NCBI GenBank assembly: GCA_964106645.2
Contig: OZ067043.1
Length of the DNA stretch: 64,000 nucleotides
DNA from: Podarcis pityusensis
Lineage: Eukaryota
Reading direction: 5' to 3' (one strand)
This document shows positions 1 through 64,000 of the stretch, piece after piece. The notes under the pieces are model-generated. The model was not told the origin of the DNA, ran no database searches, and saw only the letters and a program-made list of their open reading frames with translations. Position 1 is the stretch's first letter; each line of letters begins with the position of its first letter. Both the position numbers and the translations under genes were made by a program.

Positions 1-63
1 AAGGTCACCCAGCAGCTGCATGTGGAAGAGCGGAGACTACCGCTCTTAACCACTACACCACAC
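1..63 (-). mobile_element. 5' end of a Squam3-like tRNA-derived SINE (cut by window edge, internal deletion)
   Basis: Reverse complement of the head of the 37040 copy (gtgtggtgtagtggttaagagcggtag...cacatgcagctgctgggtgacctt). Confidence 0.85.
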
Positions 64-248
64 AGCCAACCATAGGCATCTGGAATGCTCACAAGTATCA
101 AATGTGATCATTCCCTTATAATTTGTCCCCAGCATAATTCTACAGCTTCAATTCACCTTTCTGGGGCAAGGTTTTAGTTCACACCCAACACATGTCATCT
201 CTGCCTGAATTTTACAGGTTAGGACAAAGCCGTTCCTGTCCAGCTTAC

Positions 249-320
249 CTCTTTCCAGCTACTGCCATGCTTCTCCATTTCAGAGTTTTTCAAAGCCCAG
301 AGGTCGGCTCCCTTCTGCAG
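249..320 (-). CDS. MTCL2: MTCL2/SOGA1 exon K (72 nt, 24 aa: LQKGADLWALKNSEMEKHGSSWKE); not in ORF track
   Basis: Acceptor tctttcAG|CTG, donor GAG|GTAAGC; resembles SOGA1 'LQKAADPWVLKHSELEKQDNSWKE' (recalled). The gene continues below position 1. Confidence 0.9.
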
Positions 321-1677
321 CTGAAAGACAAAGCAGTTCTAGTGCTGGGCCTGCACATGAGCCAATTTGTCCTCTATGTGGCATTGCAGTGGACAATAAC
401 CTTTTTTTTTTTGTTCAGTTTCTAATGAGTGCACTGCAAAGTTCAGCCCCTGCAGGGACATCCCACTGGCATCACAGTACTCAGGGGATATTGGGTGTTC
501 CTTGCAGCACCCACATATTTCTGGCAGAGACACTGTTTAAAAAAATCAATCACTAATAGAGAAACTGGAGCTTGGGGGCAGATGTGTTGCTTAGGATCCA
601 TTTTGACAGAGGGTCAGGCTGGGGATGAGTCAATGAAACATTAACTGCTGGCAAAGGAATGTGTTCAGTGTGCCACTGGGGGACAGACAGATCTATTCCA
701 CCATTGCAGATCACGCAAAATCTACAGGGGAGATGATAGAGGGTCTCGAGTTTTATTTAGGTGCCTCATTTGTAGCCAACTGAAGTCCAAAACACACATG
801 CATCTACAGTAACATAGCTGGTTCACAATTCATGAACCCTGATTTCTCTGCATGGTTTGGGGTGGGATGTGTGGTGGTGGAGGGAAGGCGGGGCTTTTGT
901 GTCTTTAACAGCTGTGAGGCAGGCAGAAATGCAACAGGTCAAGCCTCTTCTAGTCTGGAAATTATGGGGAAAGCTTAATATGTTGACACTCTGGCTGCCA
1001 GTCAGCTTATTAATTGTGTGTGGATCCTGATTTATCTTTGGGCCCTGTACCCCATCTGCAAAAGAGGAGATAAAATTGCATAGAATGCCAAGTGCAGTCA
1101 GATTATATGCAAATTTATCTTCTTATATAAGTTTGTATCGAATTTTAGTCCTACTCAGCATCACCCAGTAGAATTTTGTTGGAACCTGGAACCAGAAAAT
1201 CATGTTGGGAGCTCTGCACAAGAGGGGGTTATGTGTACCCCGCTAGCGTGTGTGCTGCATGCAAGCACATGCATGTATTCATGGGAACAAGGAAGCCTAG
1301 GGGATAGGCATTTGTTGGCCAGCATCATTATCCCGATTCATATTATTATTATGCTTTTATCCTGCCCTTCCTCCATGATGCTCAGAAAGCATACAGAGCT
1401 GTCCTTCTCCCAAACACCTTGAGAAATAGGCTAGTGATGGTGATTGGCTTGGAAGTCACCCAGGGAGTTCCATGGCTGGGCAGGGATTTAAATTCAGGAC
1501 TTGACTCGACCACAACACTCTGCATCTATACCCACACTTATGCTCATGCAGGGACATCCATTGCTGCCAGCCTATATTGATTCTGCTAAGGGAATGCACA
1601 TTATATTCACACTTGCTGAAATACTTGCTGAGACTTTGGAGGGCAAGTTGCACCCACAAAATGCATTCCGTTCTCAC

Positions 1678-1929
1678 CTGATTTATTTTGTTCTGCAGCT
1701 CCTTCACTTGCTGCTCTGCCTGCTGCCGTTCATCCTTGAATCGGTCCAAGAGCTCCAGCTTCTCCTGGTCCCAGTTCTTCTCGCTGATCTGCAGCTGCTT
1801 GGTCAGGTCCATGACGGCGCTGTACGACTCAGCCAGGAGGTGCTGGTGCTCCTCCCTCTCCCTCTTCAGAGCTGTCTTCCAGTCAGAGAGCGCTCGCTCT
1901 GTCAAGCCTTTCCCAGGCTTGGATTCCAG
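1678..1929 (-). CDS. MTCL2: MTCL2/SOGA1 exon J (252 nt, 84 aa: LESKPGKGLTERALSDWKTALKREREEH...LQNKINQ)
   Basis: Acceptor gtcccgcacAG|CTG, donor CAG|GTGAGA; SOGA/MTCL motif LLAESYSAVMDLTKQLQISEKNW. Confidence 0.95.
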
Positions 1930-3231
1930 CTGTGCGGGACAAAGGGAGTGGCTGTGTCAAGGAACCCAATTAAATCAAAGGCCGCAGCTTCCTTGCCTTT
2001 GTCTGAGATTGGTTATGGGAGACTGTTTGGCTTGCTGTGCTGGAAAGGTGGACAGGTTCAATGGAATATATTCATGGCAGAATTACTGGTTAGGAATTGG
2101 AGCACTTCATATCCTTTCTCCAAAGCAGCCAATATTTAACACAGTCAGAACAAGGTATGTCAAAGTAACTAAAAACTTGGTTATGTTCCCCTTTTTCCAT
2201 TTGGCAAAAATCAGACTTGGGCCACATTCACACCATACATATAAAGCACTATGATGCCACTTTAAACACTCATGGCTTCCCACAAACAATTCTGGGAACT
2301 GTAGTTTGTTAGAGGTGCTGGGAGTTGTTAGGGGACCCCTATTCCCCTCACAGAGCTACAGTTCTCAGTGTGCAGAAGCAAGCAATCCCTCTTCACAGGG
2401 AACTCTGGGAACTTTATCTTTATTTTAGGGAAGTGTGGTGGGGAAGAAACAGGCAGTGGAGGAAAGGAGATCAGGGCAGCAGGCAACCATGGTGCTGACA
2501 AGTTGGGGCAATCCATGGCTACATTTGACAGCTCTGTGTAGCCAGAATCGGGAGACTGGCCAGCCCCATGATCTCCAGCTTCATCTTTGACAGCCTCCTG
2601 GACTGCACAGCTAGCTATCAATTGCAGCCAGAGACTGTGTAGCTGGCCAACCCCATGATCTCCATCTGTAGTGACTGCACAAGTGAAGTGCAAGTCCCAA
2701 TCTGACTCTGGGTAAGCCTGAAGGGGCACTGTGCTTGCCTTTAATTCGGATTGTTCTCATTCAAGCAGTGGTTCTTGCATTTCTGAGCACTGCTGCTTTA
2801 AATAATTACCTATTTCTAGCAGGAATTAATACTAAGAAGCATGAGTCTGGGACCCAATGAGAGAGCTATAAAGGTCAGCTTTTTAGATGTTGCACATCAT
2901 TACTCTGCTTGCAGGAGTATGAACTGGGCTTCAGCCCTTTTTATGGAAGGAGTTACTTTAAGGAGAAAAATACTCAGTTTTCTCAAGGATCAGCACATAG
3001 CTGATGCAGCAACCAGCTGTCTGGAAACAGGGAGATAATGGACAAGGTTCCATAACATGAAGGAATGACTCCCATAACAAATGGAGATCAAGGCCAGAGG
3101 ACTGTTGGAGAAATAGTTTGTTCCCATAACATACTAACCGTAAACTACCACAAACAGAAAACAAATTATGATATTCCCCTTTCAAATATGATAGATTAAT
3201 TGCTATTGCTGATGCAGAAGAAATAGAGGAT

Positions 3232-3832
3232 TGTGTATGACGAGCTTAAAAAAATGTCTAAGTATAACTTTACGAAATATACAGAAGCTTTTCTACTAGG
3301 GATAACGGACACAGGTATAGCAAGAGAAGATCAGAAAATATTCCTCTATGCCACAGGAGCCGCAAGGATCCTAACTGCTAAAAACTGGAAAAAAAGAAAC
3401 TGTGCCAACAAAAAAGGAATGGCAAGATAAACTGTTGAACTGGCCAGATTAACAGGCAATTAGAGATCACACTAGACAAGAGTTTCAAAAACCATGAGGA
3501 AAATGCAGAGAGTACTTCACAAAACAGTGCCCTAAAATACATACCTGGACTTGTTTCGATTAATGTCTGCAGGAGACTTTGTGGATATTTAAGTCATAAT
3601 TAGAAAAATCTTAATAATTATTCATAAAGGAAACAATTTATAAGAAGTAAATAAGGAGGCCAGATACAGGATAAAGGAAGTCTTTTATTTGTTTGTTTGT
3701 TTGTTTGTATTGTTGTATGTTATGCTCACTGTATGTTATGTTCATTTTTAATGAGGGTGGATTTGTGTATTGGGGGTGGGGGGGTTTGTGGTATGTTGTA
3801 AATAAAATTCCAATAAAAATGAAGCTCACCGG
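3232..3832 (+). mobile_element. 5'-truncated L1-type LINE (ORF2 C-terminus and 3' UTR) with 16-bp TSD
   Basis: Peptide YDELKKM..EAFLLGI..FLYATGAARILTAKNWK is typical of the squamate L1 ORF2 end. AATAAA near 3801 and 3812. AGAAGAAATAGAGGAT at 3216-3231 and 3833-3848. Confidence 0.85.
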
Positions 3833-6800
3833 AGAAGAAATAGAGGATAGTGTTAAATCCTATTAGAGCTTCTTATTTGCTTGATGTTTTGGGAGACACT
3901 GCAAAGTCCGATAGTACTTCCAGGACTCTAGATGTCTCTGGAAATACCTACGGTCTCTGGAGGACTCACCAGCTACAGTGCTAAATCCTACTGAAAACCT
4001 CAATGAATTAGCTACCTCATTTATCTGTATGTAACAGTGACCATGAGGATGATTACCACACTCCTTCAATTCCACTTAAAACACTGTGCAAAAGAGACTG
4101 CTGCTTCTTAAGTGTGGTGTGTTAATAATGGCAGTAAAACATTTCTATAGTGGTAAACATCTCCATAGGTAATATGCTTTTCAGAGGTGGAAAAAAGGAG
4201 GAAGAAACATGAAATTTGAAATTATTTACGGAACACAATAGCTCACAGCAACCATAGAATCTTTAGATGAAACATGCTACTCAAACATACTGATATCAAT
4301 TAGGACATGGCTAGTACAAGGGTGTTTCATTTGTGGACCTAAATATATTCAATAAAAGCCACACTGCCCAGCAAACTGCAATTTCTGAAAGTGGAAGCGT
4401 GAACTATAGCAAGGAAGAGCCAGCATCAAGGGACTTCCAAAGCAGACACAGAGACAAATGATTGGCTTAACAGTGCAATAAATTCCCTTCTGAGCAGGCA
4501 AGGCCCCCAAATCATGATGCTCAGCAAGTGAGCTCTTGTAATCAGCTTACAAACAGAATACTGGTGTTGTGGTCACCCAGGAGTCAGAGACTCTCCAACA
4601 GTCTTTCCTTGTATATGATGGACAGAAGGTGAGTCAGCAGCCTCTGCCAAAACTGCTTTCGGGTGTCCAGTAACAAGCTAACTGCATGCAGATGCCAAGG
4701 AAGTTGGTTACATAACTTCTGTCTGAGAGATTAGCATTAAGGGCAATGAGAATCCTTGGGGTTAACACTTTGCCTACTACCCATTGTGCCAGCTGTGTGA
4801 GATCAGAGGCAAGCACGACGTACTAGGTGTGCAAGTTAAATGCATGCCCCAACAAAATAAAGGCCACAGCACTGCACTTCCAGGGAAGAGCAAGCTCATT
4901 CTAGGAGCCCCCTTTCTCAGGCCCGCAGGCACTTGACAGCTCAGACAGCTGAATAGGAAATGATTATTCTAATCAGATAATAATTGGACATGTTTGCTGC
5001 ATTTATGCATAGCAGCAGTTCAGTGCAGATGCCATTCTGGGTGAGTAAACGGATAATGGGCATCTGGGGGAATCCATGGAAGATCTAATAATGGCATCTC
5101 CAGAGCAAAGTACCAGCAAGTGGGTTATTACTTGAGATTTCATTATTATAACCCTAATGCGTCTTCATGCAGCTGCTGAAATGAGGCTGTAATAAAAAGG
5201 AAGTAGCATCAATTTACAAGGGCTCAACCACGAGCTGCCACCTCATTGTATAAGTAAGTGGAGAGATTATGACAATGAAGGACTAATGCGTCAGCAGCTC
5301 TATTCCTTATCCCCACCCCACCCCCCACTTGCCTGTTCAACGGCAGAACAAGGGTGCAGAGGAGCCACACTAGGAACAAGAAATGCTCCTGGATTTGCAG
5401 AATGACCGTACGCAGTGATAGCTTGGTTATAGCACTACTTTTATCTTCTAATGCTATGCTGGAAAATCTGTGGCTCTCCTGGTGTTGTTTGAGTCCCCGG
5501 TCTGGACAGTGGAAAGGGATGGTGGTAGCTGAAATCCAACAACATCTGGAGGACCACACATTCCCCATCTCTGTTCTAAGGACTCACCCAGGCAGCAGTT
5601 TCTACATTTCTTGGGCACTTTTTCTGCCCTGGGATAATACCATGTTTAGCATAGGGAGTCAGCTGCGCACACTATACAACCCGAGCTCCTGGTGAAAGCG
5701 CATCCTGTCCAATGCTAGTGCAAGACGAAGTGTTCCACATAGCGTTGTTGCAGGGGGATAGCATTCCCAAGGCTCTGTATCAGTTCCATTTGGACATGCC
5801 CTAGAAAACTATTCTAGTAGGTGCAGTATCTGTTTTATCACAACATTTATCAATTGTCTGGGCACACTGAATTTGTTTCTGGTAACTGCAGCTTATCTGC
5901 CAACTTATAGTCCATTAACAAACTTTGCTATCTGGGTGAAAAGCCAAATACATGAGTAGAAGGCTCAGGCAGTGCAGTCTAAACACTTTTATGTGCTAGC
6001 AAAAATTACCTTCCCCAACTCCCTGCCCAAATTCCTCAAACTATTCAATGTGTAGCATGTGAATTGCTAGCAACCTAAAAAGCAGGAATCTCCCAGAAGC
6101 AGAAGCTGGCATGTGTTCACTACATATAAGGCTACCTGTGGAAGAAGTGGGTCAGATTTGTTAGGCTGGGGAAAAACTGGGAGCCGGCTGCCTGTTCTCC
6201 TCCAATACAATAAGCATCTATGTCTGTTTTCTTCTCTGAGGAAGTTATGGCAGGTCTCCACTTGTTGTATTTGTTCGGCTAATACTTCAAATAGATAAGC
6301 TGTGCATTATCTCTGATCTGTGTGAACATTTATTCATGCAAGCCATCAACTTGTAATTTTTTGTGGTTGCATTTTTTGTAAGTGTACATTTTTAATGCTG
6401 TGTCTTAGATTGTTGTATGCCAGCCTGGGGTGAATTATGATTAGTAATACTAGTACCCCAGAAAGTTGTCAATCAGAGACTGATCAAGACCTTCAATTAG
6501 TCAGCCATGCTGGTGAGAAGGAAATCCCAGCTCATGGCAGCTCCTCCTTCTATGACAAAAGAGTAAGGTTCTTTGGTATTAGTGCACAAATAAGAATGGA
6601 TTCAGCCTCAGTTTAACAACTGCATCTCATTCCATGTTGGGGGGTGCATGGAATTTGTTTGACAATGAAAATATACAAATCTATAATTTGAATAGGTGTG
6701 TGCGTGTGTGATATTTTGGCAAGGCCTGCCCATCAAGGCCTATAGAATTCACTCTTGTTTGGATTGTTCACTGCTGTTCCATGAGCCTTACACTTCCTTA

Positions 6801-9800
6801 GTAATGTAACTCAAATGTGCTTGCTAGGCTTTGTTGGAAGGGGTGAATCACACCTATAGTAATATCTCCTGCTCAGGAGCAGGTTCCACTTCTCTCAGTG
6901 CTGCAAACCACAAGTTTCTCGCAGTTCAACTTGACCAGAGCAATCAGTATTGATCCCTACAACCCTGAACAAGGACAAAATTTCTATCAATTGCCTCTGA
7001 ACAAACCTATTTCCCCAAAGACCCTGGGTAAGGTACACATAACGCAGCGTATCTTTCCTTTCATCTCAGTCAAAGCAGGGAGGGAGGGGAATCAATAAAA
7101 TGCATGAATAAAGCCAGCTTCAATTGCTGCCATTAAGATTCTGGTGATGTTAGTAATAGAAGCTAAAATAGAAACAGCTTAAGAGCTGCACCCAAATTCT
7201 TCATGTGGTGCTGATCACTTGGCTGGCTATAAGATGAGTATTTATAGACAAGAGCGATTGATGCTGGAAGGCAAGGTGGGGCCAAGCATGTGCCTTCCTT
7301 AAGGGGAAAGCCCACAAAGCAGATATTACTACGACAATGGAATGGCCCTTTGCCCACCTAAGAAGACAGATCGTCAATAATAAGCAGAGTCATCACCAGG
7401 AATCTTGTGAGATCAATTATCTTGATGCAAGCTTTGAGTATATTCCAAAAGGGAACTAAAAGTGGAATTGGTTGGTTTGAAGACAAGGAACACACCCAGC
7501 ATGCCTATCCTTTTAACCCAGTGGTTCCACCACTTTCTTCCCCATGAACCATTTGAAAAATGCTGAGTCTTGGCAGACCACTTAATGATTATTCTACCTT
7601 CTATAGCAATTGCGATATGATTTTTGTATTTTTGTTGCTTCTTTTTATATATTGAATTCAAATTGTAATGCAATAAAATACAAGAAATGAAAGAAGCGAT
7701 GAATATACAATTAAAAATCTGTATGAATTATCATTTCTTTATTCAATTTATATCTCATCCTTCCTCCTTCCTCCCAAAGGAGACTGGCCCACAATATTTA
7801 ATGCAATGGATGTGTTGTCTTTTGTCTTCAACCGCAAATCCATAGACCTAAGTGAAACTCACAGACCACTGGTGGTTTGCAGGCCACAGTTCGGACTGCA
7901 GCCTCTGGAATCAGTTTCAAGACTGGCAGCGTGTTTTGTAGATAACCATATAGCACCACTATGCCGAAGTGTTACAGGAAGGGAGATAGTGTCTTCTGTT
8001 GGAGCATTTCCTTTCCACATTTTATGTGAACCTGAACGATCCACTTAATCTGTGTTCACAGAAAGCAGAGTATCCTATCCTTTTGACTTCATACTTCACT
8101 TCTCACCTGACTATTTTGCATCAGCGGTATTCTTAAATTTGGGCTGCTTTTATCCTCCAGTTCCCTTGGAATCCACAGTAAGACAGTAAGACAGAAGAGC
8201 TGTTTGAAGGAAGAGTCACTCCAAAACCAGCTACAGAAGAGGATTCACACTTGCTCCAGCTGACTAAGAGCAACAAAACAGGAAGTGGGGGGGGGTTAGG
8301 GGGAGGGACAAAGGCTCACTGGAACTCCCAGGTCCATCCAGACAGGACACATGAGTTGCTTTTTTCCTTAAGATTGGGCCTAGCTCAGACTTCTCAGAGC
8401 TTGTTCAGAAATTAAGCATTTGAACATTCTTTTCAATAGAATTTTGGAACTCTCTCTTTAAAAACAATAGCACAGGATAGCTACATAAGAACAAAAGCAA
8501 ACAGGGGCTTTGGAAAAAGGAACCAGAGGATCGCATCCAATGGTTGCATTTAGGCTTTGCTGGAAGACTTTAGGAGATTACCAAGCCCCAAACTCAACAA
8601 CAGGTTGTTATTTTCTTTTTTTTAAATCAAGGTTTTGTTTCCCCCTTTGCAGAAAGAGTCATGGGATTTAAAGCAGGAGAGAACAGAATGGAAATGTTCT
8701 TATGAGGACAGAGTCCTTGCCAGTGCTGTTCTGCATCTATGGGTAAAAAACCAGAAGTGTTATATGCACAGCAAGATGTGAATTTGTGCTTGGGTTGAGT
8801 TATTTCTGGGTGACGGAAGTGGAAGGGAAGATGACTCAACCCTTCTCCAAGACTGATGATGTTACTGTTGGTTTTAGCCACAAAACCAGCCAGGAGGCAG
8901 ACACAGTCTTCTCACTTCCGTCCTTCAAGCTCCCCCAAGATCAACACACATGTTATTTAGAAAGCTGCTGAATAAGCAACTTGAAGCATTAATGCTGGGC
9001 ATGCACCTACATGAATGTGAATACACTTGAGACAGAAGATGTGCTCTGTGATGTCAGGGTGACAGATCTCCAGACGTTAACTCCAGACATCAACTCCAAG
9101 GCACATTAAAGAAAAAGGTTCTTCAATGTGGAGAGGTAGCTGTCATACTATCAAAATATTGATGTGTTGGTGTTTTCCTGTCCCAGAGGGGAAATCTTAT
9201 CCAGCTTACGGACACAGAGTTCAGGAACAACCAGAACACAAGAAAGCAGAAACAGAGCAGCAAAAGTGCAGAAGAGAAGGAGAGAGTCTCCTGCCTCCTT
9301 CCTTCATTCTTACTGACAGACCACTGGACCTCTAGTAGCAAAGAGGGAACATGAGAAATAGTTCTAAGGGCCCTAGAGCAATGCCCTTGTACACTTTTCT
9401 TCTGAAGAATAATTCTTGTAACAACTAGAGTGGACAGCTGGCAATGCCACATGCTCCCAGAGTAGTTATATGACCCTTAACCTGCCTAACAGATCAGGGT
9501 TTAAAAGACAAACACACTGGGGACAGTGGCATTACTAGGGCCCAACTCACATAAGCCAAAGGTGCTATACTGTATATGTTGTTGCCAAACTGTCCCAAGG
9601 GTGCAATTATGTGCTGAATGCAATGTGCGACCCAGCGCATACCTGGATACAAATGCAACTTCCAGTATCTGTTGTCATGACAACTTGAAAAAGTGCCACC
9701 AAGATCATGAAAAATAGCTAGCAGCGCAGTGCTGTTCATGCGCTACATGTGCCGTGCGATTAGAGGAATGTGCACACATGAGGACAACACAGGTTACACT

Positions 9801-10951
9801 CTATGGACAACCCCTAGGCTATATGGAACAGACCACTGTGTTAACAGGAGGTAGGGCGGGAAGAGGACAAAGGATGCCCAGATGCTGCCGTGAGGCTTGT
9901 GAGCAGACAGACTCTTCTTAGTTGATGCGGAGGCAGCCTAGGAAAGCCACAGGATCTGCTAAGGAAACCCTCCTCATGAGTCAGCTGTATGTGTAAAGGC
10001 ATAATGCCAAAGGCAAGGTTTGCAGCTGCCTCTTTGTACGTATCTGGAGGCTCCCTCATGCATCAACCAAGAAATGAGAACACATGGAAGGAAAGCCCGT
10101 GGGCTGGCTTGCAGCCTCCTCTGAAGGGAGCTCTTGGTCAAAAGCACTGTCACTCAGCCATTTCTGCAGCAGGCTCCCACACAGCTACAGTCAGGAAGCT
10201 TGAGTTTTATTACCTCTTTGCAAGAACACACTCTAGGGCAGAGTGCCAGATTATGTTAGTCCTGGCTGACAAAAAGGCCTTTCTTGCATAATATACTGGA
10301 TATAGCAGAAATATATATATATATAAATACAAAAGCAGCAGAACACCTTGATCCATTTCTGGACCCATCTCATGTACGTACCACCTAGATACAACACTGT
10401 CCTCCCAGTGGTTCCATTGGGATAACAATGGAGTATGGAAATGGTTCATAATTGGGTCTCTGAAACAATGGATCTTTTTTGTTAGCCAAGCCCAATTCCA
10501 AATCACAAGCTGGGGGACCCATTCCCACTTTATCAAGACATGCCCTGAGTTTGAGTATTCCACTTCACCATAAAGCATCACTTATTTCACGCCTCATGGA
10601 CCCAAAATCATCAGAAATGACTGAAGATCCCAATACAGTGACAGACCTCTCAGGCAACAGGCTGATCCAAACATAATGCCAAATGATGGCGTAATCGGCT
10701 TGTGTGCTTCCTCATCCATTTATGAACCCCTGATGGCCCCCATCACTCTTGGTCAGACATGCCATTGTTTCCTGTTACATACGAATCGGCAAACTATGGT
10801 TTGCACTTGCCCACCCCTCGCCAAACCTAAATGAAGCTCATGATTTTAAGCATGCAAGGTAACACAGAGAATGTGAGCTGCTGCCTTTTAGAATGAAGAT
10901 AAACTTTATGCCGTTTGAGAGAGTAAAAAATGTGATGCTTGGATATCTGAC

Positions 10952-11119
10952 CTGTGCGATGAGACACTTGAGCTCAGTTCTCTCCATTTCCCAGGTCGCC
11001 TTAGCCTTGGCAAACTGTTGCTGCAGCTCGTTCATGCCTCTTCTCTCTTCGCGCAACTCTGTGCACAGCTCCTTCAAGGTCACCTTCATGTCTGATAGGG
11101 TCTTGATATACTCATTGGC
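10952..11119 (-). CDS. MTCL2: MTCL2/SOGA1 exon I (168 nt, 56 aa: ANEYIKTLSDMKVTLKELC...LKCLIAQ); tandem TAGCAG acceptor (alternative start 11122)
   Basis: Donor CAG|GTCAGA; SOGA1-like MKVTLKELC...QQQFAKAKATWE. Confidence 0.94.
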
Positions 11120-11274
11120 CTGCTAGAAATACAAAAAATGCATAATAAAGTATGACTGCCATGCACACACCACATTCTAGACAATGGCCATCACTTTTCA
11201 GAATCCTTATGCAGTCAAAAAGAGGGGGGGTTTGAAGGAGAAGCATGCACTCTGAACTAAAGGCAGGGAGAAGA

Positions 11275-11330
11275 ATAGAATCGTAGAGCTGAAAGGAACA
11301 CCAAGGGTCATCTAGTCTAACCCCCTGCAA
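11275..11330 (-). mobile_element. CR1-type LINE 3' end fragment
   Basis: Reverse complement resembles the 57935 copy (ttgcagggggttagactagatgacccttgg...tctacgattctat). Confidence 0.7.
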
Positions 11331-12340
11331 GACAAGCCCGTGTGTGTTCATGTGTAATAGTTAGGGTGCTGGACTAAGACTGGAGAGACCCAAGTTCAAA
11401 TCCACACTCAACATTCTGAAGGGCCAATCACAATCTTTCTGCCCAACCTGTTTGGCAGGATTGCTATAAAAAAAGCAGTGGGAGGGGGCTGCTATGCTTA
11501 GCTCCTTGGGGGAAGGGTCAGATATAAATGATAGTGAAGTGAAAGTAATAAATGCAATAAGGAAGCTCATTAACTGATTTTTTTTCTAAACTGAATTTAA
11601 ACTATGCCACTTCTCTCAGAGTTGGGAGTTCATGGGAAAAGTAGTTTAGTCTGATAATCAGTTTAGGGTGAGCAAAAGCAGACATCTGTGCCCTGCCCAG
11701 CCTCAAAGTACTTCATTGTGGTTTGTGGGGATTGGTTAAAAAGCAGGAGAAATAAGCAGCCCAGGTTAAACTGACTTGAGTAACAAAGTAGTTACTGAAT
11801 CAGCAGCCAGAAAAATGCTGGTGAAGAACATCTTCCCTGGATAGGTGATCTAATGACTATCTAAGACTTTTTGCACACATGGGCATTGGCAGGAATTTTT
11901 CTGGGAGGGAGGGGGGCAAAAGTAAATACTCCAAACAAACAAAACACAGTGAACATCAGAGAACAGTTCTAGCATTTATGGTGGCTGAAGAGTGTGGCAC
12001 CGTCTAGATAGACACGCCTTCTGAGCATCTTGTGCTCCAGCTTTACCCCTCCATTGGTTCTCAGTGGGTACCACTGCTGTCCATCTAAGGGTTCTTTCCC
12101 TTCACCCATTAATTAATTGCACTGCTGCTTCACAGAATGAGCCCCTCTTTGTCAGGGAGTGCACCACTTGTTGCCCTCATCCCTCCTCCTCTGGGGTGGA
12201 GAGAATGTGAGGTATGGGAGATGCCACAGATCTTCAGCTGCCACAGAGTTACAGGCCTAAGTGCTCTTTGTCGGGAACCTTCTTCACTGCATCCCAAGCA
12301 GGAAGAAAATTCCCCAGCAGGGCACCTCATCACATCTCAC

Positions 12341-12448
12341 CGAGTCCTGAGACCAGGTATCTCTGATACACATCTTGTTATCTGCTTGCTGCTGGGGGTT
12401 CAGCTCCTCCTCTTCAATCAGCAGGTACAGTTCTTTCATGCTGTTCAC
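12341..12448 (-). CDS. MTCL2: MTCL2/SOGA1 exon H (108 nt, 36 aa: VNSMKELYLLIEEEELNPQQQADNKMCIRDTWSQDS); not in ORF track
   Basis: Acceptor ctttccAG|GTG, donor TCG|GTGAGA; resembles SOGA1 'VNSMKELYLLMEEEE'. Confidence 0.94.
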
Positions 12449-13648
12449 CTGGAAAGAACAGGGCAGGGCAAGTAGTGAGTGGAAGTCTTCAGTGGCTGCA
12501 TAGAAAAGGACGCAACAGTAGTAGCCTGACCTACTGGATCCTTTAAACAGAGGTTAACAGGTTTAGGATGATTAACAGTGAGATAAAGGATACAGACTGT
12601 AACAAGATAGGAATGTGCACCCTTGAGAGATGCCTCTGTGTCACATCATCACAGTGACTTTCAACAGCATTCTCCTCTTTGTGTTTCTGTCTCGGGTACC
12701 TTTCTGCACATTTGTGCCTAGCAGAACCATCTGTTGGATTCCATGCTAGCCTAGTTTACCAAGAGGTTGTTGTTCCCAAGTCTTCAATCACTAAGTTTAT
12801 GAAAAGATGCCTTGTGAGTCACTTCTCTTAGAGCAATTTAATCTGTGACACTAAAAAGTGCATTTATGCCTCTCTTGTGATTCTCCGTATCACTTATAAA
12901 TGTAGTTCATGCAGCAGAGGAGAAACTGAACACACACAGAGATCAATGTAGAGACTTCATATTTCTGTGAAGAACCTCACTTTTTCATGAAGAATCTAAA
13001 ACAAAGTCCATTTAAGCCTCATGTGTGAAACTGACTTGTATTTCAGCAGCCGACCTTCACCAAGCTGAACTTTATTCACAGCTGAGAAAGCAGCTTACAT
13101 GCTAAAGGCGAGATAGCAGTTCTTGAGAAGGTCATATGGAAGACAGGAAACAACTGATAAATTGGAGCTGATATGAGCCTCATTCTTGGCAAGTTTTGAT
13201 AGAGCCCAAAAGAGAAGCCAGGATACCACCCATTGCTATCTAGGAGACATAATATGTAGTCTAAGAGTGGCTAACCTGTGGCTTCCAGATGTTGTTGGAC
13301 TCCACCTCCCATACGGCCCAGCAGTAGCCAATGGTCAAAGAATTTGGGAGCTATAATACCACAACATCTGGAGAGACACAAATTAGCCACCTGTGATGTA
13401 GTTCATCCACACTATTATTGCAGCCTCATTCACCCTGTTTCTCTCCCTTCTCTTTGTAAGTGATACAGCAAAAATACATGGGTTGTGGCTATCTGTGCAA
13501 TTTATTGAAGTGTAGAAAAACAAACTCAAAGCAATTAATAGAAGCAAAAACACATGATTAAAACAAAAGGTCAGAATTATCTGCTTTAATGTCAGAAGTA
13601 TACTTTTGACTAGTCAGCAGAGAAGCTCATGCTCAAAGCCTGCCATAC

Positions 13649-13879
13649 CTCCAAGAAGTCATTGCCCTCATTTTGTAGGATCTTTCCCTGCCTCCAATGC
13701 TTCAGAAACCACTTGAGCTTCATGAAAAGGAGCAAGAAATTTTGCTTGAACTGCTGGGATTCCTGCACCAGAAGGTTCTTCTCCTGGCTCCAGAACTTTT
13801 GCTCCAGTCTCCTCTGTAGGTTCAGGCTCTGCAGCTCAAATTCTCGCCTCAAGAGGGCCTTCTGGTGATCTTCCTTCAA
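13649..13879 (-). CDS. MTCL2: MTCL2/SOGA1 exon G (231 nt, 77 aa: LKEDHQKALLRREFELQSL...GNDFLE)
   Basis: Acceptor tctgtcAG|TTG, donor GAG|GTATGG; SOGA1-like FLLLFMKLKWFLKHWRQGK. Confidence 0.96.
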
Positions 13880-14549
13880 CTGACAGAGAATGGGAAGAGA
13901 TGGAAAGTAGGTTTGTTAAATGGAGTGAAGTAACAGGGTGAGTACACCAAAATAATCAAGGATTGCTGAGCAAAGAGGAGACACAGGCATTCACATCCTT
14001 TTAAAAAGAATTTTCACATCCACACAAGTTCACTTTAGCTGCTCAGTTTTGGGGCTATGACTAGTTTTAGGGGGGAATGAGTATTTTGGAAAGGACCAGG
14101 ATGGTAGCAGACAGAGAAAGGATAAAAGCACCATTGGTTTATGAGCACATGTCAGGGGTTACATCAATGAAAAACCACAAAGATGGCTTTTGGGCTAGGA
14201 CATAGTTATCATCATCCCCATCTCAAACTTCCAACTCAGTAAATGTCTTGAGCTTTCCACTGACACTTCACATGCTTCCCAAAATTTCTGCAGCTAGAAA
14301 TCCCAGAATTCTGGCGTTGTTACTTTTGTGTTTATCAACTGTATTTCCCAGGGAGCTGCAATTCATGCCTGTTGCCTAAATACAATACTCGCAGGTAAAA
14401 TACATCCAGAGGCCTGACTAATAACTCCCGTGAATGGCCTTTTGCCACAATATTTTACTGGCACTTGTTGCTGTAGCTGATGCATCTGGGCAAACAGCTA
14501 AGTTCCAGACATGACTAGAGGATTCTAGTGATTGCCATTCATCACTCAG

Positions 14550-14930
14550 AATGAAGTAGGCAAGAGAGCAAGAAGAACCTTGCTGAATCAGGTTGAAGGC
14601 CCATCTAGTCCAGCACTCTATTTTCACTGTGGCTAAACAGATGCCTATGGGAAGCAGAACCTCAGGACAACAGCACTCTCTCCACCTGGGATCCCCAGCA
14701 ACAGAAGTATTTAGCCTCCAGGAGTGGAAGCAGAACACAGACTTCATGCCTAGTAACCATTAATAACTCAATTTTCCATGGATTTCTCTAGTAGTATTTT
14801 AAGCTCATCCAAATTGACAGCCATCATTATAACCAACAGAAGCAAATTCCACGATTTAACTATGTGGGCTGTGCAAAGAAGTACTTTCTTTTGTCTGTTC
14901 TGAATCTTCCAACATCCAGCTTCTAAGTTT
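14550..14930 (-). mobile_element. Degraded CR1-like LINE 3' fragment
   Basis: Minus frame KIQNRQKKVLLCTAHIVKSWNLL..MAVNLDELKILLEKSME resembles a decayed CR1 ORF2 C-terminus; related sequence near 28380-28610 and 55540-55950. Boundaries approximate. Confidence 0.6.
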
Positions 14931-15299
14931 GGGAGAGATTTGAGAGACAGAAGAGGTCTCACAAAGAATGGCTATCTTTATATGGAAGCTAGAGAACCCA
15001 TAGCTGACTCCACCAATTCTGCTTGGCTGCTAGAGGACTGCCGAGTTCAGGTTTGTTTTCAGAGCGTGCTTGTTATGGATAATGTACTCTCAGCATGTTG
15101 AGGGGTCATATGGAAGCATTTGCCTCTTTCCTGGCAGCCAAACAAGGTAGCAGCTGCTTTGTGCTTTCATTCAATGCTGAACTAGGATGTGCCTGAAGTA
15201 ATGGGAGGGATTAAGCCCTGTGCCTTTAGTCCCTCCTGTACTCTTGTTGCATGTCTCATCTTCTGGCCTGGAGAGTGGCTCCAGGCAAATCTCACTGAC

Positions 15300-15425
15300 C
15301 TGGAAGATTTTCTGGGTGAAGTTCTCTGCTTCCTCTTTCCTCAGTTGCCTCTCCTGGGAGAGCTGTTCTTGTAGGCCCCTCAAGCTCTCATTAGCCTCTG
15401 AAAGGACCAGTTGCAATTCTTTGAT
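15300..15425 (-). CDS. MTCL2: MTCL2/SOGA1 exon F (126 nt, 42 aa: IKELQLVLSEANESLRGLQEQLSQERQLRKEEAENFTQKIFQ)
   Basis: Acceptor ccccgcAG|ATC, donor CAG|GTCAGT; SOGA1-like sequence. Confidence 0.95.
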
Positions 15426-15514
15426 CTGCGGGGAATAGTTTAATCAAAGCCAACAGTCAGGTATGTCATCCTTGCAAAAAGTAATCTCTCCATGTCTTTT
15501 TTTAAAAAAATATT

Positions 15515-15520
15515 TTTATT
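15515..15520 (-). promoter_or_regulatory. Candidate intronic polyadenylation signal AATAAA for the short isoform
   Basis: Plus tttatt gives sense AATAAA, about 600 nt downstream of the TAG at 16117, followed by an A/T-rich stretch. Motif evidence only. Confidence 0.35.
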
Positions 15521-15849
15521 AAAGGCCCATGGAAGAACAGCCAACTTCTTGAAGGGAGTGACCTTGGCCTGTATGTAACACCCTGTTGTCATGGTGAGGA
15601 AGCTCCAATCTGTAGGTCAAGTTAGGCCCATTAGGCTATTTCCCGAGTCTCCAGCCACGTCCACCTGTTTCTCACTTGTCATGCGACATTGGGATAGGTA
15701 ACACAAGATTTGTATATGGGCCATGCCATTCTTTTTCTCATCCACATGAAATGTGTTGATCTAGTATTTCTGAAGTCAACTTATTCTCCCCAGAGTCTCC
15801 AGCCTTCTTGTCTCCCTTTAGGAACATAATCCTATACTTTGACACCTAC

Positions 15850-16023
15850 CTCAGACACATAGGAGTCCTTCTCCTCTGGTTGATATGACTTGTAGCTCCT
15901 GTCAAGTTCCATGTTGGGATCCACATCCATGGTGGTGGTGCTGTTGCTGCTGCTACTGCGGTAGAGATCAGAGGTCCTGCTCTCCGTGATGTCCCAGTCG
16001 GGGGGCTCCCTAAAGTCGGACTG
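15850..16023 (-). CDS. MTCL2: MTCL2/SOGA1 exon E (174 nt, 58 aa: QSDFREPPDWD...DSYVSE); tandem CAGCAG acceptor (alternative start 16020)
   Basis: Resembles SOGA1 'DFRDLPEWE...DSYASE' (recalled). Donor GAG|GTAGGT, phase 0/0. Confidence 0.9.
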
Positions 16024-16026
16024 CTG

Positions 16027-16826
16027 CATGCATGGGTAAGTTAATGAGAACAAACCAAAAGAGCAGAAAAGAAAAGAAAAAACAAACAAAACAATGGGTC
16101 TCAGGAACAATAAGAGCTACAAGACAACAAAAAGGATGAAGAGGAGGAGGAACTTCACTACCGTGGCAGAAGACAAAGTGGAAAACAAAAGGAGACACAA
16201 AATGAGCAGACACGTGGGCTGGATTGTTTGGGGAGGGGGGAAAAGAGAGAGAGGGAAAAAATGTGCAAACACCAGTTATGGTGCCATGCAGTGCCTGGGG
16301 TGGGGCTAGTTGAGGGAGGAAGGGGGGGCAGGAGCATGCACAAAAATAGAACTCTGAAAAACTGGAGTGTGCTTCAGGAGGTTGCAACCCTTCCCCAGAT
16401 CCCCTTCCCTTTCTTAGGTCTTACCTTAGATCAGAAGCAGCATGTACCTGGCCTCCTGGCAACAGCAGCAGTACTGTTTACCAGAAGGGATGAACTGGAA
16501 GGGAGCCTGGTACTGTGTGGGCACATTGGTGGCACCAATGTGGTGCTGTTGCCGATGCAGCCCATACAATGCCACTACCTGCAAGCAGTAGCAATTCAAT
16601 TGCCAGGAGGCCAGGTGTGCAGTGATGCTCCACTAGCTGCTGTTGTCCTAGACCAGTCTTCTCCAACTTAGTGTCCCCCAGATGATGATGGACTGCAGCT
16701 GGTACTAAATAATTCTTCAGCAGCAGCTGTAATGTGGTTTCCACTTCTCAAAGCAATCTTCCTCCTGCCTCATGCACACTCCACTAAACCAGAGTCCTAC
16801 CTTGTCACTAGCCACAGTTCCATGCA
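16027..16826 (-). promoter_or_regulatory. Cluster of five RBFOX-type UGCAUG splicing motifs
   Basis: Plus-strand CATGCA (sense TGCATG) at 16027, 16285, 16335, 16771 and 16821, all in one 967-nt intron. Confidence 0.7.
16117..16218 (-). CDS. MTCL2: Candidate alternative terminal coding segment of MTCL2: 33-aa hydrophobic membrane tail PTCLLILCLLLFSTLSSATVVKFLLLFILFVVL*
   Basis: Strong pyrimidine tract (tttttccctctctctcttttcccccctcccc) then aatccAG|CCC. Phase 0, in frame with exon D; TAG at 16119-16117. Similar to the SOGA3 C-terminus as recalled. Confidence 0.75.
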   Translation of the reverse strand, partial: PTCLLILCLLLFSTLSSATVVKFLLLFILFVVL

Positions 16827-16990
16827 GTGAGCCAATTGTTAGTTGTCATTTCAGAAAAGAGAGGCAGAAAAGGGAAGTTACATTAACAGGGCCAGGTTCT
16901 GATTTGTTAAAGCAGGAGAAAACAGCATGGGCAAATAAAGCAATAATCACTGCCAGGAAGTTACTGTTGACATCTCAGGAAAAGCCTCAC

Positions 16991-18220
16991 CTGGAATTCA
17001 GAGCCATGAGCTTTCTGCAGAGCCTCTTTTGTGGAATCCTGGGAGCTGGCGCTTGGCAAGGAGTCCTTCTGGTCTTTCAGGTGGTCTCCAATGTAGTCCA
17101 CCTTCCTCATGAAGGTGTTTAGCTCCTGCTGAAGGACCCCAAGCCTCATCAAAATGGCACTGATCAGCTTAGAGTCAGTCATACTCTCATTATCCATGGC
17201 TTCGCTCAGCACCAGCTCTGCACAGTCATTGTCCATGCAGAGCTTGAGACTGGAGGTGAAGCCATTGGCATCAGAGATCAGGACATCAATGGCTTTGCTG
17301 ACAAGCGCAGCCTGGTCCCTGATGTCAAGGAGGGTCTCAAAGTCCTTGGACTTGAGAAGCCTGCAGGGGCTGCTTTCATGCGACTTGCTAAAGCCATTGC
17401 CAGGTGCTCTCTCCTTGGCATCATTCTCTCCCCCAATGGGCACCTCTCTCCAAAGCGACGTTGGGATGCACTGGGCAGAGTCACCAGCCTCAGCATCCGT
17501 CTCCAGCATGGGCCGAGTGGTTTGGCAGGAAGCAAGGTCACAGCGCTGCAAGTTGGAGAGCAGGACACGGTTCTCATACTGGAGCTTCTTAACCTTGCCA
17601 CTTAGCTCACTGATTTGGACCTTGGCCGTGGCCAGTTCTTCTTGGGAGGTCTCACTAATCACTGAGCAGCTGTCCTCAGACAGAGTGATGTCCAGGTCAT
17701 GGTCTGACTTGTACTTATTGAGCTCATTCATGAGGAGCTTGTTCTGCTCCTCCAACTCCATCAGCGAGCGCCTCAGCAGTTCTGCCTCCTCCTCCACAAA
17801 CTGCAAGTGCCGCCTAAGCTCCACCACACTGTCCCCAGAGTCCCCGCAGTTTGTCATGGAGAAGGCAAACCGGATGTCTTGCCCTAAGAGTTCTTTGTCT
17901 CCTTGGCCCCTCATGTCTTCCATCTCTGCCCTCAGCCCTCGGTTCTCAACCTCAAGCTCTACTATCCTCCGGCTCAAGATGTTGGCTTCTTCCTCTACAA
18001 GCTTCAGGTGGACTTTTAGCTCTGCCTCTCTGGAATGAGGGGAGTCAGCCAGTTCCTCTATGGAGAGGGAGCTCTCCAGGTCCCCATACAAGGATCTGTA
18101 CTTCGTCAGCTCCTCCTTCATACTGTCGTTCTCTTTGGCTAACTTGGTCAGTTTCTTGCACATCAGAGCAGATTCCTCCTTAGCAAAATGCAATTGACAC
18201 TTGAGGTCTGCGCTGTCCTC
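16991..18220 (-). CDS. MTCL2: MTCL2/SOGA1 large exon D (1230 nt, 410 aa; SOGA/DUF3166-type coiled-coil region, EDSADLKCQLHFAKEES...HGSEFQ)
   Basis: 410-codon open frame with SOGA-family motifs (LKVHLKLVEEEANILSRRIVELEVENRGL; LSGKVKKLQYENRVLLSNLQRCDLAS). Acceptor tgctAG|GAG, donor CAG|GTGAGG. Confidence 0.97.
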
Positions 18221-21200
18221 CTAGCATAAAAGAAAGGTACAAACGGTGCAAGCATTACTAAAAACGACACTTTGGGCAGGGTGCTCTGTGCAAAACAGAT
18301 TATCCTTGAGGCTAACCTTTATTATGGCATGACGGCTAAAACTAACAATCCACATACTTGAACTTTGTAACATCTACATCCATGTCACACAGGCATGCCA
18401 AGATGGGGCAAAATCTGCTGGCCATCTTGTTTGTTTCCGGTGATTAACCTCTTTATCTCAATGATCCTGGAATATTGTCTTGCTTCCCTTTTGCTTGAGT
18501 GGAGGAAAGTTTGGTATACCTTATGCTAGGGGTAGCCTATGTGTTGCCTGGCAGATGTAGCTGGACTACAATTCCCATCATCCTTGACCACTGGTTGTGC
18601 TAGCTAGGGCTGAAGGGAATTGGAGTCCAAGAACATCAGGAGGGCACCATGTTGGCTAGCCCTGCCCAATAAGGAACCAGTTCCTTTTACACGAGTACAC
18701 TGTGGTATCAGTTTTACTACCTTTGAAATATACATGTGAGCCTTCCTACACACGCTGCAGATTGATTGTTTCCAGATACAATACAAGATTTGACACTCCT
18801 GCATTAGCTAGTCTGGTCCCTTCTGCCCCCAAGGTAGCCCCCTCAGGAACTTTCCAACATAACTGGCAACAGATTATAGAAAATAGTGTTTCCCTTGCCA
18901 TTCCAGTCCTCAAGGGCAGAATGGTCACACTTTTCAATTTCTAGAAACTTGTCCTTTGGGCTACATTCTGTAGAATATAAACAGAATGAACAAATCTAGT
19001 AATAGAACAGCTTTGCCCTGGGTCCACAGTGCTGCACATCTCTAAGTTAGCTTAAACTCTGACACACAAAGACTGCATTTTTAGGCTGTACAATTTACAT
19101 CTAATCTGTGGTACTGTTTGCAAGAAAAAATAAAATAAGGCTTATTTTGTCTGTGGATTAAAAGTGCCAGCTCAAACACAAGGGGTTTTTTATTGGTATG
19201 GCTCCGAACAAAGAAAGCCTTGTCACAGAACTCCTTAAGTATTTGGTCTTTCCTGAAGTTCAATAACTGAGGGGAGATGAGAGGGGAATAAGATTGAGCC
19301 CCCAACTCCAAAATTGGGGTGGAGAAGACTTGTCACTCCCCAAGTAGATCACCCTGCCTCATATTACTATCATGTGAAAATGCATATGCTGTGTACTCCC
19401 ATGTGTGTTTGCTCAGAACAAAGCCCCACTATGCTCAGCTGAACTTACTGCTAGTTTGGAGTTTGGGGCTACAATTCTAAACAGATCCTTAAAAGAGCCC
19501 AGCTGTCTAAGACGAACACAGGCCAAAGGAACACCACTCCCACCAGGAGAAGAGAGATTCATCTCTCCCATAATTTTGAAGATTTGAATCTTACACAGAT
19601 GAAGATTCTGCGCTTAACCCAGAATGAAGAGGGTGGTTTGCTAGGGAAGGAGAGACAGTCAGTCTGATGGACCAATCTGAATAATTTTAAACATATACTT
19701 TTGATATATTCACCAACAAAATACTAAAAGAAATACACCCTCCACCCAAAAGTAAAGAATTGATCAGCTATTAAAAAGAACAATTGTATCCATACAAAGA
19801 GAAATACTATAAATGAGACTCAAATGATCCAGAATCACCCACATTCTGGATAATCTATTTTGCATATGTGATATTTCCAGAGCTGTACTACTAATTTTTA
19901 ATTGACTATATTGGGTTCTGAGGGCGTGAAGTACAGGACTTTGAGAACCAGAGATTATCTGAACCAGAGATGATCTGAAGCATTGTATCTGAAGCAGATA
20001 CAATGTATCCTTTTCCATAACATTATATTATCTCCAGTCCCCAAACTGCAAATGAACTGATCCATCACTGTCTACAACACACAGTATTTTCTTCCTACCC
20101 CCTTCTTAATTTTCCTTTCCTTAAGATTTCAGTAATTGCCCCGAGAGTCACACTAAATATGATGTGTGTGATCTGTGATTGGATCTCCCAATGCCTTTTT
20201 GTTTTCCTAAAATAAGCCACAGGGGATTATTTGGATTTGGACAATTGCACTTGGGGTGGGGGAATTGAGAGTTTAACACTTTGCCCATCAACTGTTTCCC
20301 CAAGGGGAATCCTTCCTCTCCAAGCTGCAATTAGCTGCAAAGAAAAAGAAAAATCAGGTAGCTCTATGCACCCTTCAGAACTAACAACCAGTTTGCCGAA
20401 GGTTCAGTAATGGAAAGGTTTAGTCATGCTCCAGGTTTCAAGAGAAGGAAAAAATTCTAAGGAGTCAGCTTGCAATTGGTTACTGATTTAGCAAACAGAA
20501 GAGAGCTGATCAAATTCCAAAGTATCTAATTCTCCATCTATCCTAGCATCATCTTCAAGTCTCCCACCAAATGCTTATGTTCACAGGATCACAAAAAAAC
20601 ATGATGCCTTTAGTACTAAGTGGCAAAGTCAGGACAGCCTGTTCAATACAATTTTTTTAATGCATGTTTGAATCAACTCTAAGATTATGTAGGACCACTG
20701 GGGGAGGGTTGAAGTGGGTAAGGTTAAGGAAACAGAACCTTTTTGACTTTTCTATGTCTTACGAGGGCTTGATCCTAAATAAACCCCACAGATGAAACCA
20801 AGGCACGATTTTTGTATGTGTGAATTCCCCTCAAAGGCGGAGCAACATGCTGAAACAGAGGAAAACATTTCCCTTTTGAAAGGCCCCATGACATGGCAGG
20901 GAAGGAGGAAGTCAGCTTTTACAGTTGGGAGTGTGTTTCTGGCTCATTCCAAAAGAGAGCCAAATAACTGTGACTAAAGCCCTGTCTACACATTGCTAAC
21001 GGTTGAATCTGTTCTCTTCCCTGCAAAAGACAAGGGCGGAGAGAAATCCCCGCTCTGCTCTCCCAGATCTCCCAATGCCTCCCCCCCCCCCCACAACCCC
21101 CGCCCTCCAAACCGTTAGGAAATACTATACAGTTTGGAGACTTATTTGCTCAAATTCCCTGTGGAACTCTGAGGATTTGAATTTTCCCCTCAAGGAATAT

Positions 21201-22784
21201 TACCTCATAAGAAATGACTGTTTGGTTATAAAATTAGTTCATTTCCTGTTTCCATAGCTCACTGAGGGAGAAAAAAAACTGACAAATTCCTCCCCAGAAA
21301 AGAAACTCTCTACCAGGCACTCAATGCCTCCTTTCCAGATGGCCAATACAGTGTGAACATTCAGTTACAACGGTCAGGCCTGACATTGCATCAGCCACAG
21401 TTGAAAAAGGCAGCTATTATTAACTCTCTAGAATGTCCTGCATTGTTGTCCTTGCGCATGCAAAAAATTCACTGCACCAGATCCAGGCACAGAAAAATCT
21501 CACATGAAAGAGAAGAAAAGACAGTGACTGTTTATCGTTTGACGCATTCATGTGAGCATTCATGCTGCTTTGGAATTCTAAGCACAGCCTCCACACCAAG
21601 GTTCAATGGAAACCCTGCACAGCAAAGTAACTTACAAAACTTAATGCTTTTGGAGCCTGGTTTTCAAATGCTCGAACATCCCTCAAGGGGTTCAAATGTC
21701 AAGAAGACTTCAGGCTGAGGCCATATGGATGTGGGCATTGTAGCTCTAGTGCTCCCAGTTTGGAGATTTAATACCAAATCAAGGAGTCTGCCCGGCAACG
21801 ATGAATTTTACTACTACTACTAGTAGTAGTAGTAGTAGCCATACAGATTTGTATGGCTTCAGCCTGAAGTCATACAGATTTGAAGAGATGAGCAGGTGAA
21901 TTGATTCACTCCTCTTAAATGCCTTATATGAAAAAACCCTTTTGAAAGGAACTAATTTTCTTCTGAATGTGGGACTCAGAATGCACTGTGGAAGTAAAAC
22001 AGTAACAGTCATGGAAAGCTTTGCTTTTGATTAGGTGATTAAGTGCAGGGGATCTAGGAATCTACACAGTTATGACTGTACATGGAATACGGCTTCTTTG
22101 GTAGTGGGAGGAAAATACCTGTTGTATATGTATTCAACTGTTCCTTCTAACAACAGCTGCTATCTGTTTACCAGGATCTATTTACCCCACCCTTCTTGAA
22201 CATTTATCTCAAGGAAGTTTACAATACAATTTAAAATCCAAAACAAACAACATGAAAGATATCCTATAAAACTCAGGAGTCCAAAAAGAAGGTATGAGTC
22301 AAATGGACAGGGGGACATGGTCCCCTTACAAAGCACAAATTTAATCCTGGTCCCAATCCCATTCTCCACTCTTCTCTCTATATATATCCATATCTTCAAC
22401 AATACTTCTTCATGCCTCCCATCCCTTTCCCTCTTTTTTGGATTTAAAGAAACGTGCAATTTGGCAAACTGCATAAAGCATTTAAATGGAGGTGATTTTT
22501 GAACACTGGCCATATTTGTGTTATTTATTCAAAGAGCATTTTTTTGACATAGAAATCCAAGCACGGAAAGTTTAGCTACAATATTTTACTTGTACTCAGC
22601 AACTGCTAATCTATCAGCCTGGAGCCACCAATTAAACATATGACCACCAGGCATTTGCACAGAGAAGGTAGATGGACCTTGTAATTTTCTGCTAAGATTC
22701 TTTTTCATTTCACACAAATCATATATTTATATGTAGCTAGACGTTTTGCCAAAAAAGGGGGTTGTGCGGAGCATGCTTGCAAAA

Positions 22785-22785
<1 letters not shown>

Positions 22786-22816
<31 letters not shown>
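22786..22816. repeat. (TG)n microsatellite
   Basis: About 15 TG units seen directly. Confidence 0.95.
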
Positions 22817-22818
<2 letters not shown>

Positions 22819-24925
22819 ATAATAGTCTTATTCATATATTTAAGTGCAGCAGACCAATATAGGTGAACAGGAAGTCTAACAACTCTCAGGAAGAGTGAGG
22901 AGACTGGGAATTCAAACAGACTCAGATTACAGTGTATAAACTTTCTCCTAGGACGCTACATCCTCCATACAGATAATTATTCTCTTTGCCTGAGAATAGA
23001 AGTGTGAGAAAAGGAAAGCACTGATGCAACACGGACTAGATCGTCTTTCCAGATGTCTTTTCCAGATGTTCTTATAACTGTACAAATGGAGGATCTTCAA
23101 AAGGACTGCTTCAAACACTGTAAATTCCCACATGGAAAGCACTTCATATGCATTGCCTAATATTTAAGCTCTGCTAAAATACCATTAATAAAACTCACCC
23201 ATCAACCCACACCCAGTTCAGAACTCTTCCTAGGGTGTGGTGGAGGCTAATGATTATGACCCTATCCTTTCATCAACATTTATGGTATATAAAGCTGCAG
23301 TGTATATTACAGGACAAACCTTGGTCTTTGTTATACCAGCATTTGAGGGAGATATGCCTATAATTATTTCTGTGAAGATGATAAGTCTACCACTCCTTCA
23401 ATCTATCATGTGCTATAAGCATGCATAGGTGCTATTGTTCCTTAAAGGTATCTGGACAAAAGCATGAATATACCTGCCAGATCACTGTTAACTGGCCAAA
23501 ATGAGGAAGGTGTGAAGTTTCAGCAGAACCATTTGTATTTCCCCCAGTTATTTGTGTAACAAATGGTTGTATTCTGAATACAATTTTAATTTTGGTTTCA
23601 ATTTGGGCTTCGAGAGGGGCAGGAACTCAATTTAAAAATTACCAATGCAACGCAGTGGACTAGAATTCATTCCAGCTTTGTTTTATTCTGTCACCAAGCT
23701 ATTTCCTTTGCATCACTGCTTCTTTCTAATGCCACCCCCCTGGCATTATTACAGGGGATTTGGATAATGTATTCCAGATATTCCACTGCTACTCAGGGTC
23801 AACCAATGCAATGCAGAGCTTTTAACCACTAGAATCCAAGAATTGAATGCAAAGGCAATTTTAAAATAGAAAAAAAAAATTGCCAGCCTGTTCTTCTACC
23901 TGATTAAAATGTGGTCAGTACCTTTCTGTATAAAAAAAACAAATTGCACAAGCACAGAAACAAAAATGCCACTGGTGCACAGTTTCAACATCAGCTTTTA
24001 TCCTTTGCATCATGGTACCAGCTGCACTTGAGGGCATATAGGATAACCTTTCACTTTTCAGAAAGTAAAAATATTTATTTGCCAGAGCTTGTTGCAACTG
24101 GTAAATTTGCCGAAGCAGGTGGACATGCTGGAACATTTGAAAATTCAAAGGCCTGTTGCCTATTCCTCTTACAGCGCACACCACTGCTTGAACCCTAACA
24201 GCTAAAAGTGGCATCTTTTGCAAGAGAAACAAGGCAGGGCTCTCTGCTTTGCTTGCCCACAAAATAAAAAATAAAAGATCCTGAACTTGTGCTGCATACC
24301 AGCATGGTGGGTCCACTACCCAGGCCTCTATGGTGAGAAAATAATTAGGGGCAATGGTCAGTTCTATCCCCTCCTTATCTTGAAAAAAGATATTTGCACA
24401 ACTTTCTTGCTAGGGGGAATAGGGCTGGCTCCCTATGCCAGGTCATGTACACAATAAGCTGAATATACCTAGTCCAGGGAGATACATTCCAGCAGCTGGT
24501 GTTAAGACAACTAAGGCAAATATGTTTGCTAAGGCAAACCCATTCCACATATCTGTTCCTCAAGAATTGAAGACCAGCCCAAATGCACATTTTGAAGTAG
24601 CCAGATGCTAAGTCAGCTCACTGTTGCACATAGACCATTACCTACTGGTCTATTACTCAGACTAGCTGTGGCTCTCCAGGTTATGATCATTCCCAGCCCT
24701 GCTAGCAAAGTTCCTTTTCACTAGAGGTGCCAGGGATGGAACTTGGGACGCTCTTTATGCAAAGTGTGTTGTTCTGCCAGTGAGCTGCAGGGTCTTCCTT
24801 GATGGGGTTAAGAGAAAGAGAATGTCGTCCTCAGGTACAAGGTGAAGCAACTACACGAGTGCCCAGCAGTTCAGCCCTTATGGCAGCGCATTTTGCAAGC
24901 TGCTTTGCAGGAAGGTGTTAGGTAC

Positions 24926-24988
24926 CTGGACAGATGACTTCTTGTCTGTCTTCCCAAGAGAACGTGATCCTCTTTTCTTCAGAGAATT
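24926..24988 (-). CDS. MTCL2: MTCL2/SOGA1 exon C (63 nt, 21 aa: NSLKKRGSRSLGKTDKKSSVQ); not in ORF track
   Basis: Read manually: tttcAG|AAT TCT CTG AAG AAA AGA GGA...GTC CAG|GTACC. Resembles SOGA1 'SLKKRGTRSLGKADKKTLVQ' (recalled) and bridges exons B and D in frame. Confidence 0.93.
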
Positions 24989-25825
24989 CTGAAACAGAAG
25001 AGGTAATGCAAAGGATAGTTATTTACTGAATTTATTTCCAGCAAAGTTTCACAATAGGTTGCACACATTGATCAAAATAATTTTTACATGATGAATCTGT
25101 TAAAGAGGCAATGTGTTTAAGTAATATGAGCCCTTCATTAATGAAATATTGTGAATTATATGGATATTTAATCAAAGTATTCATTTTCATAACTTCATCA
25201 CTATATCCTACCATATTGTCTTTTATTACAACCCATATATTTCTTTGTTCTTCAGGACTTATCAAAACCATACCAAGCAATATATTATAGAAAGAGTCTG
25301 CATTTCCACAAATTTATTCTATTTTAGACCCATTTCTCTTGACCTTATATAGTATTTTGACATTAAAGCCAAATCCTAAAGTTTGTTGATCCAGTCACCA
25401 GCTGGGAGTACTTTTAGGGGCTTTCCTTTTTTTTTAGCATTCTACATTTTTACTCCCAGAATCATATATGAGTTTAATTCTGTATGTTTTGTATTTATTG
25501 AATGACACATATAATTTAGCAACAAAATTAATGGCGCTGTATTATATTGTAATGTCTCAGATATTAACTTTGTAATAATCTTTCATCACACACAAAAATG
25601 GAATTAAAAAAACTAGAAAACGAGCTGAGGCGCTATTAACAGGCACAAGTCCTTAACATATTCCTCCTCCTTTTCTATCACCGTGAGTAGGGGCATTATC
25701 CTTCACCCACAAACTTCTGTAGAAACTGACATGGCTGGAGTCCGTAACGGTCTGAGATTCCACTCCCCCACCCTTTAAAAAAAGAGAGAGAGTATTTTTG
25801 CCCAACAGCAATAGTATGCATAATA

Positions 25826-26049
25826 CAGTGGTGCTTCGGTTTTCGAACATCTCAGTTGATGAATATTTTGGTTTTGAACGCACCTCGGAAGTCAAACATG
25901 CCACGCGGCTTACGCTGAGTATGAGATCCTGGGGCCTAGCTGTTGAGTTTTCGGTTTTCGAACGTTTCAGAACTCGAATGGTCTTCGAACGTTTCAGAAC
26001 TCGAATGGTCTTCAAGAATGGATTACATTCGAAAACCGAGGTACCACTG
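25826..26049. mobile_element. Tc1/mariner-type MITE with TA TSD and an internal 27-bp tandem duplication
   Basis: TA|CAGTGGTGCTTCGGTTTTCGAA ... TTCGAAAACCGAGGTACCACTG|TA; TTCGAACGTTTCAGAACTCGAATGGTC occurs twice in tandem. Confidence 0.85.
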
Positions 26050-29000
26050 TAGTACTTAACTTTTAAAAAGGAATCTGACAAGACATTTCCTAAGACTGGC
26101 AAGGCTTCACTAAACTTTGACCATTTCATGAGAATCCAAGCAGGAAGAGTGAAGGAATTCAGTATAAGTGAAGCTGAGAAGGCTTTTCTTGAGACTTGCC
26201 ACTTTCAATGGAGCCCAGTGAGGGTGGGACAGTGAAGGAAATGGCCATGCGACTGAAAAGTATGGTAATGCAGTGTATATCTCGTTATTAACAATCATCA
26301 GTCACATCGCAACAGCATTTAATTTGAATCTAGTTTTAAGGAAGGTTGCACTGGCATCTGGAGTAGGCAAGCATAGCGCACCTTCTGCATAAACTGGAGT
26401 AGGTGTGGACCACAGGGCTGGACCATAATGGTAGAAGTGGAACAATTGCACCAAAGCCTATGTCTGTCTGCAAGGGGCCATCTTGCCTCCATTTACTCAC
26501 TGCTATTGCACCCACTGTCTGCCTCGCGGCCTCTGTCTGTTGTGGTATACAAATATGTATAATAAAACTAACAAATGATTTTAATTCAGTATGGGTTTTG
26601 GAGTTTTTAAAGTTCCTGCACTCCTTTGGGGGATGGGGAGGGACCCTTTCTGAAAACTGCACCTTGGTCTTTGCCATCACCTTAATCCAACCTTGGGTGT
26701 TATGCTTTTCCAGCTTTAAATGTCACAACTTGCATTCAGGTGTGCTATGCATTAATAGAAGCCAGTGGATGAGGGTGGGTGGGATATTCCCAAGTGATAA
26801 TTAAAGCTCTTGGAAATCCATGCGTGACTTTTGTTGAAAACTCTCATTTTGATCTGGGCAGGCACAATTCCTGTGCGCAAAGCCAGAAGAGCAGCATACA
26901 CAAATGACTCTAGCTTTCCTGACAAAATTGGAAAGTAGAAGCCACTTCGTATGGGAATCGACACATCTCTATAGCCAAGTGGTGTCGTCTGACATTTGGA
27001 GAGCAGCAGAAACACATCCTACATACAAACACAAAGGAAAGGAAAGCGCTGTAGAGAATAAGGTGCCATATCTGAGATATCAAAGGTCGAGATTTCTTTA
27101 TAAAGGGCTAGAAAGCTTTGAAGATTCTTGATCATATGGGCACAACCTGGCTATTCATAGTCTAGACATGTGCTTTCAAGTTGGAGAAAAGAATAACAGT
27201 GCAAGGTCCAATGAAAAAAAGATTACATCTTAATCACCTGGGCTGAAGCTTTACAGAAAAACCACCTTTGCAAGGCTCAGACAAAAAGCAAGCAGTTGAT
27301 TATAACCCTATATTTCCAAGTCACGATGCTCCCCACAAACTAGGGTCTCCTCCCTTCTATTTGCACGTTAAACCACTTTTGGGGGGGTTGAATTAATGCC
27401 CCAGTAGCCTAGTAATCATTGGAATGCCTTATTCGCCAGGTAGTTAACAAACCAGATTAAGTCTTCCAACAAAACAAGACATAGAAGTATTCAGAGATTC
27501 TATTCACTCTCCCAGTAGAACACTGAACTGGGGAGATGACAATGAAGCCATCAATTTAGAACCCAACTGTTGTGTTCACATTATGTTGTATAGGAATTGG
27601 TAACATCCAGTGATGAAAGCTATCATTATTCTGTGCCAAGCAAGTAGCAGGGGGCACACTGGGTTGTTCAATGTTCAGAATTCCTCTGATTATCTGATGC
27701 TGGGAATAAACAATGGCAGAGCTGCTTGCCTTCATACCCTGCCTTTGTCTGATTCAGCAAGATAACATGTATGTCCAGATTCCAAAGGAACAAGGATCGT
27801 ACAATTTTAAAGTGGCTTTAGAAATTGGCTGTGCTTGATTCAGAACTTCCTCTCCCTCCTCCTTTTGTCAGGAGCTGCTAGGATCTGTGGGGTGGCTGCC
27901 CCATATAGTGAACCACTGGAATCAGAGGTTGCAGCCTTTTTGGAAAAGAACCAGAGAGAAATAGCACATTCCTTCGGTTGTTCTTCAGTCCTGACTTCTG
28001 ACTTGCTCTATGTCTATGGCTTCTTACTTGACTTGCCCTCACACTGGCAAGTCCCACAGCCCAGCCCTGGCATCCTCATAACAGATGACAGCACAATCCT
28101 AACCAGGTCTACTCAAACATAAGCCCTAATAGGGTTCTAGTCAAGTAAGTGGGTTCAGTGTATCAGCCTATCTGCCACCCTTTGTGTCAGAGAAGAAGAA
28201 GCCTATGTGGTCACAGGGGATACCACATTTGTCTTGGGAGTGTGGAGACCTGGGCTTAAATTCCAGCTCAGCCAGGGATTCATTGGGCAGAAAGAGGTAC
28301 GCTGCCATCACCAAGCCTCATTCCCCCACCAGCAAGTCTGAAATAAAACACAAATTTGCTGTGGTTTTGATTAGGATTATAATGCCATGGAGAATAGGGC
28401 TATCAATGACTGCTAGCCACAATGGCTATCTTCTAACTCTGCTTTTGGAGGTATGTCTCTGGATGCCAAGTCACTGGGAATCGTAAGCGGGAAGAGTGCT
28501 GCTCTGCTCCGTTCCTTCTTGCAGGTTTCTCACAGGCACCTGGTTAACCACTGTGAGAACAGGATGCTAGATAGGTCATTGGCCTGATCCAGCACAGCTC
28601 TCCTTATAAGACATCTGATCCCCTCAAATTTATTCTATTACTAGGTAAGACTATAGCTTTTCGCTGGGCCAGCTTTTGAAGCTCCAAATCTTGTAAATAC
28701 TTGCCAATAAAAGGTTTCTCCTTGCCTAATTTATGTCTCTCTTCTGCCTCCTAACAAGCACCTCCTCACTCCACAGGAGAGACGGAATGCAGCCAGTGCT
28801 ATTAAAAAGCTCGCTATAATGAAAAGCTGGTCTGCCTCTCCCACCCTCTAATACTCCCACAAAGCGTTCAGTAAACCAAGCAGGGAGATACGCATCAATA
28901 AAAGTCATAACACAGGTCAGAATGATGCCCCTTGGACGCCATTCTGTCCACATATAGTGAGCCAAAAATATTCAAAAGCTGGTGCTACAGCTCCATAGCC

Positions 29001-30562
29001 AAGAAATGCAGCTGTGAAATGTGAGCCGCTGCTTGTGCCAACGCTCAGAGATCCAGGCCACTCCTATTAAGGACAAACCTATTCTTCAAAAGCCACAGCT
29101 TCTCTCAGTGGCTTGGCACACCCTAGACGGCAAGCTGGAGGTCCAAGGGAGGGATATGGAGACAGCAGCACCCGAACGGTGCTGCTTGATCCCATCTCCA
29201 GTAGTAAATGATCCCTGATGAGGTTGGTGAGCCAGCCATTCCAGCTCCCACCCTTCCACACAAGCCAAAAAAAGAACAAGCCAGTGATGAATTTCACCAA
29301 GGCCAAGAACACACACCCAGCAAGCTGCCTGTGAGATAGAGGCTAGCTGGCTCTGTTTGCCGGACAGACAGATTTGGGGGGTCCCTTCTGCAACAGTCTA
29401 GAATTCCTTGTAGTGCTTTAGCACTTCCAGCCTCCACAGACTATGGCAACCCATTCTGGTGGTCTCCACTCAGAGCTACAGGTATTTTGTAATTATGCAG
29501 TGGTCATATATTTCTGTAAACTGCCTTGAGTGTTTGTTTGTGTGTGTGTTTTTACAACCAACAGTGTATAAATTATTTGAAATAAGTAATAAATAAATGC
29601 ATGTTTTTATGGTTTATTTATTGGACAAAGGACCCAGCATTCTGAATACCGAGCTCTTAAAAGCTGAAGAGTGTACGAATAATGCACAGGGTAGTAGAAG
29701 AAGGGGTCAGAGGATTTCCACTGGTTGGGGTGTGTGTGTGTGTCTTTAATGACCTTCACCATGATTACCAAAAGCACAACGATGCAAGCAAGTGATCATG
29801 TGCAAGGATGCAATTTTTAAAAATTTTTAAAAAGCAAGAGAGAAATGTGCAAAACGCAAAATAAATTGCAGAACGAAGTTGGGGTTTTTTTTGCATAGGA
29901 CATGGCTCACTATGAGTCAGGAGTCCAATGTTTGTTTTATCACTGAATATGTACAAGTGCAGAACAAATAGCTGGTTTTCCACAATGAGTGAGGGGTGTA
30001 AGAAAGGGAAATGCCCCCCCCATTTTTCCAGGGGAACTTCCTGTCGATGGACATGCTGCATCAGCAGTGCAGGACAATATAATAGTTATAGTCACTCTGT
30101 CATCACAACAAGCAATTCCCATGACCAGCATTGCGTTGCCGAGTTGGCTACCACCAACATAAGCCAGACTGGATCTGGCTGGTTTTATAACTGCTTTGGC
30201 TGCCCTGCTGTTTTCAATGCCCCCCTTTTTTTTGCTGCAGTTTGTGCACATTCGATAGCAAAAGCTAACAAATGTGATTAAATGTGACTGCTACCATGTT
30301 GATGCAACCAGACACACACATAAGCTCCCTTTCAGACCCCTCCAGGCTCCAGCATAAACAAGTCTTTCTGAATCCCTCCCTCCTGCAAGACAAATGAAGC
30401 CACAGGTGCAAACAGTGCGCGTGACAATTAATTGGCCTTTCCAACACTTATCCAATTATCAGAGATGCTCCCTCCAGCTGGAGAATAATCAGCACATAAT
30501 CCCCTTAGGAGCAAGCCCCCTCCCACTGCTCAGAAGCCTTCCAGAGGTAGTTTGTGCATGCC

Positions 30563-30652
30563 CATAGCTGTCAACTTTTCCCTTTTCTTGCAAGGAATCC
30601 TATTTGAAATAAGGGGATTTCCCTTTTAAAAAGGGAAACATTGACAACTATG
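30563..30652. mobile_element. 90-bp hAT-type mini-element with 8-bp TSD
   Basis: TIRs CATAGCTGTCAA / TTGACAACTATG; TSD TGCATGCC at 30555-30562 and 30653-30660. Confidence 0.8.
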
Positions 30653-31358
30653 TGCATGCCTGAGCGCCATTCTGTAGGTTAACAGGGAAATGCAAAAGAC
30701 AATGGATGGGATAACTGAAGCTGCACTGCAGGCAATAGACCCTAAACTGATTGTTTTCTGGAGTCTCCACCTCAAACATGTATTGAAGAAATGCAACTGC
30801 TCCAAGTTTGCACCTAGCTGGTTTCTTCTTAGAGCAGACTAGAATGGTGGTGCACTTGGAACCATTGCCAAGGATGATGGTATAAATAGGCTGCTGAAAG
30901 GTGTGAATATCCTAAGGGAAGCCAGCTGGATTTCATCGACAGCCATCACCCAAATATTTGTGCTGCCTGCACTTTAAAAAAATGTAAGCGATTCAATGCT
31001 GAGTCCCTAAGCCTAGAAGAAGAAGCTTCCCCTCCCCACCCACCAGCATTTGAAAAAGGAAGCTGCCTTACCTGCCCACTGAAAAAGGAATGCATTAAAA
31101 AGTAACAGGTTTGCAAAGATTTAAAAGGGAGCCTACCCAAATAAATGATCAACCTTTGGTTAAGTTGATAAAAATATGACAAACTGACCCCTTCATGCAA
31201 TACACATGTGGAGGGGGCTGCTTGTGTCTTAATGAACTTGTTTCCGATGACAAACAAGAATCTTGGGACAGCTGCATATTGTGGCAGGTCACTGAAAAAT
31301 TGCAAAACATAGTAGCTGCAGAAAATCCAGGAGAAAGTATACCAATTTTTTGGAAAGA

Positions 31359-31875
31359 ACAACAGCAGCAAGAATGTTTATCACCAAAGACTGGAAGGGA
31401 GAGAAAACCCCAAAGAAGGAGGAATGGCAGATAAAATTGTTTGATTATTTGGAACTTGCAAAAATGACAGAAACAATCAGGAATCAAACAAACCAAAAGT
31501 TTATAAAGGAATGTGAGTGTATTTTAAAAAACATTGTTCCCAACTAAAATCTTTAGTATGCTTGGATTAATTTTCGTAGATTACAATGATTAATAAATAA
31601 TGTATTGGATATAACATAGATTATGATAAAGAACACAGTAAAAGGGGAAGGGGAGAAAAAAGGGGGGGAAAGACCCGCAGTGAGGTAGATGGAAGTCACC
31701 TGTAAAAAGTAGAAGACTATTTAGTCAAGATTTAAGATCCTGAAGACATATGGTGTTGAAGATTTTCATTAAGTATGGGCGTTTCTTCATGATCTTTTTT
31801 CTGTGTATTTTGTGTATCTTGTGTTGTTTTGAAGATGAATTAAATACTTGTAATATCTAATGAAACTAATAAAAA
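31359..31875 (+). mobile_element. L1-type LINE 3' fragment
   Basis: TTAARMFITKDWKGEKTPKKEEWQIKLFDYLELAKMTETIRNQ is a squamate L1 ORF2-like C-terminus. AT-rich 3' UTR with AATAAA at 31868. Confidence 0.8.
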
Positions 31876-32913
31876 GCATTGTTTGTTTGTCTGTTTGTTT
31901 GTTTGTTTTGCAAAACAGGGATTCTGTGATTAGATATTAAGTCAAATGCCTCTTGGCAAGGAACCTTGGGGAACCTACTGAAGAGCTTTCCAACGTGATC
32001 CAGAAAGCCAACAAGTTCTATTCTCATTTTTCAAGATATATTCCAGGGGTGGAAGAAGAGGAAGGCATGGCAGCAGAAAGAAAAACTGGGCTGCAATGTG
32101 TTCCAGTCCTTCACTTTCACAACGACGCTGCTACTACACTCCCTCCCTCCCTCCCTCCCTCTGTGTGTGTGTTTGTGTACACACACACCATCCAAGTCAT
32201 CTGTATGCAACACCAACTGTTCGGGTTTCTGTGTACACACATCATGTGACTCCAGTCTGGCATGCTGGCCACAGGACAACCCTCTCCTCGCCTTCATCAC
32301 CCATCTCACACTGACAGCTACTGCACTTCTTTTCACTTGCTATTCAGATCATGCACACAGACTGCTCAGAAACCAATCTCATGCCCATTAGTACTGCCTG
32401 CTGTGTGGATGGGCAGACAGGCTGCCTAGAGAACAATAGGCAAAGAGAAAAGCTGCAAGTCCTATCCAATATTGTTATGGAGGGCTGAGGCTTCTAAGCT
32501 GCCCTTGCGGCCATTTGCTCTGTTCTGACATTTGTCCTAGGCATTACTGCAGGGATTTACAGGTCCACTTGCACCCACTAACATTTCTCCATACAGCTGT
32601 GCAAGTGGATACAGAACTTCAGGAATAAAAAATTTAAAGAGTAGGAAAGGGGTTCCAGCAGCCTGTCACCATGGCTGTGGTCAAGGAAACGGCTGTGTGT
32701 TCCCTATGCACACACCAGCCTTTCTTCATACCCACATTTATAATTGCATATTGGAAATTGTCAATAAGAGCCTGTTGCAAGTCTGTTAGCCATTCACATG
32801 ATTAGGGACAAACCCCCATGTATCTGCAAAGAGAATTGAAGACTGAGAGAAGGCAAGATGCCGCAGTAGAACCAAACTGCCCACTAGCAGCAATTCTAAG
32901 TCAGGGCAAAGAA

Positions 32914-33052
32914 CTATTATTATTATTATTATTAAAATTTATATACTGCCCTATACCCACAGGTCTTACGGCAGTTCACAGGATAAAATCACAATATAAA
33001 AACACAAAATACATAATCAAAATAAAAACAAGAACAACCCAATAACCCCCCG
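32914..33052 (-). mobile_element. LINE (probably L2-type) 3' tail with (TAT)n microsatellite
   Basis: (TAT)n followed by aaatttatatactgccctatacccacagg..., the inverse of a common squamate LINE terminus. (CA)n follows at about 33082-33103. Confidence 0.55.
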
Positions 33053-34469
33053 CAATTAATCAGGGAGGGAAAATAGAATTTCACACACACACACACACAC
33101 ACAAAATATCTGTAATAAAACATATAAAAATAAGCACCCATCAGGTATCATCAAGGAGCAAATTAATTGATCAATTTAACTGTCTTTCAAATCAAAACAT
33201 TTTAGCCATTGGGTTTTTTCCAATTGCAATGATTCAAAGATGCTCTTTGATCCAGTGGATCAAAGCCTACAACATGCAGAAGGGCTGGCTGGGCATTTCC
33301 TATGTGTTAGTTTTATTTGCTAGAAGATTTAAGTTCACACAGAAACAGCACTGCAAGTGCAACAGAGTACTGCTCCGGAAGGGTTTAGTTTTATAGAAAA
33401 AAGGTAATACCAAGGTATGTCAACTTTGGGCTAAAAAACCTGGTCATTGTATTTTTTAATGCAGAATGAATCAGGATAGTAAAGCAAGGGAGTTTGCCTG
33501 GCCTGACTCCAACTAGGGTAATTCCATGTTGCAGACACTTAACTCTTGCTGTGACTGCAACTGGAAACCAAATTCCTTTTGGCCTACTGCCCTGACCTCA
33601 CACACAGTTCCATTCTACACCACATTTGTGAGCACCAAGAACTGGTTGCTCTCCCTTAAGATAATCCTGTAGGGAGCTATTGAACATGCATGTTTTGTCA
33701 GCTTTGCTACCTAGCACTTCAGCAAGCCCCAACTATTTTATGTTACACTGCCACTTTCCTGCAGTGAAGTGCCTAAATACAGCATCATTAGAACTATACA
33801 GCATAGTGGTACCAGAAGACCGTTATGCTGAGAGACCAGAAACAGAACCTGATGCCAAGGAGATTGTTAGTGGTCTGAGATCCATTCATCTACACTTCCA
33901 TGACCCCATTTGACTGCAAGCCATCAAATGGATATGAGAAGTGCCTAAACTATACATAGTTTCTCTTGGAGGAAGCAAGGATATGGCACATTCCAGCTGC
34001 TAGCAGCAAACACAAGAACCCAAAGGGCAGACATGAAAAAGATAAGACCACAATGTGTTTTAAATGGTTAGCCTAAAGCTATTGATCACCATCAACCACA
34101 GGTCAATACTCCATTTTGCTTTGTTCTTCCTCAACTTTGTAGGAAAGGTTGACTATACGTAGTTCTCTTTTACTGCTTGCATTTGATTTCCCAGAATTGA
34201 AATTACAGCTTCCATTCAATTCCAATGATTCATAATGTAGAGTCCAAGAGAAGCCCTCCCTTCCTAAAGAACCTCAGCTTCAATCATCTGGCTAGGATGC
34301 AACTAGGGGATATGGTACCGCTCTTATCTGGAGGACAGTTCCCAGAACATGATGCTGGAGAACTGACTCTTGGCTGCATGGCCACTAGCCTATGGTGTTC
34401 CTTGAGGCTTCCTTTTGCTTCTGTTGCTGTTTAATATCCACATTAAAACACTAGCAGAGTTGTCTGTGG

Positions 34470-35030
34470 ATTTGGGGTTGGGTGCCATCAGCATCTCACT
34501 TTTTCAGCAGATACCAGGGAGGTGGTAGAAGTTCTGAAATGTTGTTTGAGCGTAGTTGCAGGCTGGATGTGAGCAAATGTGTTATCCGGACAAGATGGAA
34601 GTGCTGTTGTTTAATAGGAAGACTAGTTCAGGATTAGGTGTACAGCTCATTCTGGATGGAGTTGCACTCTGCTTGAAGAGTCAGGATCAGAGTTTGAGGG
34701 TGCTCCTTCATCTGGCATTGCCCATAGGACATTTAGCTGGAATGTAAACCCAGGGGTAAGCATCACCTATGTTGCTCCACTCACTTCTGCCTCTTTTCGT
34801 CACTGGTAATGTGGCCCCAGAAGATTGCCTGTTAGAAAATGTGACTCTAAGGCTGGAAGAAACACAAAATACCCCCGTCCTAGGCACTCACAGATAGCCA
34901 CTGCAGCAACTTTGTACATCTTTGGCTAGTGCCCCAGCCCTTTCCTGGAGATCAGCTACACATGCCTTGGTCACACTCAGATTAGATTACTGTAATGTGC
35001 TCCATGTGAAATAGCCCATTGAAAGTGTAT
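34470..35030 (+). mobile_element. Decayed L2 LINE ORF2 fragment split by an insertion at about 34725-34880
   Basis: Remnant motifs PDKMEVLLF, ILDGVALCLKSQDQSLRVLL and HALVTLRLDYCNVL match the L2 RT C-terminal region (NPDKTEVL / LDGV.LPLK..VRSLGV.LD / ALVTSRLDYCNAL). Confidence 0.75.
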
Positions 35031-35303
35031 TAAGGAGAGAAATAAAAGAAAGGGGGGGGGGAGCCAAAGATACAAATCTTTGTACTGTGCCAGTAGATGT
35101 GTGCAAATTTGGAGAAACGGTCTTAGGGAGCCTTAACAAGCAAGCAACTTGATGGTCATCCAAGTTCATGTATTTTGCATGTTTCAGCCACTTCCCAACA
35201 CATGTTTAGAACACAACTTACTAGTAGAAAAGAGGTAAGCAGGAGACCTGGGAAGATGTAATGTTGTAGATTCTATATGCCTTGAGCAAGTCACTCCTCC
35301 TCA

Positions 35304-35564
<261 letters not shown>

Positions 35565-37039
35565 CTATAAACACAGCAAAAAGTAATATGAGGTTTGGTC
35601 CTCAGATCTGATGCACAAGTTAATATTACCAGCAGTAATGACATTGGGCTTTAGATTCTATTTTGATCAGGGCTATATATCCCACCTGACTGTCCCTCTT
35701 CCAAAATCCTCACTGGCATTTAGCTTTCCTGATCTATTTAGAAAGAAACAGATTTTCTTCCAAAATGCATGCTAACATTCAAAATTGCTTAAGCAGGAGC
35801 TATGGCCTGCAGCGTAAAATTGTAGCTAAGCATTTTGCACAGATTTCATTTTTAATCCTTTAATTCAAGTTGTACCAGCATAACTATGTTCAAGATATGA
35901 ACTGAAACAAGAGACACATTTTGCAGGTCCCTCCCTCCTCTTATGTGGCCCAAGACTTTATTCTTAATGAAGAATGCAGCCATCTTGGGAACACAGCATG
36001 GCTTTGTACATTAGAAGAATGCACTGAAAAAGGAAGCAAAAGTGATGCTATCGTACAATAGCAAAAGGATTTGTGCAACTCTTCATAAGGGAGCACAAGA
36101 GTTGTGCCTACATTGAATATATACAGCTTGCCATCTTTGCACAAGAACCAGAAGTATGGAGAAAACCAAATCCTCTTGAATCTCTCTTCTTTGTAGTAAA
36201 CGATGAACCTCCTGTTATTCAGCAGCATTATGGTGTATGCTTTGCTGCACAGCCCCCCCAAAATCAGAACTTTCACAAAAGTTCTATGCCCTTATGTCCA
36301 TGATCTTATGCCCAATGGTTCTTTGAATGCCAGCTTCTCTGGATACAGAAGAGGGAATAACTGTCACATACAAGACTGAGATGCCAGTCACTTCTGAGTT
36401 TGTTCGCTGTGATGGCTGGCAGGTTTTAGATGCACATCAGCAAGTTTCAGAAACTGTGCAAAATGGGAATTAAAGGGAATCTAGACACATTTAGAAACAC
36501 CAAGGTCACCACCTAATAATTCTCTGTGAATCCACAGGCATAGAAGGGAGAACAAGTTGGTGGTGCTACATTATCCTCTCGGAGCTTTCCCCATTGAACC
36601 AGGATAGATTAAAAAAAATATATGTATTGAACTGAAGAGCATGCATCAAATATGAAAGTTACAAACAGGTTCACTAATGTCAATATTAATGGTGCAATGG
36701 GTAGTCTAGCAATTACAGTAGCACCAGCCATACCTACGGTTATGTGTGGATATAAAAAAAAACGTAATTCTCTATCATGGGTGCAGAAGCATCAAATAGG
36801 CTTTGCCACTGGCACTTAGACATGTCAGACTCAGATTGTGCGACCAAAGTATAGCCAGGAAGAGCATTCAGGAGGGAAAGGGTAAGTCAAATGCCAAAGC
36901 TGTAAAATGGGAAAGAACACAATTCATGTGAATGTGTTGAGCAGACTGAATAATAATGAACTTAAACTATTTGAGACTCAGGATTCAGACTTTCAAATGA
37001 AAATGTAAAAAATGGGGCATGGTAGAGCTTTACTGTCTG

Positions 37040-37324
37040 GGGCCAGTGTGGTGTAGTGGTTAAGAGCGGTAGTCTCGTAATCTGGGGAACCAGGTTTGCA
37101 TCTCCGCTCCTCCACATGCAGCTGCTGGGTGACCTTGGGCTAGTCACACTTCTTTGAAGTCTCTCAGCCCCACTCACCTCACAGAGTGTTTGTTGTGGGG
37201 GAGGAAGGGAAAGGAGAATGTTAGCCGCTTTGAGACTCCTTCGGGTAGTGATAAAGCAGGATATCAAATCCAAACTCCTCCTCCTCCTCTTCTTCTTCTT
37301 CTTCTTCTTCTTCTTCTTCTTCTT
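37040..37324 (+). mobile_element. Full-length Squam3-like tRNA-derived SINE with (TCC)n(TTC)n tail
   Basis: tRNA-like A box TGGTGTAGTGG and B-box-like GGTTTGCATCTCC; about 285 bp; CTT-repeat tail; possible TSD CTGTCTG at 37033-37039 and 37325-37331. Confidence 0.85.
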
Positions 37325-38972
37325 CTGTCTGTTCCATGGAACAGTCATGTAACACTGAATTACTCTTAATATGGGGCATATCTCTTAATGCATCTGTAGG
37401 CACAGGAAGTAGTTCCACAGTCCTGATGACCTTATGTTCACAAACATTTTCCAGCAAATCCCAAGCAATGAATTCTGGTCCCCAGGGCCCCCCTGGCTTG
37501 ATCTCTTCTGCAATAAAGCTCTCACAATATGGCTTTATCTGATAATTAGGGTCATAGGTAGTCCTTTATCACAGTCCAAGGAAAGAGGAGAGGTTCTTCA
37601 CTGGGAAGGAGGAAATTAACTTTACAAAAAAAGAACTTTTGCAGGGGGCGGGGGAAGCAACCAAAAGACCAGATGGCAAAACATCAATATCTAATTTCAA
37701 GACCCTCCGCAGTGTGTGATCCCAAATAAAATAGGGGTACCCTGTATGGAATCTCTAGGAAGCACCACTGAGCCTATATAAAACTTTAGACTGTATGCTA
37801 CCAAACCTGCAAACATAAGTGGGTTTTCCAGCTGCAGGTTGAGTTCTGCTTTCCACACACCCACACAGCCTTCACCCATTATAAACACATAGCTTCCAAT
37901 GAATGTTGATTGCCTCCTCCTCTTTTTTAAACAAATATTTTTTCTTTATATTTTCACTTTACAATAAACACAAAACATAAATTTGAATTATTCCACATCA
38001 TATTTCAACTCCCCTCCCCTCTTTCAGAGGTTACTTACACTTATACTGTTTTTTACTGCAATTCTATGAAAGGGAATAGCATCTCTGAGACTGACACAAG
38101 GGCTAGCCCATCAGTACTGTGCAAAGAACAAGTCTCTGCTGAGCTGAATCCAGGTGTGTGGTTTTTTTTGGGGGGGAGAGGGCGTATTGAAAATGTTACA
38201 TGTCCCCAAAAAGAAATGAGAGTCTTTCCACAGCAAGCTTACAGTTAAAATTGCATAGACCTATATACACACTTAATACTGGCACTAATACTGTACAGAG
38301 GACCTCCTTTGTTTCTTTTGCGTGATGGTAAAGAAACTGCAAAGATTGGAGAAGGCCATTACATTTATATTCAAGTGTCAGGAGGGGGAACTTCGGTTGA
38401 CATGTGCAGACAGGGCTTTCTCCCTGCTAGACAGGAAACTGGCATGGGTTTTACACCACAAAGATGTGAAGGGCAAAGGACAGAAACCGAAGGCATTACC
38501 AGGGCAATCGTGATGGACAGGGCAGGTTGGAGAGGCAGAATGCTACAATGGATTACGGAAAAAAGCATGCAGTGACCTACAGTGCACAGTTGATGCTAGA
38601 AAAGTCACCCTGTGTTCCACATTTTGTACTTATTTATACAAATCCCCAGTTGCATCCTGACTATGGGAACTGAAAACTGAGCTAGGAAAGAGGCAAATGG
38701 TAGGACAGCTACTAGCATGGAATCAGCTTAGCCAGAGGCTCCAGCAACACCATCAAGGTTTGGGGGGGGGGGAGAGTTCCAGTTATTTCCTGCTCCTGCA
38801 AGGAAAACACTTGATCATAGCAAATGGTAAGGCAACCAGGAGGCAGCTGTTACAGGGTTCAGGGAAGGAGCAGAGCGAGAAAAATGCACCGTGACAAGCA
38901 TATGGCAACTATCACACTACATCTAGCTCAGAAGAGGGCCAATCCATGCAATGACCTCTTTGGAAGAAACTA

Positions 38973-39193
38973 CAGTGGACGCTCGGGTTGTGAATGTGAT
39001 CCGTGCGAGAGGCACGTTCACAACCTGCAGCGTTCGCAACCCGCAGCGAACATGTGCAAAGCGCGATTTAGCGCTTCTGTGCATGCATGAGCACTGAAAC
39101 CCGGAAGTAACCCGTTCCAGTACTTCCGGGTTCAGCGTGGTGTGCAACCTGAAAAAGCGCAACCTGAAGCATCTGTAACCCGAGGTATGACTG
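38973..39193. mobile_element. Tc1/mariner-type MITE (TA TSD)
   Basis: TA|CAGTGGACGCTCGGGTT ... AACCCGAGGTATGACTG|TA. Confidence 0.8.
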
Positions 39194-39213
39194 TAAAGGG
39201 TGAATGGCTAAAT

Positions 39214-39456
39214 CAGGGGTCAGCAAACGTTTTCAGCAAGGGGCTAGTCCACTGTCCCTCAGACCTTGTGGGGGGCTGGACTATATTGGGGGGACGATGA
39301 ATTCCTATGCCCCACAAATAACCCAGAGATGCACTTTAAATAAAAGGACACATTCTACTCATGTAAAAACACGCTGATTCCCGGACCATCCAAGGGCTGG
39401 ATTTAGAAGGCAATTGGGCCGGATCTGGCCCCCAGGCCTTAGTTTGCCTACCTACG
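39214..39456 (+). mobile_element. hAT-type non-autonomous element with perfect 8-bp TSD
   Basis: CAGGGGTCAGCAAAC ... GTTTGCCTACCTACG; GGCTAAAT at 39206-39213 and 39457-39464; second copy at 63434. Confidence 0.85.
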
Positions 39457-39882
39457 GGCTAAATAAACATTACATTTTGAAAACACAACCTTCTTCTCTC
39501 TAAATGCAACATATACTCCTACAACATGTATCAGCTCATGAATCGATAGTTACGGCTATCAAAAGTTCTAACATCCCTAATATCCTCATTATGATGTGAT
39601 GATGCAGCCGAGATTAAATCTGCTTGTATATCACTAATTATGGCTATCTAATGTATAAATACAAATGGTGGTGTAATTAACATCTGGAATGTGAACATGT
39701 TTTCTTAATTGTTTTTTTTTTATAAAAAAGTGTGAACATGGTTTTAACATTTCAATGTATTTTCACACTTAAACATCTTTTGTTACATATTATAATGTTG
39801 CTTTTTTAAACTTTTCTATGTTTCCAGTTAAGGAAATCAGCCCCCAGTCATCACACTCGATGTACATAGCATGCGTGGAACT

Positions 39883-40015
39883 CAGGGGTGGGGAACCTGT
39901 GGTCCTCCAGATGTTGCTGGGACTCCCATCAGTCCCAGCCCACATAGCCAACTGGCAGCAGTGATGGGAGCTACAGACAAGCAACATCTGGAAAGCTGTA
40001 GGTTCCCCATCCCTG
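39883..40015. mobile_element. Palindromic ~130-bp MITE (CCAGATGTT...GGACT..CCCATC family)
   Basis: Inverted arms CAGGGGTGGGGAACCT / AGGTTCCCCATCCCTG. Related copies near 13263-13395, 18526-18664, 52875-52998 and 54525-54652. Confidence 0.75.
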
Positions 40016-43000
40016 ATAAAACTGGACATCATGCACTATAGTGGGGGAGCACGTGTCCCTTGACCTGTCTCCATATGGCTCTCAACCCAATTTCATAAGG
40101 TTGCTGCAGACCTCTGGCAAGAGCAATCTGTTCCTCCCCGACAGCCTGCTGAGGGAGCAAAGGGGTGCCCCTTGTCACCTTTTAGCTCAGTATAAGGTAG
40201 CTCTATATTACATAATTGGCAGGGTGTTGGCCTGAGACTGAGAAAACCCATTTCAATAGCTACACTTAAACATTTGGGCACCTGGGATGTTTTTCTGCCT
40301 CCAGGGGTCTAGGCTGTGCTCCTTGTCCTCATTCAGAAGCTCTGGAATGACTAATAGTTTGCATGCAGAAGGTCAAAGATCAAACCTTGACATCTCCAGT
40401 TAAAAAGGTTCAAGTAGGAGGTGATGGGGGAAAAGACCCTCTGCCTGAGACCCCAGAGAGCCATTCGCAGTCAGAGGAGACCATACTAGGCCAGATGGAT
40501 CACTGATGGTCTGTCTCAGTAGCATGTGGCTTCATATAGTCAAAACATATGTTCAAATACTTTGAAGAACCATGTGTTAAAAAAAACTACAAGCTGTGGA
40601 ACAAGATGTTATCATTCCCCACACCAAGCGAGAAACCCTAACTGAGTGGGGGTGGGGCATGGGGAAAGGGACTCTCTATGGCATTTGCAGCCTGACTGGC
40701 TCCTGCTAGCCAGGAGGAAAAATTGGAAGGCAGTTTTCCCAACTATGTTGGCTGCACCAACTCGCAACATGCGCCCAAATCAGGTCCCTCACCAGGAACT
40801 GGACTGGCTTTGGATCCAGAAGAGCCATTGCTCTGCTTCCACCCTATCATTGAAACACCCCCATTGGGGAGTTTTATTCCAGCTACTGCTGGCAGGAACA
40901 TCAATGGCAGCATATATTCCTCTATCATTTCCGTGGGCACAGAAAGGGCCTCCATGGTGGTCAAGTTCCCCTGCCGGTGATTTCTAATCCCTGCCAGCAG
41001 TATGGATCAATGGTTAGGATTGCCTCACTCATTCCAGAGTATCAAAGCCTCTTCTCAAAGCTATGGTGATATAAATACTGAGGGGCAGAAGGCATGGAAA
41101 GGAGCTGTTTGGACCAGAACTGCTGGCCCTTTATAAAGAAATGGGTTGTGTCCATAAGTAGACCCATTGAAATTGAGGAGCATGAGTAACCTAGGTCCAC
41201 TGATTGCAATGAGTCTACTCTGAGTAGAACTTAGTTGGCTGCAACCCAAAACCTGCAGCCTTTACAATGATCAGGCAGTAACACCTGCCTTGCTTTGGCC
41301 TTTTTGCATAAATAAGCTTCTAAGGACATGTTCACTGCAGTTCTCTCTTTTCGAACTAGCTGAGTTGTGGCATACAGGTTAAATCCTCAGCTTGCATTCC
41401 TCAAGTTGCCAATTTAAATCCTACTGCAGACGCAGATATTGGCATACGGAACTGAGCATTGCCAACACGTAGCACCCCCAATAATGGCAGCTGGAAATTT
41501 TCAAATGCCCAAAGCTCTAATCAAAAATACTGAGCAAAGCAGTATTGCCCCTCGGGATCGAAACAGGGAGGACAGTAGTGTTTAGTAGGGCAGGATTTCT
41601 ACTACCTCATTCCAGTGCATGTATCATGATGAGAATATGTTCTGTTGGACCCCAGCAGGTCCAGGTGGTAGCTACATTTACTTTTAAACAACTGCACAAG
41701 CATATCCTCTTAATTACAGAGCAGTTAGCGATGGATGCTTGGGTGGAGATTGTCATCCGTCACTTGTGGCATGCTTCATTTCCAGAAACTGCCATTTTCT
41801 GGAGCCTGGGGCACTTGACAGCAGGTTCAGTCCTTTGTTTAAAAGCTTCCATTTGGCTCAATCCCAGGCTTTGCTGAGCTGGGATAAAAGGTACTGCAAC
41901 AATGAAAAACCGTTTTGTAGCTGAAGAAGAACAGCATTCCAGTGTAAGTGGAGAGGCTGCTCTCACTGAGTCATGACCAAATACAAGCACAGGTGTTGGC
42001 TACAGAAAGAGTTACAAGGCTGCCCCACAGGGAAATGGCCAGCAGTGCCAGGCATTGATTGCCCTTCTCTCCTCGGATGGGTAGGTTCGAAAACACCTAT
42101 TTTGTTAATTAAAATTGCTCAACAGTTGATTGCACAGAAAGAACTGCATACTTTGCCTGCCATGTCTCTATGCAAGTAAAAAAACCCACCTCTACATTTT
42201 ATTACTATTTTCTCTCTTTTCCCCCCAATCAACTAGAAAGGGGGACATGCACAGAGTCTGGGACATCTGCCCAGTTGAAAGGCTTGCCCATGTGGATTGA
42301 CAGCACAAGGGTTGCTTCTCAAATTGCCAGCTCTGTAGGGCCAGGAGATGGCCAACTTCTCACACAGCATACTGCCAGGGAAACTGCCTTCCTTCACTCA
42401 CTGTGAGCACAAAGGATAAAAGACCACAGAATATGTGACCAGAATAAGCAGGGAGATGATAATTGTACCAGCTAAATGCCTCCTGTTTTCAAGTCTATGC
42501 ACCACAACAGGGGAACTCACACAGAGGCCCCCTGGAAGGGCCAGTGGCACAACTAACTCTGCAGGTGAACTTGCAGATTCATTTTTAATTGTAAAGGGGG
42601 AGAACAAAGTATTTGCAAAGAATCGAATTCTACTGCTTAGACAGTTATAAGGCTAGCCAGTGCTGTTTGCTTAGGATGTTCATCCAAGTCGCCCCTGGAG
42701 AATGTCCAAAGGGTTGGAGCTCTGGAGCTAACATTTCTGCTTTTGTTAATCATGGGGAAAATGCCCCCCCTCCACAAAGAGTACAACCTTCCCAGTATTT
42801 TCTTCCCTCATCCACACCATGCCAGTCGCCGTCGACATGCCTAAACATTTTACAGACTCCCTCATCCTGCCCTTTGGTACCCCAGCTGCTTGTGCTTCCG
42901 CTCCCTATCAAATGCAACCCAAGAGTCACATCCCTTTGGATCAATGTTCCAGGGGCCTTGTGACAGTGGTAGGTGGGGCCAGAGGCAAAAGTGGGAGGAG

Positions 43001-45055
43001 CAACAGATGTAAATGTACAGTAGGCTAGTTTCTACACACACTCACAAACCTCTCTCTATCCTCCATCCAGGCAGGGGAGAGGCATTATCAGAGTTCAAGG
43101 ACACATCAGGAAAAAAACACTCAAGGAGAATATGAAGTGCATCCAATGAATGGTATGGCTGGGGGGGTGGGAGTACGGTGCAGGGAGAGGCTCAAGGAAC
43201 AGATAGAGAAGCTTGAAGGACTGTATTTGGCCCCCAGACCTGAGGTTCCTCACCCCTGGCCTATGCCATTAGGCAATGCAGCTTTGTTTAAAGGGCCACA
43301 GCAATGGAACAGGCCTTGGAGGCAGCAAGAAAGGAGGCATTCCTCCAGCAGATTGTGTTACTGTGCAATGCCAATAAAGTGCCATGCCTAAGCAGCATAT
43401 GCACCACCCAGCTGGCCTGTGCAATCATCAAGAGCTAGCTAAGGCCCTTGGGCAGCTCAGGGAAGGGGCTCAGCCTCTCTGGTCAGCTGCTTAGTTCCCA
43501 TGACTGTAAACTGAGCTGACAAGAAAGCATATCCTTATCACTAACCCTTCCCAGGTCTGCACATCCAAGAAGCCTGGTGTCTGTGCAATGGAAAAGGGAA
43601 TGAAGTAGAAGCAGAAGTACAGCAAGGAGTCCAGCTGCTGCTAAAAATATGCCACATTGTTTGGGGAGCCCAGGTTCAAAGGGATATGCAGCTATGACAA
43701 TGCACACAAAGGTTGCGTGCGATGAGCCAGATTGTAATAACAGCATGAGGAATTGGAGCAGGGTTAACCCACAGTCCTGATCAGAATCCTGATGGGAGCT
43801 TTCCTCCCAATACAGATAAATAGCAGTCAAGTCCAAACAGGAAAACAGCAGGAATAAAAGGGAAACGGGGGAAAAATCCCCTCTCCCACCATGCCATGGC
43901 CCCAATCTGGCTCAGGAGCCCCTGTGCTGGTTATTTGTTCAAGAAAGACCAATTACACAGCAAATGTCACATCTAGCTTGGTCTTAAGCTCGATGAAGGA
44001 AGTATGGGATAAAGGTGCAGGATTCTATAGATCCCATCATTAGCTCTGTTCTCAAAGGCAAATAGATGGGTTTTCTCTCCGTTTCAGCCTGCACTATGTG
44101 TAATGCAACACCAACTTAAACCTGGCTCTCTGCAGGATTGGTCAACTCAACATTATACAGTAAACTAGACAGCAATTAAAAGCTAAAGGGGGCCCACTCC
44201 TCAAAGGAATCATTTCAAGCAGAGCAAGCTGCAGTTCACTCTCACCACCAAGGCCTGAACTAGAAAGAACTTACGCAGAATTGCATATGTGCAGGACCGT
44301 CAAAAACAGCAAAAAATAAACAAACCATAGGTAATTCAAATTCTGCAAGAAAATGATCAAATCTATGACATCTATGCAAATTAACAATCACTTGCATATA
44401 TTTGCTTACTTTGCATATTCTATTCTGCTTCTGTTGGTCATACGAGAATGGAGCCATGGCGGGTAATGAAACCCTGGCCTTTCTTTCCCCCACCTACTTG
44501 GCTTCTGAGATTTTACTTAGCATTGCCCACACACTTTCGTGCCTATTTTCACAGTCACAAGGGCCAGAAATACGCTTCTTTCAAACGCTGAGATTCTCAG
44601 GATACTTAATTCTGCACCCAATGGAAATTTCAATCTATGCACAGTAAAATTATGGAAACGTTAAAATACAAAAGACTTGATCTGCTGCTGCCTCTTACTC
44701 ACATCCAAAAGGGCATGTAGATGAATTGACTCTACTCTACTACAACTCCAATCTCTGTTTGTCTTTACATTATCTTGCCCTTATTGACTTAGTAAGAGGT
44801 GGACTACGTTTGTGCAAAGGAATCCAAGCCTCATGGTTTCCTCTGGGAAATTGCTACAATGCCCCAACAGAAGCATTTCACAAATCTTCCAAGTTCTCCT
44901 CTAGGTCAGTATGGCAACCGATCCATTTTTGAGCAAGTCATTTCTAAGCAGTTATTTTTGCAAAACATAACTTAAATGCACACCAAATAGAGCCTGTAAC
45001 CCACCACTGGCGGAACACATGTTTCGTATGTAGAAGAGCAAAGGTTCAATCCTTA

Positions 45056-45463
<408 letters not shown>

Positions 45464-47693
45464 CTAAGGAAGAAAAGTACAATGGTCAAAGAATGGACAG
45501 GGCAAGCATTACAAAGCTTGCATGTGACGGACATCAGAAAAGAATATGACAAGGGAATGAGGAGGGCAGTTAATACCTGTGTGTTTATATATTCTACACT
45601 GCTTTTCCACTATAAAAAGTCTTCAGGCAGCATTTATTTATTTATTTATTTATTTACCTGCCTACCACATTAAAAATACCAAAACAAACTACTGTATGAT
45701 CCAACAGAACAGCAGGGTCCTTCTCCAAAGCTATTTCTTATGAGGTAAAACCAGTAGATTAACGAACAAAAACAATACCCCTCACAGTTTAAAAGGCCAT
45801 ACATGGTTTAATTAGCCAAAGGCCTGATTATAAATATGGTAAGTAGATAGATAAAATGTGGGTTGGGAGGTTTCAGTGGAGAATCAATTTTTAAAACCCC
45901 TATTCTGAAGGGGCAAGAGAAAGAGTTAATAAGAAGAGAATGAACTGCAGTTCCCTCCAACCCAAACTACCAGGGATGTGGACAGTGCTTTGCCCTGGAC
46001 TTCTATATAACAGTAAATTGTTCTTATACTATTATTAGAATAGTATTCTACTGGTTTACTATTACTTCATTTTCATCTATTTATAAGGGGGGGGGGAGGA
46101 AATAAGCGATTTGTGAATGCTTTAAAACAATTACCTGCATTGAAGTAACCAATGCAGTCCTGACATGGGACTGTGAACATGTCAGAAAATGTTTCCACTG
46201 CAGCACTAAGAAAAATTCCTCCACGTGTCTGCACTACACAATTCAGAACATTTAGGCACCAAGCGACGGGTCAGATTAACAGCTAAAAAGCCACCATTTA
46301 CAGGCAAAATGGGGGGCTGGGTTGGGGGGGGGAGAACTCCCTGTGTAAGACCACCCAGAACTAGAGTGCAGCCAAGCAATGCCAATCCAACTAATTAGCC
46401 CTAGGAGATTAGAAGCAAAGGCACTGAGTGCATAACATGCAACTCTAGGATAAAAGACTGCACAGCAAGAGGAAAGCTACAAAGCACCAGTCACAAGGCC
46501 CAAGAGCTGTCTCCCTGAGAAATTGTCCTTATACTTGCTGCAGCATCCTTACTTCTGACTTTATACCAACAGTAACGTCAAAAGGGCTTCTGTCCTTTCT
46601 GGAGCTCCTGATTCCCCAAATTAATAGGAAGTCTCAACTGCTCTGTCCCAGCTAGTAGACTGTAAACCTTGGCTCCAAAACGGCTGCTAAAAGTCATTAA
46701 CAGCCATGATAAAAAAAATACATGACAAATCAGAAAATATATATTGTGCTGTAGAGAGGAAAGACTTTCCTTATGGATCACAAAGTTATTTCCTTCCTCT
46801 GTCTGCCCCTGAGTATCTTACCTGCAATGCTCAAGATCATGAATTTTTCTTGGAACTCATCTTATAACAAGAACTGGGTTTAATATATTGTACAGCTGCT
46901 TATCACACACAGAATTGTGTTTATTTTTTAAATGAAGTCCCATGACATGCTATATAATTGTCAGTGATAGCACAGAGAAACTGTTAACTCTTCAGTACAA
47001 TGGTATACATGCCTGCTTCAAAAGTAAATCTCTTTTCATTTATTGGGGCTTACTCCTAGGTAAGTGGTTACAGGATGGAAGCAGAGGCATTGGTTTAGGA
47101 TTTGCACTTGGGAAAACAGTGTTCTTGTGCCTTTGATAGCTCTTCCTCCACAGTCAGGACCACCAAGATATACCGTAACTGATTTCCCATGAGATTGTCA
47201 GGGTGGGTGGGAGAGAGGAAATTAGCAATGATTGTACTCTCTAATCTTCTGCTATGCCATGTCCCCCAACAGCCATTTTGTGTTATGCCATAGCCCCACA
47301 GCGGCCATTTTGTGACTGGCGCCCTCAGCATTCCCTCAAAATTCAAAATGTGCCCACTGGTCTTAAAAGGTTGCTGATCCCTATTCTATTTTATTACTTT
47401 TTTTTTCTTTTGCCACGCCTGCTCCTGCATTATTCTGATGGTGGTGCTCAAACTGGAGATTTACAAACACATAAACAGAAATTTGTGATGACTAGCCATC
47501 AACTCCACAACTGTTATGTTAATAAATTTCCAGAAGTCTGCACCCTGAAGCAGTGAAAAAAGAAGGGCTTGGGAAAAGAGTCACTTCCCCAAGATGGTGG
47601 TGTTTACAAGTATGGTTAAGAGCTCCAAGGGAATTCAAAAGATACCAAACAGCAACATGACACCTTGAATGCCACTGACATAAACTCAAGCAA

Positions 47694-47872
47694 TGGGCAA
47701 TAGCTCAGTGGTAGAACTTTGCATACAAAAGGTCACAAGCTGAATCCCCAACATCTTCAGGTAGGACTGGGAATGCCTTGTCTGAAATCCTGAAGAGAAA
47801 CTGCCAGTGAGCAAAGACAGTATTGAACTAGATGTATCAATGGCCTGGCTTAGTACAAGACAGTTTCCTATC
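47694..47872 (+). mobile_element. Older tRNA-derived SINE (Squam2-like)
   Basis: tRNA-like head GGGCAATAGCTCAGTGGTAGAAC. Related copies near 59065-59240 and 40350-40540 (plus), and 24630-24790 and 45000-45180 (minus). Confidence 0.65.
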
Positions 47873-47925
47873 TCCCTTTGGAACACTGTACTCAGCCAAT
47901 ATACCCTTTCTAGGCTACAGAAATA

Positions 47926-48167
47926 CAGTGGTACCTCGGGTTAAGTACTTAATTCATTCCGGAGGTCCGTACTTAACCTGAAACTGTTCTTAACCTGAAG
48001 CACCACTTTAGCTAATGGGGCCTCCTGCTGCTGCTGCACCGCCAGAGCACGATTTCTGTTCTCATCCTGAAGCAAAGTTCTTAACCTGAAGCACTATTTC
48101 TGGGTTAGCGGAGTCTGTAACCTGAAGCATATGTAACCTGAAGCGTATGTAACCTGAGGTACCACTG
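47926..48167 (-). mobile_element. Tc1/mariner-type MITE (TA TSD), inverted relative to the 49693 and 59511 copies
   Basis: TA|CAGTGGTACCTCGGGTTAAG ... AACCTGAGGTACCACTG|TA; internal sequence is the reverse complement of the other two copies. Confidence 0.88.
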
Positions 48168-49692
48168 TATGCTGAAGCACATCCACAAGGGATGTGGCAT
48201 TGTGTCAGTGGCATTCAAGGGTATAGAAACATCAAGCACCAGAATAGGAAACATTTCTCCAGTAACTGTGTTTCCAGAGTCAGAGCCAAATGCCACAAAG
48301 TTGTACTTCCCTGATCCTGGAAAACCCAGAAGATCCACCCAAAGAATTATATAAACAAAGTCAGTGAGGCAGAGAACGTGGGTGCATGCCAGGGCCTCAT
48401 GGGAACCTTTCCAAGTGTTCTGGAATGGAATGGGAAGCAGAACAGCCCTGTGAAAGAGCAGCCTGTGAGCAACTAAAAGTAGGTTTGCTTCTGTCAAAGT
48501 AATATGAAATAAAAGCTTCAGAATACTTCAGCAGCTCTCGTGCACTAAGTTCTTTCAGTTCAGATTTAGTCAAAAATACTACCAGCATGCAGTGTCCTGG
48601 GCAGTGATGCATCTGGTATAGCTAATAATGGATCTATTCTTCCAGAAGTGGACTGGCTCCAGGCTGCATCTGATACCAAGCATGCTTGAAAAGGCAACAG
48701 AGCCTGAATTCCTAGCTTGCCAAGAGTCATGGTCAGGGCTCTTCCTCCTCAAGGAAATAGGCCTTGGAGCCTAATTTGCCCTCAGAATTAGCCTATAATA
48801 TCCCTACCTCCCCACGCGGTTGTCCCAGCACCAGAAGAGCCCATAACGACAGTGGCCTGAAGAGGACCCATTGCGTTCCTCAGACTCTAAGCACTACAGC
48901 TTGGAAACCTCAGCCTTGCCCATGCCACTCCTAAATACCTCCTAAAACCAAGTAAGAGGCTTCACTCATCAGCAGTGGGGCTAGCTGGTGAGAGGGAGAT
49001 TTAATTCTGGTTCAGTCTGGGTTTACTGGTTGTTGTAGAAACACTCAATCCTACCTTGCCTGACTTCTAGTATATAGGTGCTACTTGGACCCATCCAGGA
49101 TGCTAACCACTATGCTTGTTTGCCTTCTGAACTGTGGCCTCTGCTTTGCTTAATTTCAATTAGCAAGACATACCCTCTTGCTCTATCTGACTCTTGCCCA
49201 ACCTGACTTTGCTTCCTGGGTCCTGTACTGGTACTGGTACTGGTGAGCAATATGTAGCCAGGCACACAGTCCTACTTGGCCAAAAGCCTTTCTCCTGACT
49301 GCCTGGGACAGGAAATCCAATTGCCTTAGTACCCAGATCCCTAACCACAATGGGGCTGCAGAATATAGCCAAACATTTTAATACATAACTTTCAACTGAG
49401 GCCTGTTCACAGTGGGTTGTATTCATTATCTGGGGACAACATGGGCCATGTGCAGGGGGTGGGGAGAAGAGAGGAGAACTCCCATTGCACAGGCTTCCTC
49501 TAGTGCAATGGGTCAATCAAATGCAGCTCAGTGTGTGTGCATATGCACATTTGAAAGCATGTGGGGAAAACCTCCAGCCCAGAGCAGGCACCACATCTGC
49601 ATATTCATAAACTAGTCAGGGACTTCTGACTTATGTTTTTATGGCTTTCTTTCATATTGTCCTATCTATGAACAACTGCCTACTAAAGAATA

Positions 49693-49909
49693 CAGTGGTA
49701 CCTTGGGTTACAGACGCTTCAGGTTACAGACTCCGCTAACCCAGAAACAGTACCTCAGGTTAAGAACTTTGCTTCAGGATGAGAACAGAAATTGTGTGGC
49801 GGCGGAGCAGCAAGCCCCATTAGCTAAAGTGGTACCTCAGGTTAAGAACAGTTTCAGGTTAAGAACGGACCTCCAGAATGAATTAAGTTCTTAACCCGAG
49901 GTACCACTG
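49693..49909 (+). mobile_element. Tc1/mariner-type MITE (TA TSD)
   Basis: TA|CAGTGGTACCTTGGGTTACAG ... TTAACCCGAGGTACCACTG|TA. Confidence 0.88.
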
Positions 49910-52172
49910 TATTGGTTTGAAGGATTCTATTCTGTGGTTTCGCCATCAATTCCCTAAGTGGTTTTCAGAGCACCATTTCATTAAAAATTGACCAGACTAC
50001 TTTCACATGTTGGTGCAGAGGTAAACAAAGCTCCCTTAGGAGTAGGTTCAGAAGTCACATTTTTGAAAAGTCACACTACCCCAGCCTGCACAACTCTACC
50101 CTTTTCCACAATAAATGCCTCATGAACGCGACTGGCTATTTAGTGAGAGCTCCCAGGATCCCTACAAGGAGTCCTGGTACCCAGTAAGAATACATACATA
50201 CATAGTTTCACCAAAAGAAAGGTTTACCAAAGCTATTGAAGAATTTTACTCTTCTTTATGCAAGTATGGCACTATCAAAGCAGGCTTGAGACAGTTTGGG
50301 GCATAATGTGAAATAACCAAATGACCCCCCCCCCACACACACACACTACTTAGCACTGTCACACTCCACCACAAAATTCTCATTTTGGACAGAAATCACT
50401 TTGAAATGAACGGGAGCTGCACAAGAGCGCATTAATGCTCTTTCTCAAGCTCTGGCTCATTTCAGTGAGGCTTGCAGAGACTATTGTTGACAATCAGTCA
50501 CCTCACCATGGCCTCATCCTGGGCCATGAGCTGAATTATGAAGATGGCCCCTATAAACTAAAGGATGAATTCTGAACTCCATCAGTTGGTTCAATAATTC
50601 ATCTCCTTTTCATATACACAACTAAACCTACAGCCTCCCAGGAGTGACATACTTCAACCAGTTCAGCAAAACTAGCACATCACCTTCCCTCATGAGGATC
50701 AACCATTAAAACATAAAACTGACCTGACAGCCTGGAAGAATAACTGTGAAAACTCCAGTATCAGAGGGGAACGCGCTGAACACAAAGAGCCTAGAGCGAG
50801 GGCACTTGAGAGAGAAAGGACTTATTTCTATAAATACTTTACATGGAGATAAAGAGGAAACTGTGGGTGGGGATAGGATTCTCCTCAGTAGGTGGGAGGA
50901 ACACCTAAACCAAAACAATGTTGTTCAGCTATAGGGGGGAAACTCCTTTCTTCCTATTGGACAGATGTATGATGAATAAGCTGTGAAGACACAGCATTTC
51001 ATTCAGAAGGCACAACATGAAGAAACCTGACTTGCTCCAGTTGTCTCTGGACTGCAACTAAGAAAAATGAATGGGACTTGATTTTGAGGTCCAACCAAGT
51101 AGTTTACTCAAGCCAAACTAAATTTTAGTTACACCACTAGGTATGTCTATGAATGGGAATTTTCTCCCCTCAAAATGCACAAAACAAGAGCTATTTAGAA
51201 AGTTAATATCAATATAGTAACAATTTTCTTCCAGCTGACCAACGTACTGGCTTGCCACTCTACCCCCAATCCAACAACACAGCAATGGGTTTATTCTGTA
51301 TCAAGCTCAATTTAGAACCATCTCCAGATGGCACAGACCCAGTCAAGTGACCTGGTCCTATAGAGCCTGCAGCCTGGCAGAGCATCAAATTTGATGTCTC
51401 ATGTAGATAAAAGGAAATGAAAATCCAAAATCACTTCCACATACTGGTATCACAAAATAAGACCAGATGGTGCATGGAATAGTCTATATTGTAAGCTAAG
51501 GGATGGTATCAACTCCCTCTTGCTTGTGCTCTCCCCAGCCCCTTTGCCTATTGCTAGTAGCAACAGGGAATGTTGCTCATACCCTGGGGTTCGAGCCATC
51601 TGTTGCTCCCTGTTTCACTGGCAGTAGCTCTCCTACAAGAGGGCTGAGCTCTCTTAGCCACTTCTGGCTGGCCACATTCCCTACACCCCCTGGGAGACCT
51701 TCAGGCTTTTTGTCCATTTGAATTTGGAGAGTGGGAGCAGGTAGATAATTCCCCTCTTGCACTTCATGGATCAGTGGTTTATCTGCTTATGATGATCCAC
51801 ACAGGAAAGCCAATCACAGAATGGCACCCATTAGGAAGCCTTCCTATTGAGCAAGCAAAGAGGGTACACAAACAATGGCTTTGAAAACCTGCCTCCCGGC
51901 CAGCATGTCACATCCAATGATGAAATGAGGCATTATATCCAAGGGCACCAGAGGATTCAGAGTTCTCTGCAATATCCTAGCAAACTGCCATCACAGAACA
52001 CTCTTCCTCACCCGACTCCTTTTAAATTAAGAACGAGAAAGCTACCTGAAAGCAGCATCCCAAACTAGTTAAAGGCACACACACACACATAAACCAGTTC
52101 CACATGCATATTTCATCTTGTTAATCACCACTGGATAACTTATTTAGTTAAGGCATTAGTACCATTCAGCAA

Positions 52173-52519
52173 GAAGAGACGCGGGTGGTGCTGTGGGTTA
52201 AACCACAGAGCCTAGGACTTGCCGATCAGAAGGTTGGCGGTTCGAATCCCATGACGGAGTGAGCTCCCGTTGCTCAGTCCCTGCTCTTGCCAACCTAGCA
52301 GTTCGAAAGCACGTAGATAAATAGGTACCGCTCTGGCGGGAAGGTAAACAGCGTTTCTGTGCACTGCTCTGGTTCCCCAGAAGTGGCTTAATCATGCTGG
52401 CCACATGACCCGGAAGCTGTACACCGGCTCCCTTGGCCAATAAAGCGAGATGAGCGCCGCAACCCCGGAGTCGGTCACGACTGGACCTAATGGTCAGGGG
52501 TCCCTTTACCCTTTACCTT
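52173..52519 (+). mobile_element. Full-length Sauria SINE (Squam1) with 13-bp TSD
   Basis: Head GACGCGGGTGG.GCTGTGGGTTAAACC, B box GGTTCGAATCC, tail of ACCTTT-type repeats; TSD TACCATTCAGCAA at 52160-52172 and 52520-52532. Confidence 0.92.
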
Positions 52520-52874
52520 TACCATTCAGCAAAACCATTAGTGCCATTCAGCAAGTACTATTCAGGGCAACAAACCATTAAAAAGTTAGACCAGGCTACT
52601 GTGGACAACAGTCTACTTGGAAGGCCTGGCAGGAAAGGTCAGTAACGCAGACTGATATATATTGGATTTCATGCCCTAGCAGGGGAACACTACCAATCAG
52701 AAACACAGCAAAATAATGCCACTTTCCTATAGCTTTCTCCTAGTTCACTGGGCGTTTTCTAGTTAAGTGGCCCTAGATTATGGTTCCAAGCAGTGAGTTC
52801 TAATAGGAATTATCAGCAGCTCTGGGGGCATGTTCAATCTCCCTAGCAGTACAGCAGCAGCCCCATGGCCAGGC

Positions 52875-52998
52875 TCCCCAAACTCGGCCCTCCAGATGTT
52901 TTGGGACTACAGTTCCCATCATCCCTGACCACTGGTCCTGTTAGCTAGGGATGATGGGAGTTGTAGTCCCAAAACATCTGGCGGGCCGAGTTTGGGGA
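52875..52998. mobile_element. Well-preserved palindromic MITE (~52-bp arms)
   Basis: TCCCCAAACTCGGCCCTCCAGATGTTTTGGGACTAC...GTAGTCCCAAAACATCTGGCGGGCCGAGTTTGGGGA. Confidence 0.85.
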
Positions 52999-55471
52999 TC
53001 GAGTAGCAGGAAGCACAGCAGAAACAGAGAGCCAGTCCTGTTGCAAGAATTTACAGAACACACAATACTTTTAAAAGAGGTTAGCCCCACATCACTGAAG
53101 ATAAATATTGGCCTCCAAAGCTGAAACTGTCAACTTTAAAATCGTACGACCACTTCCTAACTTGTATTCAACAGCAGGGGATCTTGATTAGTGTGGTTGG
53201 GCAGACACATAAATAGAAAAGAATGAACATTTGGATCAGAGAATTCCAGGGGGCAGGATGTCCAAGCACACAGTGTGAGTGGTGTCCATTGTTGAAAAAC
53301 ACTTCAGAAAGAAGATTGCTTCTGAAAAGAAACCTACATTGTCTGGGGATCACTGGTATTGCACAAAGCCTCTCTCAGCAAAAATGCCTTGCATGAACCA
53401 TGATCAGGTTTCAATCGGCAAGTATAATTAAAGGCCATACTGTCTGTAATGATGCTTACCTTCCTTTGAAAGACACTATTATAAATGATACTTATATCAA
53501 AGCAGAGTCTGGTACTGTAAAAAAAAACAAAAAACCCCACACTAATAAGCAGAGCAATTCAACTCATTATTCTAGAAGCCTCAGCATCAAAGCATTGCAC
53601 CCAGGTATTTATTTCTAGGGAGGAAGTGGGTGGAGAAACCTCTGTTCGGACAGCTGCAATGAACAACAAAAGAGGGGAAGAAATTGTTACTGGGCAGAGT
53701 TCAGCCTGAACATGCAAAGAGAACTCCAGAAGCCAGACAAACCTCAAAAAGAGCCAGGACTATAGCAAAAAACAAAAACAAAAAACCCCCCTGCCAAACG
53801 ATTAGTTAAAACAGGTTGCCTGAGCAATAAGATAGGGACATAGGAATCTGCTTTCTACTAAGCCAGAGTATTGGTTCATCTAGCTACACTGGCAACTGTT
53901 CTCCAAGGATTCAGGGAGAAGTCTAGGAGTGCACTATTAAAGACTATGTAGGTAGCCAGAAATAAGAGGACTTTTTTTCAGCTGTGCAACCCCAGTTGTG
54001 CAACTACCTCCCCTTCATCATATCAAGTCTTGCTGGTGGCAAAACGTGGATGCCCAAGAACAGTCTGGAGAACTGCATCTGTTACAAGGTGCCATTTAAT
54101 CAAATTAAAATTTCCACCAGGTCAAAGCCATTAAAGGAAAGCAACTCCACTGCATTTTAGTAGGTGATATTTTTGTAGCCCTTTGCCCAGTTTTTATGAA
54201 ATGGAAGAATCTTAAAAGTATAATACTGTACACATGCAAGTAGTCAGACGTGGAATAATGAGGAACATACACAGCAGACAAAGAAGACTTGTTTTGGAAA
54301 AGGTAACAAAGTATTTGGTGAGCAAATAAGACATACTGACTGGATCTGCATTTTGGAGGCTTATATGAACAGTTATTGCAAACTGGAATGGATGCCGAAG
54401 AACTCAAAACCCTCGCAGCTAAATATCAATTTGAGCAGAGGTGTCTAGGACAAGGGCTAACCTTGGTTCAAAATGTATTCTTGCTTCTCAGTGAAAAGTG
54501 GGAATATTCAGCTTTCAAATAGAACAGGGATGCAGAACCTGTGATCCTCCAGACGTTCTTGAACTCCCAACACCCGTCAGCATGACAAATAGTTAGGGAT
54601 GATGGAAGTTGTAGCCCAACAACATCTGGCTGCCACAGGTTTCCCATTTCTGCTGTAAAGTATACTGTTCACTTGCAGCCTTCATTAACCATAAAAATAC
54701 CAGCCTACAATTAGATACAAATTTATTCCAGTAACTGTAGTTTCATTTGCAGCTGCTATGGAACAAGGACTTGAGTTCATATTTGTATACAACATCCGAC
54801 GCAGCTGTACAACACCACTAGTAATTTCCCTTTGAATGGTGACTGTATGCTTACATGTACACTATTTTAGGACGGTGGGTGGCATAAGGAATGGTACATG
54901 GAGTAGCAGTTGAATACTGATAAAGGATGCTTGTATGCAGAAGGCTAATGACTTCATATACTAGCAATGCCAGAATGAGTCTTATATCTATTGCTAACAC
55001 CTACTGTTCTGCATACCATTGCCCTTCAATGATACATTGGAAGGGGGCAAAAAAAGCAAACCACCCTCAGTATAACTCCTAAGACTGGTGCTTTCTCCAG
55101 TTAAATCAAGAGTCCACCAACAATCTCAACATGTGTTAGGGGAGACCCAAGAAAATCTCTAATAAAATTTTTTTTTAAAAAAAAAATGTGTTTGGGGAAA
55201 GGAGAAAGGACTTTTTAAATGGCGGCACCACTATTGTTGTTTGTTTACAATTTTACCAAGATCATTTTCTCAACAGAATTGCTTTCAACACCATTATAAA
55301 AAAGACCACAGTAAGGCTGAATTTCTATATCCACTAAACAGAAGTAAACATCATAAATTCAGTGGCACTTATTTCTGAGTAGCACTCCAAGACATTTTTT
55401 TAAAAAAACAGTTCGTTCAAACTATGTAACTTCCTCTAAAAGAAGTATGTCAAAGCCTGACATTAGAATTC

Positions 55472-55477
<6 letters not shown>

Positions 55478-55503
<26 letters not shown>
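55478..55503. repeat. (ATC)n microsatellite
   Basis: About 9 units seen directly. Confidence 0.9.
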
Positions 55504-56942
55504 TCCAGATGAACTTTTCTTAGACATATATCTGCTTCCTCACATTGATTTCTATTATCTCCAGACCCTTGGTAACCTAGTTGCCCTCCTCTTTACACCT
55601 TCCAGCTTGTCAATATCATTCTTAAGTAGGGGTGCCCAGAACTGGACATGGTACTCCATGGGTGGTCTGACCAAGGCAGAGAATAGTGGGGTGCCACCTA
55701 TTGGAAGCCCACACGCAGGACCTAAGTGCAATAGTCATCTCCCACTTGTGATCCCCATCAACTGGTATTCAGAGGTATACAGCCACCCACAGTGGAGGTA
55801 AAACATAGGCATCATGACTGGTAGCATTACTCCCAATGGATCTGTCTAACCCTCTTTCAAAGCCATCCAAGTTGGCGGCCATCCACTTTCTCCACTCCAC
55901 GAATAATTTTATACATCTCTGTCATGTTCCCCTGACTCACCTTTTTTTCTAAACTTAAAACTGATTACTTGTGGCTGTCCTGAATCTCAGGCATGAGTCT
56001 CTCTCAGTCCTGTATCCTGAGATCCTTTTAGGTGGAGATGCCAAGGATTGGATTTTGGACCCTATGAATATGAAGCTTGTGCTCTACTGCTCAACCATGG
56101 CTCCCAATAGCAAAGAAAAATTTCAAAAGTACTTCAATTCTGCCTGTCTCATATTTTTAGCACCCAGTATTTTATTCTCAAATGAGATTAAGTGATACTT
56201 CTCACTGCGCCCTATGCAGAGAGCAGCAAATTTATTCAAGAACCTTATTGCCATTAACAATTGCTGCTTAACCCTTAAGAAACATTTATAACAAGACTTC
56301 CTTATTTAAGAGTTTACAGCAGAAACTCACATATTGGTGTTGCAAACTGGTATAGTTAATAGTAGTTTAATATGTAAAAATACCTTTAGGGGCATGCATC
56401 CATAAATACTGCAGTAGGGATTATCAATCTACTAATCAGATCCTGAAACAGCTGTATACAAGAGACCTACCCAGAATCCTGAGTCCTTCTCCACTAGACA
56501 AAGCTTGTTTTGCCCTAGCATGTGCTGCCAAGGGGTCAATAGAAGGACACACTAGGAAGGGTTAGTACAGCAGCCTTAGATTGACTGTGAGATTGGGTGC
56601 GATCCAAAATGCCAATAATAAATCCATCAACCTGTCTACAACCCCAGCTAGACAGCCCTATAATTCTAATCTGTAAATCTCTACATCCAATACACTTTTT
56701 GGCAAATAAATGGACCACAATAAACTGTATATGCACAAGCTATTTGGAGAGAAATGGACAGGAGCAAAGGAAGTAGGTAAGTTCTACAAACATCAATTGG
56801 GCTACAATATCTGGTTTGCATCAACAGCTGCTGCCCCAGTATATATGCCACAACGTTGTTAAGCAACAGACAAGCAACAATATTATAAAAACCCAGGAAT
56901 CTACCTGCTTCTAAAAGAGAGCAATTATTTGTGGCTAGTTAA

Positions 56943-57077
56943 CAGTGCTTTTTTTCCAGGGGTACTCAAGGGTACGCAGTGCTGGTACTTCTTTTTGGGG
57001 GGGTTAAAAAATGTGACACTTACTGCAACAACTTTGTGATGAGTACCAGCACCTATTTTTCTAGAAGAAAAGCACTG
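56943..57077. mobile_element. hAT-type MITE with 8-bp TSD
   Basis: TIRs CAGTGCTTTT / AAAAGCACTG; TSD CTAGTTAA (56935-56942) and CCAGTTAA (57078-57085). Confidence 0.8.
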
Positions 57078-57934
57078 CCAGTTAAGAACAACACTGCATT
57101 GAATGGGCTAATAAATAAACCAGTCCTAAATACCCTGAACCACGACAAGGTTTAGACTGAGCAGCAGCCTAGATAGAATCTGACTCTGAGGAGGAACCAG
57201 CCAGATTAGAAGAGCCAGAGACCCCAGCAGCAGAAGTGCTGAACCCGGACCCAAACTCTATTGCAGAGTCAATGCCTCAACCTGAAGCCTGCTGAACCGG
57301 AATGATCCCTGAACTACCCCCTTCAAAGATAGCATCCTTCAAATCAGATTCCTTTGAGGGACCTGCCCCAACACATCAATGGCAAGAAGCTCCCTGATGT
57401 ATTCTCACCACTGCAGGCAACATGCTACGAAATTAACAGAGGAGTGTTAACTATATTAATACAGCACAGTGGAGGGGGGGAGTTTCTGGTGCTGGCAGTG
57501 ATCCAGCCAAAATGCTATGGCACAACCTGGGGCGGGGAGGAGGCAAGAGATACTGGGAAGTCTATTGCACCAAGACCCACCTGGAAGTGGCCCAAGACCC
57601 ATTGGTGATCCCAGGCCCACCATTAGAGGACACACCAGCCAGGAAGCTAAACAGGAACTTAATATTGTCTCTCTCCAACAAGAACAGAATAGCAATATGA
57701 AACCCAGTGTCCAGTTCTACTACCCACAACCCCTTTCAGTTTGTCTACTCCACAAGAAGAGAGTGGAGCCTGGGAGGAGGAGTCAGGCCCAGGAGGAGCA
57801 CATGTGGGCTCAGTTGACAGGCTTCCCATATCTGATACCACTGGCCATGCTGCCTGGTACTTATGGAAGCTGTAGTCTGCAGCAACTGGAGGAACTGTAC
57901 ACCATCTTCCATGGATTCCTGTACACCAACTTTC

Positions 57935-58018
57935 ATGGCTGAGATTCCTGCATTGCAGGGGGATGGACTAGATGACCCTTGGGATCCCTTCCAACTCTAC
58001 AATTCTATAATTCTATGA
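57935..58018 (+). mobile_element. CR1 LINE 3' terminus
   Basis: GGACTAGATGACCCTTGGGATCCCTTCCAACTCTAC followed by ATTCTAT repeats, the CR1 3' hallmark. Confidence 0.85.
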
Positions 58019-59510
58019 CCACTTGAATGGAAGACGCAGTGTTAGAAACTCCCATTGTTCTAGGCGCATTTTGCGACATGGAATTTCATTAGAGCGAGCA
58101 GTTTCTGAGCTCCTGGCGCATTACTGCACCTAAGATTTTGGATAAAAACTGCAGAGTGGAAGGAAAGAAGGACCTTTTTCCACCTCCCCACTTCCAGCTA
58201 CTCTCTGAAGACTGAAGAAGAGACCCTCTTAAGAATATTAGAGGGGTGGGCAGGGGAAGGACAAGACCATGTGAAAAATGAACACAATATTTTAACTGCA
58301 GTTCATTCATTTTCAGCTTTCTATTCTTGTTATAAAAATGCACCTACACATTCCATTGTTGCGCCCATAACCTAGGTTTAAGATGCCATTTAGCTCCTAG
58401 CTTTCATATCTCAGTTTCTAACACTAGGAAGAAGTGATCTTGGCTACTCACTGTTTCAAATAAATGCTTCTGTTCTCCATAATCTGAAACCCTCTCTTTT
58501 GATTCAAATGAATGATTTTGGTCTTAATCAGAAAGTATTTTGTACTGATGTTAAATTGCCTATTACATCCATAATGTCAGTGAAAATTACATATACCTAG
58601 TAACATTAAGGAAACTATAGTACTGTCGAATAATCTTGTACGGTTCTCCCCACAAGTCAGTATTAATTCAGGGAGCCCACATCTTGAAAAACATGGAAGT
58701 TGGGATGCCGCATTGATCTGACCTAGTATGGCAAGGGCTGAACTCATATTCTTATGATCTCGCACTGCAACATGGAAATTGGTATCAAGGGATAACAAGC
58801 GAACATTTCCTTAGAGATTAAAGGGAACAAAAGAAGCAGTTTTCAATTAACTGCCAGCCACAGACTGACAGAAGGAACAGTACTGTAATTCACGCAAGGC
58901 AAAGATAAGAAAAGATTTCCACAGGGAAGTCTTAAGATGGGCCATCTTAAGTTTTAAGATGACTGCAGTAGTTTCAGGGTCTCCAGGCTAGGTGGATTAA
59001 CATGAGACTCGTTTTCCAAACAGCAACTGCTACAAAGGACTTTATGACCTATTAAACAACAAGGATGCAGTTTAGTGGTAGCACACATGCTTTGTATGCA
59101 AAATGTCCCAGACTGAATCCGAGACATCTCCAAGTAGGATGGGGGGGGGGCGGGAGACCCTGCTTGAAACCCAGGAAAGCTACTGCTGTCAGTGTAGACA
59201 ATACTGAATTAGCAGAAATACGAACTGACTCAGTATAAAGAATATAGACCACCTTTCTTCAATTTTACCACCACAGATTTGATTTTCCAATCCAATCCTA
59301 TGCAGCAGTTTCCAAGTTCAGTCTGTCTCCTATCTCCAGAAATGTAATCCAATGTATAAACTACAACAACTACTTTGGGCTTTGTCTAAAAAGAGCTCAA
59401 CAATTTTGAGGTCTTCCTAAAAGGTTTTTTACTTTTTGAAATATGGCAACCCTACAATAACACTGTGCCCACATCTTGCCAACAAAACAGCAGACAGCTC
59501 AGAAGTTATA

Positions 59511-59753
59511 CAGTGGTACCTCAGGTTACAGACGCTTCAGGTTACAGACACTTCAGGTTAGACTCCGCTAACCCAGAAATAGTACCTCGGGTTAAGAACT
59601 TTGCTTCAGGATGAGAACAGAAATTGAGCAGTGGTGGCGCAGCAGCAGCAGCGGGAGACCCCATTAGCTAAAGTGGTGCTTCAGGTTAAGAACAGTTTCA
59701 GGTTAAGAATGGACCTCCAGAACAAATTAAGTTCTTAACCCGAGGTACCACTG
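59511..59753 (+). mobile_element. Tc1/mariner-type MITE (TA TSD), same family as the 49693 and 47926 copies
   Basis: TA|CAGTGGTACCTCAGGTTACAG ... TTAACCCGAGGTACCACTG|TA. Confidence 0.88.
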
Positions 59754-62700
59754 TAATGAGAAGAAGCAGCAGGTGGGGGAGGGGATAGGAGGAAATCATG
59801 CCACAGATTTACACCTTCCTGTATAAATTAACAACCAAACAACCACAAGCTTTCAAGCAATGCTACTGCAAATATGCTCTATCTGAAAACTAAAAGGTGC
59901 CACAAGTTGCTTTTCTTATTACATGCTGCATTAGGGACACAAATAACACACAACTTATTAGTTTTTTGCACCAATGCAATGAGAAGCAATGCAAACTGAT
60001 GAGAAAATTCTAAAACACAACTTTCCAGATTGTTTATAGAAGTGGTAGTTCTAACTGTGGATCACACTTTCTGAATCACCTATCATGCCTTCTGGGCTCC
60101 AAAGCTCCATTATTATTAAAATTAAGAGGAAAAGCAAGCATAAATTAGGAGCTTAGAGTTTATGAGATTCTTGCAGTGTGGCTTTCCATGGATTAAAGGT
60201 TGGATATACATAAATAATATAAGAAAGCACTGGCTGTTTGAGGACCAAGATTTCTTGTTGCTGGCTTCTGGTGTATATCCCTACCACACTTGGGGAAGAC
60301 AGAAAAAGCAAAGCAGACTCATAGCCAAGTTTTGCTTTTTACTAAGAAGGGAGGGTTGAGGGAAAGGCATGAGGTGATCAACATTAATGTGGGGTGTATG
60401 AAGACAAAGCAAGCAGGAAAAGCCTGAATCGGAAGATGAGCAGAAGGCCAGCTGGGACCCCCTGGGCTAAGGCCACTCCAAATCCCATCTGTCAGTTATC
60501 TAAGGCATATGCCTGTTATTTTGAAACGTGATTGGCTTGGAAGATTTCTCCTCCCCTTGTTGCAAATGGAATCTCCAGTGCCATTCTTTGTCTTCACATC
60601 CCTCTGCAGCTGCCGGCATATCACATCTCATATTTTCCATTCTGCTGAACAGGGACTCAGAGCTCTTGTTCCCCCCACACTGGGATGACAAGGCGGTGGC
60701 TCGTGGCTGGCTGCTGTGCTTCTTAAAGGCACAGTGCCTCTCAAGCATGGAAATGTTCCCATCTCCTTTTCTTAACAGGTCTTTGAAGCCAGAAAGGAAA
60801 AGGAGAAGCAGGTGGCTGGTCCTTGCATTTTATTCTACTAGTCAAATGGAGTAGCTTGCTAGTCCCTTATCAGTACAACTCCTCAGAAACAGGAAGGAAA
60901 ACTTCAGCTACAGAGCTTAGACAGAGCTTCCACACACAACTGCACTGTGCTCCTCAGATCAATAGAATTGAAGCAAACATTTAGAGATATAGATATTTTG
61001 AGACAGACGTTTCTGACAAGCTTGTGCATTTCCCCCCAGAAAATACAACTAAAAATCCAGCAATGGTTTAGACGCGAGAAGGAACAAGGGCTAGTCTTTG
61101 AAATCAAAACCCACCAAGTAATCTTGACTTTGTCCACATTTTTACAGCTTGGGTTTGGAGAAGGAAAATAATAATGATAATCACTTTTTTGCCAAAGTTC
61201 AAATGTACATAATCTGAAGTTGCATTATTATTCCCTTTTCTTCTTCTGGAAATAGCAGGCCCCAGGGCAGGTGATCAGTATCAAGAATTTTATTTATTTT
61301 TTAAGTCAACAGTTTCTTCTCCTGCTACAATCCAGGCAAAAACTGCTCCCCACCATGATCACTGAAAGCTGCTATTAACTCCATGAGGGAATCTCCACTC
61401 ACCTCACTATACTGACAGGTTGACACCAGCGAAAAGCTTAAGAGTTCAGTTGTTTAAAAAGCAGCCTGAAAAACGTTTACACTAACCATCCTTTCCTATA
61501 CAAAGTTCTCTAAAGAGAAGCAACTGCAGGCAGAATTCCACATTATAGGCAAAGTCTGCAGTGATAGCACAGGTGGGGGGGGTAGGGTGGTGTATTTGCA
61601 CTAAAGCTCCAGGGTTCTGTGAATAATGGTGCATGCACAATCATGCTACTTACTTGCAAGATAAAGAAGCTAGAGCAAGGGAGACCATACATTTTCAAAC
61701 CCCTACTGCCAACCAATCAAGAGTGAACTCTAACAGTTTCCTCCTAGAGAAACATGTTTTTAAAATAAACATTGTATCCAAAAAGAAGTAATTGTTGTGC
61801 TTAAATGTTCTCAAACACAAGCAGCTTTTTGTGATTTGTCTGAGGTTTTTTTTAAAAATCACAGGGATTGTTATATATTTTCATTTATACATTTAGTAAG
61901 AGCCATTGCAAAAGCAAAGTACTTGGGCTTTGGAAATATTTCATAAGCCCCAGATAATAAGTTGGGCATGACAGGGTGATTTATCAAAAGCATTAATAGG
62001 GGGATGACCTTTAAAGGCAAGAAAATTCACCTCCAGCCCTCTCTCTGTCTTGCAGACAGCAGCTTACCAACCACATCCCAGGAGCTTTTTCACTTTCTTT
62101 GAAACAACCAAGCAATATTCTTCATTTTGCTTACTTTCCTTTTCAGTTTACAGTGGAGCATTTCTGTCCATCTGGGGCTTCTGACCAGCTGGAAGAGGCA
62201 GCAAAATAATGCTTAGGTCTTTGGAAAATTAGCTAAACCTACAATTCTGAAACTAGGTTTCTCCAAAAATGAAGATGCAAAGGAATAATCAGACAGCATA
62301 TGCTTTTTGGTAGGCTACTACTCATTCCCTTGCCTTGGAGTCAACCAGGGACTAATTTGCCAATACCAGGTGTAAGTCATAAGAATAGGTTCCAAGGAAC
62401 AATTTTTTTTGCCCATGGGTCCCCCTGTGTAAACAGTTTAGAACTACTGTGCCATTTCACTACTATGACTTCAGAAACACTCAAAAGTAAACAACTAAAC
62501 AGAAGAGACTGCCCATTACTTTGAATGAACTATGCAACAAAATACACATAAGCTTCTAGCCCTCGTTGCATTAGTTCACATAGAGACAATCTGCAGCTCA
62601 AGAGCCACATGTGGCCTGCAGTGCAACTGATTGGTGCTGGAAACAGCTGAAGACTAGAAGAATCAGCAAACCCCCTCAGCTGTTTCCAGCACCAATCAGT

Positions 62701-63433
62701 AGAGAAACAAGAGGTGGTGCAGGATGAGATCTAGATAACTAGCACTGGGAAAAGCTGATGAGGCCACTAATTAGCTCTCTCCACAGCCGTTTCCAATGCC
62801 AATCAGCTACACAATGGGATGTATAGGTTCCTCCCAGTCGAAAGGGATGGAAAGTGTTGAGGAGTATCCTAATCTGCATAATCCTCAACTGTTCCCAGCA
62901 CCAATCAGCAGAGGGAGGGAGGGGGAACAGGAGGAGACATGATGGGATCTCAACTCTGTGTGCCTCTGTGTATGAGTGAGTGTGTAATAATGAAGCTTGG
63001 AGGCTGTGTATAGTGTGTGTGAGGAGGGGGTGGAGAAATTTACTCAACAACAACAAAGGCATCCCCACACACTGACACCATGCAGCCCTTGATCAGTAAG
63101 TGACAAAAAAATTGCCCGCCCCATAAGACAGGTTTCTCCCACCATTCTGCATACTAAGATTAGATGCAGTTGCAATGGTGCTCAGAATAACCTCAAGGAA
63201 GGAGTACACCCCAAGCAACAGCAGGTTTCAGATGAAAGTGGAGTGTGTGCGTGTTTAAAAAAGGGCAGATGCATTATTTTTACAGCTATTAAATATTCCA
63301 AAATTCTATCTTTCTTAGTGCCCCAGGTGGCATAAATACTTACTGGCATCACCACCATACTTATGGTCTTTACTAGGAAATCCTATCTAGGCCTTGCTGC
63401 CCATCAGATTTGTATACTTGTGGCTACCTAGAC

Positions 63434-63685
63434 CAGGGGTCAGCAAACCTTTTCAGCAGGGGGCCGGTCCACTGTCCCTCAGACCTTGTAGGGGGGCTGA
63501 ACTATTTTTTGGGGGGAGGGAATGAACGAATTCCTATGCCCTACAAATAACCCAGAGATGCATTTTAAATAAAAGGACACATTCTACTCATATAAAAACA
63601 CACTGATTCCCGGACCATCCGCGGACCGGATTGAGAAGATGATTGGGCCAGATCAGGCCCCCAGGCCTTAGTTTGCCTACCCATG
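63434..63685 (+). mobile_element. hAT-type non-autonomous element, same family as the 39214 copy
   Basis: Similar to 39214-39456 throughout; degenerate TSD ACCTAGAC / ACCCAGAT. Confidence 0.85.
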
Positions 63686-64000
63686 ACCCAGATTTACTAT
63701 TGCATCTGAATTGTGCATAGATGCCTCATAAAATTCTCTTCTCAGCAATTTATCATGGGGGGGAAACTCTGCAGCATTCCCATCCAGTTTGCACGAAATC
63801 AAAAACTAAAACTATGTCCACCTTTGTTCTGTGCCATCAAGTCTCTACCCCTACAAGTCAAGAGTTCTGCCTCTAATTCCATACCCACCAAGCATTCCCT
63901 TCACAAAAGGTGTACTGGACAGCTAAGTCAGCAACCTGGAAAACAGCTGTAGAGGACGGATATATAACACCGTGTTTACCATATACACGAGAAAGTGTGA

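Follow-up and report, generated by a model that had tools for sequence, protein, structure and literature searches.

The intron between exons D and E of the lizard MTCL2 gene carries five sense-strand TGCATG motifs, which are real and enriched. Their positions suggest, tentatively and at rather less than an even chance, that RBFOX proteins silence both the acceptor of a membrane-tail exon inside the intron and the acceptor of exon E, giving less of the membrane form and more skipping of exon E. MTCL2 intron 5 is a plausible, putative member of the known class of Rbfox upstream silencers. The regulatory logic is the textbook Rbfox position rule and is already known; the setting is new, the MTCL2 tail exon being an old, unannotated acceptor next to a conserved cassette exon.

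The window, the whole stretch of 64,000 nucleotides that was analysed, is C6:30070001–30134000 in a 1.5-Gb genome. Its minus-strand gene is identified as MTCL2/SOGA1, a microtubule cross-linker, in agreement with the sequence-only reading: exon D is 100% identical to the Podarcis muralis SOGA1 protein P0001, and a 28-row tree sets a 21-row MTCL2 group apart from MTCL1/SOGA3 by a 100/100 split. The 1749-residue P. muralis SOGA1 protein has 11 exons inside the window and three more just outside, and its first 254 residues have no match in the window or in 10 kb on the other side. Counting those 254 residues as one exon makes exon D exon 5 of 15 and the D–E intron intron 5. The landmarks of this region are as follows.

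16991–18220, minus strand: exon D of MTCL2/SOGA1 (phase 0, GT donor at 16990; joint at 16991 in 4/4 contig sets)
15850–16023, minus strand: exon E, a 174-nt in-frame cassette exon
15300–15425, minus strand: exon F, whose acceptor is taken upon exon E skipping
16648–16700, no strand assigned: short dispersed-repeat fragment in mid-intron, where contigs of other loci fit

The repeat fragment has three further genomic places at 83–88% identity. A repeat origin of the motifs was rejected because this fragment, the sole dispersed repeat found in the intron, carries zero copies of TGCATG. A second short fragment at ~14880–14925 likewise draws reads and contigs from other loci.

All five motifs that had been noticed on the sense (minus) strand of the D–E intron were found, each in its reported place.

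16821–16826, minus strand: motif 1, +165 from the exon D donor
16771–16776, minus strand: motif 2, +215 from the exon D donor
16335–16340, minus strand: motif 3, −122 from the tail acceptor
16285–16290, minus strand: motif 4, −72 from the tail acceptor and 4 nt 5′ of a putative branch point
16027–16032, minus strand: motif 5, −9 to −4 of the first exon E AG

The expectation first attached to them, ~0.24 per intron, was too low and is replaced by a background of 0.52–0.63. Window counts give 0.52–0.62 per intron length, the gene's other introns in the window (nine of ten, with 27 sites in 41,338 nt) give 0.63, and 5000 dinucleotide shuffles of the intron give 0.53. The probability of five or more copies in the D–E intron is 2e-4 to 5e-4 (Poisson or dinucleotide shuffles; shuffle p 2e-4), which becomes 0.005 once corrected for 10 introns and 0.05–0.10 when the count is treated as a free scan across the whole window. 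The window as a whole shows no enrichment (69 TGCATG vs 62.3 expected), and each of the 180 hexamers that permute the same letters is present at two copies or fewer in the intron. Intron J–K (1677–318) contains four sense and three antisense copies in 1360 nt. Motif 5 belongs to a CATG tandem that reads on the opposite strand too, and motif 4 is predicted to be mostly paired (mean unpaired 0.28).

Motifs 3 and 4 precede the acceptor of the membrane tail, which is accompanied by the following elements.

16275–16280, minus strand: putative branch point CATAAC of the tail acceptor, −62 from the AG
16230–16261, minus strand: polypyrimidine tract with a CU repeat at 16253–16241; a similar CU run is found in MTCL1
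16117–16218, minus strand: membrane-tail coding segment, with the AG at 16219, 33 hydrophobic codons and a TAG at 16119–16117
15515–15520, minus strand: AATAAA in intron E–F; no other canonical poly(A) signal lies from the tail stop to exon G

The proposed alternative acceptor for a membrane tail holds up: the frame is open, the constraint is of the coding type, and homologs occur in MTCL1, SOGA3 and fish MTCL2. The CU repeat described at this acceptor was confirmed, and the tract is presumably PTBP-like by its consensus. Three CAC words flank motif 4 (16298–16260), tandem CAC being the RBPMS consensus. The 19-residue Kyte–Doolittle mean reaches 1.8–2.5 over the tail vs a maximum of 1.02 in the long form, and the tail is likely a membrane-anchoring C-terminal segment. 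Its identity to the tails of MTCL1 and the two SOGA3 copies in the same genome is 58–61%. The tails of MTCL1 and SOGA3 are separated by 21–22 synonymous and 2–3 non-synonymous codon differences, and those of MTCL2 and MTCL1 by 11 synonymous and 13 non-synonymous ones; in the latter pair 5 differences fall on second positions vs 13 and 16 on the other positions. A homologous tail is present in four fish proteins placed in the MTCL2 group (28-row tree, 100/100). The fish proteins P0281 and P0286 (933 and 950 residues) end in the tail and are read as spliced transcripts because their contigs measure only ~3.2 kb (3273 and 3204 nt). Among the matches listed, 364 proteins in all, none is an amniote MTCL2 protein with the tail.

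The tail stop lies 267 nt upstream of the exon E donor. The nonsense-mediated decay rule being 50–55 nt, a tailed transcript would be subject to decay if the AATAAA at 15520 were not used. The MTCL2 frame stays open beyond the tail TAG; read-through of this stop, or splicing to the TAG as an in-frame acceptor, was rejected as a conserved feature because the MTCL1 frame is closed by a stop codon ahead of exon E. In all four paralogous copies the tail stop is a TAG behind a pyrimidine run, which resembles a 3′ splice site, and no use of it as such was seen.

The sequence-only reading had cast the splicing decision as a two-way choice between tail and exon E. Both acceptors are present, but a third outcome, skipping of exon E to exon F, was overlooked: the exon D donor has three in-frame partners, namely the tail AG at 16219, the exon E acceptor at 16024/16021 and exon F. 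The exon E acceptor comprises two further elements; its branch-point words, like that of the tail, are assigned from sequence only.

16021–16026, minus strand: exon E tandem acceptor CAG-CAG (one Gln more or less; annotations of relatives include both forms)
16036–16044, minus strand: putative branch-point words TTAAC and CTTAC of the exon E acceptor, whose pyrimidine tract is found upstream of them

The first AG of exon E (16024) is used in four of four RNA-type contig sets. Motif 5 adjoins this acceptor as claimed, but the drawing that accompanied the claim was off, the motif lying nearer, at −9 to −4 of the AG actually used. Lacertid-type contigs join exon D to the first AG of exon E, and exon E to exon F, in 4/4 sets; the sets derive from four runs and at most four studies, and their RNA status is the tool's guess. 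A joint from D to the tail or from D to F was found in 0/4 of these sets, in an assembly type that drops rare forms. Unspliced contigs cover parts of the D–E intron in X1, X3 and X14 and may be DNA or pre-mRNA; one unspliced contig crosses the tail acceptor. Raw reads from runs X21–X24 (2026; 6–12% of each) were too shallow, with 15–23 reads placed per run and 0 joints, and among the runs listed as containing the locus, none is on record as RNA.

Evidence for skipping of exon E comes from database gene models, not reads. A script sorted 268 placed proteins, among the matches listed, into 210 with exon E, 16 called as skipping, 41 without exon F and one unclear; P0251 proved to be a misalignment, which lowers the skipping total from 16 to 15. 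These 15 annotated proteins, again among the matches listed, belong to 14 tetrapod species: two pythons, two geckos, two turtles, six marsupials, the axolotl and the tailed frog. Skipping was absent among the best 15 of 29 lacertid cluster members and 14 further mammalian proteins, and the proteins fetched include no lacertid, bird or eutherian case. The protein homologs considered were the best 120 of 2023, 111/111 and 52/52 matches.

Conservation was read from paralog DNA and, for the orthologs, from translated read-through ORFs; a metagenome scan for ortholog DNA matched at least 590 stretches and confirmed one locus, on a 2.1-kb contig that ends before the region. In MTCL1, a TGCATG at −70 (−72 in MTCL2) is followed by CATAAC at −59 (−62 in MTCL2) and a CU tract. 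The two genes are identical at 35/90 positions upstream of motif 4 and at 45/72 from motif 4 to the AG. The pair TGCATG-N4-7-CATAAC occurs just 860 times on both strands of the 1.5-Gb genome, and a chance match at the MTCL1 site is therefore unlikely. Exactly 198 nt separate the tail acceptor from the exon E acceptor in MTCL2 (16219–16021) as well as in MTCL1 (L005 2482–2680); this spacing is kept although the spacer past the stop is only 29/72 identical, which points to a length constraint. MTCL1 is without motif 3, and TGCACC stands there instead of motif 5; TGCATG is absent from the 160 nt before the tail acceptor in each SOGA3 copy.

The two SOGA3-like genes lie 25 Mb apart on one contig (C3:57.2 Mb, L003/L006; C3:82.35 Mb, L004/L007). 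They are 89% identical over exon D, exon D plus tail is open in both, and downstream long-form exons were matched behind the first copy only (20 kb fetched). They are possibly the product of a lizard-lineage duplication. Elsewhere in lizard MTCL1, a TGCATG is located ~20 nt before the exon G acceptor (L011 4501–4506) and another ~300 nt before exon F (L011 2683–2688). Atlas look-alikes scored 0.75–0.76 (SOGA3), below threshold.

Comparison of the exon E read-through frame with 1.84 billion representatives yielded five matches. One of them, P0365, has an exon E like that of skink proteins and an ORF that runs through the intron, and it is identical over 16 residues across motif 4; it reads TAW over motif 4 and CM (CMQQ) over motif 5. 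In a frameshift-aware alignment, 24/26, 32/35 and 26/29 codons from shortly 5′ of motif 4 to exon E are compatible with P0365, vs 45/57 within exon E and 3/13 upstream of the conserved block, where a compatible codon does not equal DNA identity. The block 16298–16024, with 82/90 compatible codons, starts 8 nt 5′ of motif 4. It is better kept vs the skink-like ORF than coding exon E is, even where the tail is out of frame. This pattern suggests an RNA-level constraint on 16298–16024 atop the coding one.

Conservation of the motifs among amniotes, which the sequence-only reading had proposed to check first, appears to hold for motifs 1, 4 and 5 and to fail for motif 2. The ATG of motif 5 opens both a lizard-like ORF (P0366) and a crocodilian-like ORF (P0367). 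Near motif 3 the skink-like ORF begins with MLL, and 3/13 of the next 13 codons are kept. At motif 1, two reading frames of bird-type ORFs can be reconciled by just one back-translation, and TGCATG is part of it; each frame is ambiguous by itself (8/48 and 2/32), and the joint reading combines different species. Motif 1 appears to be kept in birds. At motif 2, bird-type ORFs have VCP or VCA where the lizard has VCM, and the motif does not appear to be kept there. Against the lizard intron, 5/14 read-through ORFs beat shuffled controls. The 9/14 that were no better than shuffled include all six mammal-type ORFs, the crocodilian-like P0242 and two of bird type (P0243, P0250). P0246 exceeded its shuffled control by a single point, in a segment 5′ of motif 1. 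P0243 and P0246 are among the ORFs that were examined by eye for motif 1. Read-through ORFs of gecko and bird type show recognisable conservation of the first ~230 nt of the intron (16990–16760). Variants in organisms A–C spare the motifs covered, in relatives too close to be informative.

In the available text of PMC2777236, (U)GCAUG upstream of an exon represses that exon, SF1 is kept off the branch point by an element at −34 of calcitonin exon 4, and Fox-1 promotes the alpha-actinin SM exon, presumably by antagonising PTB. GCAUG and GCACG are given as the primary RBFOX motifs in the accessible part of bioRxiv 10.1101/840272. In intron 5, the geometry favours repression, with motif 4 adjoining the putative branch point of the tail and motif 5 immediately next to the AG of exon E. 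RBFOX on motif 4 would hinder SF1/U2 at the branch point 4 nt downstream, comparable to the −34 element of calcitonin exon 4, and RBFOX on motif 5 would hinder U2AF at the AG of exon E. Motifs 1 and 3 may add avidity, with motif 2 being probably lineage-specific. At high RBFOX the membrane-tailed form would be suppressed and D–F skipping favoured. The tail form is predicted to have ~846 residues, to end after exon D plus tail and to be tail-anchored, and it would escape nonsense-mediated decay only via the poly(A) signal of intron E–F.

This silencing is supported by the elements common to MTCL1 (motif 4, CATAAC, CU tract and 198-nt spacing), by the enrichment (p 2–5e-4) and by the position of motif 4, where the conserved block starts on its 5′ side whether the paralog or the ortholog is compared. 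Further points in its favour are the annotated skipping of exon E in 14 species, the SOGA3 copies, which retain the tail and have no TGCATG near its acceptor, and the listing of other mouse Mtcl1 exons as RBFOX-sensitive. Against it, motifs 4 and 5 lie inside a block that is conserved throughout, with selection on the motif itself not isolated; MTCL1 is without motif 5, and motif 4 is predicted to be mostly paired. D–E–F is also the sole form in the four lacertid-type contig sets, and the 364 proteins include no tailed amniote MTCL2.

The explanation that survives best beside RBFOX silencing, one with a real if minor chance of being right, is that the motifs are bystanders. The block would then be kept for the coding tail, the branch points or other factors, and CpG decay would make TGCA and CATG common. 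The window-wide scan probability of 0.05–0.10 and the four copies in the 1360 nt of the other intron (1677–318) are in keeping with this, as are the conservation of the entire block 16298–16024 (82/90 compatible codons) and the CATG tandem at motif 5, readable on the other strand. The shuffle p of 2e-4, by contrast, speaks against bystanders, and so do motif 4, which marks the 5′ edge of the block in paralog and ortholog comparisons, and motif 1, which appears to be kept in birds although it lies outside the block.

Published tables, so far as they were available, also agree with bystanders in that those searched contain no CLIP or knockout signal for intron 5. The mouse beta-cell RBFOX2 eCLIP table among the accessible files of PMC10676425 (6,515 rows) has no Soga1 peak in intron 5; the only Soga1 peak in it falls in intron 7 of 14, which would be two introns past the D–E intron, provided that the mouse exons correspond. 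In the 12 of 24 supplementary files of that study at hand, there is no Soga1 splicing event, and Rbfox2-mutant islets show a change of 0.067 in mouse Mtcl1 exon F; a Soga3 event from the same files was set aside as the relevant exon, since its sizes make it an early exon. Soga1 and its alias are absent from 13 of the 15 supplementary files of PMC5989265, which do mark one Mtcl1 exon as an Rbfox target. That exon was considered as exon E and rejected, its intron sizes placing it as a 75-nt exon upstream of exon D. The SOGA1, MTCL1 and SOGA3 rows of PMC10730836 are non-significant (FDR 0.72–0.96), and the gene family is absent from the obtainable supplements of PMC8881802, PMC8559713 and PMC4801060. 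Titles and the starts of abstracts, most subscription papers being outside reach, mention neither an RBFOX link to SOGA1/MTCL2 splicing nor a membrane-tailed MTCL2. Splicing pipelines based on annotation would miss an unannotated tail acceptor.

The sequence-only reading had favoured the opposite sign, with RBFOX directing neurons or muscle to splice exon D onto the membrane tail. In this form, which we regard as unlikely, RBFOX on motif 5 shuts exon E, or RBFOX on motifs 3 and 4 displaces PTBP, and neurons and muscle switch to the tail. Motif 5 does abut the AG in use and its ATG appears to be kept in a crocodilian-like ORF, the CU tract is common to MTCL1, and the alpha-actinin SM exon offers a precedent for Fox-1 presumably antagonising PTB (PMC2777236, available text). 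However, motif 4, the most deeply kept of the five, adjoins the tail's own putative branch point and predicts repression of the tail, a blocked exon E can resolve as skipping to exon F, which is the annotated alternative, and MTCL1 keeps the tail and motif 4 without motif 5. The direction is more likely the reverse of that earlier guess.

It is improbable that the amniote MTCL2 tail acceptor is a poison switch or slows intron removal, with the motifs tuning gene output: although no tailed amniote MTCL2 protein was found among the matches listed, the MTCL2 tail has drifted (13 non-synonymous differences vs MTCL1, compared with 2–3 between MTCL1 and SOGA3) and unspliced contigs, possibly DNA or pre-mRNA, cover intron parts in X1, X3 and X14, the frame remains open and hydrophobic with 5 second-position differences vs 13 and 16, fish MTCL2 transcripts end in the tail, and a poly(A) signal is available at 15520.

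RBFOX silencing of the two acceptors, if true, would link the choice to neuronal, muscle or mesenchymal state. MTCL1 and MTCL2 have been studied as soluble cross-linkers of Golgi-associated microtubules, and a membrane-anchored form without the C-terminal half would, if true, be a second mode of action for the family. In the accessible text of the MTCL2 preprint (bioRxiv 10.1101/2021.09.07.459224), long MTCL2 binds the Golgi via its N-terminal coiled coil, and minor shorter bands are left unexplained as splice or cleavage products; the word transmembrane is absent from that main text, and no mention of the tail or of exon E skipping was found in it. The tailed form could account for these bands. 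A broader proposition, which we consider doubtful, is that MTCL1 and MTCL2 have kept a hidden three-way switch since the vertebrate genome duplications, with an RBFOX element next to a branch point choosing between the soluble microtubule cross-linker and a truncated, tail-anchored membrane protein, and that the silencer was lost from SOGA3, in which the membrane form became fixed.

Within the gene's own family, SOGA3/MTCL3 and MTCL1 have a homologous hydrophobic end of 33–36 residues after exon D, as MTCL2 does, and we take this tail to be the main, neuron-enriched end of SOGA3. In contrast to MTCL2, the SOGA3 copies are without motif 4 and the CU tract, and MTCL1, in which motifs 3 and 5 are missing, has an additional AG upstream. 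F1-gamma exon 9 and CaV1.2 exon 9* (PMC2777236, available text) likewise have several (U)GCAUG upstream of an in-frame cassette exon, but in MTCL2 two competing acceptors share the intron. Calcitonin/CGRP exon 4, regulated by Fox-1/Fox-2 through an intronic UGCAUG at −34 and an exonic one at +45 (same source, available text), is similar in three respects: a UGCAUG lies beside the branch point, a second one lies downstream of the acceptor, and the choice of acceptor alters the C-terminal product. It differs in that the putative MTCL2 element is at −72, next to a distant putative branch point, and in that the second putative MTCL2 element lies 187 nt inside the tail extension, where it also serves as acceptor region for the exon that follows.

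Follow-up and report, generated by a model that had tools for sequence, protein, structure and literature searches.

A hydrophobic tail exon in the MTCL2 gene of the lizard Podarcis pityusensis and its counterparts across vertebrates

The MTCL2 locus and its tail exon

The window considered here, a stretch of 64,000 nucleotides from contig OZ067043.1 of the Podarcis pityusensis assembly GCA_964106645.2, carries on its minus strand a series of exons of MTCL2 (SOGA1). The identity of the host gene is clear from two kinds of data. In a maximum-likelihood tree, exon D groups with gecko and python MTCL2 (96/98) within the MTCL2 clade (100/99), apart from MTCL1 and SOGA3. Pfam places two copies of the SOGA domain (PF11365) in exon D and one of PF14818 in a later exon of the same gene. 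In the portion compared, a Podarcis muralis MTCL2 model is also identical to exon D in its 3' part and to exon E at its end. The exons were placed by tblastn with turtle and gecko MTCL2 and their splice sites were read directly, the similarity searches with the spliced MTCL2 model being made exon by exon. The exons and the tail segment that is the subject of this analysis are as follows.

45239..45463, minus strand: MTCL2 exon A, 225 nt, 75 codons; the first coding exon is outside the window (tblastn, splice sites)
35406..35564, minus strand: MTCL2 exon B, 159 nt, 53 codons (tblastn, splice sites)
24926..24988, minus strand: MTCL2 exon C, 63 nt, 21 codons (tblastn, splice sites)
16991..18220, minus strand: MTCL2 exon D, 1230 nt, 410 codons, two SOGA coiled-coil domains (Pfam PF11365, tree, RNA)
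16219..16280, minus strand: tail acceptor region, with branch-like CATAAC at 16275-16280, pyrimidine tract at about 16262-16228 and AG at 16220-16219 (read from sequence)
16117..16218, minus strand: predicted membrane-tail coding segment, 33 codons and TAG, homologous to the SOGA3/MTCL1 C-terminus (sequence, alignment)
15850..16023, minus strand: exon E, 58 codons, in-frame cassette (RNA joint 16991^16023; skipped in some models)
15300..15425, minus strand: exon F, the first exon that the short isoform would leave untranslated (RNA joints)

The exon D donor (16991/16990, with 16991 seen in RNA) faces three possible acceptors, namely those of the tail, of exon E and of exon F. Exons A-D, to which the initial annotation had ascribed 559 codons, indeed add up to this number with their measured lengths of 225 + 159 + 63 + 1230 nt. 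Tetrapods and shark, like the otophysan locus L006, have exon D in one piece; in a goby it is split into at least five exons (L008:17061-24975). Further downstream, positions 13275-13312 in intron G-H and 14876-14923 in intron F-G draw many unrelated RNA contigs and reads and are probably fragments of dispersed repeats.

The elements that had been claimed for the tail, i.e., the branch-like CATAAC, the pyrimidine tract, the acceptor AG and 33 phase-0 codons closed by TAG, are all present at the positions given above, and the position of the acceptor is that of the acceptor used in goby RNA. The encoded peptide contains, as also proposed, a single charged residue, K22, and two hydrophobic blocks (GRAVY 2.41). 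By computation, it is hydrophobic enough for C-terminal membrane insertion, with 19-residue KD windows of 1.8-2.5 and a summed Hessa scale down to -2.0. AlphaFold2, run on the tail with a 17-row alignment, predicts helices at residues 2-14 and 17-32 with modest confidence (mean pLDDT 74.5). The simplest reading of this prediction would be a hairpin or kinked anchor that leaves the coiled coils in the cytosol. No Pfam model covers the tail, and the predicted RNA fold over the tail exon is nothing unusual (z -0.21).

Homologues and conservation of the tail

The homology of the tail to the C-terminus of SOGA3 (MTCL3) had been proposed from a sequence given for the human protein, which proved to be that of the turtle, bird and frog SOGA3 proteins in the databases. 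This homology holds up against non-human SOGA3: without a gap over the 33 residues, the tail shares 19/33 with turtle SOGA3, 20/33 with elephant shark SOGA3 and 21/33 with bird MTCL1 models. The BLOSUM62 score of 85 compares with a mean of 8 (sd 11) and a maximum of 66 among 200,000 composition-matched shuffles, none of which scored as high, and the next-best stretch across the six frames of the window scores 35. Nine columns, that of K22 included, are invariant among 17 tails from lamprey to lizard, and the tail of SOGA3 itself is near invariant from lamprey to birds.

The similarity extends to the gene structure. SOGA3, as the short MTCL2 would do, joins two SOGA coiled-coil domains directly to this 33-residue hydrophobic end, and in both genes the tail comes directly after the large SOGA exon, in phase 0, and is terminated by a stop. 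The claim of a shared FQ|P junction, however, did not survive: SOGA3 exon D ends in SVSQ, and MFQ sits in the tail exon, as seen in the read-through proteins P0097 and P0113. The matching place in the window reads ACA ATC CAG, with the AG of the last codon used as the acceptor; hence the MTCL2 acceptor is shifted three codons further in. The two genes also differ in that the tail is the main annotated end of SOGA3, whereas in MTCL2 it belongs to an unannotated minor acceptor, evolves faster and has been lost from the mammals that were compared. The literature searched contained no account of what the SOGA3 tail does.

The third paralogue, MTCL1 (SOGA2), has the same tail at the end of bird and goby gene models that group in the MTCL1 clade and are homology-based partial models, not transcripts. 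In lamprey, a short tailed model of 861 aa and a long model of 1526 aa without the tail (P0447/P0448) lie on the same contig and part at residue 825. Taken together, the tail in the MTCL1 models and the lamprey pair indicate, at the level of gene models, that the choice between a short tailed and a long product predates the three jawed-vertebrate paralogues, in line with the earlier suggestion of an ancestral alternative tail.

As a separate observation, reading through the exon D donor in mammal-like MTCL1 yields some 32-35 mostly hydrophobic residues with a stop at the same place and only in-frame changes of length (P0056, P0062, P0063, P0065, P0066, P0068, P0070, P0071, P0073, P0074, P0077, P0079, P0082, P0084, P0087, P0092 and P0099). 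This intron read-through may be a second, unrelated membrane tail. The corresponding read-through of the MTCL2 exon D donor was considered as a second anchor and rejected, as its frame differs between lizard and gecko.

Was the tail of MTCL2 maintained as a coding sequence? In sauropsids, its frame, length, AG and stop are intact in Gekko japonicus (30/33 residues identical), in the reptile contig L001 (29/33) and in birds (L002, L013 and L016, 23-24/33), so that the frame is unbroken in relatives, as the initial annotation had anticipated. The branch motif is also kept in lizard, gecko, L001 and birds, and across sauropsids the 102 nt of the tail are free of indels, against several in both flanks. 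The variable columns fall on codon positions 1, 2 and 3 in the ratio 10/1/8 among sauropsids, with second positions spared (p=0.005), and 17/7/20 between lizard and goby, a pattern which, as far as can be read from sequence, is that of a hydrophobic coding segment. The orthologous tail of teleost MTCL2, with 34 codons at the same place, is 55% identical to the lizard peptide. Selection on the frame, which the initial annotation had proposed to measure, is strong in teleosts, where the comparison of gobies with three other fish contigs gives a pN/pS of 0.03-0.07 (p of about 1e-5 or lower); in sauropsids it is weaker, with a ratio of 0.26-0.58. Synonymous divergence of the tail is 0.07 to gecko and 0.30 to bird, compared to 0.35 and 0.82 in exon F, i.e., a fifth to a third of the latter, which points to constraint acting on the RNA as well.

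The tail is decayed or missing in other tetrapods, each group being represented by one species, which makes for thin sampling of platypus, bat and frog. Platypus (L012:12230-12460) retains a relic in which the acceptor AG is gone, 15 nt are inserted and the stop is lost. The 1975-nt D intron of a bat shows no trace of the tail and no TGCATG, and neither tail nor exon E is found in the gap-free 14-kb intron of the tailed frog Ascaphus. The survey leaves out the rodent-like, shark and otophysan fish contigs L003-L006, which end soon after exon D, as well as mole-rat and marsupials. An extension of the six-row tail alignment via a genomic reference, which does not reach fragments and longer proteins, returned nothing. 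Given a broken tail in platypus and none in the bat, the sole placental compared, the relevance of the tail to human MTCL2 is limited and probably low.

Transcripts and splicing signals

The short spliced MTCL2 isoform that had been claimed does exist, in goby RNA. Two Logan proteins, P0351 and P0354, which are MTCL2 by tree (100/99), end in the tail. In contig L007, from which P0351 comes, a single intron-free frame of 933 codons has the exon D donor joined exactly to the tail acceptor; the comparison with goby genomic contig L008 shows that about 2.1 kb between exon D and tail are skipped. Past the stop, L007 continues into the conserved exon E acceptor and ends a few letters inside exon E. 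P0354, the second tailed goby MTCL2, has 950 residues in 3204 nt (as judged by the lengths of protein and contig), and the goby automatic model P0060 already uses the MTCL2 tail. The L007/L008 junction demonstrates that a short MTCL2 RNA exists in fish and that the tail acceptor is an alternative to that of exon E, lying upstream of it. The tail exon is real, ancient and unannotated, and it is productive in fish and only possibly so in lizards. No tailed MTCL2 protein of a tetrapod was found among about 100 matches, in a search weakened by clustering and length limits.

For the window, positions 12300-17500 were aligned with four RNA runs, two as contig sets and two as raw reads. The joints seen in them are D-E (16991^16023), E-F, F-G and G-H. 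The joint 16991^16218 was found in none of these four runs, which have no tissue labels; given that contigs drop rare forms and that the raw runs supplied only 24 and 17 reads, this is no test of its absence. The only contig over the tail acceptor (X1, 16120-16320, depth 3.5) is unspliced. Intron D-E (16024-16990) has the most unique intronic coverage in X1 and X3, with unspliced contigs at depths of 3.5-6, and may be slowly spliced or retained.

The non-coding elements around the tail are the following.

16761..16990, minus strand: conserved non-coding block that follows the exon D donor and holds TGCATG at 16821-16826 and 16771-16776; 86, 74 and 69% identical to gecko, L001 and bird, respectively
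16285..16340, minus strand: two TGCATG upstream of the tail branch point, at 16335-16340 and 16285-16290; gecko, L001 and bird retain the proximal one
16024..16116, minus strand: 93-nt spacer, conserved between lizard and teleost, which provides 3' UTR sequence to the tail isoform and the 3' splice site to exon E; branch-like TCATTAAC at 16040-16047, TGCATG at 16027-16032 and a tandem CAGCAG acceptor; the goby tail transcript reads through it
15515..15520, minus strand: AATAAA, 330 nt into intron E-F, a non-conserved motif and the sole poly(A) signal candidate in the vicinity of the tail

The acceptor of exon E has TGCATG where its pyrimidine tract should be, an arrangement kept from lizard to teleost; the motif of this acceptor is also altered in platypus, and the models of python, sugar glider and mole-rat leave exon E out. 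The exon E peptide diverges fast although its acceptor is kept. In the 967 nt of intron D-E, TGCATG occurs five times, as compared to 0.62 occurrences expected from the window background (p about 5e-4). Three of them have conserved positions throughout the sauropsids, with birds showing only GCATG at the exon E acceptor, and all are gone from platypus and bat. The conserved block, in which no reading frame is kept, has a TGCATG 143-167 nt from the exon D donor in lizard, gecko, L001, bird and frog. Both block and motif are recognisable in Ascaphus (L009:1746-1960), where tail and exon E are absent; platypus and bat have lost them. RBFOX factors have TGCATG as their motif and may control the choice between tail and exon E.

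From the tail stop it is 93 nt to exon E and 267 nt to the exon E/F junction; by the usual rule, nonsense-mediated decay is elicited when a stop precedes a later exon junction by more than 50-55 nt. The exon E donor is intact in all species compared. Neither AATAAA nor ATTAAA follows the tail stop in bird, where intron E-F has 174 nt, or within 1303 nt of L001; such a signal has no fixed position common to the fish contigs, and no pile-up of RNA 3' ends after the tail was seen at the depth obtained in the four runs. The sauropsid tail exon could, accordingly, now be mainly a decay switch: splicing to 16218 and then on to exon F would send the message to nonsense-mediated decay, so that MTCL2 is lowered and little anchored protein is made. 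Besides the stop, the intact donor and the lack of a conserved poly(A) signal, this possibility draws on the synonymous sites of the tail, which are unusually still compared to exon F, as in RNA-level elements, on the clustering of TGCATG, on the lack of a tail junction in steady-state RNA, and on the human MTCL3-KIAA0408 read-through, which has been called a likely decay candidate (10.1101/2025.08.01.668123). The likeness to conserved poison exons and decay-coupled alternative 3' splice sites also includes the conservation of exon and flanks, the in-frame stop upstream of junctions and the clustered splicing-factor motifs. However, a pure decay exon needs a stop only, and not 33 conserved hydrophobic codons free of indels and with their second positions spared. 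In further distinction from poison exons, the MTCL2 tail encodes a selected peptide with paralogous counterparts, and its goby form was assembled without a break through exon D, which indicates that it is stable there. On balance, decay as the main role of the sauropsid exon deserves serious attention but appears unlikely.

Another explanation, which we consider improbable, is that the tail acceptor is unused in the lizard and that the sequence is a long pyrimidine-rich element governing the splicing of exon E, its frame being a slowly decaying relic of the kind found in platypus. Exon E lacks a separate pyrimidine tract beside its AG, the first tail codon varies (P, S or A), and the coverage over the acceptor is unspliced only. 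Such an element would hardly account for the retention of AG, branch motif, frame and stop in lizard, gecko, L001 and birds, for the contrast between an indel-free tail and its flanks, or for a codon-position pattern that fits a hydrophobic coding segment. The last possibility, that a T/C-rich intron stretch resembles any membrane tail by chance, pyrimidine tracts being translated into F/L/S-rich text that scores 25-35 here, can be dismissed, since it is refuted by the shuffle test, the occurrence of the tail at the same position in paralogous genes, the goby splice junction and the selection in teleosts.

A proposed short anchored MTCL2 in the context of the MTCL family

What is known about the long MTCL2 helps in envisaging the role of a tailed form. 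In mouse, an N-terminal fragment of MTCL2 self-associates, binds CLASP2 and reaches the Golgi with the help of giantin, the sole microtubule-binding region is C-terminal and KR-rich, and the long protein is described as a cytosolic protein of 180 kDa that is bound to the Golgi via partners (10.1101/2021.09.07.459224). In the same study, MTCL1 is named as the only paralogue of MTCL2, a Golgi-binding region could not be found in MTCL1, and a transmembrane part is nowhere mentioned (10.1101/2021.09.07.459224). By analogy, the mouse N-terminal fragment would overlap approximately with the short isoform. Long and short MTCL2 would come from the same gene and share the N-terminal self-associating coiled coils; while the long form reaches the Golgi via giantin and CLASPs, the short one would be anchored directly and would be without the KR-rich microtubule-binding region.

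The predicted short protein also resembles the tail-anchored golgins (giantin, golgin-84 and CASP), in which a coiled-coil rod stands on a C-terminal membrane segment, CASP being produced by alternative splicing of the CUX1 locus, which has a quite different long product (PMC6633398, PMC11789633). The likeness is architectural: golgins have a single helix, whereas the MTCL2 tail consists of 33 residues with two hydrophobic blocks, a polar hinge and a lysine, and nothing after it. The hydrophobic end of SOGA3, present in databases, and the splice-selected membrane anchors of coiled-coil proteins, as in CUX1/CASP (PMC6633398, PMC11789633), were known already. No description of a membrane-anchored isoform of MTCL2 or MTCL1 was found in the literature searched, which contained few subscription papers.

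We consider it probable, if well short of certain, that the MTCL family has inherited the tail as an alternative coding end, one that gives rise to an anchored short MTCL2 acting as a membrane docking subunit or as a diluter of crosslinking. Under this explanation, joining of exon D to exon E or F would yield the long, microtubule-binding MTCL2, and joining to the upstream acceptor, in the lizard as in fish, would append 33 hydrophobic residues and a stop. With exon D ending at residue 789 (turtle numbering), the short protein, presumably stable, would have about 810-820 residues and, like SOGA3/MTCL3, would combine coiled coils in its N-terminal part with a membrane anchor at its C-terminus. 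The anchor would probably be a two-helix hairpin inserted post-translationally. Such a form would keep the region reported to self-associate and to bind Golgi and CLASP2, and would lose the sole microtubule-binding region; it could then dock long MTCL2 or CLASP, its putative partners, on the Golgi or ER membrane, or else dilute crosslinking. The splice choice would be shifted by RBFOX-type factors in certain cell types.

A broader scenario can be offered tentatively, as a possibility rather than an expectation. The ancestral MTCL gene would have had a splice switch between a long and an anchored product; SOGA3 would have fixed the anchored state, MTCL1 and MTCL2 would have hidden the switch, and mammalian MTCL2 would have lost it, relying on the giantin/CLASP route. 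The short forms would then be the missing membrane receptors that co-assemble with the long ones via their shared coiled coils, under RBFOX control in neurons and muscle.

Whichever function prevails, the tail records an ancient exon at each stage of its history: under strong selection in fish, under relaxed selection in sauropsids, reduced to a relic in platypus and gone in the bat. The attachment of microtubules to the Golgi by MTCL proteins is only partly explained, and a family-wide, splice-selected tail provides a direct test, one that is feasible both in chicken and in fish, which express the isoform. For the unstudied SOGA3, the tail offers a first hypothesis.
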